Origin: Halanaerobiales bacterium
Lineage (GTDB): Bacteria; Bacillota; Halanaerobiia; Halanaerobiales; M55B127
Reading direction: 5' to 3'
Assembly: GCA_018334565.1 (NCBI GenBank)
Contig: JAGXLU010000003.1
Coordinates: 19,475 to 83,474, forward strand
DNA: 64,000 nucleotides
Below the pieces are notes generated by a model, which did not search any database, was not told the DNA's origin, and saw only the letters and a program-made list of their open reading frames with translations. Shown here piece by piece: positions 1-64,000 of the stretch; within the stretch, counting starts at the first letter, position 1; each line of letters starts with the position of its first letter. Both the position numbers and the translations under genes were made by a program.

Positions 1-1
1 A

Positions 2-157
2 ATGTACAAAACCTTCAATATGGGCGTCGGTATGGTATTAGTTATCAATAGAGGAGATAAGGAGGCGGTTTTAGAAAAACTTAAAAAACTAGATGAAACT
101 GCTTTTAAAATAGGGGAAATTTGTAGTGATAAACAGGGAGTAATATTGAAAGGGTGA
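2..157 (+). CDS. purM: phosphoribosylformylglycinamidine cyclo-ligase (AIR synthetase), C-terminal fragment; 5' end lies outside the window
   Basis: Frame is open from the window edge to TGA at 155-157. Translation ..YKTFNMGVGMVLVINRGDKEAVLEKLKKLDETAFKIGEI.. contains the PurM C-terminal TFNMG(I/V)GM motif. Sits directly upstream of purN-purH. Confidence 0.75.
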   Translation: MYKTFNMGVGMVLVINRGDKEAVLEKLKKLDETAFKIGEICSDKQGVILKG

Positions 158-161
158 TCAA

Positions 162-767
162 GTGTTCAAACTGGCAGTATTAGCCTCTGGTAGGGGCAGT
201 AATTTACAATCTATTATAGACAAATTACATAAAAAAGAACAAGATATTTCAATTGAAGTGGTTATCAGTAATAATAAGAGCAGGGCCTTAAAGAGAGCTT
301 TAAAAAACAATATTGAATCTTATCATATAGATGATAACAACTATAATAAGGAAGAATATGAAAGAAAAATAATAGATATTATTGAAGAAAGACAAATAAA
401 CTTAATTATTTTAGCTGGTTATATGAAGGTATTATCGGCAAATTTCATCGATCATTTTAGAGATAAGATAATAAACATTCACCCTTCTTTACTGCCTGCT
501 TTTCCCGGTTTAGATGCACAAAAGCAGGCTGTAAAATATGGTGTAAAAATAAGTGGATGTACGGTGCATTTTGTCAATGAAAAAATTGATGCGGGTTCTA
601 TTATTATGCAGGCAGCAGTAGAAGTAAAATACAATGATAATGAACAAAGTCTGGCAGAAAGAATCTTGCACAAAGAGCATAATATTTTACCAGAGGTTAT
701 TAAGTTAATTGCTGACGATAAGGTATTTATTACTAACAATAGGAAGGTAAAGATAAAGGAGGAATAA
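162..767 (+). CDS. purN: phosphoribosylglycinamide formyltransferase
   Basis: GTG start. N-terminus KLAVLASGRGSNLQSII and the NIHPSLLP motif are typical of PurN. pur operon context. Confidence 0.9.
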   Translation: MFKLAVLASGRGSNLQSIIDKLHKKEQDISIEVVISNNKSRALKRALKNNIESYHIDDNNYNKEEYERKIIDIIEERQINLIILAGYMKVLSANFIDHFRDKIINIHPSLLPAFPGLDAQKQAVKYGVKISGCTVHFVNEKIDAGSIIMQAAVEVKYNDNEQSLAERILHKEHNILPEVIKLIADDKVFITNNRKVKIKEE

Positions 768-768
768 T

Positions 769-2334
769 ATGGGCAAGATTAAAAGAGCACTGCTCAGTGT
801 ATATGATAAAACAGATATTATCGAATTAGCTGAAACCCTTGCTGACAGTGATATAGAAATTATATCTACAGGGGGGACTGCTCAAAAAATTCAAGAAGCC
901 GGAATTGATGTAACTCATATTTCTGAAGTAACTAATTTTCCAGAAATGATGGAAGGACGGGTTAAGACTCTTAATCCCAAAATACATGGGGGCATCTTGG
1001 CCCGACGTAATGTAAATTCTGATATGGAAGAGTTGGAGAATTTAAATATCTTACCGATAGATTTAGTAGTCTGTAATCTTTATCCCTTTGCTCAAACTAT
1101 AGATCAAAAAGATATAGAAATGGATACGGCCTTAAAAAATATAGATATTGGGGGGCCAACTATGATAAGAGCTGCAGCGAAAAATTATCCTGATGTTCTA
1201 ATAATAGTGGATCCCAGTGATTATAGTATAATAAAAGAAAAAATTAATAAACAGACAGACCTAGAATACGAATTCAAAAAGAAAATGGCCTATAAAGCTT
1301 TTAATCATACTGCTGAATATGATGCTATCATTCAAAATTATTTCTTTGATCAACTAGATAAAAAAGAAGAATTTCCTGAGATACTAATCAATCCTTATTA
1401 CAAGAAAAATAAGTTGAGATATGGTGAAAACCCTCATCAAAAGGCGGCTTTTTATCAAGAAAGAAAGATAGATGAAAATGGAATTACTAATGCTGTTCAG
1501 CTGGAAGGCAAAGAGCTTTCTTTTAATAATATAAATGATGCTAATGGTGCTATAGAGTTGATCAAGGAATTTAATGATAGACCAACAGTGGCAGTCATTA
1601 AACACACCAATCCTTGTGGACTTGCCTCAGCAGATAATATAGTCACAGCTTTTAAAAAAGCCCATGCGGGAGATCCGCTTTCAGCTTTTGGCAGTGTAGT
1701 GGCTGTAAATAGAGAAGTAGATCAAAAACTAGCGGAGGAAATAATCAGTGGCGATAAGTTTATTGAGGTCATTGTTGCTCCTGATTACAGCAAAGAATCT
1801 CTTCATTTACTACATAAAAGATGGGAGTCCTTAAGAATATTAAAAATCGGAGAACTGAAGTTCAATTATAAAAACAGTGGTTATGATTTCAAAAAGGTAA
1901 CAAAAGGACTCTTGGTTCAAAATAGAGATCTTAAGATAATTTTTAGAGAAAATATTAAACTACAGAATAAGAACTTTGGTGAGAATAATATATATAAGGA
2001 TTTAATATTTGCCTGGAAGGCAGTTAAACATGTTAAGTCAAATGCAATTGTAATAGCCAAAGATGAGATGTTATTAGGAGTAGGGGCTGGTCAAATGAGT
2101 AGAGTTGATGCCATGATTATTGCAGGAAGAAAAGCAGATTGTCGGCAAAGAGGAGCTGTGGTTGCATCTGATGCATTTTTTCCTTTTCCTGATGCTGTCA
2201 AAAAGGCAGGTGAACTTAATATTAAAGCTATTATTCAGCCGGGAGGTTCTATCAGGGATGAACAGGTGATAGATAAATCAGACGAACTGGGTATAGCAAT
2301 GTATTTTACCAGGATAAGACATTTTTGCCATTAA
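769..2334 (+). CDS. purH: bifunctional AICAR transformylase / IMP cyclohydrolase
   Basis: 521 aa. RALLSVYDKT..STGGTA (MGS-like IMP cyclohydrolase domain) and C-terminal ..ASDAFFPF..IIQPGGSIRD motifs. Confidence 0.95.
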   Translation: MGKIKRALLSVYDKTDIIELAETLADSDIEIISTGGTAQKIQEAGIDVTHISEVTNFPEMMEGRVKTLNPKIHGGILARRNVNSDMEELENLNILPIDLVVCNLYPFAQTIDQKDIEMDTALKNIDIGGPTMIRAAAKNYPDVLIIVDPSDYSIIKEKINKQTDLEYEFKKKMAYKAFNHTAEYDAIIQNYFFDQLDKKEEFPEILINPYYKKNKLRYGENPHQKAAFYQERKIDENGITNAVQLEGKELSFNNINDANGAIELIKEFNDRPTVAVIKHTNPCGLASADNIVTAFKKAHAGDPLSAFGSVVAVNREVDQKLAEEIISGDKFIEVIVAPDYSKESLHLLHKRWESLRILKIGELKFNYKNSGYDFKKVTKGLLVQNRDLKIIFRENIKLQNKNFGENNIYKDLIFAWKAVKHVKSNAIVIAKDEMLLGVGAGQMSRVDAMIIAGRKADCRQRGAVVASDAFFPFPDAVKKAGELNIKAIIQPGGSIRDEQVIDKSDELGIAMYFTRIRHFCH

Positions 2335-2397
2335 GGCAGGAGATATATTTTATCCAGAGAATATAAGTAAATATAATTAACAGGTAGGGGGGATAAT

Positions 2398-3639
2398 ATA
2401 AAAACAAAAAAAGTTGCAATTATAGGAGCAGGTAACAGAGGTAAAGATGTTTATGCCAAATTAATTAAAGAAAATAAAAACTTAGAAGTTAATGCTGTAG
2501 CAGAGCCACAAAAGCTAAGACGTATAAAATTTGCGCAAGAAAATAATATTCCTCCCAATCTGCAATTTAAAAGCTGGGAGGATTTATTAATTGAAGGTCG
2601 ACTGGCAGATGGCATAATTCTTGCTACAGGTGATAAATTACACTTTAAACCACTGACTAAATTTTTAAAAAAAGGTTATAAAATATTGTGCGAAAAACCT
2701 ATTACAGATCAATACCATGAGTTAAAACAATTAGAAAAAAAATATGATAAGTATAATAATAAAGTGATAGTAGCACATGTATTAAGATATACTCCTTTTT
2801 TTAATAAAATAAAAGAGATAATAAAAAGCAAAATCATAGGAAGAGTTAGATTCATTAATCTAATTGAAAACATTGGCTATTTTCATTATGCACATAGTTA
2901 TGTGCGGGGTAATTGGAGAAATAAAAAAGTGGCTGCACCAATAATATTAGCAAAAAGCTGTCACGATCTTGATATTCTATATTGGCTATTAGATAGTCGA
3001 TATAAAAGGATATATTCTGAAATATCTGAGAGGTATTTTAAGCATGAGTATCAGCCCTCTCAAACTGCTCAACGTTGTATTGATTGTGTTATTGAAGATA
3101 ACTGTCCGTATTCAGCTAAAAAGATATACCTTAATAAAGGTTATCAATGGCCGATTTCTACTATAACTGAAGAATTAAGTCAGGCCGGAATCAAAAAGGC
3201 ATTAGCAAATAGCAGTTATGGTAAATGTGTATATAGAGCTGATAATGAGCAGCCAGATGTATATTCTGCACTTTTAAAGTTCAATAATGAGATTACTGCC
3301 CATTTTACCCTGACAGCTTTTAGTAAAGAGATGACAAGAAAAATAAATATTTTTGCTTCACATGGTGAAATAAGTGGTGATTTGGAAGCTGGTCAAATAG
3401 TACTGAAGCCTTTTTTAGGTAAAAATAAAAAAATTAAAATAAACAATAATGGTTCTCATGCCGGTGGAGATCGAAAATTGATCAATTCATTTGCTGCATT
3501 ATTATCACATGATGATTTTAATAATAAGAGTAATTTGTTATCATCTCTAGAAAGTCATTATGTTGCTTTGGCTCTTGAAAAAGCAAGGCATGATAAAAAT
3601 CCAATTGAACTAAATTTATTTAGGAGGCGAAACATTTGA
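2398..3639 (+). CDS. Gfo/Idh/MocA family NAD(P)-dependent oxidoreductase; 5' end uncertain, apparent ATA start
   Basis: The frame is open from the in-frame TAA at 2374-2376. Positions 2401-2700 translate to KTKKVAIIGAGNRGKDVY...KGYKILCEKP, a Rossmann GxGxxG plus the hallmark EKP motif. This lies upstream of the first canonical start (TTG 2686) used by the ORF track. SD GGGGGG at 2387-2392 sits 5 nt before ATA 2398. Confidence 0.65.
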   Translation: MKTKKVAIIGAGNRGKDVYAKLIKENKNLEVNAVAEPQKLRRIKFAQENNIPPNLQFKSWEDLLIEGRLADGIILATGDKLHFKPLTKFLKKGYKILCEKPITDQYHELKQLEKKYDKYNNKVIVAHVLRYTPFFNKIKEIIKSKIIGRVRFINLIENIGYFHYAHSYVRGNWRNKKVAAPIILAKSCHDLDILYWLLDSRYKRIYSEISERYFKHEYQPSQTAQRCIDCVIEDNCPYSAKKIYLNKGYQWPISTITEELSQAGIKKALANSSYGKCVYRADNEQPDVYSALLKFNNEITAHFTLTAFSKEMTRKINIFASHGEISGDLEAGQIVLKPFLGKNKKIKINNNGSHAGGDRKLINSFAALLSHDDFNNKSNLLSSLESHYVALALEKARHDKNPIELNLFRRRNI

Positions 3640-4343
3640 AAAGGATCGGACTTATTGGGGCCAAGGGTTGGTGCTCGCCCTCTTTATACTATAATAAAAT
3701 CAACCGATATTTTAATCAGATAAGAGGTAATAAGATAAATCCCGAGACTATTATTTATACAGTTAACTATCAAGAAATAATTAAATTTCAAAAAGAAGGG
3801 GACTGGAATGCCTTAGCCGATTTTTTAATCCCAAAAGCCATTAAAATAGAAGAGGCAGGTGCTGATTTTTTAGTCATCACTTCCAATACAGTTCATAAAA
3901 TTATTGATAAAATACAGGCAAAGATTAATATACCGATAATAAATATAATAGATGTTGTGGGGAAAAAGGCCAAATACAGCTGGTGTAAAAAACCCGGTTT
4001 GTTGGCTAATAAATATTTAATCAAAGATGGTTTTTATCAAAAAAAGCTTGAAGAAAAATATGTAGAAAGAATAATATTACCTGCTGAAAGTGAAATTGAG
4101 GAGCTAAATTATATTATTATTGATGAACTTGCCAATAAAAGCAATACTCATTTTAGTTCGCGCCTTTATATTAATAATATAATAAACAACCTTGTTAATA
4201 GTGGAGTAGATTCCATTATACTGGCCTCGATAGAACTAACTTCTTTAATAGATATTATCGCTGATAGTGATGTGAAAATATTAAATAGTCTTGAATTACA
4301 TGTACAGGAGATAGTTCATTATACCCTAAAAAAGAGTTTGTAA
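3636..4343 (+). CDS. aspartate/glutamate racemase family protein (atypical: both catalytic Cys positions are Ser)
   Basis: TTG start overlapping the upstream stop. KRIGLIGAKGW..SLYY, ..VITSNTVH.. and ..IILASIELT.. align with the GGMGxxST..YY, xxCNTAH and GCTE(L) motifs of PF01177-type racemases. Confidence 0.65.
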   Translation: MKRIGLIGAKGWCSPSLYYNKINRYFNQIRGNKINPETIIYTVNYQEIIKFQKEGDWNALADFLIPKAIKIEEAGADFLVITSNTVHKIIDKIQAKINIPIINIIDVVGKKAKYSWCKKPGLLANKYLIKDGFYQKKLEEKYVERIILPAESEIEELNYIIIDELANKSNTHFSSRLYINNIINNLVNSGVDSIILASIELTSLIDIIADSDVKILNSLELHVQEIVHYTLKKSL

Positions 4344-4437
4344 TTGATATTTATTTAATATAAAATAATCAACAATAGGTTCTTGAATCTATATTTGTAA
4401 AAAATTATGTGTAAAAGAAACTTGGCAGGTGGATTAA

Positions 4438-5445
4438 GTGCAGTATTTTAAGGATAGTTTATCAAATAAGAAAAAAGTTATTATGATAGCATTGATTACC
4501 ATTGTTATAATATTTTTATCTTTGTTCATAGGGAGATTTAATATTCCTGTTTTAAAATTTATAAGTGGTTTTCATTTAAACGAAATGGAAAAATCAGTAT
4601 TTTTCAATATCCGACTTCCCCGGGTATTACTTGTTATGGGAGTGGGAGCAGCCCTTTCACTGGCTGGGGCTAGCTATCAAAGTACTTTCAGAAATCCACT
4701 GGTTTCTCCTGATATACTAGGGGTTACTGCCGGTGCAAGTTTTGGAGCTGCTTTAGGAATGATAATTTCTTTGCAGTCATTCACGATGATTTATTTATTT
4801 GCTTTTGCTTTTGGAGTTTTGGCTGTTTTAATAACTTATTTTATTGCCAACCTGGGTAAAAGTAATCAAATTATGATGATGGTTTTATCTGGTATTGTGG
4901 TCGGTTCTTTATTTAATTCTTTTATATCTATTTTAAAATATGTAGCAGATCCTTATGAAAAACTTCCGGGGATTGTTTTTTGGTTAATGGGAGGTTTCAA
5001 CAGAACTGGATGGGGAGAATTGATATTTGCAGCCCCCTTTATAATAATTGGGATAATAGTATTATTTGTAATACGCTGGTATTTAAATGTAATGTCTATG
5101 GGTGAGGAAGAAGCTATTTCAATGGGTGTAAATGTAAAACTGATCAGGACTGTAATGATACTTTTTAGTACCCTTATGGTTGCTGCTTCGGTTGCAACAG
5201 TCGGACAAGTCAGTTGGATTGGTCTGGTAGTGCCTCATATATCAAGATTTATTGTGGGGGCTGATCATAAATATATGATTCCTGCATCTGGATTATTGGG
5301 AGCAAGCACCTTACTTATAATGGATAATATTGCCCGATCTTTAACTGGAGCTGAGATACCGATAAGTATTGTAACAGCTTTATTAGGTGCCCCGTTTTTT
5401 GCTTATCTATTAATTTCACAAAAAAATAGTGGATGGAATAGATAG
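4438..5445 (+). CDS. FecCD/BtuC-family ABC transporter permease (iron-chelate or cobalamin type)
   Basis: 335 aa polytopic membrane protein. RLPRVLLVMGVGAALSLAG..YQ..FRNPLVSPDILGV and C-terminal GAPFFAYLL are FecCD hallmarks. Confidence 0.85.
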   Translation: MQYFKDSLSNKKKVIMIALITIVIIFLSLFIGRFNIPVLKFISGFHLNEMEKSVFFNIRLPRVLLVMGVGAALSLAGASYQSTFRNPLVSPDILGVTAGASFGAALGMIISLQSFTMIYLFAFAFGVLAVLITYFIANLGKSNQIMMMVLSGIVVGSLFNSFISILKYVADPYEKLPGIVFWLMGGFNRTGWGELIFAAPFIIIGIIVLFVIRWYLNVMSMGEEEAISMGVNVKLIRTVMILFSTLMVAASVATVGQVSWIGLVVPHISRFIVGADHKYMIPASGLLGASTLLIMDNIARSLTGAEIPISIVTALLGAPFFAYLLISQKNSGWNR

Positions 5446-5560
5446 TTTAGAGAATTTCTTAAAATTTACTAATATTAATATAATCATCACTATATCTGTT
5501 ATTTAAAGGCACTTTTCAGTATTATATAGGTTTAAAACACTATTCTGAAGGGGGGGTTCG

Positions 5561-7915
5561 ATGCTTACTTATCATCGTTTAAAGAGTGAAAAAGAAGCTC
5601 TGTATGATTATGAACCATGGTCTATAACTGAGGATGAATTTAATATCGAAAACAACCACCATAATGAAGCGATATTTTCTCTGGGTAACGGTTATATGGG
5701 TTTGCGAGGAATTTTTGAAGAAGACTATTTAGGTCCTCAAGATCAATCAACTCCTGGATTTTATATAAATGGAATTTATGAGACTGAAGACATTATCTAT
5801 GGAGAATTTATGGCCAAACAACCTCAAAAATATCAAACCATGATTAACCTTATGGATTGGACAACAGTTAATTTATATATAGATAATGAAAAGTTTAGTC
5901 TTTTTAAGGGTAATATATTAGATTATAAAAGGAGATTGGATATCAAAAATGGCCTGATCAATAGAACTTTAATTTGGCAAACAGAGAGTTTTAAAAAAGT
6001 CAAGATTGATATTGAAAGGATTATTTCTTTTAAATATAAGCATATCGGGGCTATAAAATATGAAGTAACTCCTCTAAACTTTTCAGGTAAAATAGAGATC
6101 AAAAGTAGTTTGAAGGGAGATGTAAGAAATCATCACCATCTTCAAAACAATAAAGTTTTGTCTATTAAGCAAAAAGGTTCTACTCAAAATTATTATTATA
6201 TGATGATGTTAACCAATAATTCTAAAATATATATTGGAAGTAGTTGTTTTAATAAATTAAGTGGAGAAAATGAGGGCGAATTTTTGTGTAAAGAAAATAT
6301 TGATGAAAAAAATATTGATCAAATATATACGATCAGGGCAGAAGAAGATACTACATATACCTTGAAAAAATATGCTTCTTTTTATACTTCAAGGGATATA
6401 AATAAAAATGAGATATTAAATTCTTGCTTTGAGGATTTATCCTTTATTGATAAGAAAAATACTGGATTTAAACATCTTAAAAAAACGCAAAAAGATTTTC
6501 TAAAAAATTACTGGAGATATTCTGATATAAAGATTGAAGGTGATCCATCTTTACAACAGGCTTTTAGATATAATGCTTTGCAGATATTGCAGTCAACGGG
6601 CAGGGAAGGAAGGACAAATATATCAGCCAAGGGATTAACAGGTGAATTCTATGAAGGGCATTATTTCTGGGATACGGAGACCTATATTATACCATTTTTT
6701 CTTTATAGCCGACCTGAGATCGCCAAACAATTATTGAATTTTAGGTATAAAACCCTCGATTCAGCCCGAGAAAATGCAAAAAGAATGAATTTAAAGGGGG
6801 CTTTATATCCCTGGAGAACGATCAATGGAAAAGAGGCGTCTGGAAATTTTTTGGGTTCTACTGTTCAGTATCATATAGATGCTGATATTGTTTTTGCCTG
6901 CTATAATTATGTAAATGCAACTGATGATAAAGATTTCTTATACAATAAAGGTGCTGAAATAATTTTTGAAACAGCCCGCATGTGGTTGAGCCTCGGTCAC
7001 TTTGAAAAGCTTAAAGATGATAGCTTTTGTATTAACGAGGTCTGTGGACCTGATGAATATAAGCCGGCTGTTAATAACAACTGTTATACCAACTATATGG
7101 CAAAGTTTAATTTAGAGTATGCTGTTGAAGTTTATCAGAAGATTAAAGAGAACAATTTATCATTATTAAAAAAGATTAAAAATAAAATTGACCTTTCTGA
7201 TCAGGAAATTAAAAAATGGAAAAAAGCTGCAGCGCAAATGTATCTACCATTTAATAAAAAATTAAAAATAAACCCCCAAGATGATTCTTTTATCTATAAA
7301 GAAGAGATTAATATTGAAGAAATTCCAATTAAAGAACTGCCTTTAGTTAAAAATTGGCACCCCCTCACTATTTGGAAATACCAGCTTATCAAACAGGCTG
7401 ATGTTATCCTTTTAATGTTATTTATGGGTGATCAATTTAGTTTAGAACAGAAGAAAAGAAATTATGATTATTATGAACCCAAAACAACTCATGATTCTTC
7501 TTTATCGCCTTCTATTTATAGTGTGATTGCTTCAGAGATTGGCTATTATGAAGATGCGTATGACTATTTTTTGCAAACAGCCCGGCTTGATCTTGATGAC
7601 TATAATGAAAATGCTTATCAGGGTCTTCATACTGCATGTATGGGAAGTAATTGGATGGTATTAGTGCAGGGATTTGCAGGAATGCGTATTTATGAAGATA
7701 AACTAAACTTTAATCCATATTTGCCTGTTAAATGGAATGGTTATCAATTTAAGATTAAGTACAAGAATACCTTATTAAAAGTTCATATCAAACAGGATTA
7801 TACAGAATACACCTTATTAGAGGGTGAAACGATCAGTTTTATTCATAAAAATAAAGAAATTATTTTAACTGATGAGAACAATAAAAGCAAAGTCAAGCAG
7901 GAGATTTTTGCATGA
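5561..7915 (+). CDS. glycoside hydrolase family 65 disaccharide phosphorylase (maltose/kojibiose/trehalose phosphorylase-like)
   Basis: 784 aa. N-terminus W.ITE..F......NEAIFSLGNGYMGLRG and central ..KGLTGE.Y.GH.FWDTE.. match GH65. Confidence 0.85.
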   Translation: MLTYHRLKSEKEALYDYEPWSITEDEFNIENNHHNEAIFSLGNGYMGLRGIFEEDYLGPQDQSTPGFYINGIYETEDIIYGEFMAKQPQKYQTMINLMDWTTVNLYIDNEKFSLFKGNILDYKRRLDIKNGLINRTLIWQTESFKKVKIDIERIISFKYKHIGAIKYEVTPLNFSGKIEIKSSLKGDVRNHHHLQNNKVLSIKQKGSTQNYYYMMMLTNNSKIYIGSSCFNKLSGENEGEFLCKENIDEKNIDQIYTIRAEEDTTYTLKKYASFYTSRDINKNEILNSCFEDLSFIDKKNTGFKHLKKTQKDFLKNYWRYSDIKIEGDPSLQQAFRYNALQILQSTGREGRTNISAKGLTGEFYEGHYFWDTETYIIPFFLYSRPEIAKQLLNFRYKTLDSARENAKRMNLKGALYPWRTINGKEASGNFLGSTVQYHIDADIVFACYNYVNATDDKDFLYNKGAEIIFETARMWLSLGHFEKLKDDSFCINEVCGPDEYKPAVNNNCYTNYMAKFNLEYAVEVYQKIKENNLSLLKKIKNKIDLSDQEIKKWKKAAAQMYLPFNKKLKINPQDDSFIYKEEINIEEIPIKELPLVKNWHPLTIWKYQLIKQADVILLMLFMGDQFSLEQKKRNYDYYEPKTTHDSSLSPSIYSVIASEIGYYEDAYDYFLQTARLDLDDYNENAYQGLHTACMGSNWMVLVQGFAGMRIYEDKLNFNPYLPVKWNGYQFKIKYKNTLLKVHIKQDYTEYTLLEGETISFIHKNKEIILTDENNKSKVKQEIFA

Positions 7916-8816
7916 TTTTATTAAATAAGAATGATAAAAACACATATATCATACTCGCTGTGGGTATTTCTATAATCTCCTTTTCAGGGATCCTAATAAA
8001 AGTTATTACAGCTCCTGCTTTAATTATTGCTTTTTATAGGATGTTTTTATCTTCAATATTTTTAACCCCTTTATTTTTTTGAAGTTTAAAAAATCTATAA
8101 AGCATTTTCTAAATATCAAGCCAATTCTGGTTGGATTTTTGCTGGCCCTACATTTTTATGCTTGGATATCAGCTATACAGTATACAAATCTGGCTAATGC
8201 AGTTATATTTATTGCTATTCAACCCTTGTTTACTCTATTATTAGAATTCTTCTTTGCTAAAGAAGATATTAGAAAGGGAGTTATCACCAGTGTTATTTTA
8301 GCTCTGCTGGGTAGTGTTATAATCAGTTTTTCTGATTTTCACATTATATTAACCAGATTTTATGGTGATATGCTGGTAGTATTAGCTGCTTTCTTAGCCG
8401 CATGTTATCTCTTTTTAGGGAGGAGTTTTAGAAAAAAGATAAAGTATGTTCCTTATATTTATATCGTATATACCTACTGTACTTTCTTTTTATTTATATT
8501 TGTTTTAATCTCAGGACATTCTTTTACAGGCTATAGCACCATAAATTATTCTTACATCATTATTTTAGCTTTGGGTCCGACCTTAATAGGATATTCCATT
8601 TTGAATTTGTCGATTCGCTATATACCAGCTACTATAGTTTCTTTAGCAATCTTGAGAGAATTCATTATGACTATATTTTTAGCAATGTTTACATTAAATG
8701 AAAAATTAACAGTTACAACAATTGTGGGTGGAGTTTTGATATTATTTGGTTTATATAGGGAAATAATATCTAATAAAAGTCATAAAGATAATGAATTAAA
8801 AGAAAACATACAATGA
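7912..8816 (+). pseudogene. EamA/DMT-family transporter interrupted by a frameshift in a T7 run (8074-8080)
   Basis: ATG 7912 (ATGA overlap with the GH65 stop) encodes 56 aa of TM segments, ending at TGA 8080-8082. The -1 frame continues from 8079 for 245 aa with EamA-like repeats. One extra T would give a single ORF of about 301 aa and 10 TM segments. Confidence 0.65.
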
Positions 8817-9159
8817 AAAATATAAGGAATAAAGTCATTTTAAGAATAAATATATAGTAATTAACTTATCAGTTTTAGGTTGTATTCGATGGTGAATTGG
8901 TTTTTAAAAATAAAAAAGGCTAAATATATTTTTTATTATAAAGCATAGATTATTAATTTAAATAGAGGTTATTTAAATTTCATATTTAAATTTATGGTTG
9001 AAGGGTTTGTTATTTAGCAGGGAATAAGTATTTTTAATTTCATATTCGTAAAATATCTAGCAAAACACAATGAAATTAAATTATTTTATTTAATATCAGA
9101 AGTTAATATACCGGTTTACTTTTAAAAAAAGAAAAAAATCAAGGAGGCAAATTGATATC

Positions 9160-9810
9160 ATGAAATCTATTTTCGGTAAATCCAAAGAACTTGAAAAAAA
9201 TATTGAAGAATATTTAGATATTGTAGAAGAGGCATTATTAATATTTGAGAGAGACATCAATCGATATTTAGAAGGCCAGTATGACTTGTTTGAGGAGAAC
9301 CTAGATGATATTTTAACGGTGGAAAATAATGCTGATGATATCTTAAAAGAAATCAAATACAAGCTCTATACCTATATGCTAATCCCTGAAGCTCGTGGTG
9401 ATGTTTTGAATATAATAGAAAGTCTGGATAATGAGGTTGATCTCTGTAAAAAGGTTTTAATGCAGTTCTCTATAGAAAAACCAGAGATCAAGGATTTTAT
9501 AGTTTCTGATTTTAAAGAATTAACCAAACAATCACTCAAATCAGCTGAACAGCTTGTTCGAGGTATTAGAACTTATTTTGAGGAGATATCTATGGTTAAT
9601 GAATATGTTAACAAAGTTCATTTTTATGAACATGAAGCTGATAAATTAGAAGAGAGAATTAAAAGAAAGGTTTTTTCCACAGATCATATAAATGATCTAT
9701 GTAAAAAAGTTCACATCAGACATTTTTCAGAAAAATTGGCTTATTTTTCTGATCTAGCAGAAGAAATAAGTGAAATATTATCAGTTGCTTCCATCAAAAG
9801 ATCTATATAG
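9160..9810 (+). CDS. DUF47 / TIGR00153-family PhoU-like phosphate transport regulator
   Basis: 216 aa helical protein directly upstream of a PiT transporter, a conserved pairing. SD AAGGAGG lies upstream. Confidence 0.75.
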   Translation: MKSIFGKSKELEKNIEEYLDIVEEALLIFERDINRYLEGQYDLFEENLDDILTVENNADDILKEIKYKLYTYMLIPEARGDVLNIIESLDNEVDLCKKVLMQFSIEKPEIKDFIVSDFKELTKQSLKSAEQLVRGIRTYFEEISMVNEYVNKVHFYEHEADKLEERIKRKVFSTDHINDLCKKVHIRHFSEKLAYFSDLAEEISEILSVASIKRSI

Positions 9811-9835
9811 TCAAAAGTATGGAGGATGAAGTATT

Positions 9836-10879
9836 ATGACATCTTTTTTATTTATTTCAAGTGGGCTATTTTTGGGTTGGTCTTTAGGTGCCAATGATGC
9901 CGCTAATTTATTTGGTACTGCAGTATCAACAAAAATGGTTAAATTTTCAACTGCAGCTGTAATTATTAGTATATTTGTAACAATAGGAGCTGTTTTTGGA
10001 GGTACTGGAACTACAGAGACACTGGGTGCTTTAGGTTCGGTTAATGCTTTGGCAGGTGCCTTTGTTGTTGCCCTGGCTGCTGGTGTGACTGTATATTTAA
10101 TGACCTGTTATGAATTACCGGTATCTACAACCCAATCTATAGTTGGTGCGATCATTGGCTGGAATTTATTCAGCGGCAGACCTACTCAATTAGATGTTTT
10201 ATATAAAATATTAGGAACCTGGGTATTCTCACCCATTTTGTCTGCATTATTTGCAATAGTGTTTTTTAAGATAGCCGAGTATATTGTAAAAAACTGCCGA
10301 ATTCATTTATTTAAAATAGATATGTTTACCCGGATCGGTTTAATATTAGTAGGTGCTTTTGGGGCATACAGCCTCGGTGCCAATAATATTGCAAATGTAA
10401 TGGGGGTTTTTACAAAAACTTCTATATTGGCCAGTTTGCAAATTGGTTTTATTACCTTATCCAACACACAAGTTCTCTTTTTATTAGGTGGGTTAGCAAT
10501 ATCAGTTGGTGTGTTTACATACTCTAAAAGGGTAATGTCAACCGTTGGTAGGAATATATTTAAAATATCACCAGTAGCTTCTTTAGTAGTTGTATTATCC
10601 AGTTCTGTGGTATTATTTATATTTGCTTCAGAAGGTCTTGAATCTATTTTATTAAATCTTGGTTTACCAACTATTCCTCTTGTGCCAGTATCCGGTTCTC
10701 AGGCTGTTGTGGGAGCTGTAATAGGTATTGGTTTAGCAAAAGGTGGTAGAAATGTAAATTATAAATTATTGGGGAAAATCGGCTTGGGATGGGTTTTAAC
10801 CCCCTTGTTTGCTTTAATTATTTCATACATAGTCTTGTTTTTTATGCAGAATGTTTTTATGCAACAGGTATATTTCTAA
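9836..10879 (+). CDS. pit: inorganic phosphate transporter, PiT (PHO4) family
   Basis: GANDAANLFGTAVSTK and second-half GANNIANVMG motifs. Polytopic membrane protein. Confidence 0.9.
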   Translation: MTSFLFISSGLFLGWSLGANDAANLFGTAVSTKMVKFSTAAVIISIFVTIGAVFGGTGTTETLGALGSVNALAGAFVVALAAGVTVYLMTCYELPVSTTQSIVGAIIGWNLFSGRPTQLDVLYKILGTWVFSPILSALFAIVFFKIAEYIVKNCRIHLFKIDMFTRIGLILVGAFGAYSLGANNIANVMGVFTKTSILASLQIGFITLSNTQVLFLLGGLAISVGVFTYSKRVMSTVGRNIFKISPVASLVVVLSSSVVLFIFASEGLESILLNLGLPTIPLVPVSGSQAVVGAVIGIGLAKGGRNVNYKLLGKIGLGWVLTPLFALIISYIVLFFMQNVFMQQVYF

Positions 10880-10894
10880 GGATTTGTTTTTGTT

Positions 10895-12169
10895 TTAATT
10901 TTTTTGTTGCATATGATTCAAATTGCGCATAGCAGATATATTTAATAAAGACAAAGAGAGCATCAAAGACAATATACCGGCGGTTAGAAATAAACTGTAA
11001 ACAGGGATTCTGTCTAATAAATAACCTGTAATTGCCATAGATAGCGGTATCAGAGCCTGTGACATAGTCGAGAGCAAACCAGTAATCCTGCCTCTCAAAT
11101 TATCAGGTATTAATCTTTGCAACAATAGGGTTATCGGCACATTGATTATTGCATTTAAAACACCTATAATAAACAAGATTGTAATCAAAGAATAATAGAT
11201 GTTCATCATGGAAAAATTTAATAAAACCAACGGGAATAAGGGTATCGCAACAATTCCTAAAAGGATACTTTGTGTGCTTAAACTAACAAACAGTACTTTA
11301 AAGTAGTTTTTGATCTCAGGGATTTGACTTAAAATTAATGATCCCAGAACAGCACCTGCTGGGAAAATAGATTGTGCGTATCCATATAGTTGGCTATTTA
11401 CTTTTAAAACTTCTTTATAAACATAAGGTATTCCCAAAGAAAAGAGGCCAGTAGAAACAAAATTTAAAAATAAGGCGACGGTAAAAAGAGATACTAGTTC
11501 TTTTTTTTGCCATAAATAATCAAGTCCAAACTTAATTTCATTAATAATGGTTGGGCTTTTTTCCAATTTTTCTTCAATTCTGATTTTTGGGATATCAATA
11601 AATAATTCTGAAAAAGCTGAAATTAAAAAAGAAGTTCCATTTATAAAAAATACGCCAGCAATACCATAGTAAGCAATTAAAATTCCTCCTACAGCTGCTC
11701 CGATAATTTGGGTAAAATTCACGCTAAAATGATTTAAAGAATTTGCTTTTTGCAGTAGGAAGTCCTCTACAATATTTGGTATTGTTGCTGTTATAGCGGG
11801 ATTAAAAAAAGAGTTGCATATAGCAATTAAAACTGTTGCGGTACTGATAATAAAAAAACCGGCATTATTAGTATATATCATATAGCCCAATACTAATACT
11901 ATTAATCCTCTTAGAATATCCATAGAAACTATCAAAACTTTTCGGTTGAATTTATCAGCGATAACTCCTCCAAAAGGCCCAATGATCACTCCTGGAAGGG
12001 TTGAAAGTAATAAAACGATACCAGTGGCAGAACCGCTGCCTGTGATATCCAATACGTACCAAACTAAGGCAATATAATGAATCCCGTTACCAACACGAGA
12101 CACAAAACCACCTAAAAATAATAGTATAAAATTGTAATTATGTAAAAGGTTTGATTTTCTCTTTTTCAT
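10895..12169 (-). CDS. MFS transporter (MFS_3 / macrolide-enterobactin exporter-like)
   Basis: 424 aa, 12 predicted TM segments. G.IADKFNRK motif between TM2 and TM3. SD AAGAGGTG lies upstream. Confidence 0.8.
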   Translation of the reverse strand: MKKRKSNLLHNYNFILLFLGGFVSRVGNGIHYIALVWYVLDITGSGSATGIVLLLSTLPGVIIGPFGGVIADKFNRKVLIVSMDILRGLIVLVLGYMIYTNNAGFFIISTATVLIAICNSFFNPAITATIPNIVEDFLLQKANSLNHFSVNFTQIIGAAVGGILIAYYGIAGVFFINGTSFLISAFSELFIDIPKIRIEEKLEKSPTIINEIKFGLDYLWQKKELVSLFTVALFLNFVSTGLFSLGIPYVYKEVLKVNSQLYGYAQSIFPAGAVLGSLILSQIPEIKNYFKVLFVSLSTQSILLGIVAIPLFPLVLLNFSMMNIYYSLITILFIIGVLNAIINVPITLLLQRLIPDNLRGRITGLLSTMSQALIPLSMAITGYLLDRIPVYSLFLTAGILSLMLSLSLLNISAMRNLNHMQQKN

Positions 12170-12260
12170 TAAAACACCTCTTTAACTAAATTATATAACT
12201 ATTATACTAATAAAATTTAAAAAAGTCAATAAAAAAATTATTATAATCAATATAGAAATT

Positions 12261-12290
12261 AATTATATCAATATTTGAGTTGATATAATT
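12261..12290. promoter_or_regulatory. perfect 11-bp inverted repeat AATTATATCAA-N8-TTGATATAATT in the divergent MFS/glgC intergenic region
   Basis: Read directly from the sequence. Related half-sites TTATAATCAA (12241-12250) and ATTATATCAA (12296-12305) flank it. Confidence 0.4.
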
Positions 12291-12406
12291 AAATTTATTA
12301 TATCAACTAAAGAGGTATTTAATAAAGGATTTAAAGTATTCTTGTGGAAATATAAAAATATAAGGAATGATAATAATATTTACTATATAATCAGGGGGGA
12401 TATAAA

Positions 12407-13651
12407 TTGAAGACACTTGCCTTGATACTTGCAGGTGGAAGGGGCAGTCGGTTGGATATGCTTTCAGAACATAGAGCCAAGCCAAGTGTTCCTTTCGCAG
12501 GTAAGTATAGATTGATTGATTTTGTATTAAGTAATTGTGTAAATTCAGGCATATATAATGTGGGTGTTTTAACACAATACTTACCTTTATCTCTAAATGA
12601 TCATATTGGAATAGGTAAACCATGGGATTTAGATCGTAAATATGGGGGCATAACTATATTACAACCCCATACTGGCAAAGAAGGTGGATGGTTTAAGGGA
12701 ACTGCTCATGCCATCTATCAGAATATAAGTTTTCTAAGATCTCAGGATGCTGATTATATATTGGTTCTATCAGGAGATCATTTGTATAAGATGAATTATG
12801 ATAAAATGGTTGAAGAACATATTGACCGTAATGCTGATTTAACGATTGCAGCTCAAAGGGTTCCAAAAGAAGATGCCAGCCGGTTTGGTATTTTAAATAC
12901 TGATAAAACTGGCAAAATCACTGAATTTTTAGAAAAACCAGATAATCCCCCGGATAATTTAGCTTCAATGGGTATTTATGTTTTTACAAATGACGCTTTA
13001 ATCAAGTCTTTAAATAGATACTGTAGTGAAGAAAAATCAGATTTTGGCCATCATGTAATCCCTCCTATGATTAAGAACAGCAATGTATATTCATATGAAT
13101 ATGAAGGATATTGGAGAGATGTAGGCACCTTGGAATCTTTTTGGAAGACTAATCTCTCTTTAACAGACACTATTCCTGAATTGAACTTATATGACAAAGA
13201 ATGGAGAATCCATACAAAGAGTGTAGAAAAACCTCCGGTTAAATTTGGCCCTAATAGTAGTTCTAAAAATAGTTTGATATCTAATGGAGCTATAGTGAAC
13301 GGAATAGTTGAAAATTCAGTGATTTCGCCAGGTGTATATATTGAGGAGAATGTGGTCATTAGAAATTCTGTAATTTTTAATGATGCAAGGATAAAAAGGA
13401 ATACAATTATTGATAAAGTCATAATTGATAAGGAAGTAGAGATTGGTGAAAACTGTCATATAGGTTTTGGTGATAACATGTCACCAAACCAAGAGAAACC
13501 TGAACTTTTGTCAAATGGTTTGAATATAATTGCTAAGAGGGCTATTATACCAAATAATGTTCAGATCGGCAGAAACTGCCGAATTATGTCATATGTGCGT
13601 CCTAAAGATTTTGATAAAAAAAACATAGAGAGCGGTCAGACAATAGGTTAA
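12407..13651 (+). CDS. glgC: glucose-1-phosphate adenylyltransferase
   Basis: TTG start after SD AGGGGGG. LILAGGRGSRL..L...RAKPSVPFAGKYRLIDF..SNC.NSG motif and a C-terminal left-handed beta-helix region. Confidence 0.9.
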   Translation: MKTLALILAGGRGSRLDMLSEHRAKPSVPFAGKYRLIDFVLSNCVNSGIYNVGVLTQYLPLSLNDHIGIGKPWDLDRKYGGITILQPHTGKEGGWFKGTAHAIYQNISFLRSQDADYILVLSGDHLYKMNYDKMVEEHIDRNADLTIAAQRVPKEDASRFGILNTDKTGKITEFLEKPDNPPDNLASMGIYVFTNDALIKSLNRYCSEEKSDFGHHVIPPMIKNSNVYSYEYEGYWRDVGTLESFWKTNLSLTDTIPELNLYDKEWRIHTKSVEKPPVKFGPNSSSKNSLISNGAIVNGIVENSVISPGVYIEENVVIRNSVIFNDARIKRNTIIDKVIIDKEVEIGENCHIGFGDNMSPNQEKPELLSNGLNIIAKRAIIPNNVQIGRNCRIMSYVRPKDFDKKNIESGQTIG

Positions 13652-13664
13652 GGAGGAAATTAAA

Positions 13665-14534
13665 ATGCAAAAGCCGGTACCTAGAGTTGCAGCAATTCAT
13701 GATTTATCGGGATTCGGCAGAGGTTCTTTAACAACTGTTATTCAGGTTTTAGCAACCATGGGTATTCAGCCCTGTCCTCTACCAACAGCAGTATTATCAA
13801 CTCATACAGGTGGTTTTGAGCATTATAGATTTGTTGATCTAACAGATAAAATTCCTGATTTTATAGATCACTGGGAAGAGCTAGAAATAGAATTCGATGC
13901 TATATATAGTGGATTTTTGGGTTCTAAAAATCAAATTGAGATTGTTATAGACTTCATTAAAAAATTTAAAAATAAAAAGCAATATGTTATTATAGATCCA
14001 GTTTTAGGCGATAACGGCAACTTATATGATACATTTGATATAGAGATGGTTGATAATATGAAAAAATTGGTTAAGAAGGCCGATATTATTACTCCAAATT
14101 TGACTGAAGCACAATTTTTGCTGGATAAAAAACAAAAACGTATTGAAAATGATGAAGATGCTAAAATGTGGTTAAAACAACTTTCTTCTTTTGGTCCCGG
14201 TATAGTTGTTATCACAAGTGTATTAGGTTATAATGAAAAGGAAAAGACGGCAGTTTTAGCATATCATAGAAAAGATAACCGGTTTTGGAAGGTGGACTGT
14301 GATTATATTCCTGCTAATTTTCCAGGAACCGGAGATTTATTCACAAGTATATTAGTTGGTAGTATTCTAACCGGGGATAGCTTATCAATGGCTATTGATC
14401 GGGCAGTGCAATTTATTTCCATGGCTGTGAGGGCAACTTATGGTTATGATCTTCCTGAAAGAGAAGGGGTTTTACTAGAAAGGGTTTTAGCCAATTTGAA
14501 TATACCAATTACTGGTAACAGTTATGAAATATAA
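13665..14534 (+). CDS. pdxK: pyridoxal/pyridoxamine kinase
   Basis: Ribokinase-fold PdxK/PdxY-like: RVAAIHDLSGFGRGSL...PLPTAVLSTHTG and C-terminal GTGDLF. Confidence 0.8.
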   Translation: MQKPVPRVAAIHDLSGFGRGSLTTVIQVLATMGIQPCPLPTAVLSTHTGGFEHYRFVDLTDKIPDFIDHWEELEIEFDAIYSGFLGSKNQIEIVIDFIKKFKNKKQYVIIDPVLGDNGNLYDTFDIEMVDNMKKLVKKADIITPNLTEAQFLLDKKQKRIENDEDAKMWLKQLSSFGPGIVVITSVLGYNEKEKTAVLAYHRKDNRFWKVDCDYIPANFPGTGDLFTSILVGSILTGDSLSMAIDRAVQFISMAVRATYGYDLPEREGVLLERVLANLNIPITGNSYEI

Positions 14535-14582
14535 TCTATATTTATATTGGTTTTATTTTAAATTTTATGAGGAGGTTTTATA

Positions 14583-16550
14583 GTGCTAAAGGAAGTAGCA
14601 AATATAGTAAGAGGGTTGTCAGTTGATGCAGTAGAAAGAGCAAATTCAGGTCACCCCGGTATGCCGGTTGGCTGTGCTGAAATTGGGTCACTGCTTTATG
14701 GAGAGATTATAAAACACGATCCATCCTGTCCTGATTGGCCCAATCGAGATCGTTTTGTGTTATCAGCGGGGCATGGTTCTATGCTGTTATATTCATTATT
14801 ATATTTGAATGGATATAATTTAAGTAAAAATGATTTAAAACAGTTTAGACAGTTAGGTTCAAAAACTCCCGGTCATCCCGAATATCTAGAAACAGAAGGT
14901 ATTGAAACAACTACAGGACCTTTAGGTCAGGGATTTGCTAATGCGGTTGGAATGGCAATTGCTGAAAGGAGTTTGGCGTCTAAATTTAACAAAGTTGATT
15001 TAAAAATCATAGATCATTATACTTATACAATCATGGGTGATGGATGTATGATGGAGGGGATTAGCTCAGAAGCTGCTTCTCTAGCTGGACATTTAGGTTT
15101 AGGAAAATTGATAGCAATCTATGATGATAATGAGATATCGATTGAAGGTTCAACTGAGATTAGTTTCACCGAATCAGTACCTGCAAGATTTAGGGCATAT
15201 AACTGGCAGGTTATTGATAATATAGATGGTCATGACATTAATGAGTTGAGGCAAGCAATAATAAAAGCCCAGGCTGATCCAACCAGACCAACATTAATTG
15301 TGGCTAAAACACATATAGCATATGGAGCTCCTAATAAACAAGATTCCAGTGCCGCACATGGTGCACCTCTGGGTGAAGAAGAAATAAAGGGTATGAAAGA
15401 ATTTTTTGGTCTTCCGCAAGATAAAAAGTTCTATGTATCTGGTAATGTAGTTGATTTTTTCAAGGAAAGAAAGCAAATATTGAAGAATAATAAACATAAA
15501 TGGGATCAAAAGTTTGAAAAATGGCAGGTTCAATATCCAGAGCTTTATCAAAAATGGCAAGAAGCATTTGATTTAAAATTTGATCAAAGTATAATAGAAG
15601 ATGTAAAAAAATTAGAGATAGAAAGTCCTACTGCAACACGTAAGGCTTCAGGCGCTACCCTCAGAACTATCGCAGATAAAATGGATTATTTGATTGGTGG
15701 ATCTGCAGATCTCGCGCCTTCTAATAAAACATTTTTAGATAAGTATCCTGAATTTCAAAAAGAAAGTTATCAGGGAAGAAATTTGCGTTTTGGAGTTAGA
15801 GAACATGCAATGGGAGCTATCACAAGCGGCATTTCACTGCATGGAGGTCTCAGACCTTTTGCTGCAACATTTTTGGTTTTTACTGATTATATGAAGGCTG
15901 CAATTAGATTAGCTGCAATGATGAAACTACCCATCATTTATGTATTCACCCACGATTCTATTTACATTGGGGAAGATGGACCTACTCATCAACCAGTCGA
16001 GCAGTTGGAATCTTTAAGAACGATTCCTAATCTTAAAGTATATAGACCAGCTGACGCTCAAGAAACAAAAGAAGCCTGGCTAACAGCCATCAAAAGAACT
16101 GAAGGGCCAACTGCCTTAGTTCTAACCAGACAGAGCCTACCAGAACTTAATAAAGATAGGGGTTTAAGTGATTTTAATAAAGGAGCTTACCTGCTTAAAG
16201 ACGGTGGAGAAAGTTATCAATATACTTTAATTGCCAGCGGTAGTGAAGTAAGCCTGGCAGTAAAAGTGGCTAATTATTTAGAAAAAAAGGATATATATTC
16301 TAGAATAATCTCAGTACCGGAAAGAGAATTATTTGCTAGACAGCCGGTTTCTTATATAAACAATTTATTAGGAGAGCCAGCTCAAAAAAAGGTTGTCATA
16401 GAAGCTGGTGTATCCAATGGTTGGTATAGATTTTTATCTGAAAATGATTTAATCATTTCACAAAAAGAGTTTGGGGCAAGTGGACCAGGCCAAGAGGTTG
16501 CTGAACATTTTGGCTTTGATGTAGATCACATAGTCTCTCGTATCTTATAA
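14583..16550 (+). CDS. tkt: transketolase
   Basis: 655 aa. SGHPG.P.G.AE, GDGC.MEG and THDSI..GEDGPTHQP motifs. Confidence 0.95.
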   Translation: MLKEVANIVRGLSVDAVERANSGHPGMPVGCAEIGSLLYGEIIKHDPSCPDWPNRDRFVLSAGHGSMLLYSLLYLNGYNLSKNDLKQFRQLGSKTPGHPEYLETEGIETTTGPLGQGFANAVGMAIAERSLASKFNKVDLKIIDHYTYTIMGDGCMMEGISSEAASLAGHLGLGKLIAIYDDNEISIEGSTEISFTESVPARFRAYNWQVIDNIDGHDINELRQAIIKAQADPTRPTLIVAKTHIAYGAPNKQDSSAAHGAPLGEEEIKGMKEFFGLPQDKKFYVSGNVVDFFKERKQILKNNKHKWDQKFEKWQVQYPELYQKWQEAFDLKFDQSIIEDVKKLEIESPTATRKASGATLRTIADKMDYLIGGSADLAPSNKTFLDKYPEFQKESYQGRNLRFGVREHAMGAITSGISLHGGLRPFAATFLVFTDYMKAAIRLAAMMKLPIIYVFTHDSIYIGEDGPTHQPVEQLESLRTIPNLKVYRPADAQETKEAWLTAIKRTEGPTALVLTRQSLPELNKDRGLSDFNKGAYLLKDGGESYQYTLIASGSEVSLAVKVANYLEKKDIYSRIISVPERELFARQPVSYINNLLGEPAQKKVVIEAGVSNGWYRFLSENDLIISQKEFGASGPGQEVAEHFGFDVDHIVSRIL

Positions 16551-16571
16551 TAAGATTAAAGGTGACCGGAT

Positions 16572-17849
16572 ATGGAATACCTGGCAGAATTAAAAAAAAT
16601 AAAGAAGGAGCAAGATGTCTATGTAGTTGGTGGACTTATAAGGGATTATTTTTTAGATAAAGAAAATAAAGATGTTGACTTAATAGTAATGTCCGGTCTA
16701 AATAAATATGTAAAGGATTTTTTTGAAGCCTGTGGTAAAAAGAAATTATTATTAGATGACAAGCGCCAAATATATAGGGTAGTTACTAAACGAAATATAT
16801 TTATAGATTTTTCTAACCCTGTAGGTCAAGATATTTTAAACGATCTTGGCCACAGGGATTTTACTATTAATTCTATGGCAATTGAACTTGATCATATCGT
16901 TTTAAAAGACGGTAATTATTACTTAAAAAAAGATAAAATAATCGATCCTCATGGGGCTCTTTTAGACCTACAAAGAAAGAAAATAAGGATGGTAGATCGG
17001 ACATTTGTTAAAGATGATCCCCTGAGAATTATGCGGGCCTATAGGTTTTCTATTACTCTAGGTTTCAAAATCGAGAATAAAACCGCCACCATAATAGGTA
17101 AAAACTTATATTTGCTAAAACATGTCAAGAATGAGAGAATTAAGGAAGAATTAATTAAGATCTTTAATGATAAAATAAACATTGAAAGTCTAAATAATTT
17201 TTTAAAGAGTGGCTTGATTAATCTATTATTTAATATAGAGACATATCAAGATAAAAATAATTTGGATATGTTATTAAAACAAAATAATTATTTATGCAAA
17301 AAAAATATTTTTGCTAATAAATATATAAAAAATTATTTATTTTATCTTTTTCTTTTATATTTACAGCCAATTATAAAAGGTGATATAGCTTGTGGGGAAG
17401 CGGGCAATATTTTAAAAAAGTATACATTTAGCAAAAAAGATGTGGAGGTTTTTATAAAACATCTTAAAATAGCAAAACTTATTTTTAATGATATTAATTT
17501 ATATGTTAATAATCGAGAATTAATATATGAGCATTTGTTTGATCAGGAAGTATATTTTGATGATATTCAATATTTATTATGCAGTTATTTGATTAACTGT
17601 GAAGGGAAAGTAAATTTGCAAGAAAAGGTAGTCTGTATTATTGATGAACTTAAATTGATGAAAAAGAGGATAGATAAAAAAGCAATAAACGGGGATCAGC
17701 TTATAGAGATTTTAAATATAAAAGAAGGAAGAAAAGTAGGCGAGATATTAACTCAAATTAAAAAGCAAAAAGCTTTAAAAAAATTAGAGACAAAAAAAGA
17801 AATAATTGAATTTATTAAAAAATATTTTAAAAAAAGCAATAAAAACTAA
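16572..17849 (+). CDS. cca: CCA-adding tRNA nucleotidyltransferase / poly(A) polymerase family protein
   Basis: N-terminus VYVVGGLIRDYFL...DVDL and ..RDFTINSMA.. motifs of the PolyA_pol head domain. Confidence 0.75.
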   Translation: MEYLAELKKIKKEQDVYVVGGLIRDYFLDKENKDVDLIVMSGLNKYVKDFFEACGKKKLLLDDKRQIYRVVTKRNIFIDFSNPVGQDILNDLGHRDFTINSMAIELDHIVLKDGNYYLKKDKIIDPHGALLDLQRKKIRMVDRTFVKDDPLRIMRAYRFSITLGFKIENKTATIIGKNLYLLKHVKNERIKEELIKIFNDKINIESLNNFLKSGLINLLFNIETYQDKNNLDMLLKQNNYLCKKNIFANKYIKNYLFYLFLLYLQPIIKGDIACGEAGNILKKYTFSKKDVEVFIKHLKIAKLIFNDINLYVNNRELIYEHLFDQEVYFDDIQYLLCSYLINCEGKVNLQEKVVCIIDELKLMKKRIDKKAINGDQLIEILNIKEGRKVGEILTQIKKQKALKKLETKKEIIEFIKKYFKKSNKN

Positions 17850-18261
17850 TTAGGGCAACAAGCGCTCCTAAAAAAACCCCTGCAAAAACCTCTAAAGGAG
17901 TATGTCCTATTAATTCTTTAAGATCATCTTTTAAAAGTTGGGGATCTCTATCAATATTGGTAATATTAAAATGGCTGATTAATTTATTTAATACATTGGC
18001 CTGTTTACCAACTGCTCTTCTTACACCACCTGCATCATAGGTAACTATTAAAGAAAATATTAAAACAATTGAAAAAAGATCGGACTCAAAACCATACTTA
18101 AGGCCAATCAGGGTGGCCAGGGTAGTGACAAAAGAAGAGTGAGAACTGGGAAAACCACCAGAACCGATTATATGAGTGATTGATATTGGTTTTATTGTAA
18201 ATATTTTTATAAATTGTGCTAAAAACAATGATAAAAATGAGAAAAAGAGAATTTTATTCAT
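17827..18261 (-). CDS. divergent PAP2 family protein (DUF212, acid phosphatase/haloperoxidase-related membrane protein)
   Basis: GGFPSSHSSFV motif. Start chosen at the ATG preceded by AGGAGG with a 7-nt spacer. 3' end overlaps convergent cca by 23 nt. Confidence 0.8.
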   Translation of the reverse strand: MNKILFFSFLSLFLAQFIKIFTIKPISITHIIGSGGFPSSHSSFVTTLATLIGLKYGFESDLFSIVLIFSLIVTYDAGGVRRAVGKQANVLNKLISHFNITNIDRDPQLLKDDLKELIGHTPLEVFAGVFLGALVALISFYCFF

Positions 18262-18364
18262 TGATATGCCTCCTAACATCCTATATATATATTATAATAA
18301 AATAGTTGAGATATTCAAGAAGATTATATTTTTATGAAGCAAGAATATGTTAAGGACTGATTTC

Positions 18365-19684
18365 ATGAATCCATATAAATATATCCAAAAGTTCAAAAAG
18401 TACGGCAAAAAAGGTGGATTTAAGCCCGGCTTAAGTAGAGTAAAGAAATTGCTCTCTTGTTTTGATAATCCTCAAAACAAGGTTGATTATATCCACATTG
18501 GAGGATCAAATGGTAAAGGATCTACTGCTGCAATATTAAGTAGTATTTATAAAGAAGCAGGCTATAGAGTGGGAACATATATTTCTCCTCCTTTGATACA
18601 CTTCAATGAGAGATTCAGGATTAATCAAAAACCGATATCGACAGAAGATTTGAGTGGTATAATCGACAGTTTAAAAAAAATTTTTGATGATCCAGAAAAG
18701 AATATTGACATTGATGAGCCGAGTTTTTTTGAGATAATTACTGTGATAGCTTTTATCTACTTTGCTCAAAAAGATGTTGATATTGGAATATTAGAGGTAG
18801 GACTAGGTGGTAGATTAGATGCAACTAATGTAATAAGAAAACCTCTTATCAGTATTATTACTAATATAAGCTGTGAGCATGCAGATATTTTAGGTCCTAA
18901 TATTGAAGATATTGCATATGAAAAATCAGGTATTATAAAAAAAAATAGACCTATAATAACAGGAGAATGCAAGCCTGAAGCACTGAAGATTTTGCAAGAA
19001 AGAGCCTTAAAAAAAAATAGTAGATTTATAGTAGTTAATCACAAAAATAATTTTATGATATCAAAAAAGAATATGAAATATCAATTATTTGATCTTGAAT
19101 ATAAAAATGAGGTATTGCAAGATCTCAAATTAAAAATCTTAGGTGATCATCAATTTAAAAACACGTCTCTTGCTTTGAAAGCGGTTGAGATTTTAACAGA
19201 AAAGTATGATATAAAAAAAGGAAATATCTATAGAGGATTAAGAAAATGTCGTTGGCCTGGTCGGTTGGAAGTGATGGGCAGAGATCCATATATAATATTG
19301 GATGGGGCCCACAATGTGGCTGGAATGGAAATGCTTGTTGAATTTCTGAAAGAAAATAAAGAAACCGGACAGAAAACTATATTTTTAATAAGCATATTGA
19401 AGGACAAAGATTATAAAGAGATGATTAATTTAATATACAAGTTAAATAATATAGAATTTATTATTACTGCCAATCAGAATGAAAGATCTTTAAAACCAGA
19501 ATTGATCCAAAAGTATGTAGCTGATTTAGGATTAAAAAGTCATACTCATGATAATATCTATTCAGCAGTTAAAAAGCTCAAAAAGATAGCAGCTGTTGAA
19601 GATTTAGTATGTATTACAGGGTCTTTGTATACAGTGGCAGAAGCAAGGTTTTATGTTAAACTTCTTATTGAAGGAGGTCTATAA
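18365..19684 (+). CDS. folC: bifunctional folylpolyglutamate synthase / dihydrofolate synthase
   Basis: Mur-ligase-type HIGGSNGKGST P-loop and GPNIEDIAYEKSGIIK. ATG 18365 has an AAGGA SD, whereas the track start at 18347 has none. Confidence 0.85.
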   Translation: MNPYKYIQKFKKYGKKGGFKPGLSRVKKLLSCFDNPQNKVDYIHIGGSNGKGSTAAILSSIYKEAGYRVGTYISPPLIHFNERFRINQKPISTEDLSGIIDSLKKIFDDPEKNIDIDEPSFFEIITVIAFIYFAQKDVDIGILEVGLGGRLDATNVIRKPLISIITNISCEHADILGPNIEDIAYEKSGIIKKNRPIITGECKPEALKILQERALKKNSRFIVVNHKNNFMISKKNMKYQLFDLEYKNEVLQDLKLKILGDHQFKNTSLALKAVEILTEKYDIKKGNIYRGLRKCRWPGRLEVMGRDPYIILDGAHNVAGMEMLVEFLKENKETGQKTIFLISILKDKDYKEMINLIYKLNNIEFIITANQNERSLKPELIQKYVADLGLKSHTHDNIYSAVKKLKKIAAVEDLVCITGSLYTVAEARFYVKLLIEGGL

Positions 19685-19685
19685 T

Positions 19686-20189
19686 ATGGCCAAAAAAAAT
19701 AAAGCTAACAGGTCTTTAACATTAGTTATTATTATTATGGCAATTATTTGTGTTTTTATCGGTTATCTGGTGGGGATAAACCTATTTAAGTGGATGAAAA
19801 ACGGCAGTACTCCTCGAACACAAACAGATAATTACATAGTAGAAGAAAGTCAACAAGAAGATGAAAATAGGGTCATTGAAGAGGATAATGAGCAACAACA
19901 AAAAGCCACAGGCATTGAAAGTGATCGAAATGAAGATAATATAAACATTGATACGGACGAAATGAAAGTTGACTATGCAAATTTCTACAAAATACAGGTT
20001 GGAGCATTTTCGAATCGGGCAAATGCCGAAAGTTTAAAAAATGAACTTGAAGATAATGGCTATAGTGTTATAATTAAAGAGGTGGCCACTTTTAAAGTAA
20101 GGGTAATTGGAACAGAATCAAGGGAGGAAACTGAAAAAATCCAAAATGAATTGCAAGAAATAGGTTATGAAACATTTATTGTAAAATAA
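19686..20189 (+). CDS. SPOR domain-containing membrane protein
   Basis: N-terminal TM anchor and acidic linker. C-terminal YKIQVGAFSNRANAESLKNELEDNGY is a SPOR repeat signature. Confidence 0.75.
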   Translation: MAKKNKANRSLTLVIIIMAIICVFIGYLVGINLFKWMKNGSTPRTQTDNYIVEESQQEDENRVIEEDNEQQQKATGIESDRNEDNINIDTDEMKVDYANFYKIQVGAFSNRANAESLKNELEDNGYSVIIKEVATFKVRVIGTESREETEKIQNELQEIGYETFIVK

Positions 20190-20271
20190 CTTGCAGTTTC
20201 TTATAACCTATTATAGAATTAATGTAGTTAATTTTTTAATAAAAATATTTACTAAAATCAGAGGTGAGATA

Positions 20272-21591
20272 ATGAGTATACTCACATTCAAACAGGGTAT
20301 TCATCCAGAGTATCATAAAGACCTTACAAAGGAGAAACCATTAAAAAAAGCTAACAGACCTAAAGAAGTAATTATTCCACTCCAACAACATATTGGAGCG
20401 CCTTTAGATCCCTTAGTCAAAAAAGGTGACCATGTTAAAAAATATCAAAAATTGGCGGATACAGAAAGTTTTGTAGCTGCACCTGTACATACTTCTGTAT
20501 CTGGGACTATTAAATCAATTGAAAAAATCAGGACTCCTTCCGGACAGAAGATTCTTTCTTTTATCATAAAGGCAGATGAAGAAGATGAAGAAGTTGATTA
20601 TTCTTTAAAAACAAATAAAGAGGCGAAGGATTTGAGTCCCAAAGAAATTATTAAAATAATTCGAGAAGCAGGTATAGTTGGACTGGGAGGAGCTATGTTT
20701 CCTACCCATGTGAAGCTGTCTGTACCAGAAGATAAAAAAATTGATTATTTTATATTAAATGGTATTGAATGCGAGCCTTTTTTAAATGTTGATAATAGAA
20801 TGATGATTGAGCGATCATCAGATATTATTGCCGGGATGAAGCTGATGATGAAAGCAGCTGGTGTTAAGAAAGGATTTATAGGTATTGAGAATAATAAACC
20901 CCGGGCCATTTCAAATATGAAATCAGCTGTAAAAAATGAAGATAATATTGAAATCAAGGTTTTCGAAACCAAATATCCCCAGGGTGGAGAGAAAATGCTA
21001 ATTAAAGCTGCTTTGGGTAGAGAGGTCCCTAAAGGAGGGTTGCCTCTTGATATTGGTGTTATAGTCAATAATATATCTACTGCCGTGGCAGTTTTTGAAG
21101 CAGTTAATGAAGGCAAGCCGTTAACTGAAAGGCCGATTACTGTCACCGGAGAAGGTATTATGAATCCGACAAATCTTTATTATAAAATTGGAACCCCAAT
21201 CAAAGACTTAATTGAAAAAGCGGGTGGATTTCAGGGAGAACCGGCCAAAATAATTTTGGGAGGGCCCATGACAGGTTCTGCACAACAATCCATTGAAGTA
21301 CCGACAGTAAAAGGGACTTCAGGTATAATTGTTTTACATGAGAAAAGTGTGGCCAAATTTGATGCTAAACCCTGTATTAGATGTGCCAGATGCGTTGATT
21401 GTTGTCCGATGTATCTATTACCGCTAAAGTTATCTGATCTATCTCAATTTGAGAGGTATGATGAACTTGAAAAATATGATGTGCAGAGCTGTATAGAATG
21501 TGGTACATGTTCTTATATTTGTCCAGCTGACAGACCTCTATTAGATTATATTAGAATTGGCAAAATGGAAGATATGAAGATGAAAAAATAA
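20272..21591 (+). CDS. rnfC: Rnf electron-transport complex subunit C
   Basis: Start at ATG after GAGGTGA. GIVGLGGA.FPTHVK and two CxxCxxCxxxCP ferredoxin motifs. First gene of rnfCDGEAB. Confidence 0.9.
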   Translation: MSILTFKQGIHPEYHKDLTKEKPLKKANRPKEVIIPLQQHIGAPLDPLVKKGDHVKKYQKLADTESFVAAPVHTSVSGTIKSIEKIRTPSGQKILSFIIKADEEDEEVDYSLKTNKEAKDLSPKEIIKIIREAGIVGLGGAMFPTHVKLSVPEDKKIDYFILNGIECEPFLNVDNRMMIERSSDIIAGMKLMMKAAGVKKGFIGIENNKPRAISNMKSAVKNEDNIEIKVFETKYPQGGEKMLIKAALGREVPKGGLPLDIGVIVNNISTAVAVFEAVNEGKPLTERPITVTGEGIMNPTNLYYKIGTPIKDLIEKAGGFQGEPAKIILGGPMTGSAQQSIEVPTVKGTSGIIVLHEKSVAKFDAKPCIRCARCVDCCPMYLLPLKLSDLSQFERYDELEKYDVQSCIECGTCSYICPADRPLLDYIRIGKMEDMKMKK

Positions 21592-21612
21592 CTATAGTAA
21601 GGAGGATAGTTT

Positions 21613-22521
21613 ATGAATAAAGAACAGCTGATCTTTACATCAAATCCACATATCAAGGATTCGACCTCTGTAGAGGATATTATGTGGACAGTCGTATTTG
21701 CTCTTGTACCTGCTGTATTAGCTTCCACATATTTTTTTGGGTTGAGGGCTTTACTTGTTATTGCTGTAAGTATTATTGGAGCAGTAATAACGGAATACAT
21801 ATTTTTAAAAATAAGGAAAAAAGAGATTGTGATAGATGATGGAAGTGCTGTATTGACAGGCTTATTACTTGCCTTGACCCTACCTCCATCTATTCCTTTA
21901 TGGACAGCTTTTTTGGGCAGTATAGTTGCTATAGGATTAGGGAAACAGGTATTTGGTGGATTGGGATTTAATCCCTTTAACCCAGCCCTGGTTGGAAGGG
22001 CATTTTTGACAGCATCTTATCCTGTGTTGATGACTACCTGGGTTTTAGATGGTACTTCAACTGCTACCCCGCTCAGCTACATCAATAATGGAGAATTAAT
22101 AGAGACATGGGATTTATTTATTGGTAATATTGGAGGTTCATTGGGGGAAACTTCAGCTTTAGCTCTTTTGTTAGGAGCAGCCTATTTAATTTACAAGGGA
22201 TATATCAATTGGAGAATACCAACCGGAATGATATCCTCTGTAATTGTAATTTCTTTTTTAGCAGGTGAAAATCCAATCTTACATATTTTTGCAGGCAGCC
22301 TTATTATTGGTGCTTTCTATATGGCTACTGATATGGTTACATCCCCAGTTACTAAAAAAGCCAGGTGGGTTTTTGGAATAGGTGCAGGTTTGTTAGTGGC
22401 TATTATAAGATTTTGGGGCGGTTATCCAGAGGGTGTTATGTATTCGATCCTATTGATGAATACAACCGTACCTCTTTTAGACAGATATCTAAAACCGAAA
22501 ACCTTGGGGGTGGTTGAGTAA
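21613..22521 (+). CDS. rnfD: Rnf complex subunit D
   Basis: NqrB/RnfD-like polytopic protein with the FMN-binding ..TSATPL.. motif. Confidence 0.9.
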   Translation: MNKEQLIFTSNPHIKDSTSVEDIMWTVVFALVPAVLASTYFFGLRALLVIAVSIIGAVITEYIFLKIRKKEIVIDDGSAVLTGLLLALTLPPSIPLWTAFLGSIVAIGLGKQVFGGLGFNPFNPALVGRAFLTASYPVLMTTWVLDGTSTATPLSYINNGELIETWDLFIGNIGGSLGETSALALLLGAAYLIYKGYINWRIPTGMISSVIVISFLAGENPILHIFAGSLIIGAFYMATDMVTSPVTKKARWVFGIGAGLLVAIIRFWGGYPEGVMYSILLMNTTVPLLDRYLKPKTLGVVE

Positions 22522-23078
22522 TGGAGAAAAAAATAAGTAAATTAGTTATTACTTTGACAGTGATTGGTATTATTTCTGCTATTGCTTTATCATTTGTATA
22601 TCAATGGACAACCCCCTATATAGAGGAACATCAAGCTGAAGCACAAAAAAAAGCAATTAATGCCGTTTTACCGCAGGCAGAGGAAGTTAAAGAAGTAGAA
22701 AAAGCCGGGCAAACCTTTTATGAAGGTTATGATTCAAATGGAAACAGAATAGGTGTTGCGATAAATGCTTCAGGACCAGGTTATCAAAATGTCATAGAGT
22801 TGATGATCGGTGTAAATATAAATGTAGATAAGATTTATGCCATTAAAATTTTAAGTCATGAAGAAACACCCGGTCTGGGAGCAAGAATAAATGGAGATGA
22901 ATTTAAGAGTAATTTTGTTGATAAAGAATTTGGTGATTATGATGTTGTAAAAAGACAGGCAAAAACTGAAATGGAAGTAGAAGCTATTGCAGGTGCTACA
23001 ATATCTTCGAAAAGTGTAACAAGTATTGTTGAAAAAGCAATTAAACAAATACAAAGTGCTTATGGAGGTGGGGCATAA
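22521..23078 (+). CDS. rnfG: Rnf complex subunit G (FMN-binding)
   Basis: N-terminal anchor plus HEETPGLG and ..AIAGATISS.. FMN-binding motifs. Confidence 0.9.
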   Translation: MEKKISKLVITLTVIGIISAIALSFVYQWTTPYIEEHQAEAQKKAINAVLPQAEEVKEVEKAGQTFYEGYDSNGNRIGVAINASGPGYQNVIELMIGVNINVDKIYAIKILSHEETPGLGARINGDEFKSNFVDKEFGDYDVVKRQAKTEMEVEAIAGATISSKSVTSIVEKAIKQIQSAYGGGA

Positions 23079-23677
23079 TGTTAAAAAGAATTCTGTATGA
23101 TTTTAAGAATGGACTCTGGAGAGAGAATCCTATTATAGTATTAGTTATTGGTATGTGTCCTACTTTAGCTGTTACCAATACCGTGCAAAATGGTTTAGCT
23201 ATGGGTATAGCTACTTCTTTTGTATTATTATCATCTGAAATAGTAATTTCCCTTTTCAAAAAGTTTATTCCCAATAATGTGAGAATTCCCAGTTTTATAT
23301 TAATTATAGCCACATTTGTTACATTTACCGACTTTTTTTTGAAGGCTTTTTTCCCAGACATTGCCACTTCGCTTAGTTTGTTCATACCTCTGATAGTTGT
23401 AAACTGTTTAATCCTAGGAAGGCAAGAAGCTTTTGCTTCTAAGAATCCTACCAGGAGGGCTATTGCAGATGCTCTTGGGATGGGGATTGGTTTCACTTGG
23501 GTTTTAGTTTTGTTGAGTGCTGTGAGAGAATTGCTCGGTATGGGTTCTATTTTTGGCCTGACAATCCTGGGCAGCTGGTATCAACCAATGGTAATTATGA
23601 TTTTACCTGCAGGTGCATTTATCAGTTTAGGAGTATTAGTAGGCTTTATGAATGTATTAAAAAGGAGGGGTAACTAA
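23078..23677 (+). CDS. rnfE: Rnf complex subunit E
   Basis: RnfE/NqrD-like 6-TM protein (..LGMCPTLAVT.. , ..IPLIVVNC.ILGR..). Confidence 0.9.
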   Translation: MLKRILYDFKNGLWRENPIIVLVIGMCPTLAVTNTVQNGLAMGIATSFVLLSSEIVISLFKKFIPNNVRIPSFILIIATFVTFTDFFLKAFFPDIATSLSLFIPLIVVNCLILGRQEAFASKNPTRRAIADALGMGIGFTWVLVLLSAVRELLGMGSIFGLTILGSWYQPMVIMILPAGAFISLGVLVGFMNVLKRRGN

Positions 23678-24267
23678 TGGAAGAATTGAGAGTTGTAATT
23701 CTTGTTTTTATTAGTACAGTATTAATTAATAATTTTATATTGGTTAAATTTTTAGGTATTTGCCCCTTTTTGGGAGTTTCAAAACAGGTAGAAACTGCTT
23801 TTAGTATGGGAATGGCTACAACTTTTGTAATGACTCTAACTGCAGCTGCTACTTGGTTAATAAATACATATATACTTGAATATTTCAATTTGCCGTTTTT
23901 AAGATATGTGTCTTTTATAATTGTGATAGCATCTTTAGTTCAATTTGTTGAGATGTTTATCAAAAAATCCAGTCCAGTATTATATAAGGCATTAGGTATT
24001 TATTTACCCCTTATAACAACTAACTGTGCTATTTTAGGCCTTGCTCTCTTGATTCCCCTTAATGGATATAATTTTATAACAAGTGTTGTTTTTGGGTTAG
24101 GGGCAGGTATAGGTTTTACACTTGCCATTGTATTAATGGCTGGTTTAAGAGAATCTTTAGAATTTGGTGATGTTCCAGAGTCTTTGAAGGGAGTACCCAT
24201 AACTTTAATATTGGCAGGAATAATGGCGATGGCTTTTATGGGTTTCTCAGGTTTAATATCAATTTAG
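23677..24267 (+). CDS. rnfA: Rnf complex subunit A
   Basis: RnfA/NqrE-like (..FLGICPFLGVS.. , ..LPLITTNCAILG..). Confidence 0.9.
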   Translation: MEELRVVILVFISTVLINNFILVKFLGICPFLGVSKQVETAFSMGMATTFVMTLTAAATWLINTYILEYFNLPFLRYVSFIIVIASLVQFVEMFIKKSSPVLYKALGIYLPLITTNCAILGLALLIPLNGYNFITSVVFGLGAGIGFTLAIVLMAGLRESLEFGDVPESLKGVPITLILAGIMAMAFMGFSGLISI

Positions 24268-24295
24268 GCTAGGATATAATATTGGAGGTGACAAT

Positions 24296-25285
24296 GTGGA
24301 TTCTATTTATATATATTCCATTTTAAGCATGGGAGGCATTGGAGCAATACTTGCTCTCGGTTTAGGGCTTGCTGCAAAAAAGTTTCATGTTGAAGTAGAT
24401 GAAAGGATTAAAGAAGTAGAAAAGGTACTACCGGGAGCCAACTGTGGTGCTTGTGGTTATGCTGGTTGCAGCAGTTTTGCGGAAGCAGTTATTAAAGGAG
24501 ATGCTGAAATAAATGGATGTCCTGTTGGCGGTAATGAAGTAGCTGAAAAAATAGCGGAAATTCTTGGTGTACAAGAAGAAACAAATGAAACTGTCAAGGC
24601 TCAGCTTTTATGTAGTGGGGGAATTAAAGAGACAAAAAAAATTTCAGAGTATCATGGCATTGAAACCTGTAAAGCGGTTAGTTCTATAAATGGAGGTAGC
24701 AAAAGCTGTCAATATGCCTGTTTGGGTTATGGTGATTGTGAAGAGGTATGTCCTTTTGATGCTATAGAGATGAGTGAAAATGGGTTACCAATTATTGATA
24801 AAGAGAAGTGTACCGGCTGTGGTAAATGTGTTCAAGCATGTCCGCAGAACATAATAGTTTTAGCACCTGAAGATAAGTTAAACCACATAAGGTGTTCATC
24901 ACATGAACCTGGTAAGGTTGTTTCAAAAATTTGTGAAGTAGGCTGTATAGGTTGTTCACTTTGTGTAAAGACCTGTCCTATCGATGCAATCAAAATGGAA
25001 GATAACTTAGCTGTAATAGATTATGATAAATGTATCAATTGTGGTCTTTGTTCTGAGAAGTGTCCAACCGGAACGATTGAGTTTAATGGTAGATTAATTG
25101 AAAAGGTCGTAATCACAGATCAATGTGTGGGCTGCACAAGGTGTGCTAAAGCCTGTCCGGTTAATGCAATTGAGGGTGAATTAAAAAAGGTGCATGAAAT
25201 TGATCAAAACAAATGTGTGAAGTGTGGTCTCTGTTATGATGTTTGTAAAGTTGAGGGTGCTATTGAAGTTACATATAAAAAATAA
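24296..25285 (+). CDS. rnfB: Rnf complex subunit B with extended polyferredoxin domain
   Basis: GTG start. N-terminal anchor, the CGACGYAGC motif, and multiple CxxCxxCxxxCP clusters. Confidence 0.9.
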   Translation: MDSIYIYSILSMGGIGAILALGLGLAAKKFHVEVDERIKEVEKVLPGANCGACGYAGCSSFAEAVIKGDAEINGCPVGGNEVAEKIAEILGVQEETNETVKAQLLCSGGIKETKKISEYHGIETCKAVSSINGGSKSCQYACLGYGDCEEVCPFDAIEMSENGLPIIDKEKCTGCGKCVQACPQNIIVLAPEDKLNHIRCSSHEPGKVVSKICEVGCIGCSLCVKTCPIDAIKMEDNLAVIDYDKCINCGLCSEKCPTGTIEFNGRLIEKVVITDQCVGCTRCAKACPVNAIEGELKKVHEIDQNKCVKCGLCYDVCKVEGAIEVTYKK

Positions 25286-25330
25286 AAACAACTAAGGTAG
25301 TAATTTTTTATAAATTACATACACGTAATC

Positions 25331-25359
25331 AAAACCGGGCTTTTATGCTCGGTTTTTTT
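25331..25359 (+). terminator. rho-independent terminator after rnfB
   Basis: AAAACCGGGC-TTTTAT-GCTCGGTTTTTTT: 7-bp GC-rich stem (one G-U pair) plus a T7 tail. Confidence 0.6.
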
Positions 25360-25374
25360 AATTTGATTATAGAA

Positions 25375-25403
25375 TAGACATTTGCCCTAAAAAATGTTAA
25401 AAT
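25375..25403 (+). promoter_or_regulatory. candidate sigma-A promoter (TAGACA-17 nt-TAAAAT with extended TGn)
   Basis: Read from the sequence. 25 nt upstream of the TTG start at 25429. Confidence 0.35.
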
Positions 25404-25428
25404 AATAACGATTAGGAGAGGGATTTAT

Positions 25429-25848
25429 TTGGAAATAATTAATGGTTATTTAAGTAGATATGATAAATTGTTAATCCTAATAATCGTTATTTTATCAATG
25501 ATTATGATTGTTTATCCTTTTATTGATGCTTACTTTAAAAATGATATTAATCAGCGGGCACAGATTTATATACAGGATAGTTCTAATAAGATAACCAAGA
25601 TTAAAATTTCAGACACTTACCAACCAGAACCTATAATTATTGAAGTCGAAGGTCCAATTGGAATTTCAATAATAGAAGCTCACCAGGGTAGGGTAAGATT
25701 AAAAGAAGCTCCTGTTAAAGATCCAGCCAAGATATGTGAGAAAACAGGCTGGATATCAAAAAGTGGTCCGTCTATCATCTGTGTACCAAACAGAATATCT
25801 ATCTGGATCGAAAATAGTGATAGCGAAATTGATGCTGTTTCCTGGTGA
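25429..25848 (+). CDS. NusG domain II-containing protein (DUF1312)
   Basis: TTG start. N-terminal TM plus ..GRVRLKEAPVKDPAKIC...GWISK.G..IICVPN.. motif. Usual partner of the downstream Gx transporter gene. Confidence 0.65.
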   Translation: MEIINGYLSRYDKLLILIIVILSMIMIVYPFIDAYFKNDINQRAQIYIQDSSNKITKIKISDTYQPEPIIIEVEGPIGISIIEAHQGRVRLKEAPVKDPAKICEKTGWISKSGPSIICVPNRISIWIENSDSEIDAVSW

Positions 25849-25952
25849 AGTTTAAATTCGTTTGCTTTAAAGGTGATTTGTAATTTTTATTGAAATATTT
25901 AACATACCGCCTTAAATATTTAAGTTGTAATTTAGAAACGAGGTTTGACTTG

Positions 25953-26471
25953 ATGAATACAAAAAAAATAGTAATAGTTGCTCTATTAGTTGGCTTGGGA
26001 ATTGTGCTTCATATTGTAGAAAATATGCTAGCTCTTTCTTTTGTTATTCCTGGAGCCAAGCTGGGGTTAGCGAATATTTCCAATTTGCTTGGTTTGTTGT
26101 TATTTGGATTTTTAGCAGGTTTAGAGATTTTATTATTAAGAATATTTTTAGGATCTATTTTGGCGGGTACTTTTATGACTGTGAATTTTTATTTAAGTTT
26201 AAGTGGTGGGATATTGGGTTATATAATAATGGCTCTCCTATTTTATTATTTTAAAGATAAATTTAGTATAATTGGAGTAAGTATAGGTGGATCTGTTTTT
26301 CACAACGTTGGTCAGGTTTTGACTGCTTTTTTAATCATATCTAATGCTGCAATTTTTTATTACTTGCCATATTTAATGTTGCTTGCTTTACCAACAGGTA
26401 TAGGTATAGGTCTTGTGGTGTTATTAACCTTAAAATATCTCCCCCATGAATTAAAAGGGGTTGAAATATAA
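25953..26471 (+). CDS. Gx transporter family protein (heptaprenyl diphosphate synthase component I-like, PF07456)
   Basis: 5-TM protein with ..IPGAKLGLANI.. motif. ATG 25953 is preceded by an AACGAGG SD. Confidence 0.7.
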   Translation: MNTKKIVIVALLVGLGIVLHIVENMLALSFVIPGAKLGLANISNLLGLLLFGFLAGLEILLLRIFLGSILAGTFMTVNFYLSLSGGILGYIIMALLFYYFKDKFSIIGVSIGGSVFHNVGQVLTAFLIISNAAIFYYLPYLMLLALPTGIGIGLVVLLTLKYLPHELKGVEI

Positions 26472-27052
26472 TGAAAAATGGGAAAGTTATTTTAGCTTCG
26501 TCTTCTGATAGGAGGAAAAAACTTTTAAATAGAATAGGTATAAAATATACAGCAATGCCTAGTAAATTAAATGAAAATAATTACAATTTTGATAATCCGA
26601 TTGAATTAGTTGAAGGATTGGCTTTTGCTAAGGCTTCGGAGGTAGCAGATTTTGTGGAGGATGCCTTAATTATTTCTGCAGATACCATTATAGTATTTGA
26701 TGATAAGATGCTTGGTAAACCGAAGGATAAAGAGGATGCCTTTCAAATGCTGAAGAAGTTAAGTAATAATAAACATCAAGTATATACCGGATTAGCAGTA
26801 ATATTAACTGATGATCAAAAGCACTATGTAGGTCATGATATGACCGAGGTTTTTATGCGGGAAATTGATGATAAAGAAATTGAAAGCTATATTAATACAG
26901 GAGAACCTATGGACAAAGCAGGTTCTTATGGTATACAGGGGAAAGGTGGTATATTTGTAGAAAAAATAATAGGATCTTTCTTTACAGTAATGGGGCTTCC
27001 TATTCACCAACTTTCAACTGTATTGAAAAATTTCAATATAGAACTCTTATAA
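26471..27052 (+). CDS. maf: Maf-like nucleoside triphosphate pyrophosphatase (septum formation protein)
   Basis: ILASSS.RR..LL and ..GSYGIQG.. motifs. Sits upstream of radC-mreBCD. Confidence 0.9.
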   Translation: MKNGKVILASSSDRRKKLLNRIGIKYTAMPSKLNENNYNFDNPIELVEGLAFAKASEVADFVEDALIISADTIIVFDDKMLGKPKDKEDAFQMLKKLSNNKHQVYTGLAVILTDDQKHYVGHDMTEVFMREIDDKEIESYINTGEPMDKAGSYGIQGKGGIFVEKIIGSFFTVMGLPIHQLSTVLKNFNIELL

Positions 27053-27109
27053 ATTAGAAAGGGGATAAATTCAAAGATTTTAACAAAGGACAAATATACA
27101 ATAAAAGAA

Positions 27110-27769
27110 ATGCCTATTGATAAAAGGCCAAGAGAAAAGATGATTAAGTATGGAAGTAAAAGCCTTAACACAGAGGAATTAATCGCATTGATAATAAGGA
27201 CAGGTAGTAAAACTGATACTGCAATAAGCCTTGCCAATAATTTAATGAATAAAACTGCTGGTTTAAAAGGAATGATAGCCTTTACACCGGAAGAGTTTAT
27301 GCAATATAAGGGTATAGGCAAGGCTAAAAGCACTCAACTATGTGCTGTTATTGAATTGAGTAAAAGAATTAATAGGTGTAATTTTCAAGGAGAAATAAGT
27401 ATAAATGGCCCTGAAGATGTCGCCTCCCTTTTGATGTCTGAAATGCGGCATTTCAAGCAAGAACACCTTTATGCATTGTTATTGGATGTTAAGAATAAAT
27501 TAATCGCCAAATTGCTTATAAGCAAAGGTGGTTTAGCCAGTTCGTTAGTTCATCCGCGTGAGGTATTCAAACCTGCCATTAAAAAGAGCAGTGCTTCAGT
27601 TATAGTAGTGCATAATCATCCCAGTGGAGATCCAACTCCCAGTCAGAATGATATAGAGGTAACAAACAATTTGTTTTCTGCAGGAGAGGTTTTAAAAATA
27701 AAAGTATTGGATCATGTTATCATTGGTGATGGAAGATATGTGAGTATGAAAGAAAAAAAATTATTTTAA
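27110..27769 (+). CDS. radC: RadC-family JAB-domain protein
   Basis: ..RPREKM..YG...L...ELIALIIRTG.. and HNHPSGDP.PS..D JAMM motif. Confidence 0.85.
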   Translation: MPIDKRPREKMIKYGSKSLNTEELIALIIRTGSKTDTAISLANNLMNKTAGLKGMIAFTPEEFMQYKGIGKAKSTQLCAVIELSKRINRCNFQGEISINGPEDVASLLMSEMRHFKQEHLYALLLDVKNKLIAKLLISKGGLASSLVHPREVFKPAIKKSSASVIVVHNHPSGDPTPSQNDIEVTNNLFSAGEVLKIKVLDHVIIGDGRYVSMKEKKLF

Positions 27770-27790
27770 AATATTAAGGAGGAATAAAAG

Positions 27791-28828
27791 TTGTTTAATT
27801 TTTTAAGCGCACCTTTTTCCCGGGATATGGGAATAGATTTAGGAACAGCTAATACCCTGGTATATATGAAAGGCAAAGGTATTATTATTAGAGAACCATC
27901 TGTAGTGGCTTTAAAAGAAAAAGACAGAAAAATACTGGCAGTTGGCAATGAAGCGAAAAATATGATTGGTAGAACACCTGGAAATATTAAGGCGGTCAGG
28001 CCTATGAAAGATGGAGTAATTGCAGATTTTGACGTGACAGAAACCATGTTAAGGCATTTTATTAGAAAGGCTCACAAGAGAAACAGATTGGTCAGACCGA
28101 GGATTATAATTTGTGTGCCCTCTGGAGTAACAGAGGTTGAAAAAAGAGCGGTTATTGATGCTGCTTTACAGGCGGGGGCCAGAAGTGCATTTTTAATTGA
28201 AGAGCCGATGGCAGCTGCAATTGGGGCCGGCTTGCCTATTCATGAGCCAACGGGGAATATGATAGTTGATATTGGAGGCGGAACTACAGAGGTAGCTGTG
28301 ATTTCTCTGGGAGGTATCGTTACCAGTAGTTCTATTAGAATTGGTGGTGATGAAATGGATACAGCCATAGCACAGTATATTAAAAAGAAGTATAAGTTAA
28401 TGATTGGGGAAAGAACAGCCGAACAAATTAAAATTGATATAGGGACTGCTACTGCTGATAATGAAGATTTAACTAAGGAGATTAAAGGCAGAGATTTAGT
28501 AAATGGTTTACCTAAGACGATTACTATAAACTCTCAGGAAATAAAAGATGCCTTAAAAGAAACTGTTAACAGCATACTGGACGCTGTAAAAAGAACTCTG
28601 GAAAAAACCCCACCTGAATTAGCCTCAGATGTTATGGGTAGAGGAATAATATTAACAGGTGGAGGAGCATTATTACATGGCATTGACAAACTGTTGATAG
28701 ATATAACTCAGATGCCCGTTTATTTGGCTGATCAGCCTTTAGATTGTGTGGTTAATGGTACTGGCAATGCATTAGAAGAGTTGGATAAAATAAAGGATCT
28801 TTTAATTACTCCAAAAAAATTATCATAG
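27791..28828 (+). CDS. mreB: rod shape-determining protein MreB
   Basis: TTG start. [10 protein letters not shown]..., [10 protein letters not shown] and [13 protein letters not shown] motifs. Confidence 0.95.
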
Positions 28829-28840
28829 GGAGAGTATAAA

Positions 28841-29665
28841 TTGTACAGAAGAGAAAAAATGATTGTCATTACAATTATAATAATATTACTAGCATTAGCA
28901 GCTGGTCTTTATTTTTTTAATATCAACATTCCTTACTTTCAGTATTTAGAGAGGGGTATATATAATCTAATCAGCCCTGTAGTTGAATTTTTTAGTGGGT
29001 TATATAATTTTTTCATATCATATTGGCAGGGGTTATTAAATTTAGATGAAATGATTCAAAAAAATAAGGAATTAGAACATAATCTTGCTGATCTAAAATT
29101 GGAAAATATTATGCTTGAAAGTTATAAAAAAGAGAATGAGAGGCTTAGAAAGCTGTTATCATTTAAAGAACATGTAACTTTTAAAACCTTAGGGGCTTCT
29201 GTAATAGGTTTTGCACCTTCTATATGGGAAAACAAGCTAATTATAAATCGGGGTTCAAATGATGGTGTTAGGAAAAAGATGCCTGTTATAAGTTACAATG
29301 GATCTCTGGCAGGTAGAGTTGATTATGTGGGTTCTAATAGTTCTCATGTTTCATTAATTTATGATCCTGAATTTATTGTCGGTGGAATTGTGCAAAGAAG
29401 TGAATCACGGGCTATAGGTATGGTTAACGGAAAATTAAATAATGAAGAAGTCAATATTATGGATAAAATTTCTTGGAGTGCAGATATTAAAAAAGGTGAT
29501 ATAATTGTAACTTCAGGTTTTTCCAATAACTATCCTAAAGGATTACCAATTGGGAGAGTTGAAAGCGTATTTTCAGATAATTATGGATTATCACAGGGTG
29601 CAGAAATAAAGTTATTTAGTTCAATTAATACAATCGAAGAGGTATTAATTATTACTAATTTTTAG
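28841..29665 (+). CDS. mreC: rod shape-determining protein MreC
   Basis: TM anchor, coiled coil (LENIMLESYKKENERLRKLL) and C-terminal ..VTSG....YPKGLPIG.V.. motif. Confidence 0.85.
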   Translation: MYRREKMIVITIIIILLALAAGLYFFNINIPYFQYLERGIYNLISPVVEFFSGLYNFFISYWQGLLNLDEMIQKNKELEHNLADLKLENIMLESYKKENERLRKLLSFKEHVTFKTLGASVIGFAPSIWENKLIINRGSNDGVRKKMPVISYNGSLAGRVDYVGSNSSHVSLIYDPEFIVGGIVQRSESRAIGMVNGKLNNEEVNIMDKISWSADIKKGDIIVTSGFSNNYPKGLPIGRVESVFSDNYGLSQGAEIKLFSSINTIEEVLIITNF

Positions 29666-29676
29666 GGGGAATCTCT

Positions 29677-30174
29677 TTGAATCGCAATCTTATCTTTGTC
29701 CTTTTCTTAATAATTGGATTAGTTCTACAAGTTACATTTTTCTCCCTATCTACTCCCTGGGGTGTTAGGCCTGATTTGGTTTTAGTTATTATAATAGTTA
29801 TATCTATTCTTGAAGGTCCTAAAACAGGTTTATTGATTGGTATTTTAGGAGGTATGTTGCAGGATATTTTTCTGGGAGAAATCATTTCAATAAATGTAAT
29901 AATAAAGGCCCCTATGGCATTTTTGCTGGGGTTTTTAGAAGAACATCTTTATAAAGATAATTACTTTTTGGCACCTGTGATCACTTTTTTTGCTTCTATT
30001 TTACATTATTTATTAATTATTATTCTATCTGAAGAACTCATATTTAATATTGATTATTGGGCAAGTTTTAAAACTGTAATTTTGCCCAGTTCATTATATA
30101 ATGCATTTTTAGGTGCTGTATTATACTTTGTGTTTTACAAATTATTTAATTATGGTGGAAATTATGGAAGATAA
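29677..30174 (+). CDS. mreD: rod shape-determining protein MreD
   Basis: 165 aa, 5-TM protein following mreC. TTG start after AGGGGGA. Confidence 0.75.
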   Translation: MNRNLIFVLFLIIGLVLQVTFFSLSTPWGVRPDLVLVIIIVISILEGPKTGLLIGILGGMLQDIFLGEIISINVIIKAPMAFLLGFLEEHLYKDNYFLAPVITFFASILHYLLIIILSEELIFNIDYWASFKTVILPSSLYNAFLGAVLYFVFYKLFNYGGNYGR

Positions 30175-32155
30175 AATAAGAATTTTTAAGATTGTTTTAT
30201 TAATAGTATTTGTTTTATTAGTTTTTAAGGCTTTTCAATTACAAGTTTTAGATGGTAATTATTATTATAATTTATCGGAGGGCAATAGGACTTCTTTTCG
30301 TCCTATCAGTGCTCCACGTGGTAAAATTATAGATCGTAATGGAGAAATTTTGGTCAATAACAAGTTGTCTCACAATTTATATTTATTGCCTAATGAGATT
30401 CCCCCTCAAGTTTCTATAGATGCCTTATTAAAAAATATAGCTAATTACACATCACTGACATATGATAACTTGCTTGAGAATTATAATTTGAGTAAGGATA
30501 ATATAAATAACCAGGGGGCTTTCATTTTAAAGCGAAATATAAAAAAAGAGGACATGGTCATACTATTAGAAAATAATAATGAATTACCGGGAGTTTTAGT
30601 TAAAGAATCTTCAATTAGAGACTATGTATATGGTGATCTAGCTGCACATCTGATTGGTTATGTAGGTGAAATAAATAAAGAAGAACTTCGTTATTATTCT
30701 AAACAGGGCATATATAGTTATCATGTGCAGGATATGTTAGGCAAATCAGGCTTAGAAAAAGAATATGAAGAATATTTAAAGGGAATTGATGGGATACGAC
30801 AAGTTGAGGTTAATAACCTCGGTGCATTTGTCCAAGAACTAGGTGTTAAAGATCCTGTGCCTGGGCATAATATAATACTTAACATTGATTTAAAGTTTCA
30901 GCAAAAGGTAGAAAGAATATTAGAGAGCCATATTGAGAAATTAATTATAGAAGCTCAAGAAGATGATGAGAGAAGTGAACCAATCGGAGGATCAGCTATA
31001 ATTCTAAATCCTAATAATGGCAAGGTTCTTGCGATGAGCAGTTATCCTAATTTTAATCTAAATACATTTACAACTGGTTTATCGGAAGAAGATTATTTCA
31101 AATTATCCAGTGACCCCAGACGACCAATGCTGGATAGAAATATTATGGTTTCAGTACCTCCTGGATCTTTGTTTAAGTTAGTTACAGGAACTGCTGCTAT
31201 TAAATACCTTGATGTCAAGGCTGAATCAGAATTTAATGATCCTAATGGTCTTTTTTATATACCTGGCTGGTCCAGACCTTTTAGAAATTGGCACGGGGGT
31301 GGGGAAGGAAGCATGGATTTTACTAAGGCTTTGGCTCGCTCCAATAATATTATATTCTATAAACTAGGTTATAACCTTTATCAGGAACACAGGGGTGAAA
31401 AGTTGGTTGAAACTGCAATAAATTATGGATTAGGCCAGAAAACAAACATTGACCTACCAGGTGAAAAAAAAGGCAAGGTTCCTGAAGAAGCCTTAAATTC
31501 TGATTCTAATAGTTGGTATCCGGGAGATTCTGTTAATTTGTCAATTGGACAAGGAGATCTATTGACTACCCCTATTCAGATGGCCAATTATATTTCAGCA
31601 ATAGCTAATAAAGGGACTTTATATAGGCCTTATATATTGGATGAAATTGTGGATTTTGAGGGCAAAGTTATTTTTAATCAAAAGTCAGAAATCTTACATG
31701 AACTAGATTATGATAACAGATTATATAATATTTTACAACAAGGAATGGAAGAAGTTACGATGTCTTCATATGGCACAGCCCGAAGCACTTTCAGGGATTT
31801 TCCTATTGAGGTTTCTGGCAAAACAGGTACTGCTCAGACCAGTATTGAGGACTTCAGCCATGGATGGTTTGGAGGTTTTGCCCCAAGTGATGATCCTGAA
31901 ATAGTGGTATTAGTATTTTTGGAAAATGGTGGTTCTAGCACTTATACCCTGCCTATTGCTGGAGATATCATTAAAGAATATTTCAATGTAAATATTGATC
32001 AAGATGAAGAGAAAAAAAGAGATGAAAATGCTAATAATACAAAGGAAGATGGACAGAGTGCTGAAAAAACAAATGAAAAAAAGGAGAGCAGTAATAGCAA
32101 TTTATTTGAATATATCAGGGATGTATTTTCTTCCAAAAAGGAAGAATCTAATTAA
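30164..32155 (+). CDS. mrdA: penicillin-binding protein 2 (elongasome transpeptidase)
   Basis: TM anchor and R.I.A.RG.I.DRNG. SxxK as PGSLFK, SxN as SNN, KTG as KTGTAQ. The start could be ATG 30152 or 30164. K/E/N-rich C-terminal tail. Confidence 0.85.
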   Translation: MEDKIRIFKIVLLIVFVLLVFKAFQLQVLDGNYYYNLSEGNRTSFRPISAPRGKIIDRNGEILVNNKLSHNLYLLPNEIPPQVSIDALLKNIANYTSLTYDNLLENYNLSKDNINNQGAFILKRNIKKEDMVILLENNNELPGVLVKESSIRDYVYGDLAAHLIGYVGEINKEELRYYSKQGIYSYHVQDMLGKSGLEKEYEEYLKGIDGIRQVEVNNLGAFVQELGVKDPVPGHNIILNIDLKFQQKVERILESHIEKLIIEAQEDDERSEPIGGSAIILNPNNGKVLAMSSYPNFNLNTFTTGLSEEDYFKLSSDPRRPMLDRNIMVSVPPGSLFKLVTGTAAIKYLDVKAESEFNDPNGLFYIPGWSRPFRNWHGGGEGSMDFTKALARSNNIIFYKLGYNLYQEHRGEKLVETAINYGLGQKTNIDLPGEKKGKVPEEALNSDSNSWYPGDSVNLSIGQGDLLTTPIQMANYISAIANKGTLYRPYILDEIVDFEGKVIFNQKSEILHELDYDNRLYNILQQGMEEVTMSSYGTARSTFRDFPIEVSGKTGTAQTSIEDFSHGWFGGFAPSDDPEIVVLVFLENGGSSTYTLPIAGDIIKEYFNVNIDQDEEKKRDENANNTKEDGQSAEKTNEKKESSNSNLFEYIRDVFSSKKEESN

Positions 32156-32198
32156 GATGTCTATTATATAATAATTTTAAGGAAAGGATCAAGATATT

Positions 32199-32813
32199 AT
32201 GAAATCACCTATAACTTTTCAAGTAGCTAAAAATGGAATAGTATTGTCATTAGATGCAGATGCTAAGTTTAATAATATAAAAGAGGCATTAAAAGATCAT
32301 GTAGATACAGCAACAAATTTTTATGCCGGTTCAGACCTTTATATCAATATTGCTAACAGCAGTTTCAAGATAGATCAATTAAACGAGATAGTTAATATAG
32401 CAAGAGGATATAAGGATGTTAACAATATAATCTTTACTAGTGATGTTGTTGAAGAAAATATCATTGAGGTAATAGATGAAGGTGAAAATAATTTGATAAA
32501 AAGGACATTACGTTCAGGCCAAAAAATAAAGAAATCCGGAAATGTAATAATAATAGGTGATATTAATCCTGGTGCTGAAGTTGTTGCAGGAGGAGACATT
32601 ATAGTTTTTGGTAAGATCAGAGGGGTAGTTCATGCTGGTGCAGGAGGTTCCTCTGAAGCTTCAGTAATTGCACTTAAACTGGAACCAACTCAGTTGAGAA
32701 TATCAAAAAAAATTGCTAGGCCGCCTGAGGAAGATTCTAATATCAAGAGACTTAATCCGGAAAGGGCTTTTATTCAGGACGGCAAAATCGTGGTAGAGGA
32801 TTTTGAAATATAA
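32199..32813 (+). CDS. minC: septum site-determining protein MinC
   Basis: C-terminal beta-helix GD.N.GAEV.A.GDI.V.G..RG..HAG. Sits upstream of minDE. Confidence 0.85.
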   Translation: MKSPITFQVAKNGIVLSLDADAKFNNIKEALKDHVDTATNFYAGSDLYINIANSSFKIDQLNEIVNIARGYKDVNNIIFTSDVVEENIIEVIDEGENNLIKRTLRSGQKIKKSGNVIIIGDINPGAEVVAGGDIIVFGKIRGVVHAGAGGSSEASVIALKLEPTQLRISKKIARPPEEDSNIKRLNPERAFIQDGKIVVEDFEI

Positions 32814-32837
32814 TAATATTAAAATGGAGGGAATAAA

Positions 32838-33632
32838 TTGGCAGGAAAATCATTAGTAATAACTTCAGGTAAAGGTGGAGTTGGAAAGACGACAACAGTG
32901 GCTAATATAGGAACTGCATTAGCTATGATGCAACACAAAGTGTGTTTGATTGATGCTGATATTGGGTTGCGAAATCTTGATGTGATTATGGGTTTAGAAA
33001 ACAGAATAGTATATGATATTGTAGATGTAGTAGAAGAGAACTGCAGACTTGAACAGGCTTTGATTAGAGATAAGCGTCACAAAAATTTGTTTTTATTGCC
33101 CGCAGCACAAACAAGAGATAAAACAGCTGTACAACCCAAACAAATGGAAAACCTGGTTAAAGACTTAAAAAAAGAGGTAGATTATATAATTATCGATTCC
33201 CCAGCAGGAATAGAACAGGGATTTAAAAATGCAATTGCGGGAGCAGATTTTGCGCTAATTGTTACTACCCCTGAAGTATCAGCTGTAAGAGATGCAGATA
33301 GGATTATTGGTTTATTGGAGGCAGAAGGGATAAAAGATCCAGAGGTTATTATAAACAGAATAAACCCTGATATGGTTAAAAGGGGAGACATGATGACCAT
33401 TGAGGATATTATTGAAATCTTAGCTGTAAAACTTAAAGGTATTGTCCCAGAAGACGATATCATTATTGTTTCCTCTAATAGGGGTGAACCAGTTGTATTA
33501 AAAGATAATCCTAAAGCAGGGCGGGCCTTTAAAAATATTGCTCGCAGAATAACAGGTGAAGAGGTTAATTTTATTTCATTAGAAGATAGTTCCTTTTTCT
33601 CAAAGATCAAAAAAATATTCAATTTTTCCTAA
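32838..33632 (+). CDS. minD: septum site-determining ATPase MinD
   Basis: TTG start. Deviant Walker A SGKGGVGKTT. C-terminal amphipathic helix FFSKIKKIF. Confidence 0.95.
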   Translation: MAGKSLVITSGKGGVGKTTTVANIGTALAMMQHKVCLIDADIGLRNLDVIMGLENRIVYDIVDVVEENCRLEQALIRDKRHKNLFLLPAAQTRDKTAVQPKQMENLVKDLKKEVDYIIIDSPAGIEQGFKNAIAGADFALIVTTPEVSAVRDADRIIGLLEAEGIKDPEVIINRINPDMVKRGDMMTIEDIIEILAVKLKGIVPEDDIIIVSSNRGEPVVLKDNPKAGRAFKNIARRITGEEVNFISLEDSSFFSKIKKIFNFS

Positions 33633-33650
33633 ACAAAGGGGGTAATTACA

Positions 33651-33911
33651 ATCGGTTTATTAGAATTTTTAGGATTTAAAAAGAAAAAAAATAAAGCCAG
33701 TAAAAATGTTGCAAAGGAAAGGTTGCAGTTTATATTAGTACAAGATAGAATTAAATTATCACCAAGTGAAATGGAATCTTTAAAAAAAGACTTATTAAAG
33801 GTAATGAAAAAATATGTAGATGTGGATGATAGAGAAGTTGAGATGGAAATCAATCGTGAAGATGAAATGATGGCGATGGTTGCTAATTTCCCACTTAGCA
33901 GACGCAAATAA
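33651..33911 (+). CDS. minE: cell division topological specificity factor MinE (apparent ATC start)
   Basis: 33651-33722 translate to IGLLEFLGFKKKKNKASKNVAKER, followed by LQFILVQDR, the canonical MinE N-terminus. There is no ATG/GTG/TTG between the minD stop and TTG 33723. SD AAAGGGGG at 33635-33642 lies 8 nt before ATC. Confidence 0.65.
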   Translation: MGLLEFLGFKKKKNKASKNVAKERLQFILVQDRIKLSPSEMESLKKDLLKVMKKYVDVDDREVEMEINREDEMMAMVANFPLSRRK

Positions 33912-33927
33912 AAAAAGGAATTAAAAT

Positions 33928-35064
33928 ATGCTTTTAAATAAGAAATTGTATAGAAATATAAATATTTATATACCTTTAACAGTGATTGTTTTAATAATAA
34001 TTGGGTTTTTTGCAATTAGTAGTGCTGTGGAAATAAATAGAATTGGTTCTAACGGGATAATCTATTTACAAAAACAGGTAATTGCATCACTAACAGGTAT
34101 ATTTATATTGATTTTCATCCAATTTTTTGATTACAGGGTTTTTAAAGAATACTACAAATTAATATTTTGGACGATGATTATTATTCTATTTATGACCCGG
34201 ATGTATGGGGTTAACATAAGTGGAGGTCGTAGGTGGTTAGATTTAGGTTTTATCAACTTTCAACCATCTGAATTATCCAAAATTGCTTTAATCTTAGTTT
34301 TAGCCTCAGTATTGGATAAAAAAAGTGAATTTGATTCTATAATAGATTTAATTTTGCCATTTTTGTATTTTTTAATTCCTTTTTCTTTAATTGTTGTCGA
34401 AAACGATTTAGGCACAGCCCTTGTATTATTGGCAATTTTAATTATTATGTTATATGTTGCAGGCGTCAACAAAAATTTCTTATATGTTTTTTTTGGGGGA
34501 GGATTTTTAACTATAATTGCTGTAATTGCGTCCCATTTATATTTTAATACACCCCTGCCTTTCTTAAAAGAATATCAATTGAACAGATTGGTTGCTTTTA
34601 TCAACCCAGGAATTGATCCCCGGGGTATAGGTTACAATATTATTCAATCAAAAATTGCCCTCGGGTCAGGTAAATTATTTGGTAAGGGTTTATTTAATGG
34701 AACTCAGAACCAGCTCAATTTCTTACCAGAAAAACATACAGATTTTATTTTTTCAGTAATTGGGGAAGAGTTTGGTTTTATTGGTATTTTTATCATAATT
34801 GCTCTTTATGTTTTTTTGTTTTGGCAGTTATTTAAAGTTGTATTAGAGGCAAAGGATAATTTCGGAAAATTGGTAGTCAGCGGCATAATAGCCATGTTCT
34901 TTTTCCATGTAGTTGAAAATATAGGAATGACGATGGGCGTTATGCCTATAACAGGTATTCCGCTTCCCTTTATTAGTTATGGGGGTACTTCAATGGTAGT
35001 ATCTTTGATAGCAATAGGAATTGTTCTAAATATTAATATAAGAAAAAAGAAACTGCATTTTTAA
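33928..35064 (+). CDS. rodA: peptidoglycan glycosyltransferase RodA (SEDS family)
   Basis: FtsW/RodA/SpoVE features: ..QPSELSK.., ..TDFIFSVIGEE.G.. and ..TGIPLPFISYGGTS.. Confidence 0.9.
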   Translation: MLLNKKLYRNINIYIPLTVIVLIIIGFFAISSAVEINRIGSNGIIYLQKQVIASLTGIFILIFIQFFDYRVFKEYYKLIFWTMIIILFMTRMYGVNISGGRRWLDLGFINFQPSELSKIALILVLASVLDKKSEFDSIIDLILPFLYFLIPFSLIVVENDLGTALVLLAILIIMLYVAGVNKNFLYVFFGGGFLTIIAVIASHLYFNTPLPFLKEYQLNRLVAFINPGIDPRGIGYNIIQSKIALGSGKLFGKGLFNGTQNQLNFLPEKHTDFIFSVIGEEFGFIGIFIIIALYVFLFWQLFKVVLEAKDNFGKLVVSGIIAMFFFHVVENIGMTMGVMPITGIPLPFISYGGTSMVVSLIAIGIVLNINIRKKKLHF

Positions 35065-35089
35065 CAAGTTTTGTTTTGAGGTGTATTAA

Positions 35090-36970
35090 ATGAAGGTAAG
35101 AGATGAAATATATAACAAATTAATTAATGTTTCCAAGCCAGAAAGATATATAGGTAATGAGTATAATATTATAAAAAAGAACTGGCAAAAAGATTCCATT
35201 AAGGTTTTAACAGCTTTTCCTGATGTATATGAAATAGGCATGTCTCATCTTGGTTTGAAAATCATTTACCATCTGCTTAACAAGGAAGATAATATTATTT
35301 GTGAAAGGGTATTTTCTCCATGGCCCGATCTTGAAGAATTATTAAGAAAAGAAAACCTTCCTATTTTTTCACTGGAAACCAATCGCAGTGTTGATGAGTT
35401 TGATATTTTGGCTTTTACCCTCCAGTATGAAATGAGTTATACAAATATTTTAACTATCCTCAATCTCGCTGGACTTAATTTTTATAGTTCACAAAGAAAA
35501 GAGGATGACCCCTTAATAATTGCGGGCGGGTCTATAGTAAGCAATATTGAACCGGTTGCCTTATTCTTTGATTTTGTTTTTATTGGAGAAGTTGAAGATT
35601 GTCTGATTGATATCATAAATAGATATAATAGTTTGAAAAATGAGGGGCTTGAAAAGAAGGATATTTTAAAGAAGATGGCCAAAATACCCGGTATATACGT
35701 CCCTTCTCTTTATAATGTAGATTATAACAATCAGGGTGTTATAAAAAATATTGTACCAGTTGACAATAATATTAAAGATAATATAAAAAGACAGGTAGTA
35801 TCTGATCTAGATCAGGCTTTTTATCCTGAAAAGTTTTTAGTACCATATATGGATATAGTGCATGATAGAGCCGTTGTGGAGATATCTAGAGGTTGTACAA
35901 GAGGCTGTAGGTTTTGTTTGGCTGGTATGACATACAGACCGACACGAGAGAGAAAAAAGAAAACATTATTAAAGTTGATAGATAATATTTTGAAAAATAC
36001 CGGTTATGATGAAGTATCTCTAACATCTCTCAGTACAGTTGACCATACTCAAATTAAAGAATTAATCAGAGACTTGACTGCTAAATACGAAGATAAAAAA
36101 ATTAGTGTTAGTCTTTCTTCTTTACGGGTGGATAGATTTTCTGTACAGCTGGCTAAAGAAGTTCAAAAGGTAAGAAAAACAGGCTTGACTTTTGCTCCAG
36201 AAGCAGGCACAGATCGCTTGAGAAATGTTATTAATAAAGGAGTTTCTGAAGAGGATTTATATAAAGCAGTAGAAGCAGCATTTAAAGAAGGGTGGTCTAC
36301 AATAAAGTTGTATTTTATGGTAGGCCTTCCTACTGAAAATAGAGATGACTTGATTGGTATTGTAAATATGGTGCAAACAGTTTTAAAGAGAGGTAAAGAG
36401 ATAAGGAAAACATCAAATAAAAGTATGAAGCCAATTAGAATCAATGTCAGTATTTCTACTTTTATACCAAAAGCTGCTACCCCGTTTCAATGGGAAGCGA
36501 TGATTGATAAAGATAAGTTAAAAGAAAAGATTGATTTTTTAAGGTCCAAATTAAATAGAAAAGGTATAAATTTCAGCTGGAATGATGAAGATCTTTCTAG
36601 ACTGGAAAGCATTTTCTCTAGAGGAGATAGGAAACTCACAGATGTGATAGTCAGTGCCTGGGAAAGGGGTGCTCGTTTTGATGGATGGGGCGACTTTTTT
36701 GATTATGGTATTTGGTTGGATGCTTTTACTGATAATGACCTAGATTGGAAGTTTTATTTAAGAGAAAGAAACATGAATGAAATACTTCCCTGGAATCACA
36801 TTGAGATGGGTTTAAATCCTGAATTTTTAAAAAAAGAGTACGATAAAGCACTAAAAAGCAAACTAACTCCTGATTGCAGATTTAATAAATGTAAAAGTTG
36901 TAACATTTGTTTTAATCTGGATATTGATTTAGATGTAGTGGGGAATGATTATAATGTATATAAGGGCTGA
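35090..36970 (+). CDS. B12-binding-domain radical SAM protein (TIGR03960-like)
   Basis: EISRGCTRGCRFCLAG (CxxxCxxC). Conserved pairing with the downstream DUF2344 gene and rng in Clostridia. Confidence 0.8.
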   Translation: MKVRDEIYNKLINVSKPERYIGNEYNIIKKNWQKDSIKVLTAFPDVYEIGMSHLGLKIIYHLLNKEDNIICERVFSPWPDLEELLRKENLPIFSLETNRSVDEFDILAFTLQYEMSYTNILTILNLAGLNFYSSQRKEDDPLIIAGGSIVSNIEPVALFFDFVFIGEVEDCLIDIINRYNSLKNEGLEKKDILKKMAKIPGIYVPSLYNVDYNNQGVIKNIVPVDNNIKDNIKRQVVSDLDQAFYPEKFLVPYMDIVHDRAVVEISRGCTRGCRFCLAGMTYRPTRERKKKTLLKLIDNILKNTGYDEVSLTSLSTVDHTQIKELIRDLTAKYEDKKISVSLSSLRVDRFSVQLAKEVQKVRKTGLTFAPEAGTDRLRNVINKGVSEEDLYKAVEAAFKEGWSTIKLYFMVGLPTENRDDLIGIVNMVQTVLKRGKEIRKTSNKSMKPIRINVSISTFIPKAATPFQWEAMIDKDKLKEKIDFLRSKLNRKGINFSWNDEDLSRLESIFSRGDRKLTDVIVSAWERGARFDGWGDFFDYGIWLDAFTDNDLDWKFYLRERNMNEILPWNHIEMGLNPEFLKKEYDKALKSKLTPDCRFNKCKSCNICFNLDIDLDVVGNDYNVYKG

Positions 36971-37667
36971 ATATGAAAAAAGAGAACAGCTCAAATACAT
37001 CTCACATCTTGAATTAATGAATACTTTTCGCAAGACTTTTAGAAGAGCCGAAATACCTGTTAAGTATTCACAGGGGTATAATCCACATATAATATTTTCA
37101 ATGTCACAGCCCTTGCCGGTAGGAATGATTGGTTTTCATGAGTATTTTGATTTAGAATTAAAAGAAAAAAATTCACTTGGTTTGATCAAAGATAAAATTA
37201 ACAAAAGTCTACCATTCGGGTTAAAAGTAATTGATGTAGTCATTATTGATGAGAAGGAAAAATCCTTACAAGCAGTTGTTAATACAGCTATCTATAGCTA
37301 TGAGATGTCTTTTAATAGTGAAACTATAAAACAGGAATCATTATTAAATGATTTTTTAAATGAAAAGAAAATAGAGATTACTCGTTTTCGCAGAAACAAA
37401 GAGAATAGAATGATAGATTTGGCTCCCATGATTTATAATGGAAGAGTGCTAAATGATAATATTTGGGAATTTACTATAAGCACGGGCAGTAGCGGTAATG
37501 TAAGACCACAAGAAGTTATAAGAGCATTAAAATCAAACACAAAAGGACTAATTCGAGAAATTCCATTGGTGAATATAAAGAGACTTGGTATGTATATTAA
37601 AAAAGGTGGCAGGTTATATAAACCTACCAACAAAGAGGTGTTAAAAAAAGAGGTGAGTAAGAGTTGA
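36954..37667 (+). CDS. radical SAM-associated protein (TIGR03936 / DUF2344)
   Basis: N-terminus ..KYISHLELMNTFRKTFRRA.IP...SQGYNPH... ATG 36954 has SD GTGGGGA at a 9-nt spacing. Confidence 0.75.
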   Translation: MYIRAEYEKREQLKYISHLELMNTFRKTFRRAEIPVKYSQGYNPHIIFSMSQPLPVGMIGFHEYFDLELKEKNSLGLIKDKINKSLPFGLKVIDVVIIDEKEKSLQAVVNTAIYSYEMSFNSETIKQESLLNDFLNEKKIEITRFRRNKENRMIDLAPMIYNGRVLNDNIWEFTISTGSSGNVRPQEVIRALKSNTKGLIREIPLVNIKRLGMYIKKGGRLYKPTNKEVLKKEVSKS

Positions 37668-39358
37668 GAAGACAGATAATAATAAATTCTTGTATAAGGG
37701 AAAAGAGAGCAGCAATAAAAGAAAATAACAGTTTAATAGATATCATGTTTGAAAGAGACACTTATGATCAAATAGTATATAATGTTTATAAAGGTAGAGT
37801 TAAAGATGTTTTACCCGGTATGCAGGCAGGGTTTGTTGATATAGGTTTAGAGAAAAACGCTTTTCTCCATATTAGTGACATATATCCCTTGTTAAATAAA
37901 AATCAGGAAAAAAGTTGGCGGAATAATGAATTATCCATTAAAGAGGTGATTCAACCTGGGCAAAAAATTATGGTACAGGTTGTTAAAGAACCAATAGGTA
38001 CTAAAGGTGCAAAAGTGACCTGTAAGGTTACTTTACCTGGCAGATACTTGGTTTTGATGCCCTTTGAAAATAGAACAGGAATTTCGCGGAGAATAGATGA
38101 TACGCAGGAAAGAAATAGACTTAAAAAAATAGCAGAGGATTTAATTGGAGATGATTATGGTTTAATTGTAAGAACAAACACAGAGGGAAAAGATAAAGAG
38201 ATTATAGAAAATGATTTTAATTTTTTACTTCATTTGTGGAAAAATATTTCGAGAGACTATAAAAATTCTAAAACCCCTGGTCTTATTTATAAAGATGCAG
38301 AACTTATTAAACAAATTGTGAGAGACCATTTAACTTCAGAAGTAAATAAAATCATCATTGATGATGAAAAAGGATATGAAAAACTTAATAAATTGGCGGA
38401 AACAAGTGTTCCCGGTTCTAAACACAAAATATATCTTTATGAAAGGGAGACCCCAATTTTTGAGATCTATCAAATTGAAAACGAAATTGAGAAGCTTTGG
38501 CAGCGAAAAGTATGGCTGGAGTCAGGCGGATATATAATATTAGATAATACTGAAGCTCTCGTATCTATAGATGTGAACACAGGTAAGTACACAGGAAAAA
38601 AGAATCTCCAGGATACAGTTTTCAAGACCAATCTGGAAGCTGCTGTAGAGATTGCTAGGCAGTTAAGGTTGAGAGATATTGGTGGAATAATTATCATTGA
38701 TTTCATTGATATGTTGATTCAGCAAAATCAAGAGGATGTACTTGATACCTTGGAAAAGGAATTGGCCAAAGACAAAACAAAAACAGCTATTCTTGGTTTA
38801 ACTGAACTTGGTTTAGTTGAAATCACCAGAAAAAAAGTAAGAGAAGAAATAGGAGAATTATTTCAAAAAGATTGCCCATATTGTAATGGCACAGGCCTTG
38901 TTATGTCAGAAACAACAATGGCTATGAATATTATCAGGAGATTAAAAGCTATCTCAAATGATGATCAGGTTAACGCAATTTTAATTGAACTACATCCTGA
39001 TGTGGCAGCAGTTTTAATCGGAGCAGGTGGTGACAAATTAGATGAGTTAGAACAAGAGCTGGATATGGATATTTATATAAGGGGTAATAATGATTACCAC
39101 ATAGAAAAGTATGAAATTATCAGCAAGGGAAGTAAACGAGATTTAAAGAGAATGGCTTTACCTGTGAATAAAGGGGAAAAATATGAAGTCTATATAGAAG
39201 ATACCCATTTGCATAATGAAGACGATGGGATTGCCAGAATTAAAGGATATATAATAATAATTAAAGATGGAGGCTATTTAAAAGAGAACAAAGAGGAAGT
39301 TATTATCAAAGAAGTACACCGTACTTTTGCTAAGGCAGAACTTGCTTTAAAAGACTAG
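37664..39358 (+). CDS. rng: Rne/Rng-family ribonuclease (RNase G-like) with C-terminal TRAM-like extension
   Basis: S1 domain (NVYKGRV.DVLPGMQAGFVDIG), DNase-I-like ..SIDVNTGKY.G.. and ..GGIIIIDFIDM.. motifs. Tail ..DDGIARIKGYIIIIKDG.. looks TRAM-like. Confidence 0.85.
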   Translation: MRRQIIINSCIREKRAAIKENNSLIDIMFERDTYDQIVYNVYKGRVKDVLPGMQAGFVDIGLEKNAFLHISDIYPLLNKNQEKSWRNNELSIKEVIQPGQKIMVQVVKEPIGTKGAKVTCKVTLPGRYLVLMPFENRTGISRRIDDTQERNRLKKIAEDLIGDDYGLIVRTNTEGKDKEIIENDFNFLLHLWKNISRDYKNSKTPGLIYKDAELIKQIVRDHLTSEVNKIIIDDEKGYEKLNKLAETSVPGSKHKIYLYERETPIFEIYQIENEIEKLWQRKVWLESGGYIILDNTEALVSIDVNTGKYTGKKNLQDTVFKTNLEAAVEIARQLRLRDIGGIIIIDFIDMLIQQNQEDVLDTLEKELAKDKTKTAILGLTELGLVEITRKKVREEIGELFQKDCPYCNGTGLVMSETTMAMNIIRRLKAISNDDQVNAILIELHPDVAAVLIGAGGDKLDELEQELDMDIYIRGNNDYHIEKYEIISKGSKRDLKRMALPVNKGEKYEVYIEDTHLHNEDDGIARIKGYIIIIKDGGYLKENKEEVIIKEVHRTFAKAELALKD

Positions 39359-39567
39359 ACTTTGATAAATACACTTTATATTTTTTATTAAAAAGAACAA
39401 AGATCCCATTTTTTTCAAAAGGGTGATGAATTTGTTAGATTTTGATTTTTACATTGCCATATGTAACAAATAATTAGTTATATAGTAGTTCACTTAATTG
39501 AGCTGATAATTTCTAGATGTTAATAAAGATATTTAATTGTAATACTTGGTCAAATGCCCGGATCGGC

Positions 39568-39596
39568 TTGACTATCAGTTTAAACTGTGCTAAAAT
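39568..39596 (+). promoter_or_regulatory. sigma-A promoter for rplU operon (TTGACT-17 nt-TAAAAT)
   Basis: Near-consensus hexamers with exactly 17-nt spacing, 130 nt upstream of rplU. Confidence 0.55.
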
Positions 39597-39726
39597 AAAC
39601 TGTCGGTAAAATGTGTACCTTTAGATGAGGTAATTTACCAAAACCGCACAAAATGGGTTTGAAATGTCTTGAATTGGACTACCTAATTTTTGGCGAGTCT
39701 GAGGTAAAGGGAGGTGTAATATACTA
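39597..39726 (+). promoter_or_regulatory. structured 5' leader of rplU, candidate L21 ribosomal-protein leader
   Basis: Nested hairpin GGTAAA(39605-10)..TACCT(39616-20)-loop-AGGTA(39628-32)..TTTACC(39634-39). L21 leaders are known upstream of rplU in Firmicutes. The covariance model was not run. Confidence 0.35.
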
Positions 39727-40038
39727 GTGTATGCAATAATAAAAACAGGTGGGAAACAGTATAAAGTGAAAGAAGGACAAATGATTAAAGTCGAAAAACT
39801 TGATGCAGAACCTGAAGATAAAGTTAAATTTGAGAGAGTTTTACAGTATTCTGATCAAAATGGTCATCAATTTGGCAAACCATACTTAAAAGATGCTGTA
39901 GTTTCGGCTAAAGTTATTGAACAAGATAAACACAAAAAAGTTGTTGTGTTAAAATATAAGCCTAAGAGTCGTTATTATAAGAAGACAGGTCACCGACAAC
40001 CATATACAAAAGTATTAATTGAGAATATTAATGTCTAA
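39727..40038 (+). CDS. rplU: 50S ribosomal protein L21
   Basis: GTG start. YAIIKTGGKQYKV signature. Confidence 0.95.
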   Translation: MYAIIKTGGKQYKVKEGQMIKVEKLDAEPEDKVKFERVLQYSDQNGHQFGKPYLKDAVVSAKVIEQDKHKKVVVLKYKPKSRYYKKTGHRQPYTKVLIENINV

Positions 40039-40081
40039 ATATATAAAGATAAAACTCTAGATTTCGAAAGGGGGGAGTTTG

Positions 40082-40360
40082 ATGTCTCAAAAGAAAGGTG
40101 TTGGAAGTTCTAAGAATGGTCGCGATAGCATATCGAAGCGGCTTGGTGTAAAAGAATTTGATGGTGAATTTGTTCCTGCAGGTAGTATTTTAGTTCGTCA
40201 GAGGGGAACTAAATTCAAACCTGGATTAAATGTGGGAAGAGGTAAAGATGATACCCTTTTTGCAAAGGTAGATGGTTATGTTAATTTTGAAAGAAAAGGG
40301 AAAAAATCTCGTCAAATTAGTGTTTATACAGAGGATCAAGTTGAAGTTTTAGTTAGTTAA
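40082..40360 (+). CDS. rpmA: 50S ribosomal protein L27 (no N-terminal pro-peptide)
   Basis: [22 protein letters not shown] signature begins at the initiator. SD AAAGGGGGGA lies upstream. Confidence 0.95.
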
Positions 40361-40377
40361 TTATATTTTTTTAAATT

Positions 40378-40410
40378 ACCCCTCAGTGCTTATTGTGCTG
40401 GGGGTTTTAT
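40378..40410 (+). terminator. candidate rho-independent terminator/attenuator after rpmA
   Basis: CCCC(T)CAG..loop..CTGGGGG followed by TTTTATT. The stem is imperfect. Confidence 0.45.
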
Positions 40411-40429
40411 TGTATTAAGAGCAGGGCAG

Positions 40430-41722
40430 GTGATACAGATTTTTGTAGACGAAGCAGTATTTAAAGTAAAAAGTGGTAATGGAGGTAATGGTGTTGTAAG
40501 TTTTAGAAGAGAAAAATTCGAAGCTATGGGTGGGCCTGATGGAGGAGATGGTGGAAACGGCGGAGATATAATATTAGAAGTGGATGAAGGCTTAAATACC
40601 TTAGCTGACTTTAAGTATAAAAATATTTATAAAGCAGAAAATGGCAGTCATGGACGCGGTAAAGATCAGAGAGGAAGAGATGGAAAAGATTTGTACTTAG
40701 CTGTTCCTCCCGGTACATTGGTCTATAATGATGATAATAATCAGCTATTGGCTGATTTAAAAAAAGATGAGCAACAGTATGTAGTAGCAAAAGGAGGTAA
40801 GGGAGGAAGAGGAAATGCAAGATTTAAAAAATCTACTCGCAAGGCTCCTAAATTTGCAGAAAACGGTGAAAAAGGTGAAGAACTTAAAATCAGACTCGAA
40901 CTACAACTACTTGCAGATGTTGGATTGGTTGGTTATCCTAATGTGGGAAAGTCAACATTAATTTCTAAAGTATCAGCGGCAAAGCCTGAAATTGCTTCTT
41001 ATCACTTTACTACATTAAAACCCAATCTTGGTGTTGTCTCATATGGTGAATATAAGTCATACGTAATGGCAGATATACCGGGAATCATCGAAGGTGCTCA
41101 CCTGGGAGTTGGCTTAGGTTATGAATTTTTAAAACATCTAGAACGTACAAGACTATTAGTTCATATTATTGATGTTTCTGGAATAGAAGGTAGAGATCCT
41201 ATTAAAGATTTTGAAAAGATAAATATGGAATTAAAAGAGTATAAAACTGAGTTATTTAACTTACCACAAATTGTTGTTTTAAATAAGATTGATCTAAAAG
41301 AAGCCAGAGATAATTTAGATGAAGTCAAAAATGAATTAGAAAATAGAGGTTATGAAGTTTATCCTATATCAGCAGTAACCGGGCAGGGTGTAGATTACTT
41401 AAAATATAGAATTGGTCAGAAATTAGAAGAGCTGCCCAAAAAAGATAGAGAGATAAAAGCTAAAGATAATGTATTAATCAAACCTGAATTTGAAAAGGAT
41501 AATGAAATGTTTATTAAACAGCTAACTGAAAATAAATATGAAATAAAAGGGAAATTAATAGAGGAATTATTAGAAAAGACAGATTTTAACAATGATGCCT
41601 CTGTACAGAGATTATTAAGAATTGTTAGGCATCATCAGCTGGATAAGAAGATGAGAAAAAAGGGAATAAAAGATGGGGATATTGTTTTAATAGGTCCCAT
41701 AGAATTTGAATACATACAATAG
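40430..41722 (+). CDS. obg: GTPase Obg/CgtA
   Basis: GTG start. FVDEA...VKSGNGGNG..SFRREKF, GxPNVGKST and DIPG motifs. C-terminal OCT domain. Confidence 0.95.
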   Translation: MIQIFVDEAVFKVKSGNGGNGVVSFRREKFEAMGGPDGGDGGNGGDIILEVDEGLNTLADFKYKNIYKAENGSHGRGKDQRGRDGKDLYLAVPPGTLVYNDDNNQLLADLKKDEQQYVVAKGGKGGRGNARFKKSTRKAPKFAENGEKGEELKIRLELQLLADVGLVGYPNVGKSTLISKVSAAKPEIASYHFTTLKPNLGVVSYGEYKSYVMADIPGIIEGAHLGVGLGYEFLKHLERTRLLVHIIDVSGIEGRDPIKDFEKINMELKEYKTELFNLPQIVVLNKIDLKEARDNLDEVKNELENRGYEVYPISAVTGQGVDYLKYRIGQKLEELPKKDREIKAKDNVLIKPEFEKDNEMFIKQLTENKYEIKGKLIEELLEKTDFNNDASVQRLLRIVRHHQLDKKMRKKGIKDGDIVLIGPIEFEYIQ

Positions 41723-41738
41723 CAAATAGGGGGTTTAT

Positions 41739-42122
41739 ATGTTTCAGCTTAAAGCTGTAGGTATTGTAAAAAATGATTTTAAAGAACCGGTCAAGCCGGC
41801 TAAAATTAGAGAAAAAAACAGTCAAATAATTATTCATGAAGAATTTTCAGAAGGCTTATATAAAATTGAAGAAAATGATTGTCTGCAGGTTGTTTTTTAT
41901 CTGAATAAATCTAATGGCTTTAAATTAAAAGGTAAAAGACGTGGAAAAGAGCTGGGTGTCTTTGCCTGCAGAAGTCCTCATAGACCAAATTCAATTGCAG
42001 TTACCACCGTTAAACTTATTAGAAGGGATAAGAACCGCCTTATTGTTGAAGGACTGGATGCTATCGATAAAACTCCCATAATAGATATTAAACCGTATGT
42101 TTCTCAAATTGATGAATGCTAA
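41739..42122 (+). CDS. TsaA/TrmO-like (UPF0066/YaeB) SAM-dependent methyltransferase domain protein
   Basis: ..GVFA.RSPHRPN.I.VT.V.L......L.V.GLD.ID.TP..DIKPY.. motif. Confidence 0.75.
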   Translation: MFQLKAVGIVKNDFKEPVKPAKIREKNSQIIIHEEFSEGLYKIEENDCLQVVFYLNKSNGFKLKGKRRGKELGVFACRSPHRPNSIAVTTVKLIRRDKNRLIVEGLDAIDKTPIIDIKPYVSQIDEC

Positions 42123-42208
42123 ATTGTTGGGATTAAAGATTAATTACTAAATTGTAGGAGGTGAAAGTTTATCGGTTTATTTTTTTGAGATAAAACCGGT
42201 AAATAATA

Positions 42209-42502
42209 ATGTTAACAGGCAAACAAAGAAGTTATTTAAGAGCTGAAGCAAATAAATTAGAGCCTTATATTCATATTGGAAAAGAAGGACTAAGTGAGGC
42301 TGTTTATGAAAAAATAGATGAAGTTTTAGATGACCATGAGTTAGTTAAAATTAGAGTTTTAGATAATTCTCTACTAGAAAATAATGAGATTGTAGAAGAA
42401 GTGTGTGATAGAATGGGAGCAGAATATGTTCAGGTCATTGGTAATGTATTTATAATTTATAGGAAGAATATAGAAGAACCTATTTATAAACTTCCTAAAT
42501 AA
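42209..42502 (+). CDS. yhbY: ribosome assembly RNA-binding protein YhbY (CRM domain)
   Basis: LTGKQRSYLRAEANKL.P...IGKEGLSE.V...I...L..HELVKI. Confidence 0.85.
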   Translation: MLTGKQRSYLRAEANKLEPYIHIGKEGLSEAVYEKIDEVLDDHELVKIRVLDNSLLENNEIVEEVCDRMGAEYVQVIGNVFIIYRKNIEEPIYKLPK

Positions 42503-42523
42503 AAACAAAAAGGATGATATAAA

Positions 42524-43774
42524 ATGAAGATAGGTATGTATTCTCTTTTGTCAGTAATCCATGACGAAAAAAGGATAACTCAAACCCTTGATAACTTCAT
42601 TAAAGAAATCACTCATGATATCAATATTGAAAAAATTGACAAAGAGACCCTTCTTTCAGAGAAAAAAGAGGAGTATGATTTGATTGTTGTATTTATAAAA
42701 ACTGGTGGCACTGAAAATTTATTTAAAGAAATCTATGAAGAATTTAAAAAACCTGTTATTTTGATCGCATCTGCTCTGCACAACTCCTTGGCTGCTTCTA
42801 TGGAAATTTTAAGCTGGGTAAAATCACAGGGTGATAAAGGTAAAATACTGCATGGTCAACCTGATGATATTGTTGATAGTTTAAAGACTATCATAAAAAT
42901 AGAAGAGACAAAAGAAAAAATAAAAAATAGCAGATTGGGTTTAATCGGTAGGCCTTCTGATTGGTTAATTGATAGTCATATAGATAAAAATATGGTTGAG
43001 GAAAAATGGGGTTTAAAAGTAATAGATATACCTATCGAAGAGGTAATAGAAAATTTCAAGATTATAAATGATGAACAGGTTATTGAATTAACAGATAAAT
43101 TTACTCAAAAAGCACTTTCTACTGAAGAGCCTTCCCAATATGATATAATTCAGGCTGCTAAGGTATATATTGTTTTGAAAAATATAGTCGAGAAATATAA
43201 TCTGAACTCACTTACCATCAGGTGTTTTGATCTGGTTACTGAGTTAAAAACTACAGGTTGTCTGGCTCTTTCTTTACTAAATAATGAAGGTATAATTGCA
43301 GGCTGTGAGGGAGATATACCTGCTACAATATCTATGATGATTGCTTATTATTTAACAGGTAGACTTCCTTTTATGGCAAACCCAGTTTCTTTAAATATTC
43401 ATCAAAATAAAGTAAAATTTGCCCACTGTACTATAGCTACTGAAGCTGTTGAGAACTATATAATTAGATCTCACTTTGAATCTGGTATAGGAGTTGGAGT
43501 ACAAGGTGAACTTAAGAAAGGCGGATTAACATTATTTAAAATAGGAGGTTCGAAACTGCAGCATGTGGTATATAAAAATGCAGATTTAATAAACAATTTA
43601 AACAGTGAATTCGCCTGCAGAACCCAAATATTGGTTGACTTTAATGATAATGATATTGATTATTTTCTAAATAATCCGATTGGTAATCATCATATTTTGC
43701 TAGAAGAAAAATATCAAGATTTATTTGAGGAATTTTTTAAAAGATTGGAATTTGATACTAAAAAACACTGGTAG
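42524..43774 (+). CDS. L-fucose/L-arabinose isomerase-family protein (uncharacterised)
   Basis: ..LTIRCFD........TGCLALS.LN..GI.AGCEGD.. resembles the fucose-isomerase-like fold. Assignment is from motif memory only. Confidence 0.5.
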   Translation: MKIGMYSLLSVIHDEKRITQTLDNFIKEITHDINIEKIDKETLLSEKKEEYDLIVVFIKTGGTENLFKEIYEEFKKPVILIASALHNSLAASMEILSWVKSQGDKGKILHGQPDDIVDSLKTIIKIEETKEKIKNSRLGLIGRPSDWLIDSHIDKNMVEEKWGLKVIDIPIEEVIENFKIINDEQVIELTDKFTQKALSTEEPSQYDIIQAAKVYIVLKNIVEKYNLNSLTIRCFDLVTELKTTGCLALSLLNNEGIIAGCEGDIPATISMMIAYYLTGRLPFMANPVSLNIHQNKVKFAHCTIATEAVENYIIRSHFESGIGVGVQGELKKGGLTLFKIGGSKLQHVVYKNADLINNLNSEFACRTQILVDFNDNDIDYFLNNPIGNHHILLEEKYQDLFEEFFKRLEFDTKKHW

Positions 43775-43786
43775 TGGAGGATAATT

Positions 43787-45715
43787 ATGGTTGTAGTTAA
43801 TATAAATTCGATATCAAAATCTTACGGGACACATCAAGTTTTAGATGATTTTTCAATCTCAATAAATGAGGGTGAGAAGGTTGCCTTAATAGGAGAAAAT
43901 GGTTCAGGTAAGACAACCTTATTTAAGATAATAAAAAAACAAGAAGATTTTCAATCTGGTAATATTTCTTTAAAAAATAATTTAAATATAGGATTATTAG
44001 ATCAAATACCGGAGTTTACTCCTGATAATACAGTTTATGAAGAATTGATTACCGTATTTGCTGATTTAGAAAAAACAAAAGAACGATTAAAAACACTAGA
44101 AAAACAAATAAGCACATTTAATAAGAATGACAAAGGTCATCAAGAACTTGATGAATTAATGGAGAAGTATAGTTCGTTAAGCCATCAGTATGAAATAAAT
44201 GGCGGGTATGAATATAAAAATAAGATTACCCAGGTTGCCTGTGGACTGGGCTTTAATAAAAAAGATTTTAAAAAGAAGATATCATATTTAAGTGGTGGAG
44301 AAAAATCTAGAGTGGGTTTAATAAAATTACTTTTAAAAGAACCAGATCTCTTATTATTAGATGAGCCTACTAATCATCTTGATATAGATTCTATTCAGTG
44401 GTTGGAAGAGTTTTTAATAAAATATTCCGGTGCTGTTATTATTATATCTCATGATAGATATTTTTTAGATCAAGTTATAGAAAGAATTATCGAGATAAAT
44501 AATGGGAAAGCAGATAGATATAATGGGAATTATAGTTATTATTTAAAAGAAAGAAAAAGAAGATATGAAATAAAGTTAAAAGAGTATGAAGATCAACAGA
44601 AAAAAATAAAAAAATTGGAAGAAGCTATTCATCAATTAAGAGTTTGGGGTAGATCTAGAGATAGCGATAAGATGTTTAAAAGAGCAAAAGCAATGGAGAA
44701 AAGATTAGGCAGAATTAATGAAAAAGAAAAGCCCACCCTTTATGGTAAAAGAATGAATTTAGAACTTAATTTTAATAAAAGAAGTGGTGATGAAGTATTA
44801 AAGATTGAAATACTAAAGAAATCTTTTGATAAACAGCCCCTCTTGAAAGATCTCAGTTTAAATTTATACTGGCAGGATAAGGCCGTAATAATTGGTCCAA
44901 ATGGATCTGGTAAAAGTACTTTACTGAATATCATAAATGGAGATGCTCAAGCAGATGAAGGCAATGTAAAATTGGGAGCTAGTGTAAAGATGGGTTATTA
45001 TCGACAGGAGTTTAAAAACTTTGATCCAGAAAATAATTTAATAGATGTTTTAATAGATAAATGTTCATTAAAGATCAGTGAAGCACGTAATGCTTTGGGG
45101 GCTTTTTTATTTAGTGATCAAGAGGTATATAAAAAAGTAAAAAACTTAAGTGGTGGAGAAAAAAGTCGTTTGAGACTATTACAATTAATGATTCAAGACA
45201 ATAACTTTTTAATTTTGGATGAGCCTACTAATCATCTTGATTTACCATCCAGAGAAGTTTTAGAAGATGTGCTTAAAGATTATCCAGGAACCATTCTGGT
45301 TGTTTCCCATGATCGTTATTTTATAAATAAAATTATTGATTATACTTATGAACTGAAAGATAAAAAACTCATAAAATATTATGGGAATTATGATTATTAT
45401 AAAACAAAGAAAAAAGAATTAAATCAACAGAATAAAAATTGGAAAGATAAGTCAAAAAAAGAAGTTAAAGAGAAGGATAATTATTACTATAGGCAGAAAG
45501 AAATAGAGAGAAAAGAAAGAAAAAGACAAAGAAGCCTAAAAAAATTAGAAAAAGAAATAAGTGTAAAAGAAAATAAGATTATTAAATTAGAAAAAAAGAT
45601 GACAAAGAAGGCAAATATAGATAATTTCAAAAAATTAAATTCTTTAAAAAACGAACACCAGACGATTAAAGCTGATCTTGATAAACTGTATAAACAATGG
45701 GAAAAATACCTTTAA
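43787..45715 (+). CDS. ABC-F family ATPase (two ABC domains, C-terminal coiled coil)
   Basis: Two Walker A motifs (GENGSGKTT, GPNGSGKST), two LSGGE signatures, no TM domain, and a K/E-rich C-terminal helix. Confidence 0.9.
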   Translation: MVVVNINSISKSYGTHQVLDDFSISINEGEKVALIGENGSGKTTLFKIIKKQEDFQSGNISLKNNLNIGLLDQIPEFTPDNTVYEELITVFADLEKTKERLKTLEKQISTFNKNDKGHQELDELMEKYSSLSHQYEINGGYEYKNKITQVACGLGFNKKDFKKKISYLSGGEKSRVGLIKLLLKEPDLLLLDEPTNHLDIDSIQWLEEFLIKYSGAVIIISHDRYFLDQVIERIIEINNGKADRYNGNYSYYLKERKRRYEIKLKEYEDQQKKIKKLEEAIHQLRVWGRSRDSDKMFKRAKAMEKRLGRINEKEKPTLYGKRMNLELNFNKRSGDEVLKIEILKKSFDKQPLLKDLSLNLYWQDKAVIIGPNGSGKSTLLNIINGDAQADEGNVKLGASVKMGYYRQEFKNFDPENNLIDVLIDKCSLKISEARNALGAFLFSDQEVYKKVKNLSGGEKSRLRLLQLMIQDNNFLILDEPTNHLDLPSREVLEDVLKDYPGTILVVSHDRYFINKIIDYTYELKDKKLIKYYGNYDYYKTKKKELNQQNKNWKDKSKKEVKEKDNYYYRQKEIERKERKRQRSLKKLEKEISVKENKIIKLEKKMTKKANIDNFKKLNSLKNEHQTIKADLDKLYKQWEKYL

Positions 45716-45729
45716 TATTAAATTTATAT

Positions 45730-45804
45730 ACCCCTGTAGCTCAGTGGATAGAGCGTCGGCCTCCGGAGCCGAGTGCGCAGGTTCGATTCCTGCTAGGGGT
45801 ACCA
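45730..45804 (+). tRNA. tRNA-Arg (anticodon CCG), CCA encoded
   Basis: Cloverleaf folded by hand. Acceptor ACCCCTG/TAGGGGT, D arm GCTC-AGTGGATA-GAGC, anticodon arm TCGGC-CTCCGGA-GCCGA (CCG at 45763-45765), T arm GCAGG-TTCGATT-CCTGC, then A-CCA. Confidence 0.9.
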
Positions 45805-45871
45805 TTTTTTTATGTAATTACTAATATCTTTTTTTAAAAATCTCAAATAAAAAATAAATTTAAAATAAATG

Positions 45872-45900
45872 TTGCATTATAATAATTTGTGCGTTATACT
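45872..45900 (+). promoter_or_regulatory. candidate sigma-A promoter (TTGCAT-17 nt-TATACT)
   Basis: Read from the sequence. About 110 nt upstream of the 39-codon ORF at 46010. Confidence 0.4.
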
Positions 45901-46009
45901 ATAGCCGAGAATTAGAGATATATAGAGTAGCAGATAATTAATATAAATTGACAAAGTAGATTTGTAGCGAGGATGTTTCCTAATATATAAACAAAAGGGG
46001 GCATTTGAG

Positions 46010-46129
46010 ATGTTTAAAATTTATAAGAAAAAGACTAAAAAGAACAGAAATAATTACCGATTCGATAGTAATAATTATAGGGAAGAGATAATTAACAACC
46101 TTTTAATAACTAATGGATTTTTCTTCTAA
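46010..46129 (+). CDS. hypothetical small basic protein (39 aa), unverified
   Basis: ATG preceded by AAAGGGGG with a 7-8-nt spacer. Translation is MFKIYKKKTKKNRNNYRFDSNNYREEIINNLLITNGFFF. Followed by a terminator at 46158. No recognisable family. Confidence 0.3.
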   Translation: MFKIYKKKTKKNRNNYRFDSNNYREEIINNLLITNGFFF

Positions 46130-46157
46130 CAATTGGATATTAAAAGAAGACTACGAA

Positions 46158-46189
46158 GCTGTCAGGGGCATTATCCTGGCAGTTTTTTT
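46158..46189 (+). terminator. rho-independent terminator
   Basis: GCTGTCAGG-GGCATTAT-CCTGGCAG followed by T7. Confidence 0.6.
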
Positions 46190-46655
46190 ATCATAATAGT
46201 AATATATCTGAAGGTTTTTAATTTATGGGAAAAACTGAAACTATAAAAGTCATAATATTTATAGTATTAGAAAGAAATTTAGTTTGTTTTATCAAAAAGC
46301 TAAAAAATAATGGGAGTAGGAATTCTGAAAGATACAATCATAAAGTAAGTAGAATTACTTTCCGACTTATAATATATATAAAAAATGCAAACTGGTAAGA
46401 TTTTCTATAAATAATTATTATTGGATTTTTATATTCTATAATTTTATATATAACTGATAGGTATAAGGTATTATATATATTATATTTAAAATCAGATAAA
46501 ATATAATTTGTATTTACTAAATTAAAAAATAATAACATGATCTATTATTAATATAAAACTATTAGAAACCTTGATAATTTGTTGTAAAACAAACAGGTGT
46601 TTTGTTATCTTTCTAGAAATAATAATATATAATTAGAATTTATGGAGATGATATT

Positions 46656-47222
46656 ATGGAGTTAATGCAGGGTGTAGAGTTTTCGCATTGGATTATCAGT
46701 AACTTTTTAGAACAAAATAAAGTTTTGGTTGATGCAACCTGTGGCAGAGGTAAAGATACTTTGTTTTTATCTAAACATTTAGATGCTGATGGTAAAATTT
46801 ATGCATTTGATATTCAAAAAGAAGCAATTCAAATTACAAAAGACAAATTTGCATCACTAGATAAAAGAATTGAGATTGAATTTATACAGGATGATCATCA
46901 AAAGATTGCAGAGTATGTTAATAAAAAAGCAGATGGAATCATCTATAATTTAGGATTTTTACCGGGGTCTGATAAAAACATAAAGACAGAAAAAGAAACA
47001 ACTCTTAATTCATTAAATGAAGCATTGGATGTTTTGGCTGATAAGGGCCTTATTGTCCTTGTGATTTATTCTGAACATCCAGGTGGACAAGAAGAAAAGG
47101 AGGCTGTCTTAGATTTTGCTGCTAATCTAAATTATAAAAATTATAATGTATTACATTATAATTTCATTAATCAAAAGAAAAATCCGCCAGAAGTAATTGT
47201 AATAAAAAAAAGGGGAGAATAG
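46656..47222 (+). CDS. class I SAM-dependent methyltransferase, YtqB/MnmM-like (putative rRNA/tRNA methylase family PF06962)
   Basis: ..VDATCGRGKDTLFL......GKIYAFDIQ.EAI..T.. and ..YNLGFLPG.DK...T.. motifs. Confidence 0.7.
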   Translation: MELMQGVEFSHWIISNFLEQNKVLVDATCGRGKDTLFLSKHLDADGKIYAFDIQKEAIQITKDKFASLDKRIEIEFIQDDHQKIAEYVNKKADGIIYNLGFLPGSDKNIKTEKETTLNSLNEALDVLADKGLIVLVIYSEHPGGQEEKEAVLDFAANLNYKNYNVLHYNFINQKKNPPEVIVIKKRGE

Positions 47223-47225
47223 TAT

Positions 47226-48524
47226 ATGAAGCCGGCAGTAGATTTTATACACACAGCAGATTTGCACTTAGGAAGTCGGATTCAAATAAATGAAAGCTAC
47301 AAGAATTTACAGACAAAAGATTATAATGAGGCTGTATACAACTCTTTTAAAAAAATTGTAGATAATGCTATAAAAACAGATGTTGATTTTGTTCTAATAT
47401 CTGGGGATATTTTTGACAGTGATTCTCGTTCAGTTAGGGCTACCCGTTTTTTTATTGAACAGAGTCAAAGGTTAGATTGTAAAGATATTGCTATTTATAT
47501 GATTAATGGTAATCATGATCCTTATCGTAATGAAGGTGAGTTATTAAATCTACCTAAGAATGTGCATGTCTGTGATTCTGAACAGCCAAGTTGTTTTACA
47601 GTACATAGAAATAATAGGTTAATTGCCCGCATATTAGGGCAATCTTATCGAAGCAGTTCTGAAAATAGAAAAATGAGTAATTATTATACTGTTAATGATC
47701 AAAGAGTATATAATATAGCATTATTACACACTCAACTTGATTTAAACAATAAAAGTTATGTTCCGGTTTCAAAAGATGATTTACTGAAAAAAAATAGTAT
47801 TGATTATTGGGCACTTGGTCATATTCATAAAAAGCAGATTATAAATGGCGAAAACCCCTACATAATATATCCAGGTATACCTCAAGGTCGAGATATGGGG
47901 GAAATGGAGCCTGGAGGTTATTTCATGGTGCATCTTGAGCCAAACAACTGTTATTATGACTTTAAAAAAACTTCAGATTATGTTTATAGAAGATTCGAAG
48001 TTGATCTTGGTAAAATGGAAATAAATAACATTTCGGATTTACATGAATTATTAGAAAAAGAATTAAATGAGTTTTATCAAACATTAAATAAAAATATAAA
48101 AGGTTATATTATAAGAATAATACTAAAAGGAAATATTAGAATCTATGAATTGTTACAGGAAAAGGAAGAAGAAATTAACGAAGATATATTAAGCAATTTA
48201 AGGCCATTATATCTGAACAAAGCTCCTTTACTATTTATTAATGGTATTGTCAATCGAAGTTCTAAATATATTGAGAATATGGAAGAATTAATTAAAAAAG
48301 ATCCGTTCTTTAAAGATTTTTTTAACTTTCTTAAAGAATTAAAAAGTGATGATAAAGAAATTAAAAAATTAAAAAATGATCTTGGCAGAATATGGAATTC
48401 CAAAGTAGATATAGAAAATAAAGATCCGCAGGAATTTCAACTTGGTGAACAGGTTTTTAAAGAACTATTTGAGCAATCAAAATTCCTTATTATGAAAGAG
48501 TTTATTGAAAGAAGGGATTTATGA
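47226..48524 (+). CDS. Mre11/SbcD-like metallophosphoesterase DNA-repair exonuclease (YhaO/SbcF-like)
   Basis: FIHTADLHLG, LISGDIFD, GNHD and ALGHIH calcineurin-fold motifs. Confidence 0.8.
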   Translation: MKPAVDFIHTADLHLGSRIQINESYKNLQTKDYNEAVYNSFKKIVDNAIKTDVDFVLISGDIFDSDSRSVRATRFFIEQSQRLDCKDIAIYMINGNHDPYRNEGELLNLPKNVHVCDSEQPSCFTVHRNNRLIARILGQSYRSSSENRKMSNYYTVNDQRVYNIALLHTQLDLNNKSYVPVSKDDLLKKNSIDYWALGHIHKKQIINGENPYIIYPGIPQGRDMGEMEPGGYFMVHLEPNNCYYDFKKTSDYVYRRFEVDLGKMEINNISDLHELLEKELNEFYQTLNKNIKGYIIRIILKGNIRIYELLQEKEEEINEDILSNLRPLYLNKAPLLFINGIVNRSSKYIENMEELIKKDPFFKDFFNFLKELKSDDKEIKKLKNDLGRIWNSKVDIENKDPQEFQLGEQVFKELFEQSKFLIMKEFIERRDL

Positions 48525-51361
48525 TGCGCTATGAAAATATTTTTATAAGGGATTTTGGTATCTTAAATAATTCAGAGCTAAATAATTTGAATCCCAATTT
48601 TAATATCATCGGAGGGGGTAATAGGGCAGGTAAAACCACCTTATTAAATGTTCTGCGGTATATAGGTTATGGTATTCCCCAAAGCAATGAATTACCTCCT
48701 GCCCGGAGTAGATATGGAATTGAGGCTATATTAGCTGATAAAAAAAATAGATATAATCTTTTAATAGAAGGTTATGCTAATCCTAAAGTTAATATTATAA
48801 ATGACGTAAAATTTACAGGTCAGAATATTTTTTCAGAAGTAGATCGTTTTACATATAAACAGATTTTCACCATAACATTAGAGGAATTAAAAAGGCTACC
48901 AAAAGGGGTTTCTGATAAAGAAAAATTGCAAGCTGTTTTAATGGGAGCTGGTTTAAAAGAATATATTCTTCTGCCCAAGTTGCAGGAATATTTTGCATCT
49001 GAGGCCAAAAGTATTGGAGGAGAATATGGTAAAATAAATGTGTCTCGATTTAAAGAATATAATCAAAATATTCAAGAGGGAATAGAATTAAAAAAAGAAG
49101 CTAAAACTCAGGTAAAAGAATATTATGATTTAAAGAGTGAATATAAAAAAATCCAAAATAAAATTGATGTTTTTCAAAATAGAATAAAAGATAAACAGCA
49201 AAAAAAGAACCGCCTGGACTTAATTAAAAGTAATTATGAAAAAATCAATGAGATGATAAATATTAAAGAAGAATTTAAAAAAGAAAAATATTCGATGAAC
49301 ATATCCAGTCAAAGCAAATTTTATCCCCAAAAAGCTACAGAACTTCATGATGAATATAAAAAAATAAATAATGAAATTAAAGAGCTTAGTGAAGATTTTC
49401 AGTATAAGTCAGGTAATAATTTTAATGAAGTAATCCAGATACAATTATTAAATGCAAAAAATAAAATTGATTTATATTATAATGATATATCTGGATTGAG
49501 AGAAAGATTTAAAAATATTAATGAAAAAAGAACCGACTTAAATCAAAAATTAGAAAGCCTAAAAAACGAAGCATTTCAGTTAAGTGAAGAGATAGCTGGA
49601 AATTTAAAAATTTTAGAAAATTTAGATGCAAATATAGAATATAAAAATTACTTAAGAAAACATTTTTCTAATTTTGAAGAGTTAGAAATTAAAATTAAGG
49701 CTAAGAAAGATAAAATAGAGCAAATAAATAGAAATATTGAATTAAAAAAAGATCAAATAAATAAATTGAAAAAAGATAGTTCTACAAGCAAAAATCATCA
49801 ATATATGTTATTTTTATCGATCTTGTTTACGATAGTGATATCTTCACTTGTATTTATCGATGTTCGGTTTGCCTGGTTATTTATTTTAGATGCTATATTT
49901 ATTTATAAAAGCTATATTAACCATCAGAGAAAAGAAGAGTTTTTAAAAGAAAATAATATTTATGAAAATGAATTAGAAAGTTACAAAAGTGAAAAAAAAA
50001 TATTAAAAGAAGAACTAAAAAATGATCTAAAAAACAAAAATGAAGTGGAGAAAGTATTTAATGAGTTAACAAAACAGTTGAAACTTGAGGGAGATATACA
50101 GCCAAGTCTACTCAAAGAATATTATGAAGATTTGTTGGACCTCAAGGCTAAATATATAGAATATAAAGACTACAAGAAAAAATTCATGGTTAAAGAAAAT
50201 AAATTTGAAACAGAAATAAATAAAATCTATAATTTTTTAAGTAATTTCAAAGCTGTACTTTATCTTAAAAAGATTACTGAGAATAATTTATATGAGCATA
50301 TTGAAGATTTAATAAAGTTTATTGAAGATATCTTAGAATATAAGGATTTGGTACAGGATATTAAAAACAAAGCCAATGAGAAAAAAGCATTGAAAGATGA
50401 GATAATAAAATTGGATGGTATGGATTATATTGAAAAGAAAGAAAGAGGTCTATATACAATTGTCAAAGATTATAAAGACACTGCTCAAATAGTCAATGAA
50501 TATAGAAATAAAAAAGAAAAATTAAAAGATATTGAAAGTAATTTGACAAACATCACTGAACAAATGAAAAATGCCTTTGAAATTAATAGTAGACTTAGCG
50601 ATGAAGAAATAGTTTTAAAATATATAAAAGAATACAATAAATATTTCTCATATGAAAATATTTCAGAAGAATATGAGTCCATAACAAAAGAAATGAGTAA
50701 ATTAGCTGACGACTTAGAAAAGAAAAAGAATAAAAAAGAAAAAATAAAATTTAAAATGGATGATCTCTCAACAGAAGAAAAGCTTATTAAGGCAGAAAAT
50801 AAAATTAATAAGGCCAGGCAAAATTTAAAACCACTTGCAGAGAAATATGCAGCAAATAAACTTGCAGCAAACTTACTGAACAAATATTGGGTGGATTTTA
50901 TTAATAAGAAAAAAGAAAGACTTTTAAATAAAGCAGGTAAAATAATTTCAAAAATTACGTCTGATAAATATAATAAAATAGAACCGCTGGATAATTTTAA
51001 GAATATCAATTTCAAAGTACAGGAAAAAAATGGGCGTACAATAAATAATACAGATTATTTAAGTAGGGGGACGAGGGAGCAACTATATATGGCCATTAGA
51101 ATAAATAGAATTATGGAAATCAAACCTTGTTTACCGGTTATTATTGATGATTCACTAGTTAATTATGATCCAAAGCATCTAAAAAATATATTTGAGATTA
51201 TAAATAATCTTAAAAATCGCAATCAAATATTCTATTTAACTTGTCATCCTGAACAAATTGAATATCTGAATAAAATTATTGACAATAAGAATTTCTATTA
51301 TTTAAATAATGGCAAGTTCAAACAAGTTAACAAGTCTAAATTGATTAAAAATCTCAACTGA
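48521..51361 (+). CDS. Rad50/SbcC-like AAA ATPase with long coiled coil (YhaN/SbcE-like)
   Basis: Walker A GGGNRAGKTT, C-terminal signature LSRGTREQLY, Walker B PVIIDDSLVNYD. About 700 aa of K/E-rich heptads with a hydrophobic hairpin in the middle. ATGA overlap with the upstream nuclease gene. Confidence 0.8.
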   Translation: MMRYENIFIRDFGILNNSELNNLNPNFNIIGGGNRAGKTTLLNVLRYIGYGIPQSNELPPARSRYGIEAILADKKNRYNLLIEGYANPKVNIINDVKFTGQNIFSEVDRFTYKQIFTITLEELKRLPKGVSDKEKLQAVLMGAGLKEYILLPKLQEYFASEAKSIGGEYGKINVSRFKEYNQNIQEGIELKKEAKTQVKEYYDLKSEYKKIQNKIDVFQNRIKDKQQKKNRLDLIKSNYEKINEMINIKEEFKKEKYSMNISSQSKFYPQKATELHDEYKKINNEIKELSEDFQYKSGNNFNEVIQIQLLNAKNKIDLYYNDISGLRERFKNINEKRTDLNQKLESLKNEAFQLSEEIAGNLKILENLDANIEYKNYLRKHFSNFEELEIKIKAKKDKIEQINRNIELKKDQINKLKKDSSTSKNHQYMLFLSILFTIVISSLVFIDVRFAWLFILDAIFIYKSYINHQRKEEFLKENNIYENELESYKSEKKILKEELKNDLKNKNEVEKVFNELTKQLKLEGDIQPSLLKEYYEDLLDLKAKYIEYKDYKKKFMVKENKFETEINKIYNFLSNFKAVLYLKKITENNLYEHIEDLIKFIEDILEYKDLVQDIKNKANEKKALKDEIIKLDGMDYIEKKERGLYTIVKDYKDTAQIVNEYRNKKEKLKDIESNLTNITEQMKNAFEINSRLSDEEIVLKYIKEYNKYFSYENISEEYESITKEMSKLADDLEKKKNKKEKIKFKMDDLSTEEKLIKAENKINKARQNLKPLAEKYAANKLAANLLNKYWVDFINKKKERLLNKAGKIISKITSDKYNKIEPLDNFKNINFKVQEKNGRTINNTDYLSRGTREQLYMAIRINRIMEIKPCLPVIIDDSLVNYDPKHLKNIFEIINNLKNRNQIFYLTCHPEQIEYLNKIIDNKNFYYLNNGKFKQVNKSKLIKNLN

Positions 51362-51391
51362 AAAATTATAATAGAAAGTGAGCTGTTTAAA

Positions 51392-51586
51392 ATGACAACT
51401 TGGCTATTAATTATATTAGGTTTGGTATTCTATTTTTTTTATAAAAAAGGTTATATAATTAAAAAATATAAAAAAAGTGAAGACACGAAAAAATATATAT
51501 TAAAAAAAGCAAAAGAAAAATTAAATAATAAAGAAATCAATGAAAGTGAATATCAGAAGATAAAAGATGAAATTAATAACAGCTAA
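51392..51586 (+). CDS. small membrane protein with SHOCT-like C-terminus
   Basis: N-terminal TM (TTWLLIILGLVFYFFY) and C-terminal ..INESEYQKIKDEI.. resembling the SHOCT motif. Confidence 0.45.
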   Translation: MTTWLLIILGLVFYFFYKKGYIIKKYKKSEDTKKYILKKAKEKLNNKEINESEYQKIKDEINNS

Positions 51587-51630
51587 TATTTTTTTAAAAA
51601 TAATTATATTGTTTTCAAGGAGGTATTTTT

Positions 51631-52947
51631 ATGAAGTATAACATATTATACATTCATTCACATGATACAGGTCGTTACATAGAGCCTTACGGACATCTTA
51701 TTCCAACTCCTAATTTGAAAAGGTTGGCTAAAGAAGGTGTGATTTTTAGAAAATCATTTAGTACTGCACCCACCTGTTCACCCAGCAGAGCAAGTTTTCT
51801 GACCGGTCAGTATCCTCACAATAATGGTCAATATGGCCTTGTTAATAGAGGCTTTGAATTACCTGATACAGATAAACACATAGTCAATTTATTAAAAGAA
51901 GAAAAATATCATAATATTCTTATTGGAATGCAGCATATTAGAAAGAATTCTGATAGTATAGGATATAATCAGGTTGTAGATGTTAAAGATAATTATGAAA
52001 AAAATGTTACTCCTGCAGCAGTGAATTATATAAAAGATAAAATTAGGGCACCCTTTTTTTTAAGTGTTGGTTATGAAGAGACACATAGGCCCTTTCATTC
52101 CATAAATGATGAAGACGATCCCAAATATATCGATACACCAAAACCTATTCCTGATACCAAAGAAACCAGACAGGATATGGCTGCTTTTAAAGCAAGTGCG
52201 GGAATTCTTGATCAGGGCATAGGGAGTGTTATAGCAGCTTTAAAGAACCAAGGTTTTTATGAGAAAACAATAATAATTTACACAACAGATCATGGTATAG
52301 CCTTTCCCGGTATGAAATGTACTTTAACAGATCATGGAACAGGAGTTGCCTTAATCATCAGGGCTCCAAAGTATTTCAAGGGTGGTCAAGTTATGGATGC
52401 TTTAGTTTCACATATAGATGTTTATCCTACAATATGTGATTTGATTGAGGTTGATAAACCTATGTGGCTACAGGGTAAATCACTTTTACCTTTGATAGTA
52501 GATGGTAAAAAGGAAGTAAATGACGAAATATTTGCTGAAGTAAATTACCATACTTCCTATGAACCAATGCGTTCAGTGAGAACTAAACGATGGAAATATA
52601 TTAGAAGGTTTCGCAATCGCACAAAACCGTTTTTAAGCAATACAGATGAAAGTCCCAGCAAAGAATTATGGGTAAATAGTGGTTGGCAAAATTCATTTAT
52701 TTCATCAGAAGAACTTTATGATTTGATATTAGATCCCAATGAAGCAAATAATTTAATTTCAGATCATAGTAAAAAAGACATTTTAAAGGTAATGAGAGAT
52801 AAACTGGATAACTGGATGAAAAAAACTAATGATCCTCTTTGCAAAGGTCAAGTTCCCAAGCCAGAAAAAGCAGTAGTGAGTGATGATGAAGATCAAAAAG
52901 CTGAAGATATTTGGAATTATACAGATCAGCCTGAGGAATATCATTAA
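51631..52947 (+). CDS. Cys-type sulfatase (alkaline-phosphatase superfamily), no signal peptide
   Basis: C-x-P-x-R formylglycine motif APTCSPSRASFLTGQYPH. ..YTTDHG.. motif present. The N-terminus lacks a hydrophobic leader. Confidence 0.85.
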   Translation: MKYNILYIHSHDTGRYIEPYGHLIPTPNLKRLAKEGVIFRKSFSTAPTCSPSRASFLTGQYPHNNGQYGLVNRGFELPDTDKHIVNLLKEEKYHNILIGMQHIRKNSDSIGYNQVVDVKDNYEKNVTPAAVNYIKDKIRAPFFLSVGYEETHRPFHSINDEDDPKYIDTPKPIPDTKETRQDMAAFKASAGILDQGIGSVIAALKNQGFYEKTIIIYTTDHGIAFPGMKCTLTDHGTGVALIIRAPKYFKGGQVMDALVSHIDVYPTICDLIEVDKPMWLQGKSLLPLIVDGKKEVNDEIFAEVNYHTSYEPMRSVRTKRWKYIRRFRNRTKPFLSNTDESPSKELWVNSGWQNSFISSEELYDLILDPNEANNLISDHSKKDILKVMRDKLDNWMKKTNDPLCKGQVPKPEKAVVSDDEDQKAEDIWNYTDQPEEYH

Positions 52948-53002
52948 AATTGGTAGTAGTAAATAAAATATAGAGTTGCTAATTAGAAGGAGTATATGTC
53001 TT

Positions 53003-54214
53003 ATGTTAGGGCACACTTTTAACATTATGGCTTTTCCAGCAGGGCCTAAATGCAATTTGAATTGTGAATATTGTTATTATTTAGATAAGATTAAATTATA
53101 TCCTAATACCAATAACTTTATGATGAGTTATCAAATATTAAAAATGTATATAAAACAGTATGTAGAAGCCTATTCAGGCTCTGATATAAATTTCATATGG
53201 CAGGGGGGTGAACCTACTTTACGAGGACTTAAATTTTTTAAAAAAGCAGTTGAACTTGAAAAAAAATATGTGCCAAAACATTTATCAATTCATAATAATT
53301 TCCAAACAAATGGTATACTTATAGATCAACAGTGGGCTAATTTTTTTTTAAGGGAAGATTTTTTGGTGGGATTAAGTATAGATGGTCCAGATTATATACA
53401 TGATCAATATCGCAGAGACAAACAAGGCAACCCAACTCATAAGCGAGTGATGAAGAGCTTAAAAGTATTAAAAACATATAATATTAAATACAATGTATTA
53501 TGTGTTGTTAATAATTTAAATGTAAAAAAACCAACTCAAATTTATAATTTTTTTAAAAAAAAGAAAATAAGGTATCTACAATTCATACCGCTTGTAGAGA
53601 CAGATCAAAAAGGAAAGATAAGTAAAAGGACTGTTCAACCGGAAAATTATAAAAAATTTCTCATAGAATTATTTAATGAGTGGATTTTAAATGATTATGG
53701 CAATATATATATCCAGTTTTTTGAAGAGTGTGTTAAAGCCTGGCTGGGTATCAAAACAAATTTATGTACTGTTTCAGAATACTGTGCTAACAATTTTGCA
53801 TTGGAGCATAATGGTGATCTATATTCATGTGATCACTATGTTTATCTTAAAAATAAGCTTGGCAATATCCAGGACAAAAAAATAGTTGATTTGATTCATT
53901 CATCTAAACAGTTTAAATTTGCTGAATTAAAGATAAGTGAGTTACCAGAAGTCTGTCGTGAATGCAAATATTTTTTTGTCTGCCATGGAGGTTGTCCAAA
54001 AAACAGGTTAAAAGAGTATAAATCAAGTGGTAAAAAAATTAATTATTTATGTGAGGCCTATAAAGGGTTTTTTAATTATGCGTTTCCTTATTTTGAATCT
54101 ATGGCTAATGGGATTAGACTGTGTAAAAAGCCTACTGAAATACAAAGTGAACTCATAAAAATTTATAAAGACTACGAAGATAAATGTGATTCCAATTGTT
54201 GTTTTTTTAATTAA
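53003..54214 (+). CDS. anaerobic sulfatase-maturating enzyme (radical SAM / SPASM)
   Basis: CNLNCEYCYY radical SAM cluster and C-terminal Cys-rich SPASM motifs (C.EC.Y...C.GGCPK.R). Adjacent to the sulfatase. ATG 53003 lies 10 nt after AAGGAG. Confidence 0.85.
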   Translation: MLGHTFNIMAFPAGPKCNLNCEYCYYLDKIKLYPNTNNFMMSYQILKMYIKQYVEAYSGSDINFIWQGGEPTLRGLKFFKKAVELEKKYVPKHLSIHNNFQTNGILIDQQWANFFLREDFLVGLSIDGPDYIHDQYRRDKQGNPTHKRVMKSLKVLKTYNIKYNVLCVVNNLNVKKPTQIYNFFKKKKIRYLQFIPLVETDQKGKISKRTVQPENYKKFLIELFNEWILNDYGNIYIQFFEECVKAWLGIKTNLCTVSEYCANNFALEHNGDLYSCDHYVYLKNKLGNIQDKKIVDLIHSSKQFKFAELKISELPEVCRECKYFFVCHGGCPKNRLKEYKSSGKKINYLCEAYKGFFNYAFPYFESMANGIRLCKKPTEIQSELIKIYKDYEDKCDSNCCFFN

Positions 54215-54342
54215 ACTTTCCAGTGATTTTAATGATTGCTAAAGTTATTTTAATTAGATATAATTTAATAAATTACTGGATTTAAGTTTTTTTATTTGTT
54301 AATATATTTAAGTAAGTTAATATTTTTATTAGGGGATTTTTT

Positions 54343-54885
54343 ATGAATATCATATTAATAGCAGTGGCATTGTCATTAGATGCTTCTGGAGTATCTATGG
54401 CGATAGGCTGTGGTACAAAATTAAATTTTAAAAAGATTCTTTCTTTAATATTTTCTTTTGGTTTTTTCCAATTTCTCTTAGCCTTTATGGGTGGTTTATT
54501 TGGTAGTTATATTAATAATAAAATTATTATTATTAGTGACCTTGCCGGTGGTTTTATAATTTTAACCATAGGTTTGATCTTTTTTTATGAGGGTTTTAAG
54601 AAAAAAGAAGCTTGTATATATAGAAAACTAACCCTTATATATGTTGCTATTTTGGGTATAAGTGTAAGTATCGATGCATTAGGAGTTGGTTTTTCTGTCT
54701 TACATAAAGAAGTATTATTTAATATGTTCCAAATGTCAATAATTATAGGTATTATAACAGCTATCTTTACATCTATTTCTCTTTATGTCATTAGTTATTT
54801 AAAAAAGATTATATTAGTAGAAAAGTTTGCGGACTTTATTGCTGGATTTATATTGATAATATTTGGAATTAATATGATATTGTAA
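54343..54885 (+). CDS. mntP: manganese efflux pump MntP family protein
   Basis: 180 aa, 6 TM segments. Duplicated ..SLDA.GV.. / ..SIDALGVG.. DUF204 motifs. Confidence 0.8.
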   Translation: MNIILIAVALSLDASGVSMAIGCGTKLNFKKILSLIFSFGFFQFLLAFMGGLFGSYINNKIIIISDLAGGFIILTIGLIFFYEGFKKKEACIYRKLTLIYVAILGISVSIDALGVGFSVLHKEVLFNMFQMSIIIGIITAIFTSISLYVISYLKKIILVEKFADFIAGFILIIFGINMIL

Positions 54886-54984
54886 TTAGCATGCAGGATA
54901 TTTAATTAAATTAAAGAATAAATAAAAGTAAAGAATTAATAATAATTTTTATATAAACAATTTCATTTCTAAAAATTATATGAT

Positions 54985-55000
54985 AGGACAAATGTCCTAA
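54985..55000 (+). repeat. 16-bp element AGGACAAATGTCCTAA, copy 1 (6-bp palindromic arms AGGACA/TGTCCT)
   Basis: Identical 16-mer recurs at 59793-59808 in the same orientation. Loosely similar TAA-T5-6-AAA..ATTTTG follows both copies. Confidence 0.8.
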
Positions 55001-55192
55001 GTGTAAATTTTTTAAAAATAAATTTTGTTACTCTACAACTTAATTTCTTAATTATTATGAGATTAAAATTGCTGGTATAAGTGGCATTGGTTGATATTAT
55101 CTTTTTAATTAAGATAAGAGTATTTATATGAAATATACAAAAATTACTATGCAAAGTTTCATTTTATAAGGGGTAGTTTTGTTTAGCAATAC

Positions 55193-55218
55193 CCTAACTT
55201 TTTTAAGTTAGGTTTTTA
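55193..55218 (+). terminator. terminator-like hairpin 22 nt upstream of the nrdD start (candidate attenuator)
   Basis: CCTAACTT-TTTT-AAGTTAGG perfect 8-bp stem followed by TTTTTA. The nrdD SD AAAGGAGG follows immediately. Confidence 0.5.
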
Positions 55219-55239
55219 TATTTTAAAGGAGGCTTATTA

Positions 55240-58200
55240 ATGGGTTTAAAATATGTCAAAAAACGTGATGGTACAACTGTTAAATTTAATACAGATAAGA
55301 TAAAAAACGCTGTTTTAAAAGCAGCTTCAGCTGTAGATTTAGATGATGAAAATATCGGAGAGATAATAACACAGGAAGTAATATCTTATTTAAAAATATT
55401 TTTTGGAGAAAAAGGAATTCCTGAAGTTGAACAAATTCAAGATTTGGTAGAAAAAGTATTAATTGAAAAAGGCTATGCCGAGGTTGCTAAAGCGTATATT
55501 TTATATAGAGAACAACATAAAAAAATAAGAGATACAAAGAAATTATTTAATGACGCAATTGATGCCATGAATGATTATTTAGATTTAGAAGATTGGAAAG
55601 TTAAAGAAAATAGTAATATGGGATATTCTCTACAGGGTTTAAATAATTTTATATCATCAGAAGTAACCTCTCAATACTGGTTACAGGAGGTTTATCCTCC
55701 AGAAGCAGGTGAAAGACATCTTGATGGTGATTTTCACATTCATGATCTTGGTAATCTGAGTGTTTATTGCTGTGGGTGGGATCTTGAAGATTTCTTAAAA
55801 ACAGGTTTTAGGGGTGTATCCACAAAAATTGAAAGCAAACCTCCAAAACACTTAAAAACTGCTTTAGGACAAATGGTCAACTTCTTTTTTACTCTACAAG
55901 GAGAAGCAGCCGGCGCTATGGCTTTTTCAAACTTTGATACTTTGTTAGCCCCCTATATAGCTTATGATGACTTAGAATATAAAGAGGTTAAACAAGCCAT
56001 GCAGGAATTTTTATTTAATATGAATGTTCCTACAAGGGTAGGCTTTCAAACTCCCTTTACTAATATAACTATGGACTTAACAGTGCCTAATCATTATAAA
56101 GATAGTCCTGTTTTTATAGGTGGGGAAATGAAGGATAGAACTTATGATGAGTTTCAAAAAGAGATGGATTTAATAAATAAGGCCTTTGCTGAAGTAATGA
56201 TGTCCGGAGATTCAAAAGGAAGAGTATTTTCATTTCCAATACCAACCTATAATATTACTCCCGATTTTGATTGGAACAAGCCTTTATTAAATCCAGTTTG
56301 GGAAATGACAGCAAAATATGGAATTCCTTATTTCTGTCTGGATGAAGATACTGAACTAATAACCGATAAGGGAATTAAACAAATAAAAAATTTAAGAATA
56401 AATGAAGATAAAGTTTTAGGAGAAAATGGAAAATTTTATTCAGTTAATAACTATATAAAAAATACACATTCTGAATATATAGAAATTACTACAGAAAATG
56501 AGAAAATAATAAGATGTTCTAAAAATCATAGGTTTCCTACTCAAAATGGTATAAAAAAAGCTGTTAATTTATCTATAAATGATCAATTAAAAGAATATAA
56601 TAAAAAAATAATTTTTAAAAATGGATTTGAATTGTCTTATAAAAATCAGTCTTACTTTAATTTATTTAATCAAAAGGGAAAAGAAATAAATATTAAAGAT
56701 GTAGATAAAAACAGTAAAGACCAATTTTACTGTTTACAACCTAATCCAAAAGATAAAATAGATAAAGATAAACAATCCTTATCAGAATTTGAGAAAGACC
56801 ATGGAGGCCATAGAAATAATAATTCTTTTAAAGATAAAAAAAGTAAAGATTGTATATATTTATTTATCAAAAAAATAATAGAAAATAATAATTATGTTTC
56901 TATAAGTAGTTTAAAAAGAGTAGAAAAAGAAATTAATACGGTTGATATTACTGTTGATAATAAAAGCCATTTATTTTTATTAGCAAATGAAATATTAACT
57001 CACAACTCTAATTTTGTTAACTCAGATATGGATCCAGAAGATGCAAGAAGTATGTGCTTATATCCTGATGAGACAATCCTTATAAGATATCAAAATGAGA
57101 TAAAAAAATATACAATTGGAAAATTATTTGATCAGTTTAAAGGTGAGAATATTGATGATGAATGGTATCAAACAAATAAAAAGGTAGAAGTGATTTCATT
57201 AAATCCGGATACGGGTAAATTAGAATGGGCTGATGTAAATAAGTTTTTAAAAGTTACTGGTGATAAACTTATCACAATTACTACAAAAGACGGGAAGACT
57301 ATGAAAATATCAAAAGATCATTTAGTAGCTGTTTATGAAAAAAATGGGATAACTACTAAAAAAGCAATGGATATAGATGAAAAAGATCTTTTATTAGTTA
57401 TGAGAAGTGACAGTGAAATTTTAAATAAAGATTCAGATAAAGAAGATACCAGGGTTATTAAAACACAACATGACTTCAAAACAGGTAATATGCAAAAGCA
57501 GGTAATTAAAGATAAACTCTATAATATGTCCCCTCAATTTTTAGTGGAGGAGGATTCTTTAAATGAAAAAGGTAATAAACCAAATCAAGTAAATGAATAT
57601 AAAACAATTGGCTTATCTACTATAGATAAGTTGGAATTATCAAATCACAAGGTTGATTTTTTAAATAGACCTGATTATGATGTGGTTAAATTAGATGAAA
57701 TAAATGTAGAAAGTTTAAATCATGAGCAAGAATTTTATGATATTGAGCTTAAAGAAAACCATTACTTTGTACACTCAGATAATAATATCAGCCACAATTG
57801 CTGCAGGTTAAGGCTAGATAATAGGGAGTTGAGAAAAAGAGGGGGAGGTTTATTTGGTGCAAATCCCATGACAGGCTCAATTGGGGTTGTTACTTTAAAT
57901 ATGCCCCGCATTGGGTACATATCAAAAAACAAAAATGATTATTTAGAGCGCGTTTTTCAATTAATGGATTTAGCTAAAGAAAGTTTGGAAATAAAAAGAA
58001 CTATTTTAGAAAGCTTAACAGAGCAAGGTCTTTACCCCTACTCAAGATTTTATCTAAGAAATATAAAAAAGAGATTTGATGAGTACTGGAAAAATCACTT
58101 TAATACAATTGGAATTAATGGGATGAATGAATCTCTTATCAATTTTATGGGGAAAAATCTCAGTGATAAGGCGGCCAAAGATTTTGCTGTTGAAGTTATG

Positions 58201-58683
58201 GAGTCTATGAAAACAAGAATGAAAAATTATCAAGAAGAAACCGGTAATTTATATAATCTGGAAGCTACTCCAGCCGAATCAACTTCATATAGATTGGCAA
58301 GATTAGATAAAGAAAAATATGGAGTTAATATTAAGGCGGCTAATGAAAAGAGAATTGCTGAAAATGGTGCAGAACCATATTATACCAATTCAACCCATTT
58401 ACCTGTAGGCTACACCGAAGATATTTTTGATGCACTAGAAATTCAGGATGAACTGCAAACCGAATACACAGGCGGGACAGTTTTCCATGGTTTTTTAGGA
58501 GAGAGGTTGAACGGAATAGAGAGCACTAAAAAACTTGTTAAAAGAATTTCCAGCAAATTTAAACTACCTTATTATACTATAACCCCAACCTTTAGTATAT
58601 GTCCTATACATGGCTATTTACCAGGCGAACATCGCTATTGTCCCAAATGTGAAGCAGAAGAGAGGGCGAGAGAAGTTGAATAA
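55240..58683 (+). CDS. nrdD: anaerobic ribonucleoside-triphosphate reductase large polypeptide: ATP-cone plus barrel plus zinc ribbon, with two inteins and no glycyl-radical motif
   Basis: N-terminal ATP-cone (VKKRDGT.V.F...KI..A). NrdD motifs GDFHIHDL, ..FSFPIPTYN.., ..YF|SNFVNSDM.PEDARSM|CCRLRLD, ..GGG.FG.....GS.GVVT.N.PR.. The ORF ends ..CPIHGYLPGEHRYCPKCEAEERAREVE*. Confidence 0.9.
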   Translation: MGLKYVKKRDGTTVKFNTDKIKNAVLKAASAVDLDDENIGEIITQEVISYLKIFFGEKGIPEVEQIQDLVEKVLIEKGYAEVAKAYILYREQHKKIRDTKKLFNDAIDAMNDYLDLEDWKVKENSNMGYSLQGLNNFISSEVTSQYWLQEVYPPEAGERHLDGDFHIHDLGNLSVYCCGWDLEDFLKTGFRGVSTKIESKPPKHLKTALGQMVNFFFTLQGEAAGAMAFSNFDTLLAPYIAYDDLEYKEVKQAMQEFLFNMNVPTRVGFQTPFTNITMDLTVPNHYKDSPVFIGGEMKDRTYDEFQKEMDLINKAFAEVMMSGDSKGRVFSFPIPTYNITPDFDWNKPLLNPVWEMTAKYGIPYFCLDEDTELITDKGIKQIKNLRINEDKVLGENGKFYSVNNYIKNTHSEYIEITTENEKIIRCSKNHRFPTQNGIKKAVNLSINDQLKEYNKKIIFKNGFELSYKNQSYFNLFNQKGKEINIKDVDKNSKDQFYCLQPNPKDKIDKDKQSLSEFEKDHGGHRNNNSFKDKKSKDCIYLFIKKIIENNNYVSISSLKRVEKEINTVDITVDNKSHLFLLANEILTHNSNFVNSDMDPEDARSMCLYPDETILIRYQNEIKKYTIGKLFDQFKGENIDDEWYQTNKKVEVISLNPDTGKLEWADVNKFLKVTGDKLITITTKDGKTMKISKDHLVAVYEKNGITTKKAMDIDEKDLLLVMRSDSEILNKDSDKEDTRVIKTQHDFKTGNMQKQVIKDKLYNMSPQFLVEEDSLNEKGNKPNQVNEYKTIGLSTIDKLELSNHKVDFLNRPDYDVVKLDEINVESLNHEQEFYDIELKENHYFVHSDNNISHNCCRLRLDNRELRKRGGGLFGANPMTGSIGVVTLNMPRIGYISKNKNDYLERVFQLMDLAKESLEIKRTILESLTEQGLYPYSRFYLRNIKKRFDEYWKNHFNTIGINGMNESLINFMGKNLSDKAAKDFAVEVMESMKTRMKNYQEETGNLYNLEATPAESTSYRLARLDKEKYGVNIKAANEKRIAENGAEPYYTNSTHLPVGYTEDIFDALEIQDELQTEYTGGTVFHGFLGERLNGIESTKKLVKRISSKFKLPYYTITPTFSICPIHGYLPGEHRYCPKCEAEERAREVE
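56335..57006 (+). mobile_element. intein 1 in NrdD (224 aa, mini-intein type)
   Basis: Begins CLDEDTELIT (block A). Contains RCSKNHRF (block B TxxH-like). Ends VDITVDNKSHLFLLANEILTHN, followed by a +1 Ser. Removal restores the contiguous NrdD motif ..IPYF-SNFVNSD.. Confidence 0.85.
57055..57798 (+). mobile_element. intein 2 in NrdD (248 aa, mini-intein type)
   Basis: Begins CLYPDETILI. Contains KISKDHLV (block B). Ends EFYDIELKENHYFVHSDNNISHN, followed by a +1 Cys. Removal restores ..ARSM-CCRLRLD.. Confidence 0.85.
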
Positions 58684-59389
58684 TAAAATAAAAATATCCG
58701 GTATTCAAAAGACCTCTTTGATTGATTATCCTGATTACATTTCTACTGTTCTTTTTACACAGGGGTGCAATATGAACTGTCCTTACTGTCATAACCCTGA
58801 ATTGATTGCAAAAGAAAACAACAATGAATATTTAAAACTACCATATTTTTGGGAATATTTAGAGAAACGAGCTGATCTCATTGATGGGGTTGTAATCACT
58901 GGAGGAGAGCCATTAATACACTCCTCATTATATGATTTTATAAAGAATATAAAAGAACATGATTTATTGGTGAAATTAGATACGAACGGGACTAATTATG
59001 AACTTTTAAAAAGAATTATTGGTGATGATTTGATTGATTATGTTGCAATGGATATTAAAGGACCAATAGAGGATTATGGGAACTTTTGTGGAATAAAGTT
59101 AAATAATGTAACTAAAGAAAGCATAAAAAAAAGCAGGGATTTGATATTAAATACAAATATTGATTATGAGCTGCGCACCACAATTGTTCCAGATATGCAT
59201 ACAAAAGATGTTTTAAGAAAAATAGCAGATCAAATAATGGGTTGCACAAATTACTATCTTCAGAACTTTCGCTCAGGTAAAGTAAATGATCCTGAGTATA
59301 CAGAAAAAAGAAGTTTTTCAGAAAGTGAGATTAAAACATTCATCAAAATATTTGAGGATTATAATATAGAAGCAAAGATTAGGGCTTAG
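58676..59389 (+). CDS. nrdG: anaerobic ribonucleoside-triphosphate reductase activating protein (radical SAM)
   Basis: ..ISGIQKTSLIDYPD....VLFTQGCNMNCPYCHNPEL.. The TTG 58676 start overlaps the nrdD stop. The track's longer ORF from 58610 lies inside nrdD. Confidence 0.85.
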   Translation: MNNKIKISGIQKTSLIDYPDYISTVLFTQGCNMNCPYCHNPELIAKENNNEYLKLPYFWEYLEKRADLIDGVVITGGEPLIHSSLYDFIKNIKEHDLLVKLDTNGTNYELLKRIIGDDLIDYVAMDIKGPIEDYGNFCGIKLNNVTKESIKKSRDLILNTNIDYELRTTIVPDMHTKDVLRKIADQIMGCTNYYLQNFRSGKVNDPEYTEKRSFSESEIKTFIKIFEDYNIEAKIRA

Positions 59390-59559
59390 AAAATAAGATA
59401 TGATATCCAGACAGAAGGACTATATAATTTAGTAAATATGATACTAAATACTTGTTTGATTTTTATTTTAAATGTTTCAAGAAAACTTCATCTAAATCTT
59501 GTTTTTGATTTAGGTGGATAGGTTCACAGAAGTTTATTATTACATGAGGAGGAAATAAA

Positions 59560-59700
59560 ATGGCAAAAAAACAGAAATGTGAAATTTATTCAAGAGTAGT
59601 TGGTTATCTTTCTCCCGTTTCAGAATGGAATGATGGAAAACAGGAAGAATTTAAAGACAGAAAAACATACAGCATTAACGATAAAATTAAGAGTAAATAA
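59560..59700 (+). CDS. free-standing NrdD glycyl-radical domain peptide (46 aa)
   Basis: SD GAGGAGG (59546-59552) with a 7-nt spacer to the ATG. Translation is MAKKQKCEIYSRVVGYLSPVSEWNDGKQEEFKDRKTYSINDKIKSK. It carries the RV.GYL....WN.GK.EE...R signature that forms the C-terminus of canonical NrdD. Confidence 0.75.
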   Translation: MAKKQKCEIYSRVVGYLSPVSEWNDGKQEEFKDRKTYSINDKIKSK

Positions 59701-59720
59701 AAAAATATAATTTAAAAGAA

Positions 59721-59750
59721 TAAAGGCTTCCTTATAAAGGGAGCCTTTAA
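59721..59750 (+). terminator. hairpin after the glycyl-radical ORF (weak-tail terminator candidate)
   Basis: AAAGGCTTCC-TTATAAA-GGGAGCCTTT: 10-bp stem with one G-U pair. The T tail is short (TTTAATAAT). Confidence 0.4.
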
Positions 59751-59792
59751 TAATGTTTGCGGGCATATATTAATTATTAAAATGATTAGGGG

Positions 59793-59808
59793 AGGACAAA
59801 TGTCCTAA
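59793..59808 (+). repeat. 16-bp element AGGACAAATGTCCTAA, copy 2
   Basis: Identical to 54985-55000 and in the same orientation. Confidence 0.8.
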
Positions 59809-59974
59809 TACTAATTTTTAAATTTTGAAAATCATACTGTGGACAACAAAACTGAATGGGCTAAAACTATGATTTGTATAAAAAAACTTTAAATGAGACC
59901 AAAATAGATCTAAATACCCTTAATAAGTCCGGTATCTATAAGTATGTATAGAGGTCGGTAATATATAGATATAA

Positions 59975-60008
59975 AAAATAGCTATTGGAAGCTTCCGATA
60001 GCTATTTT
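59975..60008. terminator. bidirectional rho-independent terminator between convergent nrd and GH38 genes
   Basis: AAAATAGCTATTGGAAG / CTTCCGATAGCTATTTT: roughly 15-17-bp stem with one G-U pair. An A-run lies on one side and a T-run on the other. Confidence 0.65.
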
Positions 60009-60144
60009 AATATTATACATGGAATGTAAAAAATAACTGAGCGTTAATAAAAAAATTTTCTTTATTAGTTTGTTAAAAATGAAGTACCAGGTATTAAGGC
60101 TTACTTTTATTTAATCTTAAAAGAAAGTATTTAGTAAATTTAAT

Positions 60145-63100
60145 TCAGATAATGATCCTGAAGCTTTTAATTTCAAAGGCAGCAATATTTATAGTTAGTT
60201 GGTCCTTATTTAAATTATGCTTCTTGATATTATTTTCTAATAGATCGGTTTCAAATATTTTATTAATCTTTCTTTTGAATTTTAAGATAAGTTTTGTCTT
60301 TTTAGAGGCAGATTCATGTAATCTAATAATATAGCCTTGGCCAATTTCTGCTTTTTTAAAGCTGTCTAAAAATATATTTTCATTGGGAATTTCTATGATG
60401 CTATTATATTTATTTGGCTTGCTTGTAACTATATTACAATCAGATGAGGTATAACAGATTGGTGGATTATTCAAAAGTAATGCTTGTTGTTCAATATTTT
60501 TTATTTTAATTTTTTTCGGGCTTAATAATAGAGAATAAGTGAAGTTGTGCTTACCAAGATCGGCTTGAGGGTCTGGAAAAATTCCACTTTTTAATAAAGT
60601 GATATCCATAATATTTTTTTCAATTCTATGTCCGTATTTACAATTATTTAACAAACTAACACTCATTATATTGTTATTTAAATTAATCCATTTGTGAGCA
60701 GGTACTTCTGATTTTGCTTTTTCCCAGGGTGTGTTTTTATAATTTTTTCTTTCTATATGTCCCATAGATAAATCAAAGAAAGCCTGACTATTTTTTATAT
60801 TAATAGGAAAGCTGGTTTTTAATAGTTTTTGTTTCTCATGCCAATCAATCTTTGTTTCAAAATCAATTCTTCTTTTTTGAGCATAAAGTTTTATAATTTG
60901 TTCTATATGTGAATTATAGAAATCTCTTTTAATATAAAGAGAATGAAAGCAAGGTCCTTTACTTTTTATTTTTATTGATTTTACAGAATCTATTATCTTT
61001 TTATTTTTTTCTGATATTGAGATATCCCAAGCATCAAAGTAAGTAGATTTATCATTATATAGATGTAATTGATTGGCCCGTTTATTATTTTTTATATATT
61101 CAATTTTTTTTATCTTATCGTATATTGATTTGATTTGACCTTTTTTGTCAAGTTCTATTTTTAAATACTTATTTTGCAAGTTGTATTTATTTGAGCTAAT
61201 TTGAGATTTGTACTTAAATGAATTTGATTTTGTTAGTTTGAACTTCTCAAAATCAAGTGGACTAATATCATTGGTTTGAAAGTAGATTTTATTTTTTTCC
61301 TTTTGTAAAGGTAAATTCTCATTATTTATCTGAACAGCATTAAAATCTTCAAAAAATATTTCTTTATTTATATTTTTTTTATTTATAGATAAAGTCATTT
61401 TTTTATTAAATGAAAAATGATTAAAAACTAAAATTTCATCATTATCAAGTTCAAAACGGTTTGCAAAGAATTGAAATAAATTATTTTTAATCTGATTTAA
61501 TTCTTTATGTAAACATTGATAGTCTTTTATTGCTTTTTTAACCACTTCTGCTATGCAGGAACCTGTTATAATATCATGAAATTGGTTTTTAAGCAGCAGT
61601 TTCCAGAGAGTTTCGAAATCATAATTTTTATGATGGCCTTCAATTTTAGCTAAGGAGAATAAGATTTCTATATTTCTCAATAAGAATTCTGATTTTCTGT
61701 TGTATTTTTTTAATTTAGCTTGGCTTGTATAGGTGCCTCTGTGTTTTTCGAGATATAACTCATCTTCCCATTTTGGCATGTCATTTTGACTAAAAATGTT
61801 CTTAAGATGAGTATATATATCACCTGTTTTTATATTCGGCAGTGCGGTAATTTTATCAATTGCGGGATAATTGTTTAATTGGAATTCGCTGTTACCTCCC
61901 CCTCCATCACCGTAACCATAAAGGGCTAATACTTCATCGACATGTGGTTGATTTCTATTAGCCCAAGCATTATATATTTTTTTAGGGTCGATATTTCCTC
62001 CATATGTATCAGTTAAAAGATAAGATTTAATTTCACTGCCATCAATGCCCTTCCACATAAAGATATTATAAGGAAATTTATTAGTATCATTCCATTGTAA
62101 TTTAGTTGTAATAAAATAATCTACATTTGACTTTCTCAGAATTTGGGGAAGTATTGCACTAAAGCCAAAACTATCAGGAAGCCATGCTATTTTGGTATCC
62201 AACTCAAGGTTATCTTTATAAAATTTTTTTCCATAAAAAATTTGTCTGATCAAAGATTCGCCACTGGGAATATTGAGATCTGCTTCAACCCAAAAAGAAC
62301 CTTCCAATATAAACTTACCCTCATCATATTTGTCTAGGGCGTTGTTATATAAAGTCGGATAGTATTTTTTTAAATAGTGGAATAATATTGCCTGATCTTG
62401 AATATAATAATAATTTTTATGTGTTTCCATCAAATTCAAGGTCGAGCTTATTGTTCTTTCGAGTTTTCTTAAAGTGTCTTCAATTGTCCATTTAAAAGCT
62501 ATATCAAGATGTGAATGTCCAAGTAAAAAAACAGTTCCTTGGTCATCAATGTCCATATTTTTTAATTTCTCAATAGTATAATTATATGAATTATTGATAG
62601 ACATAATAAAACTTTTTTTGTTGGTTGTATAATAATCTATTATATTTAGGCTATTTTCTAAAATATTTTTTAAACGAAATTTGGCTTTTTCATTGTCAGT
62701 AACTTCAATTGTTTCTTTTATATTTTTAAGGAGAAAAAAATATTTTTCAATCTTTTTATTTTTATTAAATAAAAAGGCCTTGCGAAACAGATGGGGAGGA
62801 TAGGGGCTGTCAAAAAGTCTCTGATGTCTTACAGCCAGGTGAACATCTGGAGCTGCAAGTAATTTAAAATGATAAAATTGATCTTGAACAGCAGGTAAAA
62901 GAATGTCTTTTTCATTAACACCTCTATAGATCTTATTGTTAATAAATAAGGTGTTTTCTCCATCAATATCAAGGTGTAAATACAAATGATCAGAATTGAG
63001 TTTGGCTGGCAATTTTGTTCTATTATGGAAGAAAAAAATCTTACCAGTATTATCCCAAAAACTTTGATTACCAGTAAGAAAAGTTTTTTCTTCACTTATA

Positions 63101-63228
63101 GATTTATATTTATTTGTATCTTCTTCCTTTTTTACTTCTTCTATGGTCCATTTTTTTAAATGGACAATATTTTGATACATTTTTTTTCTAATATCCCTGA
63201 TCTGTAGATCAATTCTATCTGGTAACAT
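60145..63228 (-). CDS. alpha-mannosidase, glycoside hydrolase family 38
   Basis: 1027 aa. ..LLGHSHLDIAFKWT.. metal-site motif, ..WLPDSFGFS.. and ..EKHRGTYTSQ.. motifs typical of GH38. Confidence 0.85.
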   Translation of the reverse strand: MLPDRIDLQIRDIRKKMYQNIVHLKKWTIEEVKKEEDTNKYKSISEEKTFLTGNQSFWDNTGKIFFFHNRTKLPAKLNSDHLYLHLDIDGENTLFINNKIYRGVNEKDILLPAVQDQFYHFKLLAAPDVHLAVRHQRLFDSPYPPHLFRKAFLFNKNKKIEKYFFLLKNIKETIEVTDNEKAKFRLKNILENSLNIIDYYTTNKKSFIMSINNSYNYTIEKLKNMDIDDQGTVFLLGHSHLDIAFKWTIEDTLRKLERTISSTLNLMETHKNYYYIQDQAILFHYLKKYYPTLYNNALDKYDEGKFILEGSFWVEADLNIPSGESLIRQIFYGKKFYKDNLELDTKIAWLPDSFGFSAILPQILRKSNVDYFITTKLQWNDTNKFPYNIFMWKGIDGSEIKSYLLTDTYGGNIDPKKIYNAWANRNQPHVDEVLALYGYGDGGGGNSEFQLNNYPAIDKITALPNIKTGDIYTHLKNIFSQNDMPKWEDELYLEKHRGTYTSQAKLKKYNRKSEFLLRNIEILFSLAKIEGHHKNYDFETLWKLLLKNQFHDIITGSCIAEVVKKAIKDYQCLHKELNQIKNNLFQFFANRFELDNDEILVFNHFSFNKKMTLSINKKNINKEIFFEDFNAVQINNENLPLQKEKNKIYFQTNDISPLDFEKFKLTKSNSFKYKSQISSNKYNLQNKYLKIELDKKGQIKSIYDKIKKIEYIKNNKRANQLHLYNDKSTYFDAWDISISEKNKKIIDSVKSIKIKSKGPCFHSLYIKRDFYNSHIEQIIKLYAQKRRIDFETKIDWHEKQKLLKTSFPINIKNSQAFFDLSMGHIERKNYKNTPWEKAKSEVPAHKWINLNNNIMSVSLLNNCKYGHRIEKNIMDITLLKSGIFPDPQADLGKHNFTYSLLLSPKKIKIKNIEQQALLLNNPPICYTSSDCNIVTSKPNKYNSIIEIPNENIFLDSFKKAEIGQGYIIRLHESASKKTKLILKFKRKINKIFETDLLENNIKKHNLNKDQLTINIAAFEIKSFRIII

Positions 63229-63245
63229 ATTGAAATACTCCTTTT

Positions 63246-64000
63246 TTAGCCTTTGACTGATCCTGCCAGAATTCCACGAATAAAGTACCTTTGGAGTGAA
63301 AAGAATATAATAAGGGGTACAATAATTGAAATAAATGCCCCGGCAGTCAGTACATGCCAGTTTTGTCCATATGAACCCACCATATTTGCCAGTCTAACAG
63401 TTACAGGAGCAACATCCTGTGTTCCTCCCAGGTAAATTAGTGCTACTAATAGATCATTCCAGGTCCATAAGAATTGAAATATGACCAGAGAAGCTAAAGC
63501 GGGGACTGAAAGAGGTAATGCCAAACGATAATAGACAGTCCACATCGAAGCACCATCGATATAGGCAGCTTCAAAAAGATCATCTGGGAGGTTAGAAAAG
63601 AAGTTGTATAACATAAATACAGCAAAAGGCATTCCATATCCTGTATGTGCGATCCATAAACCAAAAAATGTTCCTGAAATATTTAAGGTATTGAATATTC
63701 TTAAAATCGGAATAAAGGTCATCTGTAAAGGGATAACTAATAAACCAACAATAATTCCATAAATAACCATTCTTCCTTTAAATCTTAATTTCGCCAATCC
63801 AAAAGCCGCAAATGAAGCGATACCTACTGGAAGTATAGTACCCATTATGGCAATTATAAAGCTATTTCTAAATGCGATATCCATATTATTTACAGAGAAA
63901 ACTTTGTCATAATTATTAAGTGTAAACTGTGTAATTTTTAAAGGACTATTAAAAATTGTCCACCAGCCACTACTACTTACCTCAGAAGCAGGTCTTACAG
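63246..64000 (-). CDS. carbohydrate ABC transporter permease (MalG/BPD_transp_1 type); N-terminus runs off the window
   Basis: EAA-like ..AAYIDGAS.W.V....LPLS.PAL.. The reverse frame stays open from 63885 to the window edge (..FTLNNYDKVFSVNNMDIAFRNS..), so Met 63884 is internal. Confidence 0.8.
   Translation of the reverse strand, partial: VRPASEVSSSGWWTIFNSPLKITQFTLNNYDKVFSVNNMDIAFRNSFIIAIMGTILPVGIASFAAFGLAKLRFKGRMVIYGIIVGLLVIPLQMTFIPILRIFNTLNISGTFFGLWIAHTGYGMPFAVFMLYNFFSNLPDDLFEAAYIDGASMWTVYYRLALPLSVPALASLVIFQFLWTWNDLLVALIYLGGTQDVAPVTVRLANMVGSYGQNWHVLTAGAFISIIVPLIIFFSLQRYFIRGILAGSVKG

What the first reader, a model, noticed from the sequence alone, without database searches (positions are those of the whole stretch)
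56335..57798. Two mini-inteins only 16 residues apart in the NrdD catalytic core
Seen in the sequence:
- Two insertions (224 and 248 aa) each start with Cys (CLDEDTELIT, CLYPDETILI).
- Each contains a block-B-like SK(N/D)H and ends in (T/S)HN.
- They are followed by +1 Ser and +1 Cys respectively.
- Deleting them recreates the contiguous NrdD sequence ..GIPYF-SNFVNSDMDPEDARSM-CCRLRLDNRE..
- Only 48 nt of extein (57007-57054) separate them.
- Neither shows a LAGLIDADG or HNH motif. Their centres are K/N/D-rich low-complexity linkers, which look like decayed endonuclease regions.

Established knowledge: inteins cluster in conserved active-site regions of replication and nucleotide-metabolism enzymes, including RNRs.

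Inference:
- The second intein sits directly before the conserved CC of CCRLxLD, and its +1 nucleophile is one of those cysteines.
- NrdD activity here would therefore require two splicing events, plus possibly assembly with a trans radical peptide.
Basis: partly seen in the sequence, partly recalled or inferred. Interest (0 to 1): 0.6.

Follow-up and report, generated by a model that had tools for sequence, protein, structure and literature searches.

The report
Two degenerate mini-inteins in NrdD
The anaerobic ribonucleotide reductase gene of this Halanaerobiales bacterium really carries two self-splicing protein inserts 16 residues apart, next to its catalytic cysteine, but both are ordinary endonuclease-less relics of mobile inteins that occupy the same two sites in related species.

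Summary
ORF 55240-58683 is a 1147-aa NrdD. Removing aa 366-589 (intein 1) and 606-853 (intein 2) gives a 675-aa protein colinear with intein-free orthologues (85-86% identity).

Both inserts have Cys1, an S-K-(N/D)-H block B, a terminal His-Asn and a +1 Ser or Cys. Both match intein models and model as HINT folds.

Neither is new in kind. NrdD of the Halanaerobiales is an intein hot spot with at least five insertion sites, and roughly half of the 62 species with NrdD carry an intein.
- Intein 1 is the 450-aa LAGLIDADG intein of site 365|366 with one clean 226-aa in-frame deletion.
- Intein 2 is the roughly 402-aa LAGLIDADG intein of site 381|382 with both endonuclease motifs deleted.
- The two are not duplicates of each other.

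Occupation of both sites recurs in a congeneric species and in one distant protein. Intein 2 splits the MCCR finger-loop motif, and its +1 Cys directly precedes the radical cysteine.

The genome's only other RNR, NrdJ, also carries an intein at its radical cysteine, so splicing is presumably efficient, though that is inferred. This is a new member of a known kind, of modest interest.

The parts
55240..58683 (+). nrdD precursor ORF, 1147 aa: ATP-cone plus class III RNR barrel plus zinc ribbon. It stops after CPKC and has no glycyl-radical motif in cis.
   Evidence: PF13597 4.9e-177, PF03477 4.3e-22, NF006126 987 bits.
55240..56334 (+). N-extein (aa 1-365), ending ...AKYGIPYF.
   Evidence: Colinear with intein-free orthologues.
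56335..57006 (+). Intein 1 (224 aa), a mini-intein at NrdD site 365|366 ('site a'). Cys1 at 56335-56337; block B S-K-N-H at 56518-56529; blocks F/G VDITVDNKSHLFLLANEILTHN at 56941-57006.
   Evidence: - Models: TIGR01443 at aa 569-590, 19.3 bits against a cut-off of 15.6. PF14890 only 19.6 bits, below its cut-off.
- Solved structures: gp41-1 intein E 1.7e-6; profile of site-a inteins against gp41-1, E 6.5e-10.
- Predicted structure: pLDDT 71.8, and the listed Foldseek hits at E<=0.001 are inteins or related HINT domains, TM up to 0.83.
56736..56737 (+). Deletion junction in intein 1 (Leu134|Gln135). Full-length relatives carry 226 aa of double-LAGLIDADG endonuclease here.
   Evidence: MAFFT alignment with eight site-a inteins of 435-450 aa. 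The flanks are 65-68% (N part) and 60-62% (C part) identical to P0002 and G008.
57007..57054 (+). 16-residue extein piece SNFVNSDMDPEDARSM. This is the sequence just upstream of the finger-loop motif, and its last residue is the Met of MCCR. +1 Ser of intein 1 at 57007-57009.
   Evidence: Identical or nearly identical in all orthologues. Motif position from the T. maritima alignment and from PMC4493059 and PMC9669993.
57055..57798 (+). Intein 2 (248 aa), a mini-intein at NrdD site 381|382 ('site b'). Cys1 at 57055-57057; block B S-K-D-H at 57310-57321; blocks F/G FYDIELKENHYFVHSDNNISHN at 57733-57798.
   Evidence: - Models: PF14890 50.2 bits against a cut-off of 35.8; TIGR01445 49.7 bits against 24.5.
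- Solved structures: Pab PolC intein 2lcj, E 2.4e-10.
- Predicted structure: HINT part pLDDT about 66-89 per 10-residue block; Foldseek TM 0.74-0.84 to mini-inteins.
57442..57669 (+). Remnant of the endonuclease-region tail inside intein 2 (about 75 aa). The deletion junction lies at about 57441|57442. Predicted disordered.
   Evidence: Aligns with residues about 282-360 of the 402-405-aa LAGLIDADG inteins at the same site; the whole C-terminal 120 aa is 43-47% identical. pLDDT below 50 for precursor aa 730-805.
57799..58683 (+). C-extein. The +1 Cys of intein 2 (57799-57801) is the first Cys of MCCR. The second Cys (57802-57804) is the inferred thiyl-radical cysteine.
   Evidence: C855 is invariant and C854 at least 90% conserved in 61 NrdDs. 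T4 288-MGCR-291 aligns with T. maritima 328-SCCR-331 (PMC4493059).
58676..59389 (+). nrdG activase (context; start codon uncertain, TTG 58676 or ATG 58610).
   Evidence: TIGR02495 NrdG2, 9.7e-60.
59560..59700 (+). 46-aa ORF carrying the glycyl-radical motif SRVVGY (context; it is the subject of a separate finding).
   Evidence: Matches the last 33 positions of PF13597 (3.2e-11) and of TIGR02487. Conserved downstream in every Halanaerobiales locus with enough flank.

Best explanation
Two unrelated class-1 inteins invaded nrdD independently at two recurrent homing sites 48 nt apart. Site a lies between F365 and S366. Site b lies between M381 and C382, inside the MCCR finger-loop motif. Each later lost its LAGLIDADG homing endonuclease by in-frame deletion. 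Both are now immobile mini-inteins that persist because imprecise loss would destroy an essential catalytic region.

The 1147-aa precursor is translated as one chain. Each HINT domain then folds and removes itself by the standard pathway: an N-S acyl shift at Cys1, trans-thioesterification to the +1 Ser (intein 1) or +1 Cys (intein 2), Asn cyclisation, and an acyl shift to a peptide bond. The product is a 675-aa NrdD with the intact sequence ...GIPYF-SNFVNSDMDPEDARSM-CCRL.... This protein would then work with NrdG and the separately encoded 46-aa glycyl-radical peptide.

Shown here: identity as inteins, exact boundaries, origin by endonuclease deletion, independent origin of the two, and recurrence of both sites. 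Inferred: that both splice efficiently, and that they have no host function.
For: - **Boundaries.** Exact colinearity of the spliced extein with intein-free orthologues.
- **Splicing residues.** All canonical residues are present: C1, S-x-x-H, H-N, and +1 S or C. They are invariant across site-a inteins.
- **Model and structure matches.**
- **Intein 1.** It is the 450-aa LAGLIDADG intein minus 226 aa.
- **Intein 2.** It is the 402-aa LAGLIDADG intein minus about 155 aa. Other minis at site b (175-233 aa) have different deletion end-points, so the endonuclease was lost repeatedly.
- **Independent origin.** Intein 1 and intein 2 share only weak local similarity: 24% identity in a gapped alignment, 35% over 57 aa.
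- **Recurrence of the sites.** In the species genomes held for the order, site b is occupied in at least 17 and site a in 5. Both are occupied in G000 and G008, and also in the distant protein P0042.
- **Age of the deletion.** Sister species G010 (C-extein 96% identical) has the same mini form of intein 2: 78% identity, no gaps, catalytic residues kept.
- **Intact frame.** Ten population variants all keep an open 1147-aa frame.
- **Dependence on splicing.** The only other RNR found in this 97%-complete genome is NrdJ, and it also carries an intein at NP|CGE.
Against:
- Intein 1 scores below Pfam's cut-off for PF14890 (19.6 against 35.8 bits).
- Intein 1 was modelled confidently in only one of five AF2 models, from a 6-sequence alignment. 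In the full-length model it was below pLDDT 50.
- Intein 2 evolves about five times faster than the extein and holds 5 of the 7 polymorphic residues. This fits relaxed constraint but does not exclude slow or partial splicing.
Confidence: 0.88

Rival explanations
1. Conditional splicing. Intein 2 has Cys1 and Cys+1, followed by the radical Cys. It could act as a redox gate. Under oxidising conditions a Cys1-Cys+1 disulfide would block splicing, so the oxygen-sensitive NrdD would mature only when the cell is reduced or anoxic. The intein would then be retained for host benefit.
For: - The closest solved sequence relative of intein 2 is the Pab PolII/PolC intein (2lcj, E 2.4e-10). Its in-vitro splicing requires reduction of a Cys1-Cys+1 disulfide (PMC8175363).
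- Cys1 is present in all 16 aligned site-b inteins, and the +1 Cys is at least 90% conserved in NrdD.
- Site b is the most frequently occupied site in the order.
- The host enzyme is oxygen-sensitive.
Against: - The +1 Cys is conserved in intein-free NrdDs for catalytic reasons, so its presence needs no intein-related explanation.
- Many congeners and orthologues lack the intein altogether (G005, G006 and about 25 species).
- Intein 2 shows relaxed rather than strengthened constraint.
- Halanaerobiales are, from general knowledge, strict anaerobes with a reducing cytoplasm.
- Nothing was tested experimentally.
Confidence: 0.08
2. One or both mini-inteins no longer splice. nrdD is then a dying gene, and the B12-dependent NrdJ supplies dNTPs.
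For: - Intein 1 is the only deletion form of the site-a intein found.
- Its deletion junction region is disordered in the model.
- Its Pfam score is weak.
- A second RNR exists in the genome.
Against: - There is no stop or frameshift in 3.4 kb across ten variants.
- The extein has only 2 polymorphic residues in 675 and is 96% identical to the sister species' C-extein. That indicates strong purifying selection on NrdD.
- All splicing residues are intact.
- nrdG and the glycyl-radical mini-ORF are intact downstream.
Confidence: 0.04
3. The two inteins arose by tandem duplication of one intein.
For: They lie 48 nt apart, and both are Cys1 inteins ending in His-Asn with an SKxH block B.
Against: - They share only weak local similarity with each other: 24% identity in a gapped alignment and 35% over 57 aa.
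- Each is 55-68% identical to inteins at its own site in other species.
- Each site is occupied alone in many species.
Confidence: 0.01

Closest known systems
Full-length LAGLIDADG inteins at the same NrdD site a: Halobacteroides halobius DSM 5150 NrdD (P0029, 1532 aa), metagenomic P0002-P0004, and G008 of the same genus
   Same: Same insertion point (PYF|SNF). The N- and C-terminal splicing parts are 51-68% and 39-62% identical, and the same C1, SKNH and HN|S residues are present.
   Different: Those are 450 aa with two LAGLIDADG motifs. The window's copy lacks exactly 226 aa and is the only mini form found.
Site-b NrdD inteins, for example in Neomoorella thermoacetica NrdD (P0033, 404 aa; P0049, 199 aa) and many Halanaerobiales MAGs
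   Same: Same insertion point (M|CCR). The N part is 55-60% identical, with the same block F/G ...NHYFVHS-GNI(T/S)HN|C.
   Different: The deletion end-points are different, and about 75 aa of the endonuclease tail are retained, giving 248 aa. Only sister species G010 shares this form.
gp41-1 intein (PDB 6qaz, 6riz)
   Same: Best solved relative of intein 1 by sequence and fold. It has a nearly identical C-terminal motif (HLFY-ANDILTHN against HLFLLANEILTHN). It also has a +1 Ser, from my own knowledge.
   Different: gp41-1 is a 128-aa split intein from a cyanophage-like helicase. Intein 1 is contiguous, has 224 aa and carries extra non-HINT segments inherited from an endonuclease-bearing ancestor.
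Pyrococcus abyssi PolII (PolC) mini-intein (PDB 2lcj)
   Same: Best solved relative of intein 2 (E 2.4e-10; Foldseek TM 0.74). It has the same Cys1 and Cys+1 pair, which forms a splicing-blocking disulfide in vitro (PMC8175363).
   Different: It has a different host protein and comes from an archaeal hyperthermophile. It ends in Gln rather than Asn, and it has no endonuclease remnant.
[quoted passage not shown]
   Same: Several recurrent intein sites are packed into one catalytic region, double occupancy is common in a lineage, and single-site alleles exist alongside.
   Different: Those inteins retain active endonucleases and home. Here both are immobile. The host is NrdD, and the two occupied sites are only 16 residues apart.
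Class II RNR (NrdJ) intein at NP|CGE, present in this same genome (contig C89)
   Same: It is inserted in the finger loop directly at the radical cysteine of an RNR barrel, a position analogous to site b.
   Different: It is a full-length 414-aa LAGLIDADG intein, unrelated in sequence to inteins 1 and 2 beyond the fold.

Membership tests
Intein (HINT superfamily, class 1) | In-frame insertion in a conserved host protein that is absent, with exact junctions, from close orthologues | tested here: met
   The spliced extein aligns q1-672 with 674-676-aa orthologues at 85-86% identity. The linker and flanks are identical in G005 and G006.
Intein (HINT superfamily, class 1) | Cys or Ser at position 1, and a block B (T/S)xxH | tested here: met
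   Intein 1 has C1 and S62-K-N-H65. Intein 2 has C1 and S86-K-D-H89. S62, N64 and H65 are invariant in site-a inteins.
Intein (HINT superfamily, class 1) | C-terminal His-Asn followed by a +1 Cys, Ser or Thr | tested here: met
   THN|S and SHN|C.
Intein (HINT superfamily, class 1) | Match to curated intein/Hint models above the cut-off | tested here: met
   - Intein 2: PF14890 50.2 bits against 35.8; TIGR01445 49.7 against 24.5.
- Intein 1: only TIGR01443 passes (19.3 against 15.6). PF14890 at 19.6 bits is below its cut-off. It is rescued by a profile hit to the gp41-1 intein, E 6.5e-10.

Intein (HINT superfamily, class 1) | HINT horseshoe fold | tested here: met
   These are predicted models only.
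- Intein 2 region: Foldseek TM 0.74-0.84 to mini-inteins.
- Intein 1 model: pLDDT 71.8, the listed hits at E<=0.001 are inteins or related HINT domains, TM up to 0.83. Only one of the five models was confident.
Intein (HINT superfamily, class 1) | Autocatalytic protein splicing | not testable with these tools
   Needs expression and a western blot or mass spectrometry.
Homing-endonuclease (LAGLIDADG) intein, i.e. a mobile intein | Nested LAGLIDADG or HNH endonuclease domain | tested here: not met
   No PF14528, PF14527 or PF05204 hit in either insert. Alignments show that both LAGLIDADG motifs are deleted. These are mini-inteins and are not autonomously mobile.
Class III ribonucleotide reductase NrdD (host protein) | NrdD barrel with a finger-loop M(G/C)CR motif and a C-terminal zinc ribbon | tested here: met
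   PF13597 4.9e-177 and NF006126 987 bits. MCCR is recreated by splicing. The CPIHG...CPKC ribbon is present.
Class III ribonucleotide reductase NrdD (host protein) | Glycyl-radical motif RVxGY at the C-terminus of the same chain | tested here: not met
   The ORF ends after CPKC. The motif is on a separate 46-aa ORF at 59560-59700, and this holds order-wide. The enzyme is a two-chain variant, which is the subject of another finding.

The most novel reading that the evidence does not exclude
Intein 2 sits inside the MCCR finger-loop motif with Cys1, Cys+1 and the radical Cys adjacent. It could act as an oxygen or redox gate for an oxygen-sensitive enzyme. A Cys1-Cys+1 disulfide, as shown for its closest solved relative the Pab PolII intein, would hold NrdD as an inert precursor until the cell is reduced. 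With intein 1 only 16 residues upstream, maturation could also be ordered, one splice being needed before the other can fold. Together with the trans glycyl-radical peptide, that would make a three-step, condition-dependent assembly of an RNR.
Probability: 0.08. Interest if true: 0.6.

Novelty: new member of a known kind. Interest (0 to 1): 0.3.

Why it matters
Mainly as a clean natural example.
- It gives snapshots of the late stage of the homing cycle: the same two NrdD sites carry full-length, variously truncated and absent inteins within one bacterial order.
- It includes a natural one-step 226-aa deletion that turns a 450-aa LAGLIDADG intein into a mini-intein related to the gp41-1 intein. 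That could be useful to protein engineers looking for compact, mutually orthogonal inteins that work 16 residues apart.
- It shows that an organism can depend entirely on protein splicing for dNTP synthesis, because both of its RNRs are interrupted at their radical-cysteine loops.
- It shows that class III RNR is an intein hot spot, which surveys of RNR inteins have not broken out by class.

None of this changes how inteins are understood.

Tried and rejected
- **Duplication origin.** Rejected. Inteins 1 and 2 share only weak local similarity, while each is 55-68% identical to inteins at its own site.
- **Assembly chimera.** Rejected. Ten variants lie on at least 19 contigs from four sources.
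- **Lineage-specific insertion domains rather than inteins.** Rejected by model, structure and orthologue evidence.
- **Full-length AF2 model.** It gave no usable model of intein 1 (pLDDT 23-52). A separate job on the 6-sequence site-a alignment gave one confident model out of five.
- **Named NrdD intein alleles in the literature.** The NrdD-plus-intein search found only phage cases and 'Chy RIR1' mentions. I found no published map of NrdD intein sites and no statement of the closest co-occupied intein pair. I make no claim that 16 residues is a record.
- **Word-indexed search with intein 1 alone.** It found only 6 proteins, all NrdD. Its sensitivity is limited, so 'the only mini form' means 'the only one found'.
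- **Intein versus extein phylogenetic congruence.** Not attempted.
Full report
**What is there**

ORF 55240-58683 (+) encodes a 1147-aa protein with an ATP-cone and the class III ribonucleotide reductase (NrdD) domain: PF13597 4.9e-177 and NF006126 987 bits. The NrdD match is broken into pieces. The breaks coincide with two inserts:
- Intein 1: aa 366-589, window 56335-57006, 224 aa.
- Intein 2: aa 606-853, window 57055-57798, 248 aa.
- Between them: 16 residues, SNFVNSDMDPEDARSM, window 57007-57054.

Removing both inserts gives a 675-aa protein. It aligns without gaps over positions 1-672 with intein-free orthologues of 674-676 aa at 85-86% identity (P0022-P0025, and genomes G005 and G006 of the same genus).

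Names attached to database hits place the organism in the Halanaerobiales.

**They are inteins**

Both inserts have the canonical splicing residues:
- They begin with Cys.
- They have a block B (S-K-N-H at 56518-56529; S-K-D-H at 57310-57321).
- They end in His-Asn.
- They are followed by Ser (intein 1) or Cys (intein 2).

Evidence for intein 2:
- It passes Pfam Intein_splicing (50.2 bits against a cut-off of 35.8) and TIGR01445 (49.7 against 24.5).
- It hits the Pyrococcus abyssi PolC intein 2lcj at 2.4e-10.
- In a full-length AlphaFold model its HINT part has block-mean pLDDT of about 66-89. Foldseek superposes it on mini-inteins at TM 0.74-0.84.

Evidence for intein 1 is weaker against generic models:
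- PF14890 gives only 19.6 bits. TIGR01443 at its C-terminus passes (19.3 against 15.6).
- It hits the gp41-1 intein (6qaz, 1.7e-6).
- A profile of six site-a inteins hits gp41-1 at 6.5e-10 in both the N- and C-terminal blocks.
- A separate model has pLDDT 71.8, but only one of the five models was confident. The listed Foldseek hits at E<=0.001 are inteins or related HINT domains, with TM up to 0.83.

**Where they came from**

Intein 1:
- Eight relatives carry an intein at exactly the same point (PYF|SNF). All are 435-450 aa with two LAGLIDADG motifs (PF14528).
- The alignment shows the window's intein 1 is this same intein with one clean in-frame deletion of 226 aa between Leu134 and Gln135 (window 56736|56737). 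The deletion removes the whole endonuclease.
- The flanks are 65-68% (N part) and 60-62% (C part) identical to the copies in P0002-P0004 and in the congener G008.
- The K/N/D-rich segments next to the junction are conserved parts of the full-length intein, not decayed endonuclease.

Intein 2:
- I retrieved 37 inteins at its site (M|CCR), ranging from 175 to 405 aa. The forms of about 402-405 aa carry LAGLIDADG motifs (LAWFMGLFIADGNY and FIEGFFDGDGY).
- Intein 2 keeps the N-terminal 128 aa (55-60% identity). It also keeps the C-terminal 120 aa (43-47% identity), which includes about 75 aa of the endonuclease-region tail. That tail is modelled as disordered.
- Other minis at this site have different deletion end-points, so the endonuclease was lost repeatedly.
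- Sister species G010 has a C-extein 96% identical to ours. It has the same deletion form at 78% identity with no gaps over the 175 aa present on its contig. The deletion therefore predates that speciation, and the intein diverges about five times faster than the extein.

The two compared with each other:
- They share only weak local similarity: 24% identity in a gapped alignment and 35% over 57 aa. They are independent invaders, not duplicates.
- GC3 is 0.098 for intein 1 and 0.198 for intein 2, against 0.21-0.28 for the exteins.

**How common this is**

Of the 72 species genomes held for the order, 62 have NrdD, and roughly half of those carry at least one intein. I count at least five insertion sites, in extein coordinates: about 223, about 270, 365 (site a), 381 (site b) and about 612.
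- Site b is occupied in at least 17 species, including most of the window's genus.
- Site a is occupied in five species.
- Both sites are occupied in the window's genome, in congener G008 (450 + 214 aa) and in a distant 1950-aa protein, P0042 (435 + 405 aa).

The double-intein protein of the window is not an assembly artefact. Ten full-length variants occur on at least 19 contigs from four data sources. Among them the polymorphic residues number 2 of 675 in the extein, 0 of 224 in intein 1 and 5 of 248 in intein 2.

**Position in the enzyme**

The finger loop of class III RNRs carries the motif MGCR or MCCR. T4 288-MGCR-291 aligns with T. maritima 328-SCCR-331, and the Cys before Arg is the thiyl-radical cysteine (PMC4493059; PMC9669993).
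- The HMMER alignment of the spliced extein to T. maritima NrdD puts our CC on residues 329 and 330.
- Intein 2 therefore splits the motif as M|CCR. Its +1 nucleophile is the first Cys (at least 90% conserved). The next residue is the invariant radical Cys, C855 of the precursor.
- The 16-residue piece between the inteins is the sequence immediately upstream of that motif.

The genome's only other RNR is a class II NrdJ on contig C89. It carries a 414-aa LAGLIDADG intein at NP|CGE, directly at its own radical cysteine. Every RNR found in this 97%-complete assembly therefore needs protein splicing. This argues that splicing works.

**Mechanism**

The most likely account is two independent, standard class-1 splicing reactions on one precursor, giving a 675-aa NrdD. 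That protein would work with NrdG (58676-59389) and the separately encoded 46-aa glycyl-radical peptide (59560-59700). The small ORF matches the last 33 positions of the NrdD models. It is conserved downstream in every Halanaerobiales locus that had enough flank. It is the subject of another finding of this scan.

Efficient splicing is inferred, not shown. The inference rests on:
- intact catalytic residues;
- an open frame in all variants;
- strong constraint on the extein;
- the absence of an intein-free RNR.

The sites are 48 nt apart. From general knowledge of LAGLIDADG enzymes (not tested here), target sites of about 20-40 bp centred on each insertion point need not overlap. This fits the many single-site alleles. 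Work on neighbouring MCM inteins shows that double inteins mostly invade single-intein alleles (PMC10643990).

**Less likely readings**

- **Redox gate.** This has a precedent: the Pab PolII intein needs reduction of a Cys1-Cys+1 disulfide to splice (PMC8175363). But the +1 Cys is explained by catalysis, many relatives lack the intein, and intein 2 looks relaxed rather than constrained. I give it about 0.08.
- **Dead gene.** I give this about 0.04.

**Verdict**

The observation and the interpretation are right. The feature is a new member of a well-known kind, in a lineage where it is commonplace. Three points stand out:
- two co-occupied sites only 16 residues apart, lying just upstream of and within the finger-loop motif;
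- the one-step natural conversion of a 450-aa LAGLIDADG intein into a mini-intein;
- complete dependence of dNTP synthesis on splicing.

Noticed in passing
window 58600-59700 (nrdD stop at 58681-58683; nrdG; mini-ORF 59560-59700): NrdD ends right after its zinc ribbon (CPKCEAEERAREVE*). The glycyl-radical motif (CEIYSRVVGYLSPVSEWNDGKQEEFKDR) is on a separate 46-aa ORF downstream of nrdG. Among the 120 best database hits, the chains named as or resembling Halanaerobiales also end there, while homologues from other lineages (e.g. Neomoorella thermoacetica, Caldanaerobius fijiensis) have the motif fused. The mini-ORF is conserved in every Halanaerobiales locus with enough flank. This is already a separate finding of the scan.
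   Followed up: partly
own genome G000 contig C89:32994-35633 (locus L001, ORF 529-4017): The class II RNR NrdJ (1162 aa) carries a full-length 414-aa LAGLIDADG intein (aa 275-688) inserted at NP|CGE, so its +1 Cys is the class II radical cysteine. All three inteins detected in this genome are in RNRs, and no intein-free RNR was found.
   Followed up: partly
genomes G002, G011, G016, G009, G010 (loci L029-L035): In several MAGs of the genus and order the nrdD contig breaks exactly at or inside the site-b intein. G002 has both an intein-free N-terminal fragment running through sites a and b and a separate contig starting at C382. This suggests strain-level presence/absence polymorphism of the intein that fragments assemblies.
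   Followed up: no
order-wide NrdD: Further NrdD intein sites lie at about extein residues 223-226, 270 and 612 (+1 Thr of TVFHGF). Proteins with up to three or more inteins exist, for example P0029 (1532 aa) and P0042 (1950 aa). I found no published map of class III RNR intein sites.
   Followed up: partly
window 57055-57798, variants P0001 and P0121-P0130: The five polymorphic residues of intein 2 (positions 619, 645, 700, 756 and 817 of the precursor) occur in many combinations among only ten variants. This suggests recombination within the population.
   Followed up: no
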